Below, piece by piece: positions 1 through 46,565 of a stretch of 46,565 nucleotides of DNA. The stretch's first letter is position 1, and each line of letters starts with the position of its first letter. A program made the translations under genes and the position numbers. The stretch lies in contig JBBDQT010000066.1 in assembly GCA_040905815.1 (NCBI GenBank), positions 1 through 46,565 of the forward strand, given 5' to 3'. Below the pieces are notes generated by a model that saw only the letters and a program-made list of their open reading frames with translations, searched no databases and had not been told where the DNA came from. Origin of the DNA: Acidimicrobiales bacterium (lineage in GTDB: Bacteria; Actinomycetota; Acidimicrobiia; Acidimicrobiales; CADCSY01).

Positions 1-112
1 ATCTTCGGTGTGCTCATCAGAGATCTGGCACGCTCCTCGCAGCCGGACGCGGCACGGCGAACCTAGCAAGGCAATGGTCAGCCGTGCTGTGAAGAGAATC
101 TCAGCAGTAGAT

Positions 113-155
113 GTAATACGCACTTATTGCCGTTGACCGCGGTGGACGGTAGAAC
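113..155 (+). promoter_or_regulatory. Putative sigma-70 promoter (TTGCCG-17-TAGAAC) overlapped by an imperfect palindrome GTAATA-N6-TATTGC
   Basis: AT-rich patch upstream of the ABC operon: -35-like hexamer 127-132, -10-like hexamer 150-155, inverted repeat 113-118/125-130. Confidence 0.35.
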
Positions 156-236
156 GGCGCCCGAACTGCACAACAGGAAGGCCGAGATGGCAAGCCGGTT
201 CACTCGAGCAGTGGCGGGACCACTTCGGTCTCTGGT

Positions 237-1277
237 TTGTCCGGCGGCCTGACATCGCTTGCCTCGGGCCCGGCATCCCCGCCTGTGGCTCGGCGGGGGA
301 GACGGGTCGCCCTGCGCTCGGCCCTGCTGTACCTGGTGACGGTGCTCGTGGTGGTGACCGTGGTTTTCGCCCTCCCCCGGACCATGCCCGGTGACCCGCT
401 CACCGCGTTGCAGGACCCGGACAACGACGTGTTCGTCACCGACCCCGAGGTGCGGGGAAGGCTCCTCGCCTACTATGGCCTCGACCGACCTTTGCCGGTG
501 CAGTACGTGCACTACCTCGGCAGCATCGCCCGTGGCGACCTCGGCTGGTCGATCTCCAGCAACGCCCCGGTGTCAGGGCTCATCGCCGCCCACCTGCCGT
601 GGACGCTGCTGTTGACGGGCAGCGCCCTGGTGGCCGCCTCAGCGGTCAGCTTCGTCGTCGGGGTGAGCTCGGCGTGGCATCGGGGGCAGCGACGTGACCG
701 TGCGCTGGTCATCACCATGGAGGGCACCCGAGCTGTGCCCGAGTACGCCGTGGCCTCGCTGCTTCTCATCGCCTTCGCCGTCCTCATCCCGGTGTTCCCC
801 CTCGCCGGCGCCCGCACCCCCTTCGCCACCTACGCCTCGCCGCTCGCAGAGCTGGCCGACATCGGCCGTCACCTGGCGCTCCCGCTCGTCGCCCTGACGT
901 TGTCCCTGCTCGGCTCGAAGTTCCTCCTCGTACGCAACACCGTGATCTCCTCCCTGGGGGCCGATTACATGGTGGCGGCCCGGGCAAAGGGTCTGCCCGA
1001 GCGCCTGCTCAAGTACCACCACGCCGGGCGGAACGCGCTCCTGCCCTTCCTCACCGTCGTGGGCATCCAGGCCGGCTTCGCCGTCGGGGGCGCCGTGTTC
1101 GTGGAGTCGGTCTTCGCCTATCCCGGGATGGGCAGCCTCATCCTGCGGGCGGTGGCAGTCCGGGACTACCCGGTGCTGGAGGCGACCTTCCTCGTCCTCG
1201 CCATGGTGGTCCTCGCCGTCAACCTCGGCCTGGAGCTCGTCTACGCCCGCCTCGACCCGAGGGTCGGTGCCGAATGA
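237..1277 (+). CDS. ABC transporter permease, OppB/DppB/NikB family
   Basis: MPGDP N-terminal motif, GDLGWS, EAA loop (ARAKGL), VESVFAYPGMG, RDYP; start uncertain (TTG 237 or GTG 285). Confidence 0.92.
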   Translation: MSGGLTSLASGPASPPVARRGRRVALRSALLYLVTVLVVVTVVFALPRTMPGDPLTALQDPDNDVFVTDPEVRGRLLAYYGLDRPLPVQYVHYLGSIARGDLGWSISSNAPVSGLIAAHLPWTLLLTGSALVAASAVSFVVGVSSAWHRGQRRDRALVITMEGTRAVPEYAVASLLLIAFAVLIPVFPLAGARTPFATYASPLAELADIGRHLALPLVALTLSLLGSKFLLVRNTVISSLGADYMVAARAKGLPERLLKYHHAGRNALLPFLTVVGIQAGFAVGGAVFVESVFAYPGMGSLILRAVAVRDYPVLEATFLVLAMVVLAVNLGLELVYARLDPRVGAE

Positions 1278-2179
1278 GCGCGCAGCCGGCGAACTTCGGC
1301 GCGGTGACGGGGGTCGGCGCCGCCCCCGTCCCGAGGCTCCGGCTGCCCCGGATCGGTTGGGCCGGCATGATCCTGGTGGGCGCCGTCGCCGCCATCGCCG
1401 CCGCCGCCCCTCGGCTCGCGCCCTACCGGGTGACCGAGCTCGCCGGCTCGCCGCTCGAAGGCCCGAGCACGGCCCACCTGCTCGGCACCAACTCGGTGGG
1501 CCAGGACGTCCTCAGCCAGCTCATCGCCGGCGCCCGCATCTCCTTGTTCGTCGCGGTGGTGGCCGGTGGCGGCACCCTCGTGCTCGGCGCCGCGGTCGGC
1601 ATCCTGGCGGGGTGGCTGGGCGGCCACGTCGACGCTCTCCTCATGCGCGTCGTCGACGTCGTGCTCGTGATCCCCAAGCTCCCGCTCCTCATCCTGGCCG
1701 GCGCCTACGTCGGTCCCTCGTTGGGCGGGATCGCGGCGATCATCGCCCTGACCTCGTGGCCACCGAGCGCCCGGGTGCTGCGGGCCCAGGTGCTGTCGCT
1801 GCGGCGTCGGGCGCACCTGAGGGCAGCGCTCGGCTTCGGTGCCGGCGCACTCCGTGTACTTCGTCGCCACATCGTCCCCGAGCTCGGCCTCATCCTCGCC
1901 TCCGGTCTGGTGGCGGCGGCGGGACGGGCGGTGGCCCTCGAGGCGGGTCTCGCCTTCCTCGGCCTCGGTGACCCGTCCGGGGCCAGCTGGGGCTCGATCA
2001 TGCGCGACGCCCTCGACTTCTCGGGACTGTTCTACACCCGCGCCTGGTCGTGGTGGCTCGTCCCGCCGGTCATGGCGATCGCCGCGCTGCTCATGGGGAT
2101 CACCTTCCTCGGCATCGCCGTCGAGCAGCGGGTCAACCCTGCCCTCGCCCGCCACGCCACTGCGAGGAGCAGGCGGTGA
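1274..2179 (+). CDS. ABC transporter permease, OppC/DppC/NikC family
   Basis: HLLGTNSVGQDV...GARISL, EAGLAFLGLG..SWG motifs; ATGA overlap with the upstream gene. Confidence 0.92.
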   Translation: MSAQPANFGAVTGVGAAPVPRLRLPRIGWAGMILVGAVAAIAAAAPRLAPYRVTELAGSPLEGPSTAHLLGTNSVGQDVLSQLIAGARISLFVAVVAGGGTLVLGAAVGILAGWLGGHVDALLMRVVDVVLVIPKLPLLILAGAYVGPSLGGIAAIIALTSWPPSARVLRAQVLSLRRRAHLRAALGFGAGALRVLRRHIVPELGLILASGLVAAAGRAVALEAGLAFLGLGDPSGASWGSIMRDALDFSGLFYTRAWSWWLVPPVMAIAALLMGITFLGIAVEQRVNPALARHATARSRR

Positions 2180-4587
2180 GCGCACCGGCGGTCGAGCTCC
2201 GCACCTTGCGGGTCACCTACCCAGGCCCACCTCCGGTGCGGGCCGTGGACGACGTCTCGTTGGCCGTCGCCCGCGGGGAGTGCCTCGGGATCCTCGGCGA
2301 ATCCGGATCGGGCAAGTCGACGCTGGCCCGCGCCCTGCTCGGTCTCCTCTCCGAGGCTCGCGTGGACGGTGCGCTGCGCCTGGGAGACGTCGAGCTCACC
2401 GGTCTGGACGAAGCGGGATGGCGTGCTGTGCGCTGGCGCCGGATCGCCTTGTCGTTCCAGTCCACAGCGTCGCTCAACCCCGTCCTGCGCGTCGGAGACC
2501 AGCTGCGCGAGCCGCTCCGACTCCACCTGGGCATGGACGCACGGACCGCCGAGCGACGGGTGAACGAGCTCCTCGAGGACGTCGGGCTCGGCGGATGGGC
2601 TGCCACGCGCCACCCAAACGAGCTGTCCGGCGGCCAGCGACGCCTCGTGCTGCTCGCCATGGCGCTCTCGTGTGACCCAGAGGTGGTCGTGCTCGACGAA
2701 CCCACCGCCGGCCTCGACCCCCTCACCCGGGAGCAGGTCATCGCCGTCCTGCGCCGGCTCCGCCAGAAGCAGACGACGCTGCTCGTCCTGAGCCACGACG
2801 CCGACGCGGTGCAGATGGTGGCTGACAGGGCCGTGGTGCTCTACCGCGGCTGGATGGCCGAGGACGGCCCCGCCCCCCAGGTCCTGAGCGACCCTCGCAA
2901 CCCGTACTCGTGGGGCCTGCTCAACGCCCGCCCCACCCTGGCGTCGGTGAAGGACCTCCGTGGCATCCGGGGGGACCCGCCGAACCCGGCCGAGGTGGCG
3001 ACCGGGTGCCCGTTCTTCGGCCGCTGCACCCAGGGCGTCCCCGACCTGTGCACCACGTCCCGCCCCCCACTCGTGCCACCGACGGGGGAGGGGGGGCCGA
3101 GGCTCGTCGCCTGCGTGCGCGGCGGCGTGGTCCCGGTCCTGTCAGCCCGCAACCTTCGCAAGTCCTACCGTGCCCCAGGCGGGTTGCTGCGACGGCCGCG
3201 CGTGCCCGCCGTGGACGGCGTCGACGTCGAGGTCCGCGAAGGCGAGGTGGTCGGGCTGGTGGGCGCGACGGGGGCCGGCAAGTCCACGCTCGGCATGCTG
3301 CTCCTGCGCCTGCTCGAGCCCGACGAGGGATCAGTGCACCTGGAGGGCCGCGACCTGCTGGCCGCGCGCGGTGCCGAGCTCAAGGCGGCTCGGCGCCGCG
3401 CCCAGATGCTGTTCCAGGACCCCTTCGAGGCGCTCTCGGCCCGCCTCACGGTGGCCCAGGCCGTCCGGGAGCCCCTCGACACACAGGGGGTGGGGGAACC
3501 GCAGCGGCGGGACAACGTGGTGCGGGCCATGGTCGGTACCTGCCGGCTGCCGACCGACGACGCCTTCCTGCGCCGCCACACCCACGAGCTGTCCGGAGGC
3601 CAGCTGCAACGGGTGGCGCTCGCACGGGCCCTCGTGCTCGAACCCAAGCTGTTGGTCGCCGACGAGGCGGTGGCGATGCTCGACCCGAGCGAGCAGGCCA
3701 AGATGATCCAGCTCCTCAAGCACCTGCAGGTGGAGCGGGGGATGGCCATGGTCTTCATCTCACACGACCTCGCCGTGGTGCTGCGAGTCGCCGACCGCGT
3801 CCTGATCCTGGCGGACGGGCGGGTGGTGGAGGAAGGTCCAGGCAGTCGCCTGCTGAGCGATCCGCAGCACCCCACCACCCGTCACCTGCTCACCGCCGCC
3901 GGCAGGGACCTGCTGTTCCCGGCCGACGATGCACCAGCTGATCCACCAAGTCCGACGATGAAGGAGATGAAGATGAACATCGAAGAGCAGACCCTCGACC
4001 GCATCGTCGAGTTCCACGGGCACCTGTGCCCGGGGCTCGCCATGGGCGTCCAGGCAGCGCAGATCGCCCTCCGCGAGATCGGCCCCCACTCCAAGGACGA
4101 GGAGGTGGTGGCCGTCACCGAGACCGACATGTGCGGGGTGGATGCCATCCAGTTCCTCACCGGTTGCACCTTCGGCAAGGGCAACCTGGTCCATCGCGAC
4201 TGGGGCAAGAACGCCTACACGTTCTTCCGCCGGTCCGACGGCAAGGCCGTGCGAGTCGTCGCCCGCCCCGGCGCGTGGACCCGCGACCCAGAGCACCAGG
4301 AGCTGTTCGCCAAGGTGCGGGCCGACCGAGCCACCGAAGACGAACGGTCCCGCTTCCGGGAGCTCCACGAGGCGCAGTCCCGCCTCGTCCTGGACATGGC
4401 GCCCGACGAGCTGTACGGCGTCGAGGAGGTGCACGAGCCGGCTCCGGAGAGGGCGCGGATCCATGCCACGGTCGTCTGCGAGGCGTGCGGCGAGGGCGTC
4501 ATGGAGACGCGCATCAACGTCGTCGGCGGCCGCCAGCTGTGCGCGGCGTGCTCCGAGGTCCGAGCGACCGATGGGGAGCGGTCATGA
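2176..4587 (+). CDS. Double ABC ATPase (DppD/DppF-like) fused in frame to a C-terminal FmdE-family domain with zinc finger
   Basis: Two Walker A motifs (GESGSGKS, GATGAGKS), two LSGG signatures, Cys-rich GCPFFGRC segment; then FHGHLCPG, CGVDAIQ..TGCTFGKGN and CEAC/CAAC. GTG 2176 has a GAGGAG RBS and a GTGA overlap; a second RBS+ATG lies at 3961-3975. Confidence 0.88.
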   Translation: MSAPAVELRTLRVTYPGPPPVRAVDDVSLAVARGECLGILGESGSGKSTLARALLGLLSEARVDGALRLGDVELTGLDEAGWRAVRWRRIALSFQSTASLNPVLRVGDQLREPLRLHLGMDARTAERRVNELLEDVGLGGWAATRHPNELSGGQRRLVLLAMALSCDPEVVVLDEPTAGLDPLTREQVIAVLRRLRQKQTTLLVLSHDADAVQMVADRAVVLYRGWMAEDGPAPQVLSDPRNPYSWGLLNARPTLASVKDLRGIRGDPPNPAEVATGCPFFGRCTQGVPDLCTTSRPPLVPPTGEGGPRLVACVRGGVVPVLSARNLRKSYRAPGGLLRRPRVPAVDGVDVEVREGEVVGLVGATGAGKSTLGMLLLRLLEPDEGSVHLEGRDLLAARGAELKAARRRAQMLFQDPFEALSARLTVAQAVREPLDTQGVGEPQRRDNVVRAMVGTCRLPTDDAFLRRHTHELSGGQLQRVALARALVLEPKLLVADEAVAMLDPSEQAKMIQLLKHLQVERGMAMVFISHDLAVVLRVADRVLILADGRVVEEGPGSRLLSDPQHPTTRHLLTAAGRDLLFPADDAPADPPSPTMKEMKMNIEEQTLDRIVEFHGHLCPGLAMGVQAAQIALREIGPHSKDEEVVAVTETDMCGVDAIQFLTGCTFGKGNLVHRDWGKNAYTFFRRSDGKAVRVVARPGAWTRDPEHQELFAKVRADRATEDERSRFRELHEAQSRLVLDMAPDELYGVEEVHEPAPERARIHATVVCEACGEGVMETRINVVGGRQLCAACSEVRATDGERS

Positions 4588-6302
4588 GGGCGATGGTGAT
4601 CGGCAGGGGCAAGGTCACGTTGGCCGGTCGACTGCTGCTGGTGTTCGCCCTCCTCCTGGCGGGCTGCGGCGGCGACGAGACGTCAGCGCCCGACGAGCAG
4701 GCGGAGGAGACGCCGTCCGACGAGCAAGGGGAGGAACAGCCAGCGGATGCGCCGACCTCGGTGGAGCGCGTGCGGCTGGCCGGGCTGCGAGGCTTCGGCT
4801 ACCCGTCACCGTTCGCATGGGTGCGTGGACCAGGCTGGCTCGTCACCGGCTACGTGTTCGACACGCTGCTATGGGAGGACGAGACGGGCGAGCCCATCCC
4901 CTGGCTGGCGCAGGAGTGGGAGGAGTCCGACGACGGCCTCGAGTGGCGCTTCACGCTCCACGAGGACGCGGTGTGGCACGACGGCGAACCGCTCACGGCG
5001 GACGACGTGGTCTTCAGCGCCGAGTACATGACCGAGGGGCCCGGCGCTGACGCCGCCGGCTTCGCCAGCAGAGGTCTCTCGGTCGTCGACGAGGTCGTGG
5101 CCGAGGGACCTCGAGACGTCGTGTTCCGCCTCAGCCGGCCCAGCGCGTCCTTCGAGGAGGAGGTCGCCATGAGCTTCCTCGTCGTGCCCCAACACATCTG
5201 GGCGGACGAGGGGGATCCGGCGAAGCTGCGTGGCCCCGAGGCCACCATGGGTTCGGGCCCGTACCGGCTGGAGTCGGTCGACGAGGCCAACGGCACGTTG
5301 TTGTTCACCGCCAACGAAGACTTCTACCTGGGGGCGCCAGTCGTGAAGCGCGTGGAGTTCGTCCCCGCCGAGGACGAGCTGCTGGCCCTCCAGCGCGGGG
5401 AGCTCGATGCGGCCGAGGTCGCTTCGGAGCAAGCCGTGCCCGAGGCGCTGCTAGACGCCTTGGAGGAGGACCCCAGGGTCGGGCGGGCAGACGCCGAGGG
5501 CAGCTGGAACCGGATGTTGTTCTTCAACCTCGCCCAGGGCTTCCCCTTCGACGACGTGCGCTTCCGTCACGCCGTCGCCTACGGCATCGATCGCGAGGAC
5601 CTGGTGGAGCGCATCATGTTCGGCCGCGCCAAGGTCGGCAGCGCCGGCGGCCTCGCCCCCAACAACCCGTTCCTGGCCGATGGTCTGCCCACCTACGGCC
5701 ACGACCCCGCCCAGGCCCAGGAGCTGCTGGACGACCTCGGCATGGCCGACACCGACGGCGACGGCTTCCGGGAGGTTCACGACGGCACGCCGTTCCGACC
5801 GCAGCTCCTCGACAGCAACCGCTTCTCGGCCAACACCCCGGAGCTGATCAAGGAGTACCTGCGTGAGATCGGCATCGACCTCCAGATCAACATCTTGGAC
5901 CAGGCAGCTGCCGACGAAGCCGCCGCGCAGGGGGACTACGGCATGGCCCTGGTCGGCTTCGGCGGCATCATGGGTGACCCCGACACCCTGCGGACCCGGT
6001 ACGGCAGCGACGCACGTGGCTCCAGCTTCAACAGGGCCCACGGGTACTCCAACCCGACCTTCGACGAGCTGGCACAGCAGCAGCAGGTCACCGTCGATCG
6101 CGACGAGCGCAAGGAGCTCGTCTCCCAGATGCAGGAGATCATCGCCGAGGACCTGCCGACGCTCTCGCTCTACGTGCCCGACGACACGGTCTTCTTCAAC
6201 CGTGAGGTGCTCGAGAACTGGTACTTCACACCGGGCTGCAGCCCTTGTGGCGGCACCCGCAACAAGCACCTGTTCCTCACCGGCGAGAAGATGGGGTACT
6301 GA
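4584..6302 (+). CDS. ABC substrate-binding lipoprotein, family 5 (peptide/nickel)
   Basis: Lipobox LLAGC, PWLA.EW..S.DG.EWRFTL...WHDG.PLTADDV, GSGPY; ATGA overlap at 4584. Confidence 0.92.
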   Translation: MRAMVIGRGKVTLAGRLLLVFALLLAGCGGDETSAPDEQAEETPSDEQGEEQPADAPTSVERVRLAGLRGFGYPSPFAWVRGPGWLVTGYVFDTLLWEDETGEPIPWLAQEWEESDDGLEWRFTLHEDAVWHDGEPLTADDVVFSAEYMTEGPGADAAGFASRGLSVVDEVVAEGPRDVVFRLSRPSASFEEEVAMSFLVVPQHIWADEGDPAKLRGPEATMGSGPYRLESVDEANGTLLFTANEDFYLGAPVVKRVEFVPAEDELLALQRGELDAAEVASEQAVPEALLDALEEDPRVGRADAEGSWNRMLFFNLAQGFPFDDVRFRHAVAYGIDREDLVERIMFGRAKVGSAGGLAPNNPFLADGLPTYGHDPAQAQELLDDLGMADTDGDGFREVHDGTPFRPQLLDSNRFSANTPELIKEYLREIGIDLQINILDQAAADEAAAQGDYGMALVGFGGIMGDPDTLRTRYGSDARGSSFNRAHGYSNPTFDELAQQQQVTVDRDERKELVSQMQEIIAEDLPTLSLYVPDDTVFFNREVLENWYFTPGCSPCGGTRNKHLFLTGEKMGY

Positions 6303-6309
6303 TGCACGT

Positions 6310-7119
6310 GTGAGCGACGCGAAGGAAGGTCTCGTCTCCACCCGCGCCGGACTCGCCCGGGCGATCATCCTCGGAATCTTCGCCGGCTTCCTGTCCGGGC
6401 TCTTCGGCGTGGGTGGGGGGATCCTCATCGTCCCCGTGCTCGTGCTGGCGCTCAAGATGGACCAGCGCCTCGCTCACGGCACATCGCTGGCCGCGGTGCT
6501 GCCCATCGCGTTCTCGGGTCTCGTCGGCTTCGCTGTCGAGGACAGCGTCGACTGGCCCGCCGCCCTCGCCCTCACCGTCGGCGCCATCCTCGGCGCCCTC
6601 ATCGGCACCCACGCCCTGCACGTCCTGCCGGTGAGCGTGCTCGCTCGCGCCTTTGCCGGCGTTCTGCTCATCAGCGCCATCCGGCTGGTCCTCGACCACT
6701 CCTCGGGGACGGGACGGCCGGAGATGGACGTGGTGATGGTCGTCGGCCTGGGTCTCGTCGGCCTCTGCGCCGGCACGCTCGCCGGGCTCCTCGGGGTGGG
6801 TGGAGGGGTCGTGATGGTGCCGGCGATGGTCATCTTCTTCGGCATCCCCGCAGCGGTGGCCAAGGGGACCTCCCTCGGTGTCATCATCCCGACCTCGATC
6901 GTGGCCACGCGACGCAACCTGAAGAACGGCCATGCCGACCTGCAGGTCGCGCTCGCTGTCGGCCTCTCCGGTGTCGTGTCGTCGTACCTGGCGTCGAAGG
7001 TCTCCGTCGGTCTCGATGAGCGGACGTCCAACATCCTCTTCGCGGTCCTGCTCACGGTCGCTGCCGTGCGGCTGTTGCTCAAGGACCGCACTGCGGTCTC
7101 GAGCGAACCGGCGACGTGA
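6310..7119 (+). CDS. TauE/SafE (TSUP) family membrane transporter
   Basis: Two repeats of AG.LSGLFGVGGG...VP and A.GTSL; highly hydrophobic. Confidence 0.88.
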   Translation: MSDAKEGLVSTRAGLARAIILGIFAGFLSGLFGVGGGILIVPVLVLALKMDQRLAHGTSLAAVLPIAFSGLVGFAVEDSVDWPAALALTVGAILGALIGTHALHVLPVSVLARAFAGVLLISAIRLVLDHSSGTGRPEMDVVMVVGLGLVGLCAGTLAGLLGVGGGVVMVPAMVIFFGIPAAVAKGTSLGVIIPTSIVATRRNLKNGHADLQVALAVGLSGVVSSYLASKVSVGLDERTSNILFAVLLTVAAVRLLLKDRTAVSSEPAT

Positions 7120-7222
7120 GCCGGGGCGATCGAGGCGGTCTGTTCAGGCCGCCACACCTCTCGTACGCTGCTGCCTGGACGAGGTCGTCGCGACCTCGAA
7201 CCGACAAGTCAGGGGGCGGCTC

Positions 7223-8059
7223 ATGACGGTGATCCGAGCGGCGTTGGTCCAGGAGACGTGGACCGGCGACAAGGAGTCCATGATCAAGGTCCACGAGGAC
7301 CGGGCCCGGGAGGCCAAGGAGCAGGGAGCGCAGGTCATCTGCTTCCAGGAGCTCTTCTACGGCCCGTACTTCTGCCAGGTCCAGGACGCGGCCTTCTACG
7401 AGTACGCGGAGTCCATCCCCGGGCCGACGACGGAGCGGTTCCAGGATCTCGCCCGCGAGCTCGCCATGGTGATGGTGCTGCCGATGTACGAGCGGGAGCA
7501 GCCGGGTGTGCTCTACAACACCTCGGCGGTCGTCGACGCCGACGGGTCGTACCTCGGCAAGTACCGCAAGCACCACCTCCCTCAGGTCAAGGGGTTCTGG
7601 GAGAAGTTCTACTTCCGCCCCGGGAACCTCGGATACCCCGTCTTCGACACGGCCGTCGGCAAGGTCGGCGTGTACATCTGCTACGACCGTCACTTCCCCG
7701 AGGGCTGGCGTGCGCTCGGTCTCAACGGCGCCGAGATCGTCTTCAACCCGTCCGCGACGCATCGGGGCCTGAGCGCCTACCTCTGGGAGCTCGAGCAGCC
7801 GGCGTCAGCAGTGGCGAACGAGTACTTCATCGGAGCCATCAACCGGGTCGGCATCGAGGAGCTCGGCGAGAACGACTTCTACGGGACGAGCTACTTCGTC
7901 GACCCCGAGGGCAAGTTCGTCGGTGAGACCGGTGACCCCCACGACGCCGAGCTCATCGTCCGCGACCTCGACATGGAGCTGCTCACCGAGGTCCGCAACC
8001 GCTGGCAGTTCTACCGGGACCGCCGGCCCGACTCCTACGACGGCCTCGTCCAGCCGTGA
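7223..8059 (+). CDS. Nitrilase-family carbon-nitrogen hydrolase, probable beta-ureidopropionase
   Basis: FQELF (Glu), YRKHH (Lys), ICYDRHFPE (Cys) triad, FWEKFYF; adjacent to dihydropyrimidinase. Confidence 0.9.
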   Translation: MTVIRAALVQETWTGDKESMIKVHEDRAREAKEQGAQVICFQELFYGPYFCQVQDAAFYEYAESIPGPTTERFQDLARELAMVMVLPMYEREQPGVLYNTSAVVDADGSYLGKYRKHHLPQVKGFWEKFYFRPGNLGYPVFDTAVGKVGVYICYDRHFPEGWRALGLNGAEIVFNPSATHRGLSAYLWELEQPASAVANEYFIGAINRVGIEELGENDFYGTSYFVDPEGKFVGETGDPHDAELIVRDLDMELLTEVRNRWQFYRDRRPDSYDGLVQP

Positions 8060-9348
8060 CGGCGGAGCCGACGCTCGCCGAGCGCCACCGGGCGGTCATG
8101 CCGTCGTGGCTGGCGGTGTACTACCAGGATCCGATCGAGCTCACCCACGGCGAGGGCCGCATGGTGTGGGACGCCGACGGCAACCGCTACCTGGACTTCT
8201 TCGGCGGCATCCTCACGACGATGGTCGGCCACGCCGTGCCCGAGGTCGTCGAGGCGCTCCAGGAGCAGGCGGCGAAGCTGCTCCACACGTCGACGCTTTA
8301 CCTGAGCCGCCCGATGGTCGAGCTCGCCGAGCGGCTGGCGGCGCTCTCGGGGATCCCCGACGCGAAGGTGTTCCTCACGACGTCGGGTACGGAGGCGAAC
8401 GAGGCCGCGCTCCTCGCCGCCACCTCGCACCGCCGCAGCAACCAGGTGCTGGCCCTTCGCAACAGCTACCACGGCCGCTCCTTCGGCACGGTCGCCATCA
8501 CCGCGAACCGGGCGTGGTCACCGACCAGCTTCAGCGGGCTGCAGGTCACCTTCGTGCACGGGGGCTACCGACTCCGCAGCCCGTTCAGACAGCTCGACGA
8601 CGCCGCCTACACCGAGGCGTGCGTGCAGGACCTGCGAGACGTCCTCGACATGTGCACGTCGGGCGACGTCGCCTGCATGATCGCCGAGCCGATCCAAGGC
8701 GTCGGCGGGTTCGCGACGCCCCCCGACGGCTTCTTCGGCGCATTCGCCGAGGTCCTGCAGCAGCACGGCATCCTCTTCATCGCCGACGAGGTCCAGACCG
8801 GCTTCGGCCGCACGGGGGAGCACCTGTGGGGCTACGAGGCCCACGGGTTCGTACCCGACATGATCACGATGGCGAAGGGCATCGGCAACGGCGTGAGCCT
8901 CGGCGCGGTGGTGGGCCGCTCCGAGGTCCTCGACTCGGTGCACGCCAACTCGATCTCGACCTTCGGTGGCAACCCGCTCTCGTGCGCAGGTGCGCTCGCC
9001 ACGCTCGACGTGCTGCAGCGCGACGACCTCCAGGGCAACGCGCTGAAGCGCGGCGCCCAGCTGGCCGAGGGCCTGCGGACGATCGCCGCGCGCCACGATT
9101 GGATCGCCGAGGTCCGCGGCAAGGGCCTGATGCTCGCCGTGGAGGCGTGCACCCCCGGCGGCGTCGATTCGTGGCCCGACGCGGCAGGGCAGCTGATGGA
9201 GGCCACGCGGGCGCGTGGGCTGCTCATCGGCAAGGGCGGTCTCTACGGCAACGTCGTCCGGCTCACGCCGCCCCTGTCGGTGACGGAGGCGGAGGTCGCC
9301 GAGGCGCTCGGGATCCTGGAAGCGGCAGCTGCGGAGGTGCGCACATGA
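8056..9348 (+). CDS. Class III PLP aminotransferase, probable beta-alanine/beta-aminoisobutyrate transaminase
   Basis: SGTEANE, SYHG, EPIQG, IADEVQTGFGRTG, MAKGIGNG, TFGGNP. Confidence 0.88.
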   Translation: MTAEPTLAERHRAVMPSWLAVYYQDPIELTHGEGRMVWDADGNRYLDFFGGILTTMVGHAVPEVVEALQEQAAKLLHTSTLYLSRPMVELAERLAALSGIPDAKVFLTTSGTEANEAALLAATSHRRSNQVLALRNSYHGRSFGTVAITANRAWSPTSFSGLQVTFVHGGYRLRSPFRQLDDAAYTEACVQDLRDVLDMCTSGDVACMIAEPIQGVGGFATPPDGFFGAFAEVLQQHGILFIADEVQTGFGRTGEHLWGYEAHGFVPDMITMAKGIGNGVSLGAVVGRSEVLDSVHANSISTFGGNPLSCAGALATLDVLQRDDLQGNALKRGAQLAEGLRTIAARHDWIAEVRGKGLMLAVEACTPGGVDSWPDAAGQLMEATRARGLLIGKGGLYGNVVRLTPPLSVTEAEVAEALGILEAAAAEVRT

Positions 9349-10760
9349 CGATCTTGATCAAGGGAGGCACGGTGGTGGGCCCCACCGGCTCCATGCTCGC
9401 CGACGTGCTCATCGACGGCGAGACGATCGCCGCCGTGGTCGCGCCGGGTTCCACGGCGCTCGGCAGCGACCTCGCGGCAGGCGCCGAGCGGGTCATCGAC
9501 GCGACCGGCCGCTATGTCATCCCTGGCGGTGTCGACTGCCACACCCACATGGAGCTGCCCTTCGGCGGCACCAAGGCGTCGGACACCTTCGAGACCGGCA
9601 CGCGGGCGGCGGCGTGGGGTGGCACGACGACGATCATCGACTTCGCCGTGCAGCGCTACGGCGAGCGCGTGCAGGACGCCCTCGCCGAGTGGCACGCCAA
9701 GGCCGACGGCGGGTGCGCGATCGACTACGGGTTCCACCAGATCATCGGTGGTGTCGACGACGACTCGCTCAAAGCGATGGACGAGCTCGTCGACGAGGGC
9801 ATCACCAGCGTCAAGCTGTTCATGGCGTACCCGGGCGTCCTCTACAGCGACGACGGCCAGATCCTCCGTGCAATGCAGACGGCGGCCGGCAACGGCTCGC
9901 TGATCATGATGCACGCCGAGAACGGCATCGCCATCGACGTGCTGATCAAGCAGGCTCTGGCGCGGGGCGACACCGAGCCGAAGCACCACTCCTACACCCG
10001 GCCGTGGGAGACCGAGGCCGAGGCGACGCACCGCGCCATCATGCTGGCCCGGCTCGCCGGCGCACCGCTCTACGTCGTCCACATGTCGGCCAAGCAGGCC
10101 GTCGCCTGTGTCGCCGAGGCGCGGAACGAGGGCTTCAACGTCTTCGGCGAGACCTGCCCCCAGTACCTGTACCTGTCGCTCGAGGAGCACCTGTCGGGAC
10201 CGGGCTTCGAGGGCGCCAAGTACGTCTGCTCGACGCCGCTGCGGGCGCGGGAGGAGGGCCACCACGACGAGCTGTGGCGGTACCTCCGCACGAACGACCT
10301 GTCAGTCGTGTCCACCGACCACTGCCCGTTCTGCTTCAAGGAGCAAAAGGAGCTCGGCCTCGGGAACTTCTCCGCGATCCCGAACGGCATCGGCGGCGTC
10401 GAGCACCGGATGGACCTCATCTACCAGGGTGTGGTGGACGGCCAGATCAGCCTCGAGCGGTGGGTCGAGCTGTGCTCCACCACGCCCGCCCGCATGTTCG
10501 GGCTCCACCCCCGGAAGGGCCTGATCGCGCCGGGGGCCGACGCGGACGTCGTCGTGTACGACCCGGACGGCACGACCCGCATCAGCGTCGAGACCCACCA
10601 CATGAACATGGACCACTCCGCCTACGAGGGCACCGTCGTGCAGGGCAAGGTCGAGACGGTGCTCTCCCGCGGCACCGTGGTGGTCGAGGGCGACGCCTAC
10701 GTCGGCCGCAAGGGCCACGGGCGCTACCTCAAGCGCGGGCAGAGTGCGTACTTGATCTGA
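9345..10760 (+). CDS. hydA: Dihydropyrimidinase (D-hydantoinase)
   Basis: PGGVDCHTH, GGTTT, KLFMAY, HAENG, ETCPQYL, STDHCPF; ATGA-coupled start at 9345. Confidence 0.93.
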   Translation: MTILIKGGTVVGPTGSMLADVLIDGETIAAVVAPGSTALGSDLAAGAERVIDATGRYVIPGGVDCHTHMELPFGGTKASDTFETGTRAAAWGGTTTIIDFAVQRYGERVQDALAEWHAKADGGCAIDYGFHQIIGGVDDDSLKAMDELVDEGITSVKLFMAYPGVLYSDDGQILRAMQTAAGNGSLIMMHAENGIAIDVLIKQALARGDTEPKHHSYTRPWETEAEATHRAIMLARLAGAPLYVVHMSAKQAVACVAEARNEGFNVFGETCPQYLYLSLEEHLSGPGFEGAKYVCSTPLRAREEGHHDELWRYLRTNDLSVVSTDHCPFCFKEQKELGLGNFSAIPNGIGGVEHRMDLIYQGVVDGQISLERWVELCSTTPARMFGLHPRKGLIAPGADADVVVYDPDGTTRISVETHHMNMDHSAYEGTVVQGKVETVLSRGTVVVEGDAYVGRKGHGRYLKRGQSAYLI

Positions 10761-10809
10761 TGCGCCCTGACCTGATGCGAGTGCCCGGCGTGGTGAGGAA
10801 GGCGGACTG

Positions 10810-12288
10810 ATGCGAGAGATCGAGCACTGGATCGGCGGCAAGCGGACGCCCGGCAGCTCCGGTCGCACCGCTCCGGTCTACGACCCTGCGACAGGGCGTC
10901 AACAGGCCGAGGTGGCGCTCGCGTCGATCGCCGAGGTCGACGAGGCGGTCGCCGTCGCGGCAGCCGCCTTCCCGGCCTGGCGCGACACGCCCCTGTCCAA
11001 GCGCACCGACGTGTTCTTCCGCTTCCGCCACCTGCTCGAGGAGCATGCCGGGGAGCTCGCCGCCCTGCTGACGAGCGAGCACGGCAAGGTCAGGGGCGAC
11101 GCCGCCGGCGAGCTGGCCCGCGGCCTCGAGAACGTCGAGTTCGCGTGCGGCATCGCCCACCTCCTCAAGGGCGGTCACTCGGAGCAGGCGGCGACCGGGG
11201 TCGACGTGCACTCGCTGCGCCAGCCGCTCGGCGTCGTCGCCGGCATCACTCCGTTCAACTTCCCGGCGATGGTCCCGCTGTGGATGCTCTCCAACGCCAT
11301 CTCCTGTGGCAACGCCTTCGTGCTCAAGCCCAGCGAGAAGGACCCCTCCCCGTCACTGCGCATCGCCGAGCTGCTCACCGAGGCGGGCCTGCCCGACGGG
11401 GTCTGCAACGTGGTGCACGGCGACAAGGTGGCCGTCGACCGCCTCCTCGAGCACCCGGACGTGGCGGCGGTCAGCTTCGTAGGCTCCACGCCGATCGCGA
11501 AGTACGTCTACGAGACCGGCACCTCCCACGGCAAGCGCGTGCAGGCGCTCGGCGGCGCGAAGAACCACATGGTCGTCCTCCCTGACGCCGACATCGACAT
11601 GGCGGCCGATGCCGCGGTCTCGGCGGCGTACGGCTCCGCCGGTGAGCGGTGCATGTCGGTGAGCGTCGTCGTCGCCGTCGGAGACGTCGCCGACCCGCTC
11701 GTCGATGCGATCGCCAGCCGCCTCCCCAGCCTGAAGATCGGGCCGGGCGACGACCCGGAGTCGGAGATGGGCCCGCTCATCACCAGGGAGCACCGGGACA
11801 AGGTGGCGTCGTACCTCGAGCGGGGCGGTGGCAGGCTCGTCATCGACGGCCGCGACCACGAGGTGCCCGGCGAGGGGTTCTTCCTCGGTGTCTCGCTGGT
11901 CGACGACGTGGAGCCGGGGATGCCCGTCTACGACGACGAGATCTTCGGGCCGGTCCTCTCCGTCGTGCGGGTGCCGACCTATGCCGACGCCCTTCACATG
12001 GTGAACGAGAACCCGTACGGGAACGGAACCGCGATCTTCACCCGCGACGGTGGCGCGGCGCGCCAGTACCAGCACGAGGTCGTCTGCGGGATGGTCGGCG
12101 TGAACGTCCCCATCCCCGTCCCCGTCGCCTACTACTCCTTCGGCGGGTGGAAGGCGTCGCTCTTCGGCGACACCGCCGTGTACGGGCCGTCCGGCGTCGA
12201 CTTCTACACGCGCACGAAGGTCGTCACGTCCCGGTGGCCGGACCCGTCGACGTCCGCTGTCGACCTCGGGTTCCCGAGGACGAGGTGA
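10810..12288 (+). CDS. mmsA: CoA-acylating (methyl)malonate-semialdehyde dehydrogenase
   Basis: ITPFNFPAMVP, LKPSEKDP, FVGST, GGAKNH, AGERCM, EIFGPV. Confidence 0.93.
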   Translation: MREIEHWIGGKRTPGSSGRTAPVYDPATGRQQAEVALASIAEVDEAVAVAAAAFPAWRDTPLSKRTDVFFRFRHLLEEHAGELAALLTSEHGKVRGDAAGELARGLENVEFACGIAHLLKGGHSEQAATGVDVHSLRQPLGVVAGITPFNFPAMVPLWMLSNAISCGNAFVLKPSEKDPSPSLRIAELLTEAGLPDGVCNVVHGDKVAVDRLLEHPDVAAVSFVGSTPIAKYVYETGTSHGKRVQALGGAKNHMVVLPDADIDMAADAAVSAAYGSAGERCMSVSVVVAVGDVADPLVDAIASRLPSLKIGPGDDPESEMGPLITREHRDKVASYLERGGGRLVIDGRDHEVPGEGFFLGVSLVDDVEPGMPVYDDEIFGPVLSVVRVPTYADALHMVNENPYGNGTAIFTRDGGAARQYQHEVVCGMVGVNVPIPVPVAYYSFGGWKASLFGDTAVYGPSGVDFYTRTKVVTSRWPDPSTSAVDLGFPRTR

Positions 12289-12295
12289 GGTGACG

Positions 12296-13321
12296 ATGGA
12301 CTTCGGCGTCGTGCTGCAGACGAACCCTCCCGCGTGGCGCGTCGTCGACCTTGCGACGCAGGCCGAGCACCTCGGCTTCAGCCACGTGTGGACGTTCGAC
12401 TCGCACCTGCTGTGGGAGGAGCCGTACGTCATCTACAGCCAGATCCTCTCGAACACCCACCGGATGCTGGTCGGCCCCATGGTGACGAACCCGGCGACGC
12501 GGGACTGGACGGTCACGGCGTCCCACTTCGCCACCCTCAACGAGATGTTCGGCAACCGGACGGTCTGCGGGATCGGCCGGGGCGACTCGGCGGTGCGGGT
12601 CACGAACGGCAAGCCGACGACGCTCGCCACGCTGAGGGAGGCCATCGGGGTCATCCGTGGGCTCGCCAACGGGGAGGAGGTCTCTTACAAGGGCTCGTCG
12701 ATCCGGTTCCCGTGGAGCAGCGGCAGCGCCCTGGAGGTGTGGGTGGCGGCGTACGGGCCCAAGGCGCTGCAGCTCGCCGGCGAGGTCGGCGACGGGTTCA
12801 TCCTCCAGCTCGCCGATCCTGACGTGACGGCGTGGTCGATCGGGGCGGTGCGCCGAGCGGCCGAGGCCGCGGGCCGTGACCCCGACTCGCTCACGATCTG
12901 CGTGGCGGCACCGGCGTACGTCGGTGACGACCTCGCCCACCAGCGCGACCAGTGCCGCTGGTTCGGCGGCATGGTCGGCAACCACGTCGCCGACATCGTG
13001 GCGCGCTATGGCGCCGACGACGGAATGGTCCCCCCCGCGCTCACGACCTACATCGAGGGCAGGCGCGGCTACGACTACAACGAGCACGGCCGTGCGGGGA
13101 ACACCCACGCCGACTTCGTGCCCGACGAGATCGTCGACCGCTTCTGCCTCCTGGGCCCGGCCGAGGCCCACGTCGCGCGGCTCGAGGAGCTGCGCTCGCT
13201 CGGCGTCGACCAGTTCGCCATCTACCTCCAGCACGACGGCAAGGAACAGACGCTCCAGGCGTACGGCGAGCACGTGATCCCGGTGATCAACGCCCCGGTG
13301 GCCGCCAAGGGCGGCGCGTAG
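12296..13321 (+). CDS. LLM-class (probably F420-dependent) oxidoreductase, TIGR03842-like
   Basis: MDFGVVLQT.PP, WTFDSH.LW.EP, GIGRGDSA, WFGGMVGNHV; context with hydA and ureidopropionase is typical of this family. Confidence 0.85.
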   Translation: MDFGVVLQTNPPAWRVVDLATQAEHLGFSHVWTFDSHLLWEEPYVIYSQILSNTHRMLVGPMVTNPATRDWTVTASHFATLNEMFGNRTVCGIGRGDSAVRVTNGKPTTLATLREAIGVIRGLANGEEVSYKGSSIRFPWSSGSALEVWVAAYGPKALQLAGEVGDGFILQLADPDVTAWSIGAVRRAAEAAGRDPDSLTICVAAPAYVGDDLAHQRDQCRWFGGMVGNHVADIVARYGADDGMVPPALTTYIEGRRGYDYNEHGRAGNTHADFVPDEIVDRFCLLGPAEAHVARLEELRSLGVDQFAIYLQHDGKEQTLQAYGEHVIPVINAPVAAKGGA

Positions 13322-13333
13322 TCGGCGCGCCGA

Positions 13334-13378
13334 GGGGCCGGGTCCGAGCAGGGGAACGCCTCCACCGGACCCGGTCCC
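13334..13378 (+). terminator. GC-rich stem-loop after the pyrimidine operon
   Basis: GGGGCCGGGTCCG (13334-46) pairs with CGGACCCGGTCCC (13366-78) with one G-U; starts 12 nt after the stop; no U tract. Confidence 0.5.
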
Positions 13379-13462
13379 CCGCCGCGGCCCGGGGTCCGAG
13401 TTGGAGCGCAGGGTGCGCCTGAGCGACCGTGGGCGGCGGTGAGACGGGGGTACGGGGGGACG

Positions 13463-14218
13463 ATGAACTGGCTGGAGCCGACGAGGCTGATCGACGACGT
13501 GCTCGCCCCCTACCGCGATGTCGACCGCACGCCGCCCACCGGACGGGCGTGGATCCTCGCCAACATGGTGGCTGGCCTCGACGGCAGCACCGCCATCGGT
13601 GGACGCGTCGGCCAGCTGTCGAGCCCCAGCGACGCGGCGCTGTTCAAGCTGCTCCGCTCGGTCGCCGACGTCGTCCTGGTGGGAGCGGAGACCGTCCGAC
13701 GGGAGCGCTACGGGCCCGTGCGCCTCCCCGACGAGGTCAAGGCGGCGCGGGAGGCTGCGGGCAAGCCGCCGGTGCCGCCGGTCGCCGTGGTGACCCGCTC
13801 GCTCGATCTCGACTGGTCGGCTCCCCTCTTCAGCGAGGCCCACGAGGCGTCTCCCACGATGTTGGTGACGTGCGACGCCGCGCCGGAGGATCGGTTGGCG
13901 CAGGCGCGCCGGCACGCCCCTGTGCTCGTCGCGGGTGCTGAGCGCGTCGAGCCGGAGGCGGCGGTGGCGGCGCTGACCGAGCGAGGGGCGAGCACGGTGC
14001 TCTGCGAAGGTGGCCCCACGCTGCTCGGCGAGCTCGTCGCCGCCCACCTCCTCGACGAGCTGTGCCTCACGATGGAGCCCTTGATGGGTGGCGATCCACT
14101 CCCTGTCGCTGTGTCCGCTGGCTCGACCGATCCGAAGCGCTACCGGATGGCCCACGCCCTGATGGATGGCAACACGCTCTTCCTCCGCTACCTCTCCGAA
14201 CCCGCTCCGGCGCGATGA
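13463..14218 (+). CDS. RibD C-terminal / DHFR-fold pyrimidine reductase family protein (Rv2671-like)
   Basis: NMVAGLDG, LR..ADVVLVGAETVR.E.Y, VLCEGGPTL, DELCLT. Confidence 0.85.
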   Translation: MNWLEPTRLIDDVLAPYRDVDRTPPTGRAWILANMVAGLDGSTAIGGRVGQLSSPSDAALFKLLRSVADVVLVGAETVRRERYGPVRLPDEVKAAREAAGKPPVPPVAVVTRSLDLDWSAPLFSEAHEASPTMLVTCDAAPEDRLAQARRHAPVLVAGAERVEPEAAVAALTERGASTVLCEGGPTLLGELVAAHLLDELCLTMEPLMGGDPLPVAVSAGSTDPKRYRMAHALMDGNTLFLRYLSEPAPAR

Positions 14219-14289
14219 CCGCGGACGTGCCGGAGGCGTTCAGCGCTGTGGTCGCGCGGCTCGACCCGCCGACCGAGCGCGCCGTCTGA
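14215..14289 (+). pseudogene. Truncated 24-codon gene remnant, possibly the N-terminus of a flavin reductase-like protein
   Basis: ATGA-coupled to the upstream stop; MTADVPEAFSAVVARLDPP resembles the 'F..LV..LD.PM.VVT' start of actinobacterial flavin reductases, then stops. Confidence 0.4.
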
Positions 14290-14333
14290 TCGTGTAGCCG
14301 AGATGGACGGACCGGCGAGCTGCACGTGGGCTC

Positions 14334-14388
14334 TTGACACCCGCGAATGGGTGGGCGACACTCTTCATAGTAATTATCATCAGAGATC
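14334..14388 (+). promoter_or_regulatory. Promoter and operator region of the catabolic island
   Basis: Perfect TTGACA at 14334-39, 17-nt spacer, GACACT; followed by the AT-rich tract CATAGTAATTATCATCAG. Confidence 0.45.
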
Positions 14389-14452
14389 GCTCCGGAGCCC
14401 GAGATCCATCACCAGCGGCGCCATCAAGGTGCGGTCACACAAAGGGGGTCCC

Positions 14453-15502
14453 ATGAGGACACGTTCGAAGGGCTTCGCCCTACTACTCGCTTTCCTCCTC
14501 GCCGCCAGTGCCTGCGGTGGAGGTGATGACGATGCCGGCGTGGGTGCGGGTGAGAACTCCTCAGGCGCGACGACAACGGCAGCTGGAGCGGGGAGCGACG
14601 AGCCAGCAGAGTCGGTTTCGTTCCAGCTCGCCATGGGATCTCCCGGACTCTCCGGGACGTTGATCCAAGAGGCACTCGTGCGGATGAACGAGAAGTACGG
14701 TCATGACGGCGAGTTCGTGGAGATCGCCGACTCGGACCTGGTGGTCCAAGGCGCCGCTCAGGGGCAGTTCCAGATGGGGAGCTCCAGCACGGCTTCGGTC
14801 ATGAAGGTGATTCAGAACGGCGCTCCACTGAAGTTCATCGGCGAGCTCGCTCGGAACCAATGGACTTTACAGGCCAAAGCAGGGATCGAGAGCTGTGCGG
14901 ACATCGACGGGAAGCGCCTGGGTCTTCACAGCCCAGGTGGCGTGAGCACCGCCCTGTACCGGGCGTGGTACAAGCGGAACTGCGATGGCGAGAAGCCGGA
15001 CGAGCTCTACATCGAAGGCTCTCCGAACAGATTCCAAGCACTCCTCGCCGACCAGGTCGATGTCTCAATGATCGAGGTCGAGGATGCAATAGACCTTCCG
15101 GAGGACGGTTACACGATGTTGGCCAACTTCAGCAAGGAGCTGAGCGACATCAAGGTCGGTCTCATCTATGCCAATCAGGACTTCATCGACGAACACCCCG
15201 ACGTCGTCGAGGCGTTCATGACCGAGCTCACTGCAGTTCAGCAGGAGGTCAACGACGACCCAGCCTTCTTCGAGGAGCTAGCACGGACGTACGAACCTGA
15301 CATCGGCGAGAAGACCGCTGCTGCCGTCGAGGCCTACATCGAGGGTGGTCTCATCCCGGACGACGGTGGCTTCACCGAGAAGGACGTCGAGTCCAGCATC
15401 GCCCTCTACGTCGAGGCGGGCACCCTCGACGGGCCGTCACCGCCCGGAGAGATGATGGACCGAAGCTTCCTCGAGAAGGCCCTCGAGAACTTGAGCAGCT
15501 GA
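14453..15502 (+). CDS. ABC substrate-binding lipoprotein, SsuA/TauA/NMT1 family
   Basis: Lipobox AASAC; NMT1-like segments (DIDGKRLG, ANQDFIDEHPDVV); heads an operon with a matching ATPase and permeases. Confidence 0.85.
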   Translation: MRTRSKGFALLLAFLLAASACGGGDDDAGVGAGENSSGATTTAAGAGSDEPAESVSFQLAMGSPGLSGTLIQEALVRMNEKYGHDGEFVEIADSDLVVQGAAQGQFQMGSSSTASVMKVIQNGAPLKFIGELARNQWTLQAKAGIESCADIDGKRLGLHSPGGVSTALYRAWYKRNCDGEKPDELYIEGSPNRFQALLADQVDVSMIEVEDAIDLPEDGYTMLANFSKELSDIKVGLIYANQDFIDEHPDVVEAFMTELTAVQQEVNDDPAFFEELARTYEPDIGEKTAAAVEAYIEGGLIPDDGGFTEKDVESSIALYVEAGTLDGPSPPGEMMDRSFLEKALENLSS

Positions 15503-15513
15503 GGGCCATCACC

Positions 15514-16386
15514 ATGGCACACGCCCGAGTCGACTCCGCTGAACTGCTGAGCGGACCCGCAGCCGCAGTCAGGCCGCCGAAGGAACCTCGCCGCGCAGGC
15601 GGACGCTCGCTGCCGGCTCGGGTGGTCAACAGCGGTGCCGTGGTGAAGCTGGTGCCCGCCATCGCTTTCCTCTTGCTGTGGGAGTTGGCAGCGAACTGGC
15701 AGAACTCCCTGCTCATTCCCAATGCCTCCACGACGCTCAGGAGCGTCGTGGAGGTCCTGGGCACGGGCGAGACGTGGTCCGCACTCTGGATCAGCAACCA
15801 GGCGCTGCTCTTCGGTTTCGGGGCGGCACTCCTCACGGGCATACCCAGCGGACTCCTGATGGGGCGTGTCCGAGCCATCGAGAAGATGGCAGACGTGTGG
15901 ATCAACGTCTTGGTCGTCCTCCCGATGGCCATGCTGATGCCCATCATCATCATGTCCCTCGGGTTCGATCTGCGGGCTCGCTCGTTGGTCGTTCTGCTGT
16001 TCGCCTACCCGATGGTCGCTGTGAACAGCAGGGCGGGGGTGCGGGAGGTACCCGTGGAGCTGATCGAGATGTCCCGGGTCTTCGGTGCCAACGAGCGGGA
16101 GATCTGGCAGAAGGTGCTTCTCTACGCTGCCGCTCCTGCGATCTGGACCGGCATCCGGATCGGTCTCGGCCGCGCGATCACCGGGATGATCCTTGGGGAG
16201 CTCCTCCTCGTCGCGGTAGGGATCGGCAGGCTGCTTCAGCTCTACAAGGGCAGCTTCGAACCGGCAAACACGTACGCGCTCGTGACGATCGTGGTCGCAG
16301 AGTCCTTGCTCTTGATGTCCCTCGTCCGGCGCACCGAACGCCGGATGATCCCGTGGGCGCACACGAGCGTCTTCACGAGCAGCTGA
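15514..16386 (+). CDS. ABC permease, SsuC/TauC family
   Basis: LLWE motif, GIP.GLLMG, EAA loop (EMSRVFGAN), GIRIGLGRA..G.ILGE. Confidence 0.9.
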   Translation: MAHARVDSAELLSGPAAAVRPPKEPRRAGGRSLPARVVNSGAVVKLVPAIAFLLLWELAANWQNSLLIPNASTTLRSVVEVLGTGETWSALWISNQALLFGFGAALLTGIPSGLLMGRVRAIEKMADVWINVLVVLPMAMLMPIIIMSLGFDLRARSLVVLLFAYPMVAVNSRAGVREVPVELIEMSRVFGANEREIWQKVLLYAAAPAIWTGIRIGLGRAITGMILGELLLVAVGIGRLLQLYKGSFEPANTYALVTIVVAESLLLMSLVRRTERRMIPWAHTSVFTSS

Positions 16387-16413
16387 GCGCCCGGTGTCCC
16401 CGAGGAGAGCGAC

Positions 16414-17207
<794 letters not shown>

Positions 17208-17211
<4 letters not shown>

Positions 17212-18107
17212 TCGCGCGGCCAGAGGTCAACGATGCCAGCGCAGGCCTCGCTGAGCCGACCCCGGGTCCGCCGGCACGAGCTGCCATCGCCTACGAGTCC
17301 GTGCTGCTGCCGAAAAGCCGTCCGCCACGCTGGACCTGGCCGCTCAGTCGCGTCTACCGGGGCGACGGCTTCTTCAACGCGTTGTCGCTCGCGGCGGGGC
17401 TCGCCATCTGGGAGATCCTGGGACGTAGCCTCGACTTGATCTACCTGCCGCCCTTCAGCAACGTGCTGCGCCGCCTGGTGGAGCTGACGGCAGACGGCCG
17501 CATCCTCAGTGACCTTGCTCGGAGCCTTCAGAACCTGGGCCTCGGCTTCGGCATCGCAGCCGTGATGGGCATCTTGGTGGGGACGCTGATGGGTCGTTAC
17601 ACGATCATCGAGCGGATGCTCGACCCGTACGTATACGGGTTCATGACCTCGCCGACGATCGTGTTCGCACCGATCTACTTCTCCATCTTCGGACTGCAGC
17701 GGTGGGCGATCGTCGCCCTGATCATCCAGTACGCCGTCTTCATCGTCGTCGTCAACACGGTGACGGCGGTCAAGAGCGTCGACCGCGAGCTGCTCGAGAT
17801 GGCAGCCGTGTTCGGGTCGAACGAGCGTCAACGCATCCGCAAGATCGTCTTGCCAGGTGCGCTCCCGCTCATCATGGCGGGCCTCCGGCTGGCCATGGGA
17901 CGAGCGGTGAAGGGCATGATCAACGGCGAGCTGCTGATCGCCGTGGTGGGGTTGGGCGCGACGAGCCAGTCGTTCGCCCGGGCCTTCGACGCCGAGGGCG
18001 TCTTCGCCGTCCTCATGGTCGTGGTGGTCGTGGCCCTCGTCGCCGTGAAGATCGTCGAGATCGTCGACAAGCGGCTGAACGGATGGCTGCCGAACGCGCA
18101 GCGATGA
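17208..18107 (+). CDS. ABC permease, SsuC/TauC family
   Basis: AIWE, EMAAVFGSN, KIVLPGALP.IMAGLRL; GTGA overlap. Confidence 0.9.
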
Positions 18108-18199
18108 GGGGAGCGTCCGCCGCCTCGAAACGAGCGTTGTGGTGGCGGGGCGGGCAAGAGAATCAGACATGACAACCGTGCGAAACGAGAGGAAGAGCC

Positions 18200-19333
18200 A
18201 TGACGAGCTATCGCTACATCTCTGCGGACAACCATCTGGATCTCAAGTGGATGCCACCTGACCTGTGGCAGGCGAGGGTGCCGAGCCAGTACCGGGACCG
18301 GGCGCCGAAGGTCGTGGAGCACGACGGAAGCCAGGTGTGGACGTGGGAGGAGAAGTTCCACGGCCCGTCGGCGTCAGGCGAGAGCAACCTCGGCGAGCTG
18401 CAGGAAAGTGCGTTCGGCAAGGCCGACGTCGAGCTCGTGCCGGGTTCTCTGCCGCCGTCTGATGCCGAGATCCTGCTGTCGCACATGGATCGGGCGGAGA
18501 TCTGGAGCCACATGATCTACGGGCCCACGCGCAAGCAGCGCTTCGACGACCTCGAGCTCGACCTGGTCTGCAATCGCGCCTACAACGATTTCCTCATCGA
18601 GCTCGGCTCCGCGGCACCCGAGCGGATCGTCGGTCTCATAAACGTCCCGAACAAGGATCCAGAGGGCTGCGTCGCTGAGGTGGAGCGGGTCGCCGCTGCC
18701 GGTGCAAAGGGCGTGGAGTTCAGCATCTACACCGCCGCGGAGCCGGTCTGGTCGCCCGTGTGGGAGCCGCTGTGGTCGGCCCTCGAGGAGACCGGCCTCG
18801 TGCTCGGCTTCCACATCGGTGCGGCGGCTGGGGAGCCGTACCCGCCGAACGAGTACGGCCGCTACCCGGCTCACTTCTGCTACAGCCCCTTCGCAACGCA
18901 GACTGCCATGGCCCAGATCATCTTCAGCGGGGCACTCGAGCGCCACCCGCAGCTCAAGGTGGTGTTCGGGGAGTGCCGCGTCGGATGGCTGCCCTTCTTC
19001 ATCGAGCACATGGACCGCCAAGCGCGCGAGCGACCGACGGACGTGCCGCTGTCGCTGCAGCCGAGCGAGTACTGGCAACGCCAAGTGGCGGCGACGTTCG
19101 AGGACGACGTGATCGGCGCCCAGCTGCTGAAGGAGGACTGGTCCCACCTCAAGGGCACGGTCATGTGGGGGGCGGACTACCCCCACAACCCGGTCTCCTG
19201 GCCCCGTACCAACGAGCTGATGGGCTGGTTGATGGAAGGCGTCGACCCCGACGTCGCCTACGACGCGCTCTACGGGCGAGCCGCCACCTTCTACGACATC
19301 GCACCGCCGCCCGGCGGTATCGACCGCATCTGA
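18200..19333 (+). CDS. Amidohydrolase_2 family metalloenzyme (ACMSD/LigI/LigW-like fold)
   Basis: ISADNH, RAYND, W.PLW.ALEE...FH, GWLPF, MWGADYPH. Confidence 0.85.
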   Translation: MTSYRYISADNHLDLKWMPPDLWQARVPSQYRDRAPKVVEHDGSQVWTWEEKFHGPSASGESNLGELQESAFGKADVELVPGSLPPSDAEILLSHMDRAEIWSHMIYGPTRKQRFDDLELDLVCNRAYNDFLIELGSAAPERIVGLINVPNKDPEGCVAEVERVAAAGAKGVEFSIYTAAEPVWSPVWEPLWSALEETGLVLGFHIGAAAGEPYPPNEYGRYPAHFCYSPFATQTAMAQIIFSGALERHPQLKVVFGECRVGWLPFFIEHMDRQARERPTDVPLSLQPSEYWQRQVAATFEDDVIGAQLLKEDWSHLKGTVMWGADYPHNPVSWPRTNELMGWLMEGVDPDVAYDALYGRAATFYDIAPPPGGIDRI

Positions 19334-19355
19334 CCGCAACTCATCGGAGAGAACA

Positions 19356-19667
19356 ATGGCACTGGTCGCCTACGTCAAACATCAGATCCAGAGCGGGAGG
19401 TTGGAAGAAGCAGCCGACCGCATCAACGGCAACGGAGCTCGCATGGCGGCACGTCCGGGCTTCGTCTCCCGGGACCTGCTGATTCGTCGGGACGGGACGG
19501 AGGAGCTGGCGACGGTCACGGTGTGGGAGAGCGAGCAGGCGTACGACGCCTGGGTCGAGCACAACCGGAGCGTCAACGTCCATGCCGGCTCCGACAGCCC
19601 CTACATCGGCTCACCGGAGACGACCCTGTACGTCCACTACGAAGCCGGAAAGGGAGCAAGCTCATGA
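19356..19667 (+). CDS. Antibiotic biosynthesis monooxygenase (ABM) family protein
   Basis: PGFVS..L...VTVWESEQAYDAW pattern; GGAG RBS. Confidence 0.8.
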   Translation: MALVAYVKHQIQSGRLEEAADRINGNGARMAARPGFVSRDLLIRRDGTEELATVTVWESEQAYDAWVEHNRSVNVHAGSDSPYIGSPETTLYVHYEAGKGASS

Positions 19668-20719
19668 TCGAGAGGATCGAAGGGCTGCCGCTCGTCATCG
19701 ACGGGCACATCGACTCGCTGCAGAGCTGCGAGGTCGAGATGCGTGACTTCCTCGAGGAGTCGGAGAAGGGCCACGTCGACCTCCCCAGAGCGAAGCGGGG
19801 CGGGCTCGGCGGGATGTTCGCTTCGATCTACCTCCGTCCCACCCAGGTCGAGACAAACGCGCTCGGCTATGCCATGAAGTACTTCGACGACCTGCTCCGA
19901 CTGGTTGACCGCTCTGACGGCGACATGGAGCTCATCCGGACCGCCGACCAGCTCGACAGCGCGATCGATCGAGGCACGTTCGCCATGATCCCCCACATCG
20001 AGGGTGCAGAGGCGATCTCCCGGAGCCTCAAGGAGCTGCGGGTGCTGTACGAGGCCGGCCTGCGATCGGTCGGCGTCGTCCACGCCCGCCCGAACATGTT
20101 CGGCCAGGGCGTGCCGATACCCCGCCGGCCCGACATGATCCACGGCGTGCCGGCGAGCACCCACGCATGGGGGCTCCGGAACGGACGGGAGCTCCCGTAC
20201 CCGACGGCGGGACTCACCGACCTCGGGCGGGAGCTCGTCTACGAGTGCCAGCAGCTCGGCATCGCCGTCGACGCCTCCCACCTGACACCCCAGGGCTTCT
20301 GGGACGTGGCCAAGGAGTCGACTCGGCCTTTCCTCTGCACCCACAGCAGCGTCAAGGCGATCTGCGACCATCCCCGCAACCTCGACGATGATCAGCTGCG
20401 AGCCGTCGCCGACGCCGACGCCGTCGTCGGCATCAACTTCTTCGTGTGCTTCCTCCGGCCGGACAAGCAGCGTGATCCCGACACACCGATCGAGCTTGTG
20501 CTGCAGCACATCGATTACGTCGTGCAGCTGATCGGTGACGGCCACGTCGCCATCGGCACCGACTTCGACGGGGCGAACATGCCGGATTCGGTGAGCGACG
20601 CCTCGAAGATGATCGATGTGGTCCGTGGCATGCGTGACCAGCTCGGCTACTCCGACGACCGGTTGGAGCGGATCTGCAACGGCAACTGGCGGCGCGTCCT
20701 TCGCGCCGCGTGGAACTGA
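19664..20719 (+). CDS. Membrane (renal-type, M19) dipeptidase family metallohydrolase
   Basis: IDGHID, HVDLPR, HIEGAE, GLT.LG.ELV, D.SH, THS, HPRNLDD, GTDFDG, GNW.RV. Confidence 0.88.
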   Translation: MIERIEGLPLVIDGHIDSLQSCEVEMRDFLEESEKGHVDLPRAKRGGLGGMFASIYLRPTQVETNALGYAMKYFDDLLRLVDRSDGDMELIRTADQLDSAIDRGTFAMIPHIEGAEAISRSLKELRVLYEAGLRSVGVVHARPNMFGQGVPIPRRPDMIHGVPASTHAWGLRNGRELPYPTAGLTDLGRELVYECQQLGIAVDASHLTPQGFWDVAKESTRPFLCTHSSVKAICDHPRNLDDDQLRAVADADAVVGINFFVCFLRPDKQRDPDTPIELVLQHIDYVVQLIGDGHVAIGTDFDGANMPDSVSDASKMIDVVRGMRDQLGYSDDRLERICNGNWRRVLRAAWN

Positions 20720-20735
20720 TGAGGAGCGAACGCAC

Positions 20736-21908
20736 ATGACCAGAGAGCGGACCGTACTGCTCGAGGACCCCGCCCGCCCTGGAGCGGCAGCCGTGATCAA
20801 GTCCGGCCCCTTCCTCTTCCTGTCATCGGTCGATGGCGACACGGACCCGAAGACGGGTCACAAGGACATCTCCTCGTTTGGTGATGGGCCCGCCCAAGCG
20901 CGCAATGCCTACCAGACCGTCGTGGACAGGCTGGTGGAGTGCGGCTACGACGGTTCGGCGGCGGTCCGGATCGAGCACGCCACATCGAGCCAGGAGTGGC
21001 GGCTTGCCCGCATGGCGCTGTGGCCGGAGTACTTCGGCGAGCCCACACAGGCCGTCAGCCAGGGCTACCAGGGCAAGATGGCCGGTCAGAACATGATCAC
21101 CGTCACGACGGTGGCTACGACTGGCGAAGTGGAGCGGGAGATCATCACGCCCGGACCCAACCCCGGTCGGGCGTCGCGCATCAGTCGTTGTGGCCCGTTC
21201 TTGTTCATCATCGGCGTCCGGGGGCAGACCGACCTGGCAACCGGTGAGGACTCGCCCGAGGAGAGCCCCGAGGCGTTCGCCGCACAGGTCCGGACGGCCT
21301 ACCGGAACATCGACCACCACCTCGGCTCTGCGGGAGCCGACAAGCACCATCTCGTGCGCTTCGACGGGTTCATACGTGACATCAACAGGGCCATGGAGCA
21401 CCGCGATCTGCGCACGGAGCACTTCGACGGGCGCATGGACGTCGCGAGCACGGTCGTCGCCTGTCCGCTCGGCGGTCGCTCGGACATCGAGCTGAGCGCC
21501 ATGGCTGTCCGCCCGGGCGAGGAGAGAGACGTCACCTTCTACGAGGGTAGGACCGACCTTGCCAGGACGGTGCGGGCCGGAGGCTTCATCTTCGCATCGG
21601 GCGCTCTGGGGAACCGGGGTGTCGACGGAAAGCTCCGAGACGACGTGTGCGGGAAGCTCGAGCCGCAGCTGGACCTCGCCCTCGAACGCATCGCTGCGTC
21701 CCTCGACGACTACTCGGCGCCGCTGGAGTCCGTCGTACGCCTCGATGTGTACGTGAAAGACCAGCACCGCTACGACGATGTCCACCGCTGGCTGCATGAC
21801 CGCTTCAACGGCGACGTTCCGACCGTCGCCATGCACGGCATCGAGCTCGAGTCCACGGCTGAGGCAGAGCTGACGGCGATCGCGGCGGACGATCGAGCTG
21901 CCACATGA
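20736..21908 (+). CDS. Rid/YjgF-superfamily protein with three tandem Rid domains
   Basis: Three ~130-aa repeats, each with G[P/G]F[L/I]F, Q.....[Y/L], VR and a terminal (I/A)E-type strand; GAGGAG RBS. Confidence 0.75.
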   Translation: MTRERTVLLEDPARPGAAAVIKSGPFLFLSSVDGDTDPKTGHKDISSFGDGPAQARNAYQTVVDRLVECGYDGSAAVRIEHATSSQEWRLARMALWPEYFGEPTQAVSQGYQGKMAGQNMITVTTVATTGEVEREIITPGPNPGRASRISRCGPFLFIIGVRGQTDLATGEDSPEESPEAFAAQVRTAYRNIDHHLGSAGADKHHLVRFDGFIRDINRAMEHRDLRTEHFDGRMDVASTVVACPLGGRSDIELSAMAVRPGEERDVTFYEGRTDLARTVRAGGFIFASGALGNRGVDGKLRDDVCGKLEPQLDLALERIAASLDDYSAPLESVVRLDVYVKDQHRYDDVHRWLHDRFNGDVPTVAMHGIELESTAEAELTAIAADDRAAT

Positions 21909-23560
21909 GCACTGGCGGCGAGATGGTGGTGCGAGCGCTCGAGGAAGTCGGGGTCGAGGTCGTCTTCGGGATAGTCAGCGTCCACAACCTGCCGATCTAC
22001 GAGGCGCTGCGGCACCACCCGGCGATCCGGACGGTCGCGGTGCGTCATGAGCAGACGGCGCTCGGCATGGCCGATGGCTACGCCCGGACCACAGGGCGCC
22101 TCGGGGTCGCCATCACGAGCACCGGTCCCGGCGCCGCCAACGGCATGGGCGCCATGCTCGAGGCTTGGACCTCGTCATCGCCCGTGCTCCACCTCACCGG
22201 GCAGATCGACTCCCACCACCTCGACCAGGGCCGTGGCTTCATCCACGAGTGCAAGGACCAGCTGGGGATGCTGAGCAGTGCTGCCAAGTGGGTGCGCCGC
22301 GTCGGGACGGCAGGCGAGATCCGCCAGGTCGTGCACACGGCCGCGCTCCAAGCCATGGCCCCGCGCCGGGGGCCGGCCGCCGTCGAGATCCCGATCGACC
22401 TCCAGTACCAAGGCGTCGAGGACAGCGGTGAGGCGCTGCCCACGCTCCCGCAGCCGCCACGCCCTTCATCCGGTGCCATCGACGATGCCGTGGCCGCCAT
22501 CGCCGCAGCCGCTCGACCGCTCATCTGGGCCGGTGGTGGCGTGCTCGCCTCCGGCGCCGAGGGGCGCGTCGCAGACCTTGCCCATCGGCTTGGAGCGGGC
22601 GTCATCACCAGCGCATCGGGACGTGGAGCCATCTCAGAGGATGACCCGCTCTGCCTCGGCAACCTCTCTTGGGAGCAGGCGGTGCGGGACCTCGCGGCCG
22701 AGGCTGATCTCTTGATCGCGGTCGGCACCCGGTTCCAGGGGCCGAACACCGAGAACTGGAAGATGAAGCTGCCCTCCCGGCTCGTGCACATCGACGTGGA
22801 TCCCCAGGTCATCGGCACCAACTATCCGGCGCAGGTCGCGGTGGTGGGCGACGCTCGCACTGCTCTCACCGACATCTCGGCCCGCCTCCCGACGGGCACG
22901 TCCCCTGACGAGGCGTGGGTCGCCGACGTCGGCCGGGCACGGGCGCAGGCGCGGGCCCGCCTCCGTTCCACGTTGGGGCCCTGGGAGGTCTGGCTCGACG
23001 CCGTCACCGAGCTGCTCCCGGGCCCCGGGACGGTGGTGGTCAAGGACTCCACGATCCCGGCCTACACCTGGGGCAACCGGCTCCTTCCGGTGCGGGAGCC
23101 CCGCACGGCCATCCAACCCACCAGCTTCGCCATCGGGCTCGGTCTCCCCCACGCCCTCGGTGCCGCTGTCGGTCGTCCTGATGAGGCCACGATCTGCATC
23201 GTCGGCGACGGGGGCTTCATGCTCGCTGCCACCGAGATCAGCACTGCTGTCCAGCACGGCATCCCCGTGGTGATCCTCCTTTTCAACGACCGCGGCTACG
23301 GCATCCTCAGGAACATCCAGGCAGCGCAGTTCGATGCCGCGTTCAAGGTCGACCTCGCCACCCCTGACTTCTGCGCGCTCGCCATGTCCATGGGAGCCGG
23401 CGCCACCAGGGTCACCTCCGTCGACGAGCTGGAGAAGGCCCTACCGGCCGCACTGGAGTCCGGTGTCGTGACGTTGATCGAGATCGACATGACCGCGGTC
23501 GGTGACATGGCGGTGACCTACACCGGAACGTCAAAGCCGCCTGCCAGCACCACGGCTTGA
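21905..23560 (+). CDS. Thiamine diphosphate-dependent enzyme (acetolactate synthase-like superfamily, resembling PRK07064)
   Basis: RHEQ, ADGYAR, STGPG, GDGGF...NDRGYG ThDP motif; SVHNLPI and TWGNRLL segments. Confidence 0.85.
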   Translation: MSTGGEMVVRALEEVGVEVVFGIVSVHNLPIYEALRHHPAIRTVAVRHEQTALGMADGYARTTGRLGVAITSTGPGAANGMGAMLEAWTSSSPVLHLTGQIDSHHLDQGRGFIHECKDQLGMLSSAAKWVRRVGTAGEIRQVVHTAALQAMAPRRGPAAVEIPIDLQYQGVEDSGEALPTLPQPPRPSSGAIDDAVAAIAAAARPLIWAGGGVLASGAEGRVADLAHRLGAGVITSASGRGAISEDDPLCLGNLSWEQAVRDLAAEADLLIAVGTRFQGPNTENWKMKLPSRLVHIDVDPQVIGTNYPAQVAVVGDARTALTDISARLPTGTSPDEAWVADVGRARAQARARLRSTLGPWEVWLDAVTELLPGPGTVVVKDSTIPAYTWGNRLLPVREPRTAIQPTSFAIGLGLPHALGAAVGRPDEATICIVGDGGFMLAATEISTAVQHGIPVVILLFNDRGYGILRNIQAAQFDAAFKVDLATPDFCALAMSMGAGATRVTSVDELEKALPAALESGVVTLIEIDMTAVGDMAVTYTGTSKPPASTTA

Positions 23561-24876
23561 TGCAGGACGCTCGACAGCGATCGCCGGGAATCGACGGACA
23601 CCGAGGAGAACGACCAGGAGCGCGCGGCCGCCCCATCCTGCTCCAGCGCGACTTCGGGATCTTCTGGACGAGCGCCCTGCTCTCGACCTCAGGCATGTGG
23701 CTGTGGCGGATCACCAGTCCGATCCTCATGTTCCAGATGACCGGTTCGCCGCTCATGCTCGGCCTCTTGAGCCTCGCGTCCTATGGCCCCCTCCTCGCCT
23801 TCTCGTTCCTTGGCGGCATGCTTGCCGACCGCTTTCCGCGGCGCGTCATGATCGCGTCGTGCCAGAGCTTCACAGCAGCGTTGTTCCTCGGCCTCGCTGT
23901 CGCCGGCTGGACGGTCGGGTTCTCGCCTGCCCTGATCTTCCTCGTGGCGGTGTGCGAGGGCGTCTCGTACTCACTGGCGAAGCCCTCTCTCCAGGCGCTC
24001 GTCTACGAGTTCGTGGAACCGGGAGAGCTGTCCCGCGCCGTGGCGGTCAACACGGCGCAGTTCACCATCGCCCAGCTCGTCGGGCCGACGACGGCGACGG
24101 CGCTGATCGTCATCGGCGGGCACTCCCTCGCGCTCGTCGCGGCTGCGGGCCTCTACGTGCCGCTTGTGATCGCGATGTTCGTGCTCCGACCCCGCAGCGG
24201 CACGACGACGACCCTGAGCACCGAGCGAGGGCGCGAGCTGTTCAAGGGGGGCCTCACAGCGATCCGCGTGCCGAGCACCGCAGCTCTTCTGCTCGTGATC
24301 GCTGTCGGCAGCATCGGCATCGAAGGTGGCGTCCGCGTGCTGGCACCACAGTTCGCCGCAGCCGCGCTCGGTCGCGCGGAGAGCGCTGCGGGACTGATCA
24401 TCTCTGGTCAGGCGGTAGGCGCAACACTTGCCGTGCTGCTGGTGGGTACGGTCGCTCGTCGGTGGACGGAGACGGCGATCGCCCGATCTGGCTTCGTCGT
24501 GATGAGCGTTGCGCTCGTCTGCTATTCCCTGGCCCCGAACCTCGAGGTGGCCTTGGCGCTCGCTGCCGTGGCGGGCGCCGCCCAGGCCATGACGTTCAGC
24601 GTTGCCACCGCCCTCATCCACCGGGTGACGCTCGACGAGCTCCGAGGCAGGGTGATGGCGGTCCACGCGATGGCGCTGCTCGGCATGCGGCCGGTCGCCG
24701 GCCTCGTCGCCGGATCTCTCTCCGCGCTGCTCGGGCCGAGGGTGGCGTCGGCCTCGTTCATGATCCTCCCGGTGATCGGCGTGGTGCTCGTCCGTCGGCT
24801 CAGCAGGCTTCTCGAGGCGCGCGTCGCCGAGGTCGAAGGCGCGACGGACCTGCACGTAGAGACGACAGCCCCATAG
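23560..24876 (+). CDS. MFS transporter (DHA3/MFS_3-like)
   Basis: Many transmembrane helices, GMLADRFPRR motif A, DELRGRVMA; TGATG coupling. Confidence 0.88.
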   Translation: MQDARQRSPGIDGHRGERPGARGRPILLQRDFGIFWTSALLSTSGMWLWRITSPILMFQMTGSPLMLGLLSLASYGPLLAFSFLGGMLADRFPRRVMIASCQSFTAALFLGLAVAGWTVGFSPALIFLVAVCEGVSYSLAKPSLQALVYEFVEPGELSRAVAVNTAQFTIAQLVGPTTATALIVIGGHSLALVAAAGLYVPLVIAMFVLRPRSGTTTTLSTERGRELFKGGLTAIRVPSTAALLLVIAVGSIGIEGGVRVLAPQFAAAALGRAESAAGLIISGQAVGATLAVLLVGTVARRWTETAIARSGFVVMSVALVCYSLAPNLEVALALAAVAGAAQAMTFSVATALIHRVTLDELRGRVMAVHAMALLGMRPVAGLVAGSLSALLGPRVASASFMILPVIGVVLVRRLSRLLEARVAEVEGATDLHVETTAP

Positions 24877-24899
24877 AGGACGACAGCAAGGAGCACACG

Positions 24900-26267
24900 A
24901 TGACGTTCACGAGCATGAACCCACATCGCCCGGCCGACGTGGTCGCAACGGCGGAGGAGACCGACGTCGGTTCGGTGGACCGCGCCGTCAAGGTGGCGGG
25001 CCCGGCGGCGGACGTGTGGTGGCACCAGCCGGTTGCGGCACGCAGCGCCGCGCTGCGTGGTATCGGTGACACGTTGCGGGATCGGCTCGAGGAGCTGGCG
25101 CAGCTGACGACCCGTGAGATCGGCAAGCCGATCACCGAGGCCCGCGGTGAGGTGGTCCGGGCCATCTCGATCTTCCACTACTACGCCCAGATGCTTCTTG
25201 GTCCCGACGGCGAGTCGTATCCCGCCTCGTTGCCCGGTGCGTGGCTGCTCGTCCGACGCTTCCCGATCGGCGTCTGCGGTCTGGTCACGCCCTGGAACTT
25301 CCCCGTCGCGATTCCCGCGTGGAAGCTCGCGCCCGCCATCGCCTATGGCAACGCGGTGCTCCTCAAACCCGCGCCGCCGGCGACGCAGACCGCCCTACTG
25401 CTCGGCGAGATCGTGAACGCGCACGTACCGGGGGACCTCGTGCAGGTGCTGCCAGGCGGCGGTCCGACGGGCGAAGCGCTCGTGGGGCATCGTGGCGTCG
25501 GCGCCATCTCGTTCACCGGTTCGGCCGCGGTCGGGCGGATGGTCGCCCCCGCCGTGGTGTCCCGCGGCGGCAAAGTCCAATGCGAGATGGGAGGCCAGAA
25601 CGCGTCTCTCGTCCTGGCAGATGCCGATCTCGACAGAGCCGTCCAGGCCATCTCCTTCGCCGCCATGGGCTACGCCGGGCAGAAGTGCACCGCCACCAGC
25701 CGCGTCATCGTCGAGGCTCCGGTGTATGACGAGTTCCGGAGCCTGCTCGTAGATGCGGTCGAGGCCATGCAGGTGCGCGATCCCAGCCGGGACGAGTGCC
25801 AGGTCGGTCCGCTGATCGACGAGGCATCTCGGGATCGGGCACTGCGAGCCATCGCCGCGAGCGGCGGCGACGTGCTGACGGGCGGGGCTGCGATGGAAGG
25901 TGACGGGTTCTACCTCCAGCCCACGCTCGTGGAGGTGAGGGATGGTGAAGACATCCTTGCGCAGGAGGAGGTCTTCGCGCCGGTGACGGCGCTCATGCGT
26001 GCTGATTCGGCCGATGCGGCCGTCGACATCGCGAACGACGTCCGGTACGGCCTGTCGGCGGCGATCTTCACGAGTGACCTGGGCGGGACCATACGGCTCG
26101 GCGACCGGCTGGAAGCGGGTCTCGTCCGCGTCAACGCGCCGACTGCTGGCGTCGACTTCCATGTGCCCTTCGGCGGCCTCAAGGACTCAAGTCTCGGAAG
26201 CCGCGAGCAGGGACTTGCAGCCCGGGACTTCTACAGCGAGACGCGAACGATCATGATCGCCGGATGA
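24900..26267 (+). CDS. Aldehyde dehydrogenase (2,5-dioxopentanoate/KGSADH-like)
   Basis: TPWNFP.AIPAWK, FTGS, EMGG, GQKCTA, EEVFAP, PFGG.K.S; AAGGAG RBS. Confidence 0.88.
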   Translation: MTFTSMNPHRPADVVATAEETDVGSVDRAVKVAGPAADVWWHQPVAARSAALRGIGDTLRDRLEELAQLTTREIGKPITEARGEVVRAISIFHYYAQMLLGPDGESYPASLPGAWLLVRRFPIGVCGLVTPWNFPVAIPAWKLAPAIAYGNAVLLKPAPPATQTALLLGEIVNAHVPGDLVQVLPGGGPTGEALVGHRGVGAISFTGSAAVGRMVAPAVVSRGGKVQCEMGGQNASLVLADADLDRAVQAISFAAMGYAGQKCTATSRVIVEAPVYDEFRSLLVDAVEAMQVRDPSRDECQVGPLIDEASRDRALRAIAASGGDVLTGGAAMEGDGFYLQPTLVEVRDGEDILAQEEVFAPVTALMRADSADAAVDIANDVRYGLSAAIFTSDLGGTIRLGDRLEAGLVRVNAPTAGVDFHVPFGGLKDSSLGSREQGLAARDFYSETRTIMIAG

Positions 26268-27154
26268 GCGCCGGCGAGCGTGCCGTGGGCATCCGGGTCG
26301 ACCTGAAGCTTCCGCCGCAACACGTGGCGTGGCCTGTCCTCCGCGATGCCTCCCTGGAGGCCGATCGTGCCGACGCCTTCACGTCCCTCTGGTTCTTCGA
26401 CCATCTGCACTCCGTCAGCTCGGGCCCGAATCCCTCTCCGGAGCCCGGACCGTGCTTCGAGGGTTGGAGCATCCTCGCCGGCCTCGCCACCGTCACCGAC
26501 AAGATCCGTCTCGGCCTCATGGTGAGCGCCGTGCCGTACCGGCACCCCGGCGTCCTCGCGAACATCGTGGCCACCATCGATGTGATGTCAGGGGGTCGCG
26601 TCGACCTCGGCCTCGGCGCTGGCAACAACCTCGAAGAGGTCACGGCCTACGGGATCAACATGGGACCGCCGGGGGAGCGCATCGCTGCCCTCGATGAGGC
26701 GTGCACCGTCCTCCGGGCTCTCCTCGGCCCTGACGACGTCGTCTCCTTCGCGGGCGCGCACTTCTCCCTCGAGGGCGCTCGCTGTTTGCCAAAGCCGGTC
26801 CAGACCCGGGTGCCGTTCTTCATCGGCGGCAAGGGCGAACGCAAGACGCTGCCCCTCGTCGCCCGTCACGGTGACGGATGGAACTACTCCAACGGGACGC
26901 CGGAGGAGTTCGCCGCCAAGTTGGCGGTGCTGCGAGCATCTTGTGAGGCATTCGGTCGGGAGCCCGGAGCGGTCATGCCGTCGGTGCAGGTCCGTGCGCT
27001 CCCGGGCGAGCTCCACACCGTGGCCGCCAACGCGCAGGGCTACATCGCCGCCGGCGCCCGCCACATCATCTTGTACACGCCAGCCGATCCCGCGTCCGTC
27101 GAGCCGCTCGCGCGCATAGCGGACGAGCTGCGTGCACACGGCGCTGCGCTGTGA
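26264..27154 (+). CDS. LLM-class flavin/F420-dependent oxidoreductase (Rv1855c-like)
   Basis: W.FDH, EGW..LAGLA, YRHP.VLA, SGGR..LGLGAG, PKPVQ, IGGKGE.KTL. Confidence 0.85.
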   Translation: MSAGERAVGIRVDLKLPPQHVAWPVLRDASLEADRADAFTSLWFFDHLHSVSSGPNPSPEPGPCFEGWSILAGLATVTDKIRLGLMVSAVPYRHPGVLANIVATIDVMSGGRVDLGLGAGNNLEEVTAYGINMGPPGERIAALDEACTVLRALLGPDDVVSFAGAHFSLEGARCLPKPVQTRVPFFIGGKGERKTLPLVARHGDGWNYSNGTPEEFAAKLAVLRASCEAFGREPGAVMPSVQVRALPGELHTVAANAQGYIAAGARHIILYTPADPASVEPLARIADELRAHGAAL

Positions 27155-27195
27155 TGTCGATGGGCGAGCCCGTCTCCCATGAAGGAGCCTGACCC

Positions 27196-28968
27196 ATGCG
27201 AGTAGCAGTCCTGATCAAGCAGATCCCACGACCGGACCAGCTTCGTCTCCTGGACGGACGGTTGGTCCGAGAGGGGGTGGAGCTCGAGGTGAACGCCTAC
27301 TGCCGGCGCGCCAACGCCAAGGCGGTGGAGCTGGCGGGACCCGACGGCGAGGTCGTCGTGTTCACCATGGGCCCCCCGTCGGCAGGGGACGCGCTCCGCG
27401 AGATGCTGGCCTGCGACGCCACCCGGGCGGTCCATCTCTGTGATCTTGCCTTTGCTGGCTCCGACACGCTCGCCACTGCACGCACACTCGCTACGGCAAT
27501 CAGACGGGAGGGACCCTTCGACCTCGTCCTCTGCGGTCTCAACTCGCTCGATTCGGATACGGGTCAGGTCGGCCCTGAGCTGGCCGAGCTGCTGGGGCTG
27601 CCGTTCGCGCCGGGGGCGCGCGAGCTCATGCTGCATGACGGCACGGTGCGAGCGAAGTGCGAGACCGATGATGGGTACCGGTGGGTGACCGGCGATCTGC
27701 CGCTCGTGCTCTCGACGGCCGAGCGCCTCTGCGACCCGTCGAAGGCAGCGCCGTCCGCCCGCGCTCAGGTGTCAGCGGACCGGCTTCTGCAGCTGGGCGC
27801 CGAAGAGCTCGGTCTGAGCGCGAGGGAGGTCGGGGCAGCGGGATCGCCTACCTCGGTCGGCCCGGTCCGCGTGGCTGAGGTGTCCCGCCGCCAGCGCGTC
27901 GTCCGAGGGGCCGCGGAGGCGATCGAGGCGCTGGCTGAGCTAGGGGCCTTCGATGGTGCGTCCAGTCTGAAGGGTCTCGATCCGGTGCCGGAGACCGGAG
28001 GGGAGGGTCCGGCGGTCTGGTGCTTCCTCGACCCCGCCGACTCCGCGCCCGAGCGGGAGCTCATCGGGGAGGCGGCAGGCCTCGCTGCCCGCCTCTCCGG
28101 TTCGGTCACCGTGGTCACGCCCGAGCCTGCCCCGCCGGGTCTCGGCGCCGCGGGTGCCGATCGCGTGCTCCTCATCCCTGACGCGACAGAGCCGGAGCAG
28201 TGGGCGAACGCGCTCGCGAGGGCGAGTGCCGACGCGCTGCCGTGGGCATTGCTCGTCGACGGCACGCGGACCGGTCGGGCGGTGGCGTCTCTCGTGGCTG
28301 CCCGGAACGGGTGGGGGCTGACGGGAGATGCCATCGGTCTCGAGGTCTCGGATGGTTGCCGCCTCGTGGCGCTCAAGCCGGCGTTCGGCGGGCAGCTCGT
28401 TGCGCCGATCGAGAGCTCGTCGCCGGTTCAGGTGGCGACCGTGCGTCCAGGTGTGCTGCCGCGGCGGCTGCCCCGATCGGCACCCGACCCTGTGCCGGAG
28501 CTCCTGCCGGCCCCGGGTCGCGCCCGCATCTGCACCACAGATGTCGTGGTCGAGGACCCGCTCCTCCGGGAGCTGCTCGCCGCTCAGGCGGTGGTGGGCG
28601 TGGGGACGGGCGTTGCACCGGATGAGTACGTGTGGCTGGATCCGTTGCGCGAGCTGCTCGGAGGCGCGCCGCTCGGCGCCACCCGAAAGGTCACCGACCG
28701 TGGGTGGTTGCCACGGAGCCGCCAGATCGGGGTCACCGGCCACGCCATCGGCCCCGAGCTCTACGTCGCGGTGGGCCTCAGCGGCAAGCTCAACCACATG
28801 ATCGGGGTGCGGAACTCCAAGGTCCTGTTGGCCATCAACGAGGATGTCCACGCGGAGGTGTTCCGGCAAGCTGATGTCGGGCTCGTCGGCGACTGGAAGG
28901 TCCTCGTCCCCGAGCTCGCCTCCGAGCTCCGGGCGCTCCATGCGTCGACCGGCGACCTGTCCGTTTGA
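27196..28968 (+). CDS. Fused electron transfer flavoprotein beta-alpha
   Basis: N-terminal ETF-beta (IKQIP, TMGPP, AGSDTLATA, DSDTGQVG); C-terminal ETF-alpha (KPAFGG, QIGVTG, LYVAVGLSG..NH.IG, AIN.D). Confidence 0.88.
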   Translation: MRVAVLIKQIPRPDQLRLLDGRLVREGVELEVNAYCRRANAKAVELAGPDGEVVVFTMGPPSAGDALREMLACDATRAVHLCDLAFAGSDTLATARTLATAIRREGPFDLVLCGLNSLDSDTGQVGPELAELLGLPFAPGARELMLHDGTVRAKCETDDGYRWVTGDLPLVLSTAERLCDPSKAAPSARAQVSADRLLQLGAEELGLSAREVGAAGSPTSVGPVRVAEVSRRQRVVRGAAEAIEALAELGAFDGASSLKGLDPVPETGGEGPAVWCFLDPADSAPERELIGEAAGLAARLSGSVTVVTPEPAPPGLGAAGADRVLLIPDATEPEQWANALARASADALPWALLVDGTRTGRAVASLVAARNGWGLTGDAIGLEVSDGCRLVALKPAFGGQLVAPIESSSPVQVATVRPGVLPRRLPRSAPDPVPELLPAPGRARICTTDVVVEDPLLRELLAAQAVVGVGTGVAPDEYVWLDPLRELLGGAPLGATRKVTDRGWLPRSRQIGVTGHAIGPELYVAVGLSGKLNHMIGVRNSKVLLAINEDVHAEVFRQADVGLVGDWKVLVPELASELRALHASTGDLSV

Positions 28969-28973
28969 CGTCG

Positions 28974-29735
28974 TCACCCCCAGCCGATGATCTCGTCGAA
29001 CAACGGCAGGTAGCGCTTCCTGAACGACTCCACGAACTCGTGCATGTGCACCCGCATGAGCTCTTCGGCCAGGCCGGCGTCGCCGTCGAGGATCGCGCCG
29101 GCGATTGCCTCGTGCTCCTCCTTGACCTCTTCCCAGCGGGAGGCAGGCTGGTGGGACGTGAGCACCCGATCGGTGAATATCTCCTTGAGCGCTCGTCCGA
29201 AGAGGTCGAGCACGCCGTTGCCGGAGAGTCCAGCGATCACACCGTGAAAGTCCTGGGTGACGGAGAGGTAACCGGCCGGGTCGTTCTCGGCATCGAGCGT
29301 GCGGTGCTGTTCGAGGCAGCGCTCCAGCTCGGCGAGGCGACCCGGATCCCGCCGCTCAGCGGCAAGCTTCGCCATGAGTGGCTCGATCACCATGCGAGCT
29401 TCGATCAGCTCGCTGAACCGAGTACGACCCATTTGGAGAAAGAGGCTGGTCGTGCTCCCGAAGTGCGCGGGATCGACCGTGCTCACGAGAGGGCCTCCAC
29501 CGGGGCCGGGCCGCACGGTGATCAATCCGTTCGACTCGAGGATGCGCAGTGCTTCCCGCAGGGACGATCGACTCACCTGATACAGGTGGAGCATCACCGC
29601 TTCGCCGGGGAGCAGCGACCCTGCCGGTAGGTCTTTGTCGACGATGTCCTGCACGATCTGCCGGGCGACGAGCTCCGAGACCTTCCGACCTCTCGGCCGG
29701 TGGCTTCCTTGGGGTCGGATGGGCAGAACCGCCAT
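28974..29735 (-). CDS. FadR/GntR family transcriptional regulator
   Basis: G..LP.E, VSRSSLREALR.LE..GLI..RPG.GG winged HTH; FCD domain (FH..IA..SGN, EH..I); GGAG RBS before ATG 29735. Confidence 0.92.
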   Translation of the reverse strand: MAVLPIRPQGSHRPRGRKVSELVARQIVQDIVDKDLPAGSLLPGEAVMLHLYQVSRSSLREALRILESNGLITVRPGPGGGPLVSTVDPAHFGSTTSLFLQMGRTRFSELIEARMVIEPLMAKLAAERRDPGRLAELERCLEQHRTLDAENDPAGYLSVTQDFHGVIAGLSGNGVLDLFGRALKEIFTDRVLTSHQPASRWEEVKEEHEAIAGAILDGDAGLAEELMRVHMHEFVESFRKRYLPLFDEIIGWG

Positions 29736-30012
29736 GGACTCTCCAGCTTCGAGCTTCCGGTCGTTCACCGGGACGCTTCCATGGTGCTGTGACGGACGAC
29801 GTCGGTCGGCACCCTTTGAACATGGCAGGCGCGCGCGTTGACGGCTAGGGCCGCCGGACGACAGGAAGATGAGTGCGCGGACGCTGGAGACTGCCTTATG
29901 ATCATCACACGAGATTACCGATCGGAGCGCCACGCTGTCCATGCTTCGAAGGGCTGTCTGATGGCCGGGCGCAAGTGAACAGCGCCGGCCGGGCGGTTCG
30001 GGGGAAGGGGAT

Positions 30013-31245
30013 GTGAGCATCGTTCGGACCCTGCGGTCGGTGTTGCGCTTTCGGCGGTTCGAGCTGGACTCGGCGCGGAGGCGTCTTGCCGGCGCGGCCA
30101 GCGTCGAGGACCTCCGCCGGATCGCCCGTCGTCGACTTCCTCGGGGGGTTTTCGACTACATCGATGGCGGCGCTGAGGATGAGGTGACGCTGGCTCGCAA
30201 CGTCTCGGCCTTCCGGGACCTGGAGTTCTGTCCCCGGGTGCTTCGAAATGTCGGTGCGGTGGATCCGACGACGACGCTGCTGGGTGGGACCCTCGGCTTG
30301 CCGCTGGTGCTCGCTCCGACGGGCTTCACCCGCATCGTGTTGCCCGATGGTGAGCTGGCGGCAGCGCGGGCAGCGGCGGTGGCGGGTGTCCCGTACACGC
30401 TGTCGACGTTGAGCACCCGGTCCATCGAGGAGGTCGCGGCCGTCTCGGCCGGCCGCAAGTGGTTCCAGGTGTACGTGTGGCGTGACCGGGGGTTGGTGCG
30501 CGACATGCTCGACCGGGCCGCGGCCGCGGGCTACGAGGCGATCATGATCACCGTCGACACCGCGGTCCTCGGACGGCGAGAGCGTGATGTCCGTCGGGGG
30601 TTCAGCCTCCCACCGAAGATCGCGCTCAGCACGCTGTTCGACGGCGCGCTGCACCCATCGTGGACAGGGCGCTTCATCACGGCGGAGCCGATCGTGTTCG
30701 CGAACGTGGCCGGATCGTCGGACGTGGGCGACGGGACGGACCCGGTGACGCTTGCCGACTACATCAACAGCCAGTTCGACCCTGCGTTGTCGTGGGATGA
30801 CATCGAGTGGTTCCGGGATGCGTGGCCAGGACAGGTCATCGTCAAGGGCATCCAGGGTGTTGAGGACGCGCGCCTCGCCGCGGCCGCTGGTGTCGATGCG
30901 ATCGCACTCTCGAACCACGGTGGTCGCCAGCTCGACGGTGCTCCCGTGCCGATCGAGCTCGTGGACCCGGTGGCACAGGCGCTCGGTGGGTCCACCGAGA
31001 TCATCTGCGACGGCGGGGTGCGAAGGGGCAGCGACATCGTCAAGGCGGTCGCCCTCGGCGCGACGGCATGCATGATCGGAAGGCCGTACCTCTACGCGCT
31101 CGCGGCGGGCGGTGAGGCAGGCGTGACACATCTCCTACGCGACCTCGAAGAAGGTGTCCGGCGCACCATGAGCTTGCTCGGAGCCACGAAGCTCACCGAC
31201 CTGTCACCCGACGCAATCCGACGCGTTCGGTCCGTGTCACGTTGA
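30013..31245 (+). CDS. lldD: FMN-dependent alpha-hydroxy-acid oxidase/dehydrogenase (L-lactate dehydrogenase-like)
   Basis: FDYIDGGA.DE, WFQVY, TVDT...G.RERD, SNHGGRQLD, DGGVRRG.D. Confidence 0.85.
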   Translation: MSIVRTLRSVLRFRRFELDSARRRLAGAASVEDLRRIARRRLPRGVFDYIDGGAEDEVTLARNVSAFRDLEFCPRVLRNVGAVDPTTTLLGGTLGLPLVLAPTGFTRIVLPDGELAAARAAAVAGVPYTLSTLSTRSIEEVAAVSAGRKWFQVYVWRDRGLVRDMLDRAAAAGYEAIMITVDTAVLGRRERDVRRGFSLPPKIALSTLFDGALHPSWTGRFITAEPIVFANVAGSSDVGDGTDPVTLADYINSQFDPALSWDDIEWFRDAWPGQVIVKGIQGVEDARLAAAAGVDAIALSNHGGRQLDGAPVPIELVDPVAQALGGSTEIICDGGVRRGSDIVKAVALGATACMIGRPYLYALAAGGEAGVTHLLRDLEEGVRRTMSLLGATKLTDLSPDAIRRVRSVSR

Positions 31246-31262
31246 ACCCAGGAGGGGGGAAG

Positions 31263-31775
31263 ATGCTTGCGATGGCCCACACGATCGAGGTGCAGGAGCA
31301 CGGGACGGCGGTGTCCTTCTCGCTCCAGGAGATCTTGCGCTACAGCGGGCCGGACAGCCCTGGCGGCGTGGCGCTGGGGTTGAAGGTCATGGAGCGGGCG
31401 TTCGGCATCCTCGAACCCGACGGGCTGGTGGAGCGGCGGGATGTCCTGGTGGAGACGGCCTTCCGAGGTCCCGGTGCTCGTGATGCCTGCGAGCTCGTCA
31501 CCCGCGGCCTCACCGAGGGCCGCTACGTCGTGGATCCAGCGCTCGAGCAGCCTGAGCGGGGGCACAGGCTCCGCACCTTCTGCTTCCGGGTCAGCTACCG
31601 GGACCGCACCGTCTCGCTCGCGCTGCGAGAGGGCTTCGTCACCGACGAGTTCATCCGACTGGCCCAGACAGGCGAGCTCACCGCCGAGGAGGAGCAGCGC
31701 TTCGCCACGATGAAGCAGGAGCTGGCCACCCAGCTCATGGCGACGGATGTGGCCGACGTGTTCGACGTGGAGTAG
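31263..31775 (+). CDS. Hypothetical protein, divergent FmdE-like fold
   Basis: Y-S-G...PGGVALG.K and GARDA.E.VTR parallel the FmdE motifs; purine-rich RBS. Confidence 0.55.
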   Translation: MLAMAHTIEVQEHGTAVSFSLQEILRYSGPDSPGGVALGLKVMERAFGILEPDGLVERRDVLVETAFRGPGARDACELVTRGLTEGRYVVDPALEQPERGHRLRTFCFRVSYRDRTVSLALREGFVTDEFIRLAQTGELTAEEEQRFATMKQELATQLMATDVADVFDVE

Positions 31776-31784
31776 GCCGCGCTC

Positions 31785-33566
31785 TCAGCCCGGCACCTCT
31801 CTCGATCCACCTGCGTTGGGTCCACCTGCGTTCGGTTCTCTGGCGAACCTGATCGGCGCTTCGATGAGGTGAGCCTCGGGTTCGGGCCCATCCGGCGCGA
31901 ACCACGGTGCCTGTTCCGGAGCGTCCGGGCACAGCTTCCACTTCCGGCCGACGCGCTCGACGCCGATCGGGTACAGCGTCAGGCCGCCGTCGGCCGTGAT
32001 GTGCAGGCGGAGGAAGTGCTTGAGATCCTGGTGGTGCAGCGGTGCGTACGCCTCGTTCCCGTGGATGCCGAGGCAGTTGGTGGCCCAGAGATAGCCCGAC
32101 ATCCCCAAGGTCCCGCCGATGCCACCCAGCAGCGCCACCCAGACGACGAAGGTGACCAGGGACCAAGGGCCGGGAAGGTCATGGCTGGTCGACAGGAGCG
32201 AAGCTGCGATCATGACCCCGGCAACGCTTGCCAGCTGCAGGGTCGAGTGGATCAGACCGAGCGCGAGTCGGCCGAAGCCGTCGAGGTCGTGGGCGAAGCG
32301 CACCATCCCGGCCAGGGACACCGCCACGAGCAGGATGAAGAGGAAGGCCGTCGGGCTCTCCCACACGGCACGCCAGAGGTCCCCGAGGCCGACGGCGACG
32401 TGTCGGTCCCCCAGGTGCAGGTTCATCATGAATGCCAGCAGCACGTGGACGGCCCCGAACAACGAAGCGAGCGGGAGGTTGTACGCCGGCAGCAGCCAGA
32501 TCCGTCTCCTCAGCCGTTTCGACACCGCCGGTGACGGAAACGCGGCGGCTCTCCGATAGGGGATGGCCCCGTCCGCGCCTCTCAGATCCACGCGGTCAGG
32601 GAGCTCGTGGGTCGGGTGCAGGAAGGCTCCACCGCCGCCCGCGGTGATGTGCTGACGGCAGCCGTCCTCTTCCACGTACCGCGCGTAGTGGTGCTTTCCG
32701 CTCTTGAGGTAGAGCACCAGCTCGGCGCCGCTCGGCCGGATGATCTCGCGCTCGAGGTGCTCGACGTCCCGGTCGGAGTGGATCTCCGCTTGCTTCCTCC
32801 CGCTCTCGACCTCCTTGGCCATGCACAGGACGATCCGGTCTCCGGGCGACACCTCGCCTGAGGCGATGTCGGCGAAGTACTTCAGCTGGGCTTCGTCGAT
32901 GAACGAACCGAACTGGATGTCGATGCCCCACAGCCACCAACCGTTCGGGAGCTTGAGCGCGAAGTAGCTGCGGCGCTGCCGCGTCCTCCAGCCGCCGATC
33001 CAGCGGTTGCGACAGAAGATGCTGGTGAAGTTGACGAGAGCGTCGTACCAGTCGTGGCTTCCGGGAATGGCGAAGAGCTCGGGCGCTTCGCCGGTGACGC
33101 ACGGGAGCGCCGCCCGGTAGGGACCGAGCATGCGGTTCTCGTACTCCGCGGCGGTGGGCACGGGATACACCTGGTCACCGCCCATGACGAGGATCCGTCC
33201 CCGCTCGGTGGAGTGCACCTCGCCCTCCCATTCCAGCTTCAGCCCCTCGGTGGCCAGGAGCCGGGCCACGGTGTAGGTCGAGTTCCACCCGTCGCCGAGG
33301 TCGGCGACGTAGTCGAGCCAGAGATCAGCCTCCGAAGATCGATCTGTCACCTCGGCAGGCTCCAGGGCCTGCAGCTCCCGGCTGTCTGCATAGGCGCTGA
33401 AGACGCCTGACAGCAGGACCCGGACGGTCGTGTCGAGCAGCTGGTGAGGATCGAGCCATCGCACCATCGGCCTGCGCACGAAGCCGAGCTCGGAAGGATC
33501 CGTGGAGGAGGGACGGTAGGGGCACGGCGCGCTCGCATCGGCGGACCCAGGTGACGTCGCGGACAT
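31785..33566 (-). CDS. Calcineurin-like metallophosphoesterase with C-terminal transmembrane helices
   Basis: ADLGDG, GGDQVYP, IPGSHDWYD, HHY, GGGGAFLHPTH; hydrophobic C-terminal half. Confidence 0.8.
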   Translation of the reverse strand: MSATSPGSADASAPCPYRPSSTDPSELGFVRRPMVRWLDPHQLLDTTVRVLLSGVFSAYADSRELQALEPAEVTDRSSEADLWLDYVADLGDGWNSTYTVARLLATEGLKLEWEGEVHSTERGRILVMGGDQVYPVPTAAEYENRMLGPYRAALPCVTGEAPELFAIPGSHDWYDALVNFTSIFCRNRWIGGWRTRQRRSYFALKLPNGWWLWGIDIQFGSFIDEAQLKYFADIASGEVSPGDRIVLCMAKEVESGRKQAEIHSDRDVEHLEREIIRPSGAELVLYLKSGKHHYARYVEEDGCRQHITAGGGGAFLHPTHELPDRVDLRGADGAIPYRRAAAFPSPAVSKRLRRRIWLLPAYNLPLASLFGAVHVLLAFMMNLHLGDRHVAVGLGDLWRAVWESPTAFLFILLVAVSLAGMVRFAHDLDGFGRLALGLIHSTLQLASVAGVMIAASLLSTSHDLPGPWSLVTFVVWVALLGGIGGTLGMSGYLWATNCLGIHGNEAYAPLHHQDLKHFLRLHITADGGLTLYPIGVERVGRKWKLCPDAPEQAPWFAPDGPEPEAHLIEAPIRFAREPNAGGPNAGGSREVPG

Positions 33567-33653
33567 GGGTCGGCATTCTTGCAGCGTGCGACAGCCGTCA
33601 GGCGGCGGGGCGGTCGGGCAGCGAGGTTCCCTACCGACGGCGTATCGCAGGCC

Positions 33654-34310
33654 TCAGTCCCGGCCTTCCCAGGTGCAGATGCAGGCTTCGTTGCCCTCAG
33701 GGTCGGCGAGGACCCAGAACGCGGGAGCGGCATCGTCGGAGACGAGCGTGCCGCCGGCGGCGAGCGCTGCGGCGATCCGCTGCTCGGCGGCGTCGTGTGG
33801 GACGGTGACATCGATGTGGATGCGGTTGCGCTGAGGGCGCGGGGCATCCATCTGCTGGAACCAGAAGGCAGGCGCGCGGCCGTAGGGGTCCACGCAGTCG
33901 TCGTCACGGTCGGCCTTGTAGCCGAGAACCGCCAGCCAGAAGGGCTTGACGGCCGGGATGTCGAGCGCGTCGACGGCGATCTCGAGCTGGGTGACGGCGG
34001 TCGGCTCTGCGGTGATGCCCATCTCGACGGCGATCCCTGAGATCGTGCGAGCGAGGTCGACGTCGCGGGTCGTGAGGCCGTTGGTCTGGTGGGTCGTGAG
34101 GAGGACGTGGACTCGTGGATAGGTGATCGTCAGGTCGGGATGGTGGTTCGCCTCGTCAGCCGCCGTCCCGATGCGGGCTGCGAACTCGATGCCCTTGGCC
34201 ATCCCCCCTGTGCTGAACGACGACTGGAGCGAGCGCAGCAGCACCCTCCAGTCGTCCAGCCCCTCACGCTCGTTGATCTGGCTGGCCGTGAGCTCCTCCG
34301 TCTCCTCCAT
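33654..34310 (-). CDS. Pterin-4a-carbinolamine dehydratase fused to a VOC/glyoxalase-like domain
   Basis: ANHHPDL...LTTH..GLT.RDV.LA followed by FW.AVLGY, RNRIHIDV, WVLADPEGNE; GGAGG RBS. Confidence 0.85.
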   Translation of the reverse strand: MEETEELTASQINEREGLDDWRVLLRSLQSSFSTGGMAKGIEFAARIGTAADEANHHPDLTITYPRVHVLLTTHQTNGLTTRDVDLARTISGIAVEMGITAEPTAVTQLEIAVDALDIPAVKPFWLAVLGYKADRDDDCVDPYGRAPAFWFQQMDAPRPQRNRIHIDVTVPHDAAEQRIAAALAAGGTLVSDDAAPAFWVLADPEGNEACICTWEGRD

Positions 34311-34360
34311 CCCTCCACGTTGCCAGAGTTCTCTCGTTCGACGCCGAGTAGGTTCTCCCC

Positions 34361-34777
34361 ATGGCCACGGATCAGCCCTCTCACCACGAGGTCGTCGAAG
34401 CCACCCGCGAGACGGAGGCGACGATGCCACCTCAGACGGTGCCCGTGAACGTCTACGAGACGAGCGGTGCCGTGGTGGTGCTGGCCCCGCTCCCGGCAGT
34501 GACCGCTGACGATGTCCACGTCGAGCTGCGGGGCCAGCTGCTCCGCTTCTACGCCAACCTCCGGAGCGCCGGCCCCCGGGAGTACCTCGTCCACGAATGG
34601 GAGTACGGCGGCTACGAGCGGGAGGTCGACCTTCCCGCTGGCTATGGCTCCGCCGTCGAGGCGACCCTTCAGAACGGCCAGCTCGCCATCAGGATCCTGA
34701 AGGGCGACCCACCGCCCGACGGCGTCGCCGTCAAGCCCAACGGCAGCGGCGGGAGGCCGAGCAAGCCGGGGGAGTGA
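34361..34777 (+). CDS. Hsp20/alpha-crystallin family protein
   Basis: PVNVYET, EW.YG.YER.V.LP, A.L.NG.L; TAGGTT -10 lies 6 nt upstream of the ATG (leaderless geometry). Confidence 0.8.
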   Translation: MATDQPSHHEVVEATRETEATMPPQTVPVNVYETSGAVVVLAPLPAVTADDVHVELRGQLLRFYANLRSAGPREYLVHEWEYGGYEREVDLPAGYGSAVEATLQNGQLAIRILKGDPPPDGVAVKPNGSGGRPSKPGE

Positions 34778-35021
34778 GTGGGCCGCCGGTCCGTCGCCCC
34801 TCCTGCCGCCGCGTGAGCACCCCGCCGACGACGATCTCGTGTGTGTCCATGCGCTGTCCGGTACCCGAGATGATCGACAACGTGTGCGGTCTGCGGTGTG
34901 GCGCCCGACGGCCTCGTGCTGAGCCGGGCCGCGTTCCTCCCCGACACAGAGGTGGTCCCTCTGGTGTCCTGACGTGTCGGCCTCAGGCCTGGCAACGCAG
35001 GCGTGCTCTCGGCGCGGCGTG

Positions 35022-35048
35022 GGAATGGCGTTACCTCCCCCTCGGGTT
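35022..35048 (+). promoter_or_regulatory. SigH/SigR-type ECF promoter (GGAAT-N19-GTT)
   Basis: GGAAT at 35022-26 and GTT at 35046-48, upstream of an Rv2466c-like gene; Rv2466c is a known SigH target in M. tuberculosis. Confidence 0.55.
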
Positions 35049-35089
35049 CCCCCTCACGTCCGGAGACCGACGACCGGAAGGACACGACC

Positions 35090-35755
35090 ATGGCCGAGCG
35101 AGTGCTGTTCTACTTCGATCCGATCTGCCCGTGGTGCTACCAGACCTCTCGCTGGGCGCACCGGCTCGAGGAGCGTGGCGTCATCGAGCTGGAGTGGGGC
35201 GTGTTCTCCCTCGAGCTGCAGAACGCAGGCAAGGAGCCGGAGGAGCTGGCGGCGGCGCACGCCCGGTCGGCGCGTGCGCTCCGCACCGCCATCGCGGTCC
35301 GTGACTCCGCCGGCCACCCGGCTGCCGGTGCCTTCTACAAGGCGATCGGGGAGCGGGTCCACGAGCGGGGCGAGCCGCTCGAAGACCCGGCGACGGTCGA
35401 GGCCGCCCTCGCCGATGCCGGACTCGATCCGTCGCTGTGCGAGAAGGCGTGGGCCGACGAGTCGACTGCCGAGCGGGTGGCGAGCGAGCACCGCGAGCTG
35501 TGTGAGCGGACCCGCAGCTTCGGCGTCCCGACGATCGTGCTCGACGGCGGTGACGGACCGGCCATCTTCGGCCCGGTGATCACCGACGTGCCCGACGACG
35601 ACGACGCCGAGGAGCTGTGGCGCCACGTCTCCTGGCTCATCCGCCACGACAGCTTCGCCGAGCTGAAGCGGGACCGGCTGTCGTCTCCCGACCTCGAGTC
35701 GGTGCGACGGCGGCAGCGGGAGAAGGACGAAGCGGAGGCGTCCGACCGGACGTGA
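35090..35755 (+). CDS. DsbA-fold, Rv2466c-like (mycothiol-dependent reductase family) protein
   Basis: FYFDPICPWC..TSRW, GVPT, FGPVI, F.ELKR. Confidence 0.85.
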   Translation: MAERVLFYFDPICPWCYQTSRWAHRLEERGVIELEWGVFSLELQNAGKEPEELAAAHARSARALRTAIAVRDSAGHPAAGAFYKAIGERVHERGEPLEDPATVEAALADAGLDPSLCEKAWADESTAERVASEHRELCERTRSFGVPTIVLDGGDGPAIFGPVITDVPDDDDAEELWRHVSWLIRHDSFAELKRDRLSSPDLESVRRRQREKDEAEASDRT

Positions 35756-35824
35756 GGCCGGGTGCAGCGGCCACCGACACGTCTCTCGGGTGTGGTCGTC
35801 GTCCGCGAGACGTGCTGGCGCGGG

Positions 35825-36250
35825 CTAGGAGACGTCGAATTCGATCGGTATGTGGACGGCCGAGCCGGTTGCCGGCACGACGGTCACCTCGCCTTGCCAG
35901 GTTCCCCGCATGGAGAACTTGACGTCGAAGCGGTATGTGCCGGCGGACACCTCGGTGGCCTCGCCATCGACCGATGCGTGCGACATCTCCGGCATGTCGC
36001 CGATGAAGCACATCGTGGCGTCCGTCACCGGCTGGCCGTCTCTGGTGACGAGCAGGTCGAAGAAGGTGTCGTCGACACGGGGGGGCGAGGCGAACGATGC
36101 CTCGTACGCCGCGTCCTCGGCCGAGGTGGCGGGACAGGTGTCGGCGGCGGACCCCTGCGATCCGTCACCGTCGTCGCGGAGGACGAGGAACGCCGCAGCC
36201 GCAGCCACGGCCGCCGCGACGGCGATCAGTCCCATTCTCGATCGGTCCAT
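35825..36250 (-). CDS. FixH/YtkA-like exported protein (putative copper chaperone)
   Basis: N-terminal TM, DGQPV.DA, DMPEMSH, G.Y....FSM.G.W; downstream of a multicopper oxidase. Confidence 0.75.
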   Translation of the reverse strand: MDRSRMGLIAVAAAVAAAAAFLVLRDDGDGSQGSAADTCPATSAEDAAYEASFASPPRVDDTFFDLLVTRDGQPVTDATMCFIGDMPEMSHASVDGEATEVSAGTYRFDVKFSMRGTWQGEVTVVPATGSAVHIPIEFDVS

Positions 36251-36282
36251 GTGAAGCTCCATCCTGTGTCGTCTTCGTCCGG

Positions 36283-37479
36283 CTACCTGCCGCTCTCGCC
36301 ACGCTGGTACGCGTTCTCGTGGCCCTCGTACGTCACGAAGCTCATCAGACCACCGGGTTCCACCGTGTCGTTGCCGACATGGTGGAGGATGTGGCAGTGG
36401 AACATCCAGTCGCCGGGGTCGTCGGCCACGAACTCGATGTCGTAGCGCTCACCTGAGCCCACGAGGACGGTGTCGGCCAGGTAGGGGCTCTCCAGCGGGG
36501 CACCGTCCTTGGCCACCACCAGGAACCGCTTGCCGTGCAGGTGCATGGGATGGGACTGGTAGCCGGCGTTCATGATCCGGATGAGGACGCGGTCGCCCTC
36601 GTCCACGACCATGTTCTCCGTCGCCGGGAACGACTTGCCGTTGATGGTGAACCAGTTGTACTCGGCCTGGTTGTGCCCGGCGTGGGCGACGCCCTCCCAG
36701 CCGTTGCGGCCGTCGGGGAGGCGGATCCACTCGTCGACCATCTGGATGAACTGCTTGTCGTATGCGGGGTCGTCCTTGCCCTCGATCACCATCGCACCCG
36801 AGAGTCCCATGTCCAGCTGGCGGGCCGAGTCGAAGTGGGAGTGGTACCAGAAGCTCCCGGACGGCTCGGCGGTGAACTCGTAGGTGAAGGTCTCCCCGGG
36901 TTCGATCGGGTCCTGGCTCACGCCCGGGACGCCGTCCATCTCGTTGGGCACGGCGACTCCGTGCCAGTGGATGGTGGTGGGGACGGGGAGCTCGTTGACG
37001 AGGTTGATGCGGAGGCGGTCGCCCTGGTCCACCCAGATCTCGGGGCCGGGCACCTGGCCGTCGTAGCCCCAGGCCGTCACCGTCTTGCCCGGGATGATCT
37101 CCCATTGCACCACTTCGGCGGTGAGGGTGAGCTCCTTCACACCGTCGACGACCTCGGGCTTGGCACGGACCGTGCGCTCGTCGCGCACCTGCGTGGTCGC
37201 CAGGTCGGTCTGCGCCGGGACCTCCACCTGGTCTGCCCCGTGGGCGTCGCCTTCTTCCCCATCGTGTTCTTCCCCGCCGGCTCGGGTGGATGTCGTGACC
37301 CCCGTGGGCGCTGCCCCACCGTCGTCGTCCTCGTCGCCGTCAGCGAGGAGCGCGACGGCCACGACGGCCACCGTCGCGACGGCGGCGAGCACGGCTGCGA
37401 AGCCGAGGTTGGAGAACCGTGGCCTCGGCGCCGGCGGCGGGGTCGGCTCGGTGCCGTCCTGGCGGGGTTGAGCGCTCAT
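36283..37479 (-). CDS. Two-domain multicopper oxidase with N-terminal membrane anchor
   Basis: HWHG, WYHSH, HPMHLHG, HCHILHH...GGLM copper motifs in only 398 aa. Confidence 0.9.
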   Translation of the reverse strand: MSAQPRQDGTEPTPPPAPRPRFSNLGFAAVLAAVATVAVVAVALLADGDEDDDGGAAPTGVTTSTRAGGEEHDGEEGDAHGADQVEVPAQTDLATTQVRDERTVRAKPEVVDGVKELTLTAEVVQWEIIPGKTVTAWGYDGQVPGPEIWVDQGDRLRINLVNELPVPTTIHWHGVAVPNEMDGVPGVSQDPIEPGETFTYEFTAEPSGSFWYHSHFDSARQLDMGLSGAMVIEGKDDPAYDKQFIQMVDEWIRLPDGRNGWEGVAHAGHNQAEYNWFTINGKSFPATENMVVDEGDRVLIRIMNAGYQSHPMHLHGKRFLVVAKDGAPLESPYLADTVLVGSGERYDIEFVADDPGDWMFHCHILHHVGNDTVEPGGLMSFVTYEGHENAYQRGESGR

Positions 37480-37923
37480 CGTCGTCCTCGAGTCGGCGTT
37501 CAGCTGATGTCCGGCCGCAAGCGTGAGGATGCCCTCTGGTGGGCTCGCGCCCTCGAGCGCGCTCGACTGCGGCGGTGGATCTGCGGCAAAGGGAGGGTAG
37601 CGGAGAACGCTCCCCGCATCGCCGCCAGCGCCCCGGCGAGCACGGTTGACGCTCGCCGCACCTGCGAAGAGACTTCGTGTGCGGCGGTGAAAGGTGGGAC
37701 TCGTCGGTTGTGGCGGTCAGGGTGGTCGACCGACCGAGCGTGCTGCCGACAGCGGCGCGGTCGGGACGTCCGGTGGCCGACTGGTGCGGGCAGCGTTGGG
37801 TGCAGCCGTGGCTCTTGCCCTCGGGTGCCCCAGCCAGGGCGACGGCCCGCGTGGGTCTCGGGCCGGGCGCGGCTAACGTGCGTGGGGGGCCTTTCGGCCC
37901 AAAAGGTCCGAGCAGGAGAGCTG

Positions 37924-39318
37924 GTGCAGGTGGAGACGCAGACGCGCAGCTGTGAGATGCACGGCGAAGGCACTCGCCTGTCGTGCGTCGACTGCGGGGA
38001 GCCGATCTGCCCAAGGTGCATGAACCGGACCGAGGTCGGCCTGAAGTGCAGGGCTTGCGCCGCGCCCACCGTCGTGCCTGGAGCGCTCCCGAGGTCCACG
38101 CGCCGACTCGCCCTGGTCGGCGCCGCGCTCGGCGCGGTGGTGCTGGTCGCCGCCGTGGTGCTCCTGCGCCAGCCGTCCTCGTCGCAGGACCCCGATGCTG
38201 AGGTCGTGGCACCGGTCGGGACGTGGGCCGACGCGCCCGATCTGTCGGCCATCCGGGGGACGGCCAGCGCCGTCGTCCTCGACGACGGCGCCGTGCTCGT
38301 CGCAGGTGGAGGTGTGGGCGCCCTCGCCGTCGCCGCCACCGAGATCCTGGAACCGGACGCGGACGCCTGGCAGGACGTGGGGGCGCTCGCCGAGGCTCGC
38401 CGGGGTCACCAGGCGGTGCTGCTGGACGACGGACGGGTGCTCGTGGCCGGAGGGCTCTCAGCGGGGACGCCGCTGGCATCGGCCGAGGTGTACGACCCAG
38501 GCACCCGCTCGTGGTCCCCGGTGGGGCCGATGACGGCGGCCCGCCTCGGCCACTCACTCACCGTGTTGAACAACGGGAAGGTCCTGGCCGCAGGCGGCAG
38601 CACGCTCGAGGGGGCGGAGTCGGCTGGGGGGGGACAGACGATCCGCTCGGCCGCGTCGGCGGAGCTGTTCGACCCGGAGACGGGGACGTGGACGGCGACC
38701 GGGACGATGGCGTCGGCCCGCTTCGAGCACACCGCCACGCGCCTGCGCGACGGGAGGGTCGTCCTGGCGGGCGGGCTGGGCCCGGTGGGCGGCGACGGCG
38801 GGACCGGACCGCTGTCCTCGACGGAGATCTATGATCCCGCCGCCGGTGCGTTCGTCAGCTCGACCGATCTGGGCGAGGCCCGCGCCAACCACGCGGCGGT
38901 GCTGCTGGGTGACGACTCGGTGCTCGTGACCGGCGGCGCCGGGGGAAACGCTGGCGACCTCTCGCTGGCGAGCGCCGAGGTGTTCGACGTCCGGGCCGGC
39001 ACGTGGAGCACGGTCGCGCCGATGGGGGCCACCCGCACCGGGCACACCGCCACGCGCCTCGACGACGGCCGGGTGCTCGTCATCGGCGGCGAGTCCGTCC
39101 AGCGCGGCACGAGGAGCTCGCTCACGAGCGCCGAGCTGTTCGACTTCGATGCCGGCGCGACCGGCCGCTGGGGTCCGGCGGGCGACATGGCGTGCCCCCG
39201 CAGCGAGCACGCCTCGGTCCTCCTCGGGGAGGGCAGCGTGCTGGTCGTGGCCGGCGACGCCGCCTTCCCCGGGCAGGCGCCGATCGCCCAGAGCTGCACC
39301 GAACGCTACGAACCATGA
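37924..39318 (+). CDS. B-box-like zinc finger + TM + 7-repeat Kelch beta-propeller protein
   Basis: CEMH-x7-CVDC-x4-CPRC-x9-CRAC, one TM, seven R..H.A..L.DG.VL..GG repeats; AGGAG RBS before GTG 37924/37930. Confidence 0.85.
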   Translation: MQVETQTRSCEMHGEGTRLSCVDCGEPICPRCMNRTEVGLKCRACAAPTVVPGALPRSTRRLALVGAALGAVVLVAAVVLLRQPSSSQDPDAEVVAPVGTWADAPDLSAIRGTASAVVLDDGAVLVAGGGVGALAVAATEILEPDADAWQDVGALAEARRGHQAVLLDDGRVLVAGGLSAGTPLASAEVYDPGTRSWSPVGPMTAARLGHSLTVLNNGKVLAAGGSTLEGAESAGGGQTIRSAASAELFDPETGTWTATGTMASARFEHTATRLRDGRVVLAGGLGPVGGDGGTGPLSSTEIYDPAAGAFVSSTDLGEARANHAAVLLGDDSVLVTGGAGGNAGDLSLASAEVFDVRAGTWSTVAPMGATRTGHTATRLDDGRVLVIGGESVQRGTRSSLTSAELFDFDAGATGRWGPAGDMACPRSEHASVLLGEGSVLVVAGDAAFPGQAPIAQSCTERYEP

Positions 39319-39337
39319 CACGAGTGAGGGAGATCAC

Positions 39338-41260
39338 ATGAGCACGCCAGGAAGCACCCGTCGTCGGCGGGGCAAGGACGGCGCGGAGCCCGACGGCGCT
39401 GGAGCCGAGGACAACCAGCCCGACAACCGCAAGCGGGCACTGGTCCTCTGCCTGCTCGCCCTCCCCCTGCTGGTGGTGTTCTACGGCCTGATCCTGTACT
39501 GGTCGAACCCCCGCACCCCGGGCGAGGAGCTGCGCATCGACGAGTTCACCACGCTGATGCGCCAGGGGCGGATCCAAGAGACCGAGATCCTCGAGACCGA
39601 CAACCGGATGATCGGCACGTACGACGGCGGGCAGTTCTGGGTCGCGTACTCGGGTGCCAACGAGACGATCTTCGCCCGGCTCACCAGCGCGCTTGAGGAC
39701 GCCGGCGTGCCGTACTCCGTCAAGCAGCAGCCGCTCAAGAACCTCGTCATGCCGGTGAGCCTCCTGTTGCCGGCACTGATCATCATCGACGGCCTGTTCA
39801 TCTTGTTCCTCGCCTTCGGGCGGGGCAGCGACGGCTTCACCGCCTTCGGCCGTTCACGCGGGAAGCGCCTCGAGACCGCCGACGCCAAGATCACCTTCTC
39901 CGACGTCGCCGGTGTCGACGAGGCCATCGAGGAGCTGGTCGAGATCCGCGACTACCTCGCGAGCCCGGACCGCTTCCTCGCCATGGGTGCTTCTGTCCCC
40001 AAGGGCATCCTGCTCACCGGTCCGCCCGGGTGCGGCAAGACGCTGCTCGCGCGAGGCCTCGCCGGTGAGTCGGAGGTCCCGTTCTTCTCGATCTCCGGGT
40101 CGGACTTCGTCGAGATCTTCGTGGGCGTCGGTGCGGCCCGCATCCGGGACTTCTTCAAGGTGGCCAAGGCGGCGGCGCCGTGCATCGTCTTCATCGACGA
40201 GCTCGACGCCGTGGGCCGCGGGCGCAGCACGCACTCCATGGGAGGCACCGACGAGCGGGAGGCCACCTTGAACCAGCTCCTCGTCGAGATGGACGGCTTC
40301 GAATCGGGGAGCGGCGTCGTGGTCCTCGCGGCGACGAACCGGCCCGACATCCTCGACTCCGCCCTCCTCCGACCCGGGCGGTTCGACCGGCGCGTCGCGG
40401 TGGAGCGTCCCGACGTGAACGGCCGCGAGGGGATCCTCGGCATCCACACCCGGGGCAAGCCGCTCGCCGACACCGTCGACATGGCCGAGGTCGCCAAGCG
40501 GACCGCTGGCTTCTCCGGGGCCGACCTCGCCAACGTCGTCAACGAGGCCGCCCTCCTCGCCGCCCGTCGGGGCGCGAGCATCATCGAGCAGTCTCACTTC
40601 ACCGAGGCGATTGAGCGGTTGGTGGCGGGCCCGGAGCGCAAGTCCCGCATCCTGTCGCCGCAGGACCGGCACCGCATCGCCTACCACGAGGCCGGCCACG
40701 CCGTGGTCGCCACCGCCCTCCCCGGCACGGACCGTGTCGGCAAGCTCTCGATCGTGGCCCGTGGGCACGGCGGCGGGTTCACGTGGTGGGTCGCGGAGGG
40801 CGACCAGACCTCGATCACACGCGCGCAGCTGCTCGACCGCATCGCCGCCCTCCTCGGAGGGCGTGCCGCGGAGGAGCTCGTCACCGGGGACCTCTCGACC
40901 GGCGCCGTCGGCGATCTCGACTCGGCTGTGCTCCTCGCTCGCCGCATGGTCACCGAGTTCGGCATGGGTGACCGGCTCGGCGCGTTCTCGGCCCGGTCGC
41001 TGCAGAACGCGTCGATGAAGGACGGCATGATGGGCCAGGCGTTCTCCGAGCGCGTCGCGTCCGAGATCGATGCGGAGATCCAGAAGGTGCTCGCCGACGC
41101 CGGCGAGCGCGCCCGATCGGTCCTCGTCGACCAGCGCCCCGTGCTCGAGGCGGTGGCGAAGGCGCTGATGGAGACCGAGACGCTCGAAGGTGAGATCCTC
41201 GACGCCCTCTTGCTCCCGGTGGGAGGGGCCGAACCCGCCACGGCGAGAGCGAGCAGCTGA
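39338..41260 (+). CDS. ftsH: ATP-dependent zinc metalloprotease FtsH (probably a paralog)
   Basis: Two TMs, [18 protein letters not shown] pore loop, [30 protein letters not shown]. Confidence 0.92.
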
Positions 41261-41262
41261 CG

Positions 41263-42531
41263 ATGTCGACTCCCACCGCCGAGGACGTCCGCAAGGTCTG
41301 CGGCCGCCACGGCCGCAAGCCGGCGGTGGCGACGTGCGCGAGCTGTGGGGCAGCGATCTGCCGGGCGTGCCTGGTGCCGACCAGCGTCGGCATGAAGTGC
41401 ACGTCGTGCACCGGGCACCGGGGGCCCCCGCGGGACACCGGAAGGCGATCTCCGAACAAGCTCGTGGTCGCCGGGGCGGCAGCGGTGCTCGTGCTCGCCG
41501 CCGGCGCCGTGCTCGCCAGTACGCTCGGGGGCGGGGACGGAGCCGACGGTGCAGACGCGGCGGGCACGGCCCCGATCGTCGACAGTGGGCCCGCTGACCG
41601 CCAGGTGCAGATCGACGGGGCCGGCGACGTGAAGCTGTCCGCCACGCTGTCGTTGCCCGAGCGCGCCGCGCCCGGGTCCGATCTGGCCGCCGTGGTCATC
41701 CTCGGGGGGTTCGGTCCGACGGACCGTGACGGGCGGGCCGCCGACGGGGGAGTCCCCGACAACCTCTACCGGGAGCTGAGCGACGAGCTCGTCGAGGCGG
41801 GCCTGGTGAGCCTCCGCTACGACAAGCGGGGCACGGGCCGCAGCGTGCTGCCCGCCGGCGAAGCGCTCCGCTTCGACGACATGGTCACCGACGCGGGGGT
41901 CGCGGTGGCGTTCCTGGCCGACCGCGCCGAGGTCGACCCGGAACGCATCGCGGTCGTCGGCCACGAGGAGGGCGGCCTCGTCGCCATGCAGCTGGCCGCT
42001 GCTGAGCCCAGGGTCGGTGGGCTGGCGCTGATCTCCACGCCCGGCCGGCCCCTGCTCGAGGTGCTCGCCGACGACTTCATCCTCTCGGAGCACCAGGCGG
42101 ACGTCGAGGGGCTCCGCGCCGTGGTGGGCAGCCTCCTCGCTGACGGCGAGCTGCCAGAGGACATCCCCCCGTCGCTGGCGGGGTACTTCCCGATCGACAA
42201 CGAGGAGTACCTCCTGGACATCTTCTCCGTCGACCCGGTGGCCCTGGCTCGGGACGTCCACGTCCCGGTCCTCCTCGTCAGGGGTGACGAGGCGACGCTG
42301 GTCACCGCCGAGGACGAAGCCGCCCTCGTCAGTGCGCTGGGCATGGCGCCGGAGGTCCTCGTGGTCCCCGACGCCGGTCCGACCCTGGCCATCGAGCACG
42401 AGGAGGGCACCTCGGGGACCATGCCCGATGCGAGCGATGAGCACAGCCCGGCCGTCGGGACGACCACGGAGCGCGCCACGGTCGCCTTCACCCGGATCGC
42501 GGCGTTCCTGGTGGCCGTCACCGAATCCTGA
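41263..42531 (+). CDS. B-box-like zinc finger + TM + alpha/beta-hydrolase-fold domain lacking the catalytic residues
   Basis: CGRH-x8-CASC-x4-CRAC-x9-CTSC; GFGPTDRDG, LRYDKRG.G.S, but GHEEGG in place of GHSEGG. Confidence 0.82.
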   Translation: MSTPTAEDVRKVCGRHGRKPAVATCASCGAAICRACLVPTSVGMKCTSCTGHRGPPRDTGRRSPNKLVVAGAAAVLVLAAGAVLASTLGGGDGADGADAAGTAPIVDSGPADRQVQIDGAGDVKLSATLSLPERAAPGSDLAAVVILGGFGPTDRDGRAADGGVPDNLYRELSDELVEAGLVSLRYDKRGTGRSVLPAGEALRFDDMVTDAGVAVAFLADRAEVDPERIAVVGHEEGGLVAMQLAAAEPRVGGLALISTPGRPLLEVLADDFILSEHQADVEGLRAVVGSLLADGELPEDIPPSLAGYFPIDNEEYLLDIFSVDPVALARDVHVPVLLVRGDEATLVTAEDEAALVSALGMAPEVLVVPDAGPTLAIEHEEGTSGTMPDASDEHSPAVGTTTERATVAFTRIAAFLVAVTES

Positions 42532-42543
42532 CACCCACCGCCG

Positions 42544-43404
42544 TCACGACCCCAGCAGCGGCGGCACCTCGACGCAACCGGCCTCGGCGCCGAGGAGACG
42601 GAGCCCGGCGAGGTCACCGACCCCGAACGCTGCAGTGGGCGCGGTGTGCTCGGCGAGCTCGGGGTACATGAGCTGGGCGGGGCTGCCGGCGTGGCCGAGC
42701 CCGACGACGTGGCCGAGCTCGTGCAGCATGACCCGCCCCCGTGTGATCCCGGGACCGAAGCCCCCCGGCAGGGGCGCGCCGGTGCTGCGATCGATCACCG
42801 CATCGGCGTTGAGCTCGAGCACGCCGCTGACGAGCACCTCGCCGACCCGCAGCGGTCGACCGCGGCCCACCACGATGATGTCGTCACCCGACCCCTCGGT
42901 GCGCTGGGGGATGCCGAGGGCCGACCAGCCGACGAGGATCGGCGCCCACCGCCTGCCGTACCGCTCGGGCTGGTAGGGCTCGCGCCGGACGCCGAGCGGT
43001 TCGTCGGTGGTGCCCTCCTCCACGAACGTGATGCCGGTCGCCGACGCCAGCTCGTCGAAGGCCGCCCGTACGTCGTCGACCCCGCCTGGCGGCGCCAGGG
43101 TGTCGTTCAGCACGAACGGCACCGGCTCGCAGGGGTTGAACCGGGCCGGGAAGCAGTCGTCGCCGCCCGTCGCGAACAGGAACGTGTAGCCCGACGCGGG
43201 CCGCTGCGCCCGCTCTCCGTGGGCGCTGCTGCCGATCCGGCCCTCGGCCGGGCAGGTCTCCCGATCGATCGCCGGATCCTCTCGGTGTGGCCCCTGGTCC
43301 GGCGCGAGCACCGTGGCCCGGAGCCCGACGAGGGCCAGCGCCAGCCCGGCGACCAGCGCCAGCCCCTTGACCGGCGTGACGGCCCGTCGCGCCGGGGGCG
43401 TCAC
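42544..43404 (-). CDS. Matrixin/M10-like zinc metalloprotease, exported
   Basis: HELGHVVGLGH zinc motif, LMYP Met-turn, GD.AGL..LG; N-terminal hydrophobic segment. Confidence 0.85.
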   Translation of the reverse strand: MTPPARRAVTPVKGLALVAGLALALVGLRATVLAPDQGPHREDPAIDRETCPAEGRIGSSAHGERAQRPASGYTFLFATGGDDCFPARFNPCEPVPFVLNDTLAPPGGVDDVRAAFDELASATGITFVEEGTTDEPLGVRREPYQPERYGRRWAPILVGWSALGIPQRTEGSGDDIIVVGRGRPLRVGEVLVSGVLELNADAVIDRSTGAPLPGGFGPGITRGRVMLHELGHVVGLGHAGSPAQLMYPELAEHTAPTAAFGVGDLAGLRLLGAEAGCVEVPPLLGS

Positions 43405-43483
43405 GGCACCGGCACGGTCCGGCTCACGACCCTATCGTACCGTGGAGGGCCCAGGAGCGACTCCCAGCACGGCGACCCGAGCC

Positions 43484-43510
43484 GGGAGGGGGTCCCCACA
43501 ACCCCCTCCC
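43484..43510 (-). terminator. Perfect 10-bp stem-loop downstream of the BNR protein gene
   Basis: GGGAGGGGGT / ACCCCCTCCC with a 7-nt loop, 33 nt past the stop at 43544. Confidence 0.5.
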
Positions 43511-43543
43511 GTGCCGTCCCGGACCGGCGTGCCCCGGAGCGCC

Positions 43544-45280
43544 TCAGGTCGCGGCCAGAGCCTGGCGGCGCATGTCGCGTCGACGCACCAGCAGGGCGAG
43601 CAAGACGAACAGCAGGCCGACGGCGACGAGGCCGATGACCCCGGCGAGCAGGTACTGCGCGGTGCTCGACGTCGCGGCGGGCAGCTCCTCGAACTGGACA
43701 GCAGCGGTGTAGATGTCCTGTCCGTGGGTCACGTCGTCGAAGTTGCGGGTGTCGTCCCAGCCGACGAGTGCGAAGGCGTCGGTCGATGCGATGCCGGGCG
43801 GGCCGTTCAGGTCGAACTGCAAGGCGAACACCCCGACGCGGCGGTCGATCGATCGGTCGGTGACCCGGATGTTCTCCGACCAGCTCGCGCCGTTGTCGGT
43901 GGAGTAGGCGTAGTACACGTCGTTGGTGTTGAGACCGGGATCAGACCGGGTGTCGAACCAGGCGACGTCGAGGCGTCCGTTCGGCGCGACGCTGATCTTC
44001 GGGATGCCGCTGAAGTACAGCTGGGCGGGATCGTCGTCGTTGACGACGACCGCCTCGCTCCAGGTCTCGCCCCGGTCGGTCGACTGGCGGTAGAAGACAT
44101 CCCGCTCGCTGGACACGTTCGGTGTGCGGGACGCCTCGTAGGCGACGTGCAAGGTGCCGTCGGTGCCGCCCTCGGGGCTCCACACCATCTCGATGCCGCC
44201 GAAGCCGTTCACGTTCTCCGGCTCGAACGGGGAGATCTGGAACGTCTCGATGGTCTCACCGTGGTCCGACGTCCGGGTGAGCATGTGCGCCGGTGAGGGG
44301 CGCTTGTCACTGTCGAAGTTCTGCACGGTCGTCACCCATGCGACGTACGCTGTGCCGGCATCGTCGACGGCGACCACCGGGTTCGTGCCGCCGAAGTTGA
44401 CCTGCTGGTCCGGATCCGATGCCGGGCTCCCCGGCGGTGCGGTCGTGGTGGTGGTGGGGGGCTTCTCCGCCTCGGTCGTGGTGGTCGTGTCCGGGTCGGC
44501 GGTGGTCGTCGTCGTCTCGGGCGGGGCAGCGGTCGTGGTGGTGGCGGCGATGACCTCGGCACGTGCTTCGGGCTCGGCGAAGTGCTCGCCCACCAGGTTG
44601 ATCGGTTCGGAGAACGTGACGCCCCCGTCGGTGGAGACGGCCATCATCGGCAGGTTGGGAAGCTGGTTCGGCGCGGTGAACCGGTGCTGCTGGCGCCAGG
44701 TGACGTAGACGACGTCCTCGTCGCCGCTCGTGTCCACAGCGAAGCCGGAGAGCGGGCGGTTCGGCTGCTGCTCCTCGTCCTCGAGGCCCCGGGCCTCGCG
44801 CACGACCGTCGTCTGCCACGACTCACCCATGTCGTCGGAGCGACCCACCATGATGCTGCGGTTCGCCCCGTCGGTGGTGTCCCAGCCGCCGAGGGCGTAG
44901 TAGAGGCGATCATCGGATCCGAACGCGAGCTTGCCCTGGGTCGTGTGGCTGTTGGTCATCAGGCAGAGCGGGAAGGCGTCGGTCGACGGGGAGGAGTCGA
45001 GGGACGCCCAGCTCTGGCCGCCGTCGGTGGTCTCCATCGTCCCGCAGCTCTGGGTCCGCAGGTCGACGGCGGCGGCGAGGATGTGCAACGGGTCTCCGGG
45101 GTCGACGGCGAAGCCGGGGACGCCGTAGGTCCTCCCCGGCGACACGTCGAACTCGGTGGCGTTCACCGGCTCCGTCACCCGCTCCGTGGACTGCGCCGAC
45201 ACCTGGAGCGTGGTCAGCGTGACCGCCAGCAGCAGCACGCATGCTGCGACGGCGGCCTTCTTCATCGTGTGCGTCTTCAT
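43544..45280 (-). CDS. Sialidase-fold (BNR/Asp-box) beta-propeller surface protein with signal peptide and C-terminal membrane anchor
   Basis: Asp-boxes TTDGGQSW, SDDMGESW, STDGGVTF, SDHGET, STDRGETW, STDNGASW; C-terminal TM followed by RRR. Confidence 0.82.
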   Translation of the reverse strand: MKTHTMKKAAVAACVLLLAVTLTTLQVSAQSTERVTEPVNATEFDVSPGRTYGVPGFAVDPGDPLHILAAAVDLRTQSCGTMETTDGGQSWASLDSSPSTDAFPLCLMTNSHTTQGKLAFGSDDRLYYALGGWDTTDGANRSIMVGRSDDMGESWQTTVVREARGLEDEEQQPNRPLSGFAVDTSGDEDVVYVTWRQQHRFTAPNQLPNLPMMAVSTDGGVTFSEPINLVGEHFAEPEARAEVIAATTTTAAPPETTTTTADPDTTTTTEAEKPPTTTTTAPPGSPASDPDQQVNFGGTNPVVAVDDAGTAYVAWVTTVQNFDSDKRPSPAHMLTRTSDHGETIETFQISPFEPENVNGFGGIEMVWSPEGGTDGTLHVAYEASRTPNVSSERDVFYRQSTDRGETWSEAVVVNDDDPAQLYFSGIPKISVAPNGRLDVAWFDTRSDPGLNTNDVYYAYSTDNGASWSENIRVTDRSIDRRVGVFALQFDLNGPPGIASTDAFALVGWDDTRNFDDVTHGQDIYTAAVQFEELPAATSSTAQYLLAGVIGLVAVGLLFVLLALLVRRRDMRRQALAAT

Positions 45281-45289
45281 CGTGTGCGT
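45260..45289. repeat. Perfect 15-bp tandem duplication (CTTCATCGTGTGCGT x2)
   Basis: Read directly at 45260-74 and 45275-89; each copy contains a minus-strand ATG. Confidence 0.85.
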
Positions 45290-45472
45290 GTTCCCCCCAA
45301 GAGATGTCGCGGTGACCCTGTTGGATCGTCGCGTTCGTGCCGAACCGTGCAGTACCGGCCAGGTGCCGGATGCCGCCGCCCGTTCGCAGCGGTGGCATCC
45401 GGGCTCGCCGGGACAACCGTCGTGGCAGGGTTCTCGCCGAGCCGCCGCTCCACGACCCTGTCGTGTGGTCAG

Positions 45473-46066
45473 CTACACGTCGACCGTCGCCGCCTTGGGC
45501 TCGGGACGCTTGCGCGTGGTCAGGAACGCACCTGCTCCGGCCACGAACAGTGCCACCCCGGCGACGCCGAGGCCGGCGAGCACGAGCGAGCCGGTGCTCG
45601 CCGACCCGGCGGAGGCGAGCCCGGCGGGGCGGTCCGCACCCTGCGCCTCCAGGGGTGCGCCGAGCAGCGGCGCACCGCCCGCTCCGTGCACGCTGACGAG
45701 GGCGCGGGCCGGGATCATCCTGTACTCCCCGTCAGCCGACTCCTGGGTGCCGATGAGGACGTAGTTGCCGGGCTCGGTGCCCGCAGGGATCTCGACGGAG
45801 CCGGCGAGCCGGCGACTGTCGGGGTCGGGCATGAACTCGCCGAGCACCGGACCGTCGAGGGCGTTGAAGCGGATCACCACCGGCAGGTCTGGGTTCCACG
45901 TGATGCCGCTGATCTGAACCTCCTCACCGGCGGCGACGCCTTGCGGCTCGGATACGAGGGACGGCCCCGCGACGCAAGCCCACGCTGCTGCCGTCAACAG
46001 CACCACCCCTGTCGCGACCAAGGCGACGAGTGTTGCTGCCTTGTTCCTGTTTCGCTTCCTGCTCAT
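45473..46066 (-). CDS. Hypothetical exported protein with signal peptide and C-terminal TM anchor
   Basis: Signal peptide ending AAAWA-C, beta-rich core (IP.GT.PG.YV), C-terminal TM plus RKR; GGGAGGG RBS. Confidence 0.75.
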   Translation of the reverse strand: MSRKRNRNKAATLVALVATGVVLLTAAAWACVAGPSLVSEPQGVAAGEEVQISGITWNPDLPVVIRFNALDGPVLGEFMPDPDSRRLAGSVEIPAGTEPGNYVLIGTQESADGEYRMIPARALVSVHGAGGAPLLGAPLEAQGADRPAGLASAGSASTGSLVLAGLGVAGVALFVAGAGAFLTTRKRPEPKAATVDV

Positions 46067-46364
46067 AGCTGATCGTTCCCTCCCGAGCGCGAGCGCTCAA
46101 TCTTCGGTGGTGCGACGTCGGCACCGTCGGCAGTTAACCGCATCCACACCCGAGAGTAAAGGATGAACAGCACTTTCTGCGCGCACGTGTTCACGCGTGA
46201 CCAGGCAGCGGATCTGTGCAGTTGCCGCGCAGACCGCCAGATGACGTGCACCGTGCGGCGCCAGGCGCTTTGGGGGGAGGCGCCCGGATTTCTCTGGGTT
46301 CGGGGGCGCTGGGCAGCGTTCGTAGCGCTCACGTCTGTACCGCGAGCATTCCCGCAGGTCAGAC

Positions 46365-46398
46365 TAGATGTGATTCACATATAGTAGATTCACATCTA
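46365..46398. promoter_or_regulatory. AT-rich operator-like nested repeats
   Basis: Palindrome ATGTGA-T-TCACAT (46368-80), GATTCACAT direct repeat (46372, 46387), outer inverted repeat TAGATGTGA/TCACATCTA. Confidence 0.55.
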
Positions 46399-46565
46399 TA
46401 TGTAATTCCGCTATAGAGAAAAGAACGTCCTTGCCCCGTTTCGCAGGCTCTGTCACACTGGCTGTGGCGGGACTTGGCGGTTCGAGGAGAACCACCAGTG
46501 CAAGCCAGCGGGAGGAGCGTCCGCTCCGCCGCCAACCGGCAACTGGAGGAACGCATGGGTACCAA

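Follow-up and report, generated by a model that had tools for sequence, protein, structure and literature searches.

Introduction

In proteobacteria, the access of FtsH to membrane substrates is modulated by HflK and HflC, two paralogous type-II single-pass proteins with large extracytoplasmic domains. Both belong to the SPFH/band-7 family and lack zinc fingers, and their genes do not surround ftsH. FtsH itself is a weak unfoldase. For the rhomboid YqgP (GluP) of Bacillus subtilis, the N-terminal cytosolic domain is described as required for FtsH-adaptor function (PMC7231995); the rhomboid-FtsH cooperation in Bacillus to which an earlier, sequence-only reading of the present DNA had appealed thus holds. 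Accessory FtsH paralogs have been reported from Pseudomonas aeruginosa clone C (FtsH2; PMC10850787) and among the FtsH families of cyanobacteria and chloroplasts (PMC9020784, PMC11287208), and prokaryotic B-box domain proteins are the subject of Burroughs, Iyer & Aravind (2011, Mol Biosyst), as cited by PMC4506424 and PMC5481349.

Here we analysed a stretch of 46,565 nucleotides from an Acidimicrobiales bacterium (contig JBBDQT010000066.1 of assembly GCA_040905815.1), referred to below as the window, in which an FtsH paralog is encoded between two membrane proteins, fKelch and fHyd, that share an N-terminal B-box-type finger. The recurrence of this trio in related uncultured actinobacteria suggests a dedicated protein-degradation module. 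The sequence-only reading knew of no account of such an operon, and our literature search found none: no paper combined B-box, FtsH and Kelch in bacteria, and none described the cluster, with Burroughs 2011 represented by the papers that cite it.

Results

Three tightly linked genes

ORF calls and translations place fKelch, the FtsH paralog and fHyd on the same strand in this order (Table 1), bordered by one divergent and one convergent gene. Tight linkage had been claimed from the letters, and translations, Pfam/NCBIfam matches and a check of the start codons agreed with it: the FtsH ATG at 39338 leaves a 19-nt gap after the fKelch TGA at 39316-39318, and the 2-nt gap between FtsH and fHyd, before 41263, stands. 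For fKelch itself, GTG 37930 is a more likely start than 37924, because a ribosome-binding site (AGGAGA) lies at 37914-37919 and the resulting N-terminus resembles the MVTQT of the orthologues. The 444 nt upstream are the presumed promoter region of the trio; neither a sigma-70 consensus nor an intrinsic terminator was found within 37300-43600.

Table 1. Features of the locus, in window coordinates.
Feature	Position	Strand	Evidence or remark
Multicopper-oxidase gene	36283-37479	-	Pfam; divergent neighbour of trio
Intergenic region, 444 nt	37480..37923	.	ORF and GC3 calls; between divergent multicopper-oxidase gene and fKelch
fKelch: B-box finger, one TM, 7-bladed Kelch propeller	37924..39318	+	Likely start GTG 37930
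Finger A: C-x2-H-x7-C-x2-C-x4-C-x2-C-x9-C-x2-C	37951..38058	+	Regex match; profile E 2.5e-19
fKelch single TM helix, residues 62-80, predicted N-in/C-out	38107..38163	+	Hydropathy 2.85; K/R 3 before, 1 after
Kelch propeller, seven repeats, predicted extracytoplasmic	38218..39315	+	Translation, Pfam, orthologue alignment, AF2, fold search
FtsH paralog, 640 aa: 2 TM flanking FtsH_ext, AAA+, M41 protease domain	39338..41260	+	TIGR01241, Pfam
fHyd: B-box finger, one TM, alpha/beta-hydrolase fold without catalytic triad	41263..42531	+	Translation, Pfam, AF2, Foldseek
Finger C: C-x2-H-x8-C-x2-C-x4-C-x2-C-x9-C-x2-C	41299..41409	+	Regex match; profile E 1.2e-17; three alignments
fHyd single TM helix, residues 67-85, predicted N-in/C-out	41461..41517	+	Hydropathy 2.62; K/R 5 before, 0 after
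Matrixin-like zinc metalloprotease (fam7), N-terminal TM, HELGHVVGLGH	42544..43404	-	Pfam Peptidase_M10 27.5 bits
BNR-repeat propeller (fam2): signal peptide, C-terminal TM, basic tail	43544..45280	-	Pfam BNR_2 and BNR
fam4, about 200 aa: signal peptide, small beta domain, Gly-rich C-terminal TM, basic cytoplasmic tail	45473..46066	-	

The shared finger and its topology

A regular-expression search matched the finger motif exactly at the start of both flanking proteins, just where the sequence-only reading had placed it. The finger spans about 45 residues with eight Cys/His ligands that are conserved in alignments, and the ligand pattern suggests that it binds zinc. Against Pfam zf-B_box the fingers of fKelch and fHyd score 21.3 and 23.8 bits, just below the cut-off of 24.1, and their best PDB sequence matches are the B-boxes of TRIM/MID1; Pfam, profile and PDB matches together place them in the prokaryotic B-box group. 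Scanning the complete 2.2-Mb genome in all six frames gave only three occurrences of the pattern (profile E 1e-17 to 1e-20), and the third belongs to a rhomboid protease encoded on contig C36, whose N-terminus it forms. Of 61 long profile matches, 27 are rhomboid proteases headed by this finger, and a table of PMC2989971 lists B-box-rhomboid fusions for mycobacteria, in keeping with the earlier statement that this finger type occurs at the N-terminus of actinobacterial rhomboid proteases.

One hydrophobic segment follows each finger. Because Lys/Arg residues number 3 and 5 before the segment in fKelch and fHyd, and 1 and 0 after it, the fingers are predicted to lie in the cytoplasm and the C-terminal domains outside; an extracytoplasmic finger, which would have spoken against the proposed docking, is thus not what the topology prediction gives.

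Two different ectodomains

The outer domains proved to be of the kinds first proposed, a seven-repeat Kelch propeller and a dead alpha/beta hydrolase. In fKelch (Kelch_4, 146 bits; AF2 model pLDDT 83.4), the translation contains seven copies of the repeat core R-x-x-H-x3-L-x-D-G-x-V-L-x-x-G-G or variants of it, the fold search ranks the Kelch domains of KLHL/KEAP1 proteins as closest among solved structures (E about 1e-21), and a Cys pair (C424, C458) is invariant among 15 aligned orthologues. Mean pairwise identity is 69% in the finger, 60% in the Kelch domain and 37% in the TM helix, so that on this measure the strongest constraint in fKelch falls on the finger.

fHyd matches Hydrolase_4 (51.8 bits), and its model (pLDDT 82.3) finds alpha/beta hydrolases and feruloyl esterases as best Foldseek matches (7qjm at 2.4e-20). 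Its nucleophile elbow reads GHEEG, with Glu in place of Ser; across 16 orthologues this position holds Glu (10), Asp (4) or Gly (2) and never Ser, and the catalytic His is retained in four. Here identity averages 54% in the finger, 51% in the ectodomain and 25% in the TM helix. The two proteins look like type-II membrane proteins with non-enzymatic extracytoplasmic binding domains, a reading of the ectodomains that draws on the lack of Ser in all 16 fHyd orthologues and from the nearness of the propeller to substrate-receptor Kelch folds.

A separate clade of FtsH

The middle gene encodes an intact FtsH, as had been stated: it scores 699 bits against TIGR01241 (cut-off 600), matches Peptidase_M41, AAA and FtsH_ext, and carries all catalytic motifs, among them HEAGH and GPPGCGKT. 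Among 16 orthologues there is no variation in Walker A/B, the pore-loop FVG, the second region of homology or HEAGH, which makes this FtsH a candidate active protease; mean pairwise identity in the outer domain (66%) is as high as in the protease domain (65%). It is not the only ftsH of the genome. A housekeeping copy lies on contig C186 within tilS-hpt-ftsH-folE. In the phylogeny the 18 FtsH sequences from the cluster group in a single clade with an SH-aLRT of 100, separate from both the housekeeping clade and a second conserved paralog clade. On contig C167 we also observed a palindromic duplicate of an FtsH-like ORF that resembles an assembly problem.

Conservation and distribution

The arrangement recurs in related genomes, as searches with both fHyd and FtsH demonstrated. 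An fHyd orthologue was present in 7 of 40 related genomes (one of the seven is unpublished), in every case with FtsH adjoining it and fKelch adjoining FtsH. A search of a species-representative collection with fHyd gave 29 full-length loci; FtsH lay directly upstream of fHyd in 19 of the 21 that could be assessed, being absent there in the other two, and fKelch directly upstream of FtsH in 11 of 12 assessable loci, with a distance of two genes in the twelfth. Of the 401 genomes sampled within the order, 14, in five families, have FtsH of the cluster's clade (E<=1e-200), as do 2 of 400 other genomes in the phylum sample. At 10 of 15 inspected places finger genes stood beside it; the other five had no finger gene nearby, and two of these kept only fam4 and BNR. 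One genome outside the order has the full trio together with BNR and fam4, and the fKelch-FtsH-fHyd order with minimal gaps is kept across at least six GTDB families.

All members of the module come from metagenome-assembled genomes, the host itself being one (2.2 Mb, 246 contigs, 76% completeness). Both gene junctions are spanned, at about 95% identity, by contigs of soil and groundwater sequencing runs from other studies. A search of two genomes of the same genus (90% and 83% complete) did not find the module, an absence that points to a patchy trait with a non-essential role. Contigs from an RNA library fall on all three genes; since carried-over DNA may be their source, they hint only weakly at expression.

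Recurrent neighbours

The first reading had treated the three genes as the unit. Their linkage and conservation stand, but the module extends further, to BNR propellers, an IPT/TIG-like protein and a matrixin-like protease, which recur around the trio and are all present here at 42544-46066. Nor is the linkage of finger and FtsH obligatory, since three loci encode finger-TM-propeller proteins at a distance from any FtsH. Among 17 clustered loci, fam2 (TM segments at residues 9-27 and 547-565 in this genome) is present in 12, fam4 in 10 and homologues of fam7 in 4, the last at further loci as well. The fam4 protein of the window has no match in Pfam or NCBIfam; its tail motif RQxRR..VP is conserved in nine of the ten members displayed, and the nearest Atlas cluster (score 0.97) bears the automatic name 'putative IPT/TIG domain-containing protein', a lead that its small beta domain may be IPT/TIG-like.

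Discussion

We favour, tentatively and with slightly less than even confidence, the view that Acidimicrobiales-like actinobacteria have a conserved accessory module in the envelope, with the trio as its core, a dedicated FtsH at its centre and the finger proteins as adaptors of that FtsH. The ectodomains, a propeller like the peptide-binding Kelch domains of KLHL/KEAP1 and a dead hydrolase fold, would recognise partners or ligands at the outer face of the membrane, and the finger, on the FtsH side, would couple this recognition to the protease, fKelch and fHyd thus acting as substrate-selecting or regulatory subunits. The model for such coupling is YqgP, whose cytosolic N-terminal domain backs its adaptor role; by analogy, the finger is a candidate module for docking on FtsH. 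Likely clients would be the co-clustered type-I surface proteins, namely the BNR propellers and the IPT/TIG-like protein, each with one Gly-rich TM at the C-terminus and a conserved basic tail that would face FtsH. What the sequences show is gene structure, domain content, the loss of catalytic residues, the predicted topology, the distinct FtsH clade beside a separate housekeeping ftsH, and a conserved neighbourhood; any physical contact, the assignment of proteins as adaptor or substrate, and the physiological signal are inferred.

That fKelch and fHyd are instead conditional substrates, with the finger as a stability switch beside the membrane, we consider unlikely, though well worth weighing. 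A folded, zinc-loaded finger would resist FtsH, and zinc loss or thiol oxidation would unfold it into an initiation site for processive degradation, and so clear the surface of its Kelch or hydrolase-fold receptor. Several features fit this: the finger is predicted to lie in the cytoplasm at the very start of each protein, where FtsH begins on membrane substrates; its eight ligands are conserved; TM identity is only 25-37%, as it should be were specific helix packing unnecessary; and the YqgP N-terminal domain is described as an Mn/Zn sensor (PMC7231995). However, the high conservation of non-ligand residues in finger A (TRLTC, RTEVGLKC in the orthologue alignment) suggests a binding surface more than a fold-stability element, and the cluster encodes no sigma factor, regulator or other obvious output.

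More doubtful is a reading of the cluster as an assembly on the cell surface, composed of Kelch, BNR, IPT/TIG-like, pseudo-hydrolase and matrixin-like parts. The fingers would then be cytoplasmic oligomerisation modules that join fKelch and fHyd to one another or to the rhomboid that carries a finger, and FtsH would be a co-regulated quality-control protease without specific finger docking. B-boxes do act as oligomerisation modules in TRIM proteins, the source of the best PDB matches; envelope proteins recur in the neighbourhood, two different fingers lie side by side in most loci, and FtsH-fam4-BNR units exist without fingers. Against it stand the closely spaced gene order kept across families and the maintenance of a separate FtsH clade for the cluster, when the housekeeping FtsH could supply generic quality control. 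A fortuitous adjacency or an artefact of the metagenome bin is scarcely credible: fragmentation, incompleteness and the C167 duplicate would favour it, but the same order appears in many independent assemblies and both junctions are bridged by contigs of other studies. Our best reading takes fKelch and fHyd as extracytoplasmic subunits of a dedicated FtsH, either receptors or adaptors, or else as its conditional substrates.

Eukaryotic degradation receptors offer a distant likeness, as the propeller is nearest to peptide-binding substrate receptors of Cullin-3 ligases and the finger to TRIM/MID1 B-boxes. Here, however, there is no ubiquitin system, the two domains lie on opposite sides of the membrane and FtsH would do the degrading; the likeness to KLHL/KEAP1 and TRIM extends to the parts but not to the pathway. 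With the accessory FtsH paralogs the locus shares, as far as those reports go, a second, specialised FtsH with a narrower role beside the housekeeping copy, but their abstracts describe no flanking zinc-finger membrane partners, and the present host has at least six FtsH-like genes. HflK/HflC-FtsH likewise involves two type-II single-pass partners with large extracytoplasmic domains, whereas the Kelch and alpha/beta-hydrolase domains bear no relation to theirs in sequence or fold by Pfam, Foldseek and fold search. With the YqgP system there is a link through the finger of the trio, which also heads the rhomboid of the host genome and those of many actinobacteria. Unlike YqgP, whose N-terminal domain is reported to resemble no known structure (PMC7231995), the trio has a B-box-type finger, and its partners are single-pass proteins with Kelch or pseudo-hydrolase ectodomains instead of rhomboids; their interaction with FtsH is a proposal, and this FtsH is a dedicated paralog encoded between both partners.

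A trio of genes centred on an FtsH paralog

The three genes at 37924-42531 lie on the plus strand and encode, in order, a finger-bearing Kelch protein (fKelch), an FtsH paralog and a finger-bearing hydrolase-fold protein (fHyd). Translations, domain searches and a pattern scan confirmed the genes, fingers, coordinates and gaps described in the sequence-only reading, a confirmation that rests on gene structure, domains, finger patterns and coordinates, and charge-based topology. The true start of fKelch is likely the GTG at 37930, which stands 10 nt past AGGAGA and gives an N-terminus resembling those of the orthologues. Downstream, the trio is bounded by convergent minus-strand genes from 42544 on. 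A promoter and terminator scan of 37300-43600 found none, a result that is uninformative at the G+C content of this region. The multicopper oxidase and mycothiol-dependent reductase genes are not kept beside the trio in other genomes. Over the window as a whole, G+C was 0.64-0.67 at 14-22 kb and 0.69-0.73 elsewhere.

Coordinates of the trio, its neighbours in the window and the housekeeping ftsH locus
Feature	Position	Strand	Remarks
Rv2466c-like DsbA-fold mycothiol-dependent reductase	35003-35755	plus	upstream neighbour
Multicopper oxidase (Cu-oxidase_3 + Cu-oxidase_2)	36283-37479	minus	divergent; bounds the trio upstream
fKelch	37924-39318	plus	finger, one hydrophobic segment, seven Kelch repeats
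Cluster FtsH	ATG 39338; stop 2 nt before 41263	plus	starts 19 nt past the fKelch stop
fHyd	41263-42531	plus	second finger, one TM, alpha/beta-hydrolase fold; begins 2 nt past the FtsH stop
Matrixin-like gene	42544-43404	minus	in the window
BNR gene	43544-45280	minus	in the window
fam4 gene (200 aa)	45473-46066	minus	in the window; contig ends after it
tilS, contig C186	2419-2904		housekeeping locus; all four genes on one strand
hpt, contig C186	3301-3789		housekeeping locus
ftsH, contig C186	3927-5666		housekeeping locus
folE, contig C186	5906-6442		housekeeping locus

The cluster FtsH belongs to a clade apart from housekeeping FtsH

The product of the middle gene scored about 699 bits with TIGR01241 (699.3, and 699.4 in the whole-genome search) against an equivalog cut-off of 600, and it carries Peptidase_M41, AAA and FtsH_ext together with GPPGCGKT, HEAGH and GRAAEE. 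The AAA+ motifs and the HEXXH zinc site with its downstream acidic ligand are all present, and Walker A and B, the pore loop (F-V-G), the Arg fingers of the second region of homology, HEAGH and GRAAEE are invariant in 16 FtsH of the cluster clade, that is, FtsH found in this kind of cluster. FtsH_ext (26.0 bits; cut-off 25.5) lies between two TM helices (residues 36-54 and about 145-163). By its sequence, the protein is an FtsH with every catalytic motif and is predicted to be active.

The idea of a dedicated FtsH presupposed another copy in the same genome, and this was found. The assembly, a 2.2-Mb metagenome-assembled genome (MAG) of 246 contigs and 76% completeness, holds at least six FtsH-like genes; outside the window they lie on contigs C186, C48, C18, C167, C155 and C180. 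The copy on C186 is the best-scoring FtsH of the genome; it stands in the order tilS-hpt-ftsH-folE and is the housekeeping FtsH. A maximum-likelihood tree was built of 35 FtsH sequences, drawn from the cluster loci, this genome and five others. In it, the 18 cluster FtsH formed one clade (SH-aLRT 100), while the housekeeping FtsH and a second conserved group of paralogs formed clades of their own; the placement of several other paralogs of this genome is unsure because they sit on long branches.

The second paralog clade is conserved across families (loci L141, L143, L144, L145 and L147), and related genomes gave 3-7 FtsH matches each. One paper assigns a single FtsH to most bacteria (PMC9020784); the six or more FtsH-like genes of these small-genome actinobacteria are unusual against this usual single copy. 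Contig C48 carries a tandem pair of FtsH-like genes, one of them lacking HExxH in the matched ORF. At C167:16408-19671 the same 890-aa FtsH-like ORF appears on both strands with identical scores, suggesting either an inverted duplication or a hairpin-like, palindromic artefact of assembly.

The shared finger is a probable B-box-type domain

The N-terminal fingers of fKelch (finger A) and fHyd (finger C) share the ligand pattern C-x2-H-x7/8-C-x2-C-x4-C-x2-C-x9-C-x2-C. Its eight Cys/His ligands are spaced for two cross-braced zinc sites and all eight are invariant in 13 aligned fingers; the last ligand is H or D in some relatives. The two fingers scored 21.3 bits (fKelch) and 23.8 bits (fHyd) with zf-B_box (PF00643), against a gathering cut-off of 24.1. 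A 44-column profile built from the 13 fingers (alignment A1) matched 2252 proteins at E<=0.001 among 1.84 billion representative proteins. Of the 150 matches listed, 61 were at least 200 aa long and were scanned for domains: 52 of the 61 matched PF00643 at E<=0.001 (best 35.5 bits among the matches listed), 27 were rhomboids, 5 had alpha/beta-hydrolase family domains and 2 had Kelch repeats. The best five matches of the profile among PDB sequences were the B-boxes of TRIM54, MID1 (two), TRIM63 and TIF1-beta, all weak (best E 0.0037). Within the two whole-protein AF2 models the fingers have pLDDT 72-90.

When all 2.2 Mb of the assembly were scanned in six frames, the pattern came up three times: in finger A, in finger C and at the N-terminus of a rhomboid protease (298 aa; contig C36). 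The claim that this finger type heads actinobacterial rhomboids is thus borne out both by the 27 of 61 long relatives listed and by the genome's own rhomboid. A table of extra domains in mycobacterial rhomboids includes a B-box zinc finger (PMC2989971), and a summary of Burroughs et al. 2011 ties prokaryotic B-boxes to folding, stability and proteolysis of membrane proteins (PMC4506424). From profile and ligand pattern, the finger is probably a bacterial B-box-type domain, predicted to bind zinc, whose commonest host is a rhomboid protease.

Other finger architectures were also seen, two of them (L043 and L041) within the same order of bacteria. The best match of the profile, the 314-aa protein P0005 (E 6e-32), has three finger copies and no other Pfam domain was found in it, and several further matches have two copies each. 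A finger-TM-PD40 (TolB-like) propeller is encoded at L043 5883-7031 (minus strand), and a finger-TM protein with a second Kelch propeller type at L041 7983-9413 (plus strand); neither gene adjoins an FtsH. The L043, L041 and L040 fingers have C-x2-H or C-x2-D as their last ligand pair, where the common pattern has C-x2-C.

Predicted topology and ectodomains of the finger proteins

Lysine and arginine residues are more frequent before the TM than after it in both proteins (3 and 1 in fKelch; 5 and 0 in fHyd). From this distribution the fingers are predicted to be cytoplasmic, as had been proposed, and the Kelch and hydrolase-fold domains to lie outside.

In fKelch, seven Kelch repeats can be read in the translation, and Kelch_4, Kelch_6 and Kelch_1 scored 146, 115 and 110 bits. 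The AF2 model (pLDDT 83.4 overall, mostly above 90 in the Kelch domain) puts the ectodomain as a closed beta-propeller. Its top Foldseek matches were the Kelch domains of KLHL17, KLHL20, KLHL12 and KEAP1 and designed Kelch proteins (E 1e-20 to 1e-23), and the KLHL/KEAP1-type domains nearest to it are peptide-binding substrate receptors. Furthermore, a Cys pair of the Kelch domain, C424 and C458, is invariant in the orthologues, which fits an extracytoplasmic site.

The fHyd ectodomain matched Hydrolase_4 at 51.8 bits (cut-off 27). Its AF2 model (pLDDT 82.3) has an alpha/beta-hydrolase fold, with 7qjm as the top Foldseek match (2.4e-20), followed by feruloyl esterases and lipases. We considered an active esterase or serine hydrolase and rejected it, since none of 16 orthologues has a Ser nucleophile: the position is E in 10, D in 4 and G in 2, and the nucleophile elbow of fHyd in the window reads GHEEG. 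Of the remaining triad, His is kept in 4/16 orthologues and the GxxD acid in 3/16; the window fHyd has E, no GxxD, and P. The fold is therefore kept without a catalytic triad, so fHyd is not to be classed as an active serine hydrolase, and nearly all members are pseudo-enzymes. A possible exception is the L042 relative, which has retained a D-D-H set and may be active.

The arrangement is conserved in several families

Conservation across genomes, on which the significance of the trio had been made to depend, was found by three routes. A search of 40 related genomes with fHyd gave orthologues (49-54% identity) in seven, all of the same GTDB family and of other genera; no orthologue was found in the two same-genus genomes searched (90% and 83% complete). 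The order finger-Kelch, FtsH, finger-hydrolase was present in all seven (in two, contig ends cut the trio); one of them, G006, is unpublished, and the conclusion is independent of it. When a species-representative genome collection was scanned with the alignment of fHyd orthologues, 29 loci matched from the finger onward, the remaining 51 matching the hydrolase domain only. All 29 come from MAGs, most titled Acidimicrobiales, Acidimicrobiia or Actinomycetota and two Mycobacteriales or Propionibacteriales; eight were not new to the analysis. An FtsH stands directly upstream of fHyd in 19 of the 21 loci with upstream sequence (the exceptions are L080 and L081). Of 12 loci in which the gene before FtsH could be assessed, 11 have finger-Kelch immediately before it; in the twelfth, L083, finger-Kelch is two genes away.

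The third search was led by FtsH and so free of a starting bias towards fHyd, with a threshold (E<=1e-200) reached by the cluster clade alone. A sample of 401 genomes from the order contained 14 with cluster-type FtsH, which fall in five families. Published genomes gave 15 such places. Finger genes belong to the cluster at 10 of them and are lacking at 5, where FtsH is either part of an FtsH-fam4-BNR unit (two places) or alone (three). In a 401-genome sample of the phylum, two further genomes outside the order matched the cluster FtsH; in one of these, G598, the trio is complete and is surrounded by BNR and fam4 genes. Finger genes are strongly associated with FtsH in several families. The association is not obligatory, and its distribution is patchy. 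All known carriers are uncultured.

Soil-run contigs of another study bridge the fKelch-FtsH junction, one of them 1656 nt long with 82 differences, and contigs from three runs bridge the FtsH-fHyd junction. A metatranscriptome library yielded contigs that match parts of all three genes (92-99% identity); none bridges a junction, and, DNA carry-over being possible, they are only a weak hint of expression. One MAG has two copies of the whole cluster, on contigs L057 and L059; in the L059 copy (6655-8986) two overlapping ORFs take the place of an intact FtsH gene, suggesting a frameshift or sequencing error.

The trio is part of a larger unit

Clustering of neighbours at 17 loci extended the unit beyond the trio. 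At 12 of the 17 loci there is a BNR-repeat propeller, often in several copies, that has a signal peptide, C-terminal TM and basic tail. At 10 there is fam4, a protein some 200 aa long in which a signal peptide and a small beta domain are followed by a Gly-rich C-terminal TM and a basic tail. The fam4 tail RQxRR..VP is conserved in 9 of the 10 members listed. No Pfam or NCBIfam match was found for fam4; the closest Atlas cluster (score 0.97) carries the automatic name 'putative IPT/TIG domain-containing protein', a lead only. The trio is also accompanied repeatedly by a matrixin-like metalloprotease whose TM is N-terminal, by a 4-TM protein (about 140 aa) without a family match and by two or three MinD/ParA-type ATPases.

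MinD/ParA/CbiA-type ATPases and the 4-TM protein lie a few genes from the trio at L028 9999-11785, L031 2249-3070 and 3826-4254, and L044 119-1683; in the window this part would fall past the contig end. The ATPases match Get3/ArsA-type models weakly (20-29 bits, far below the cut-offs). An anti-phage defence role was considered by running PADLOC on six cluster proteins and was rejected: the matches were generic AAA-domain ones, of the FtsH AAA domain to the IetA and TRIP13 models, and the five other proteins had none.

Regional constraint and possible mechanisms

Mean pairwise identity was used as a measure of constraint. In fKelch it was 69% for the finger, 60% for the Kelch domain, 37% for the TM and 34% for the linker; in fHyd, 54% for the finger, 51% for the hydrolase fold and 25% for the TM; and in FtsH, 82% for the AAA domain, 66% for the outer domain, 65% for the protease, 64% and 69% for TM1 and TM2 and 34% for the N-terminal tail. 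Within fKelch the constraint is thus highest in the finger, where it extends to non-ligand residues such as those of TRLTC and RTEVGLKC, a pattern consistent with a conserved partner in the cytoplasm. Contacts on the outer side are possible too, given how well the outer domain of FtsH is conserved. A complex prediction of finger A (residues 1-55, alignment A5) with full-length monomeric FtsH (alignment A4) gave 0.01 and 0.00 and, run without controls, speaks neither for nor against an interaction.

With somewhat less than even confidence, we propose that fKelch and fHyd would be receptor or adaptor subunits of the cluster FtsH, whose likely clients would be the co-clustered type-I surface proteins. 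A precedent is described in a study of B. subtilis, which reports that the rhomboid YqgP binds FtsH and serves as a substrate adaptor, and that its cytosolic N-terminal domain binds Mn and Zn and is needed for the adaptor role (PMC7231995). The finger proteins could instead be conditional substrates of FtsH, the zinc finger acting as a stability switch; this we regard as unlikely. Rather unlikely, too, is a surface assembly in which the fingers merely oligomerise and FtsH provides generic quality control.

The receptor or adaptor proposal can also be extended, in a form that we consider improbable at present: the B-box finger would be a portable cytoplasmic module of actinobacteria that couples varied membrane proteins (rhomboid proteases, Kelch, PD40 and other propellers, pseudo-hydrolases) to degradation by FtsH. 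In the trio, two outward-facing receptors, interchangeable with one another, would direct a dedicated FtsH to the type-I surface proteins due for removal. Candidate clients would be the BNR propellers and the IPT/TIG-like fam4 protein, with their Gly-rich TMs and conserved RQxRR..VP tail, and their removal might come after cleavage by the finger-bearing rhomboid.

Relation to known systems

To our knowledge, how FtsH chooses its membrane substrates is an open question, and few adaptors are known (HflKC, YqgP and a few more). The cluster offers a natural and genetically compact case: its FtsH belongs to a dedicated clade, and the two partner proteins have a single element in common, a small, predicted cytoplasmic zinc finger. 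Many actinobacterial rhomboids carry the same finger as an N-terminal domain whose presence is unexplained. If it is the coupling element, this would give bacterial B-boxes a function, account for the rhomboid fusion and make specific FtsH adaptors predictable from sequence.

In full-text literature we found no combination of B-box, FtsH and Kelch in bacteria; Burroughs et al. 2011 may describe such architectures, and papers with most of these terms together concerned, among the matches listed, eukaryotes, plants or Plasmodium. Likewise, no paper was found that combines Acidimicrobiia, FtsH and paralogs. Bacterial B-boxes and their rhomboid fusions are already known, and an FtsH with membrane partners is of a known kind, that of HflKC and YqgP. 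Were the finger a portable module of the sort outlined, the cluster would represent a bacterial, ubiquitin-free counterpart of receptor-based (Kelch, B-box) substrate selection, operating across a membrane.
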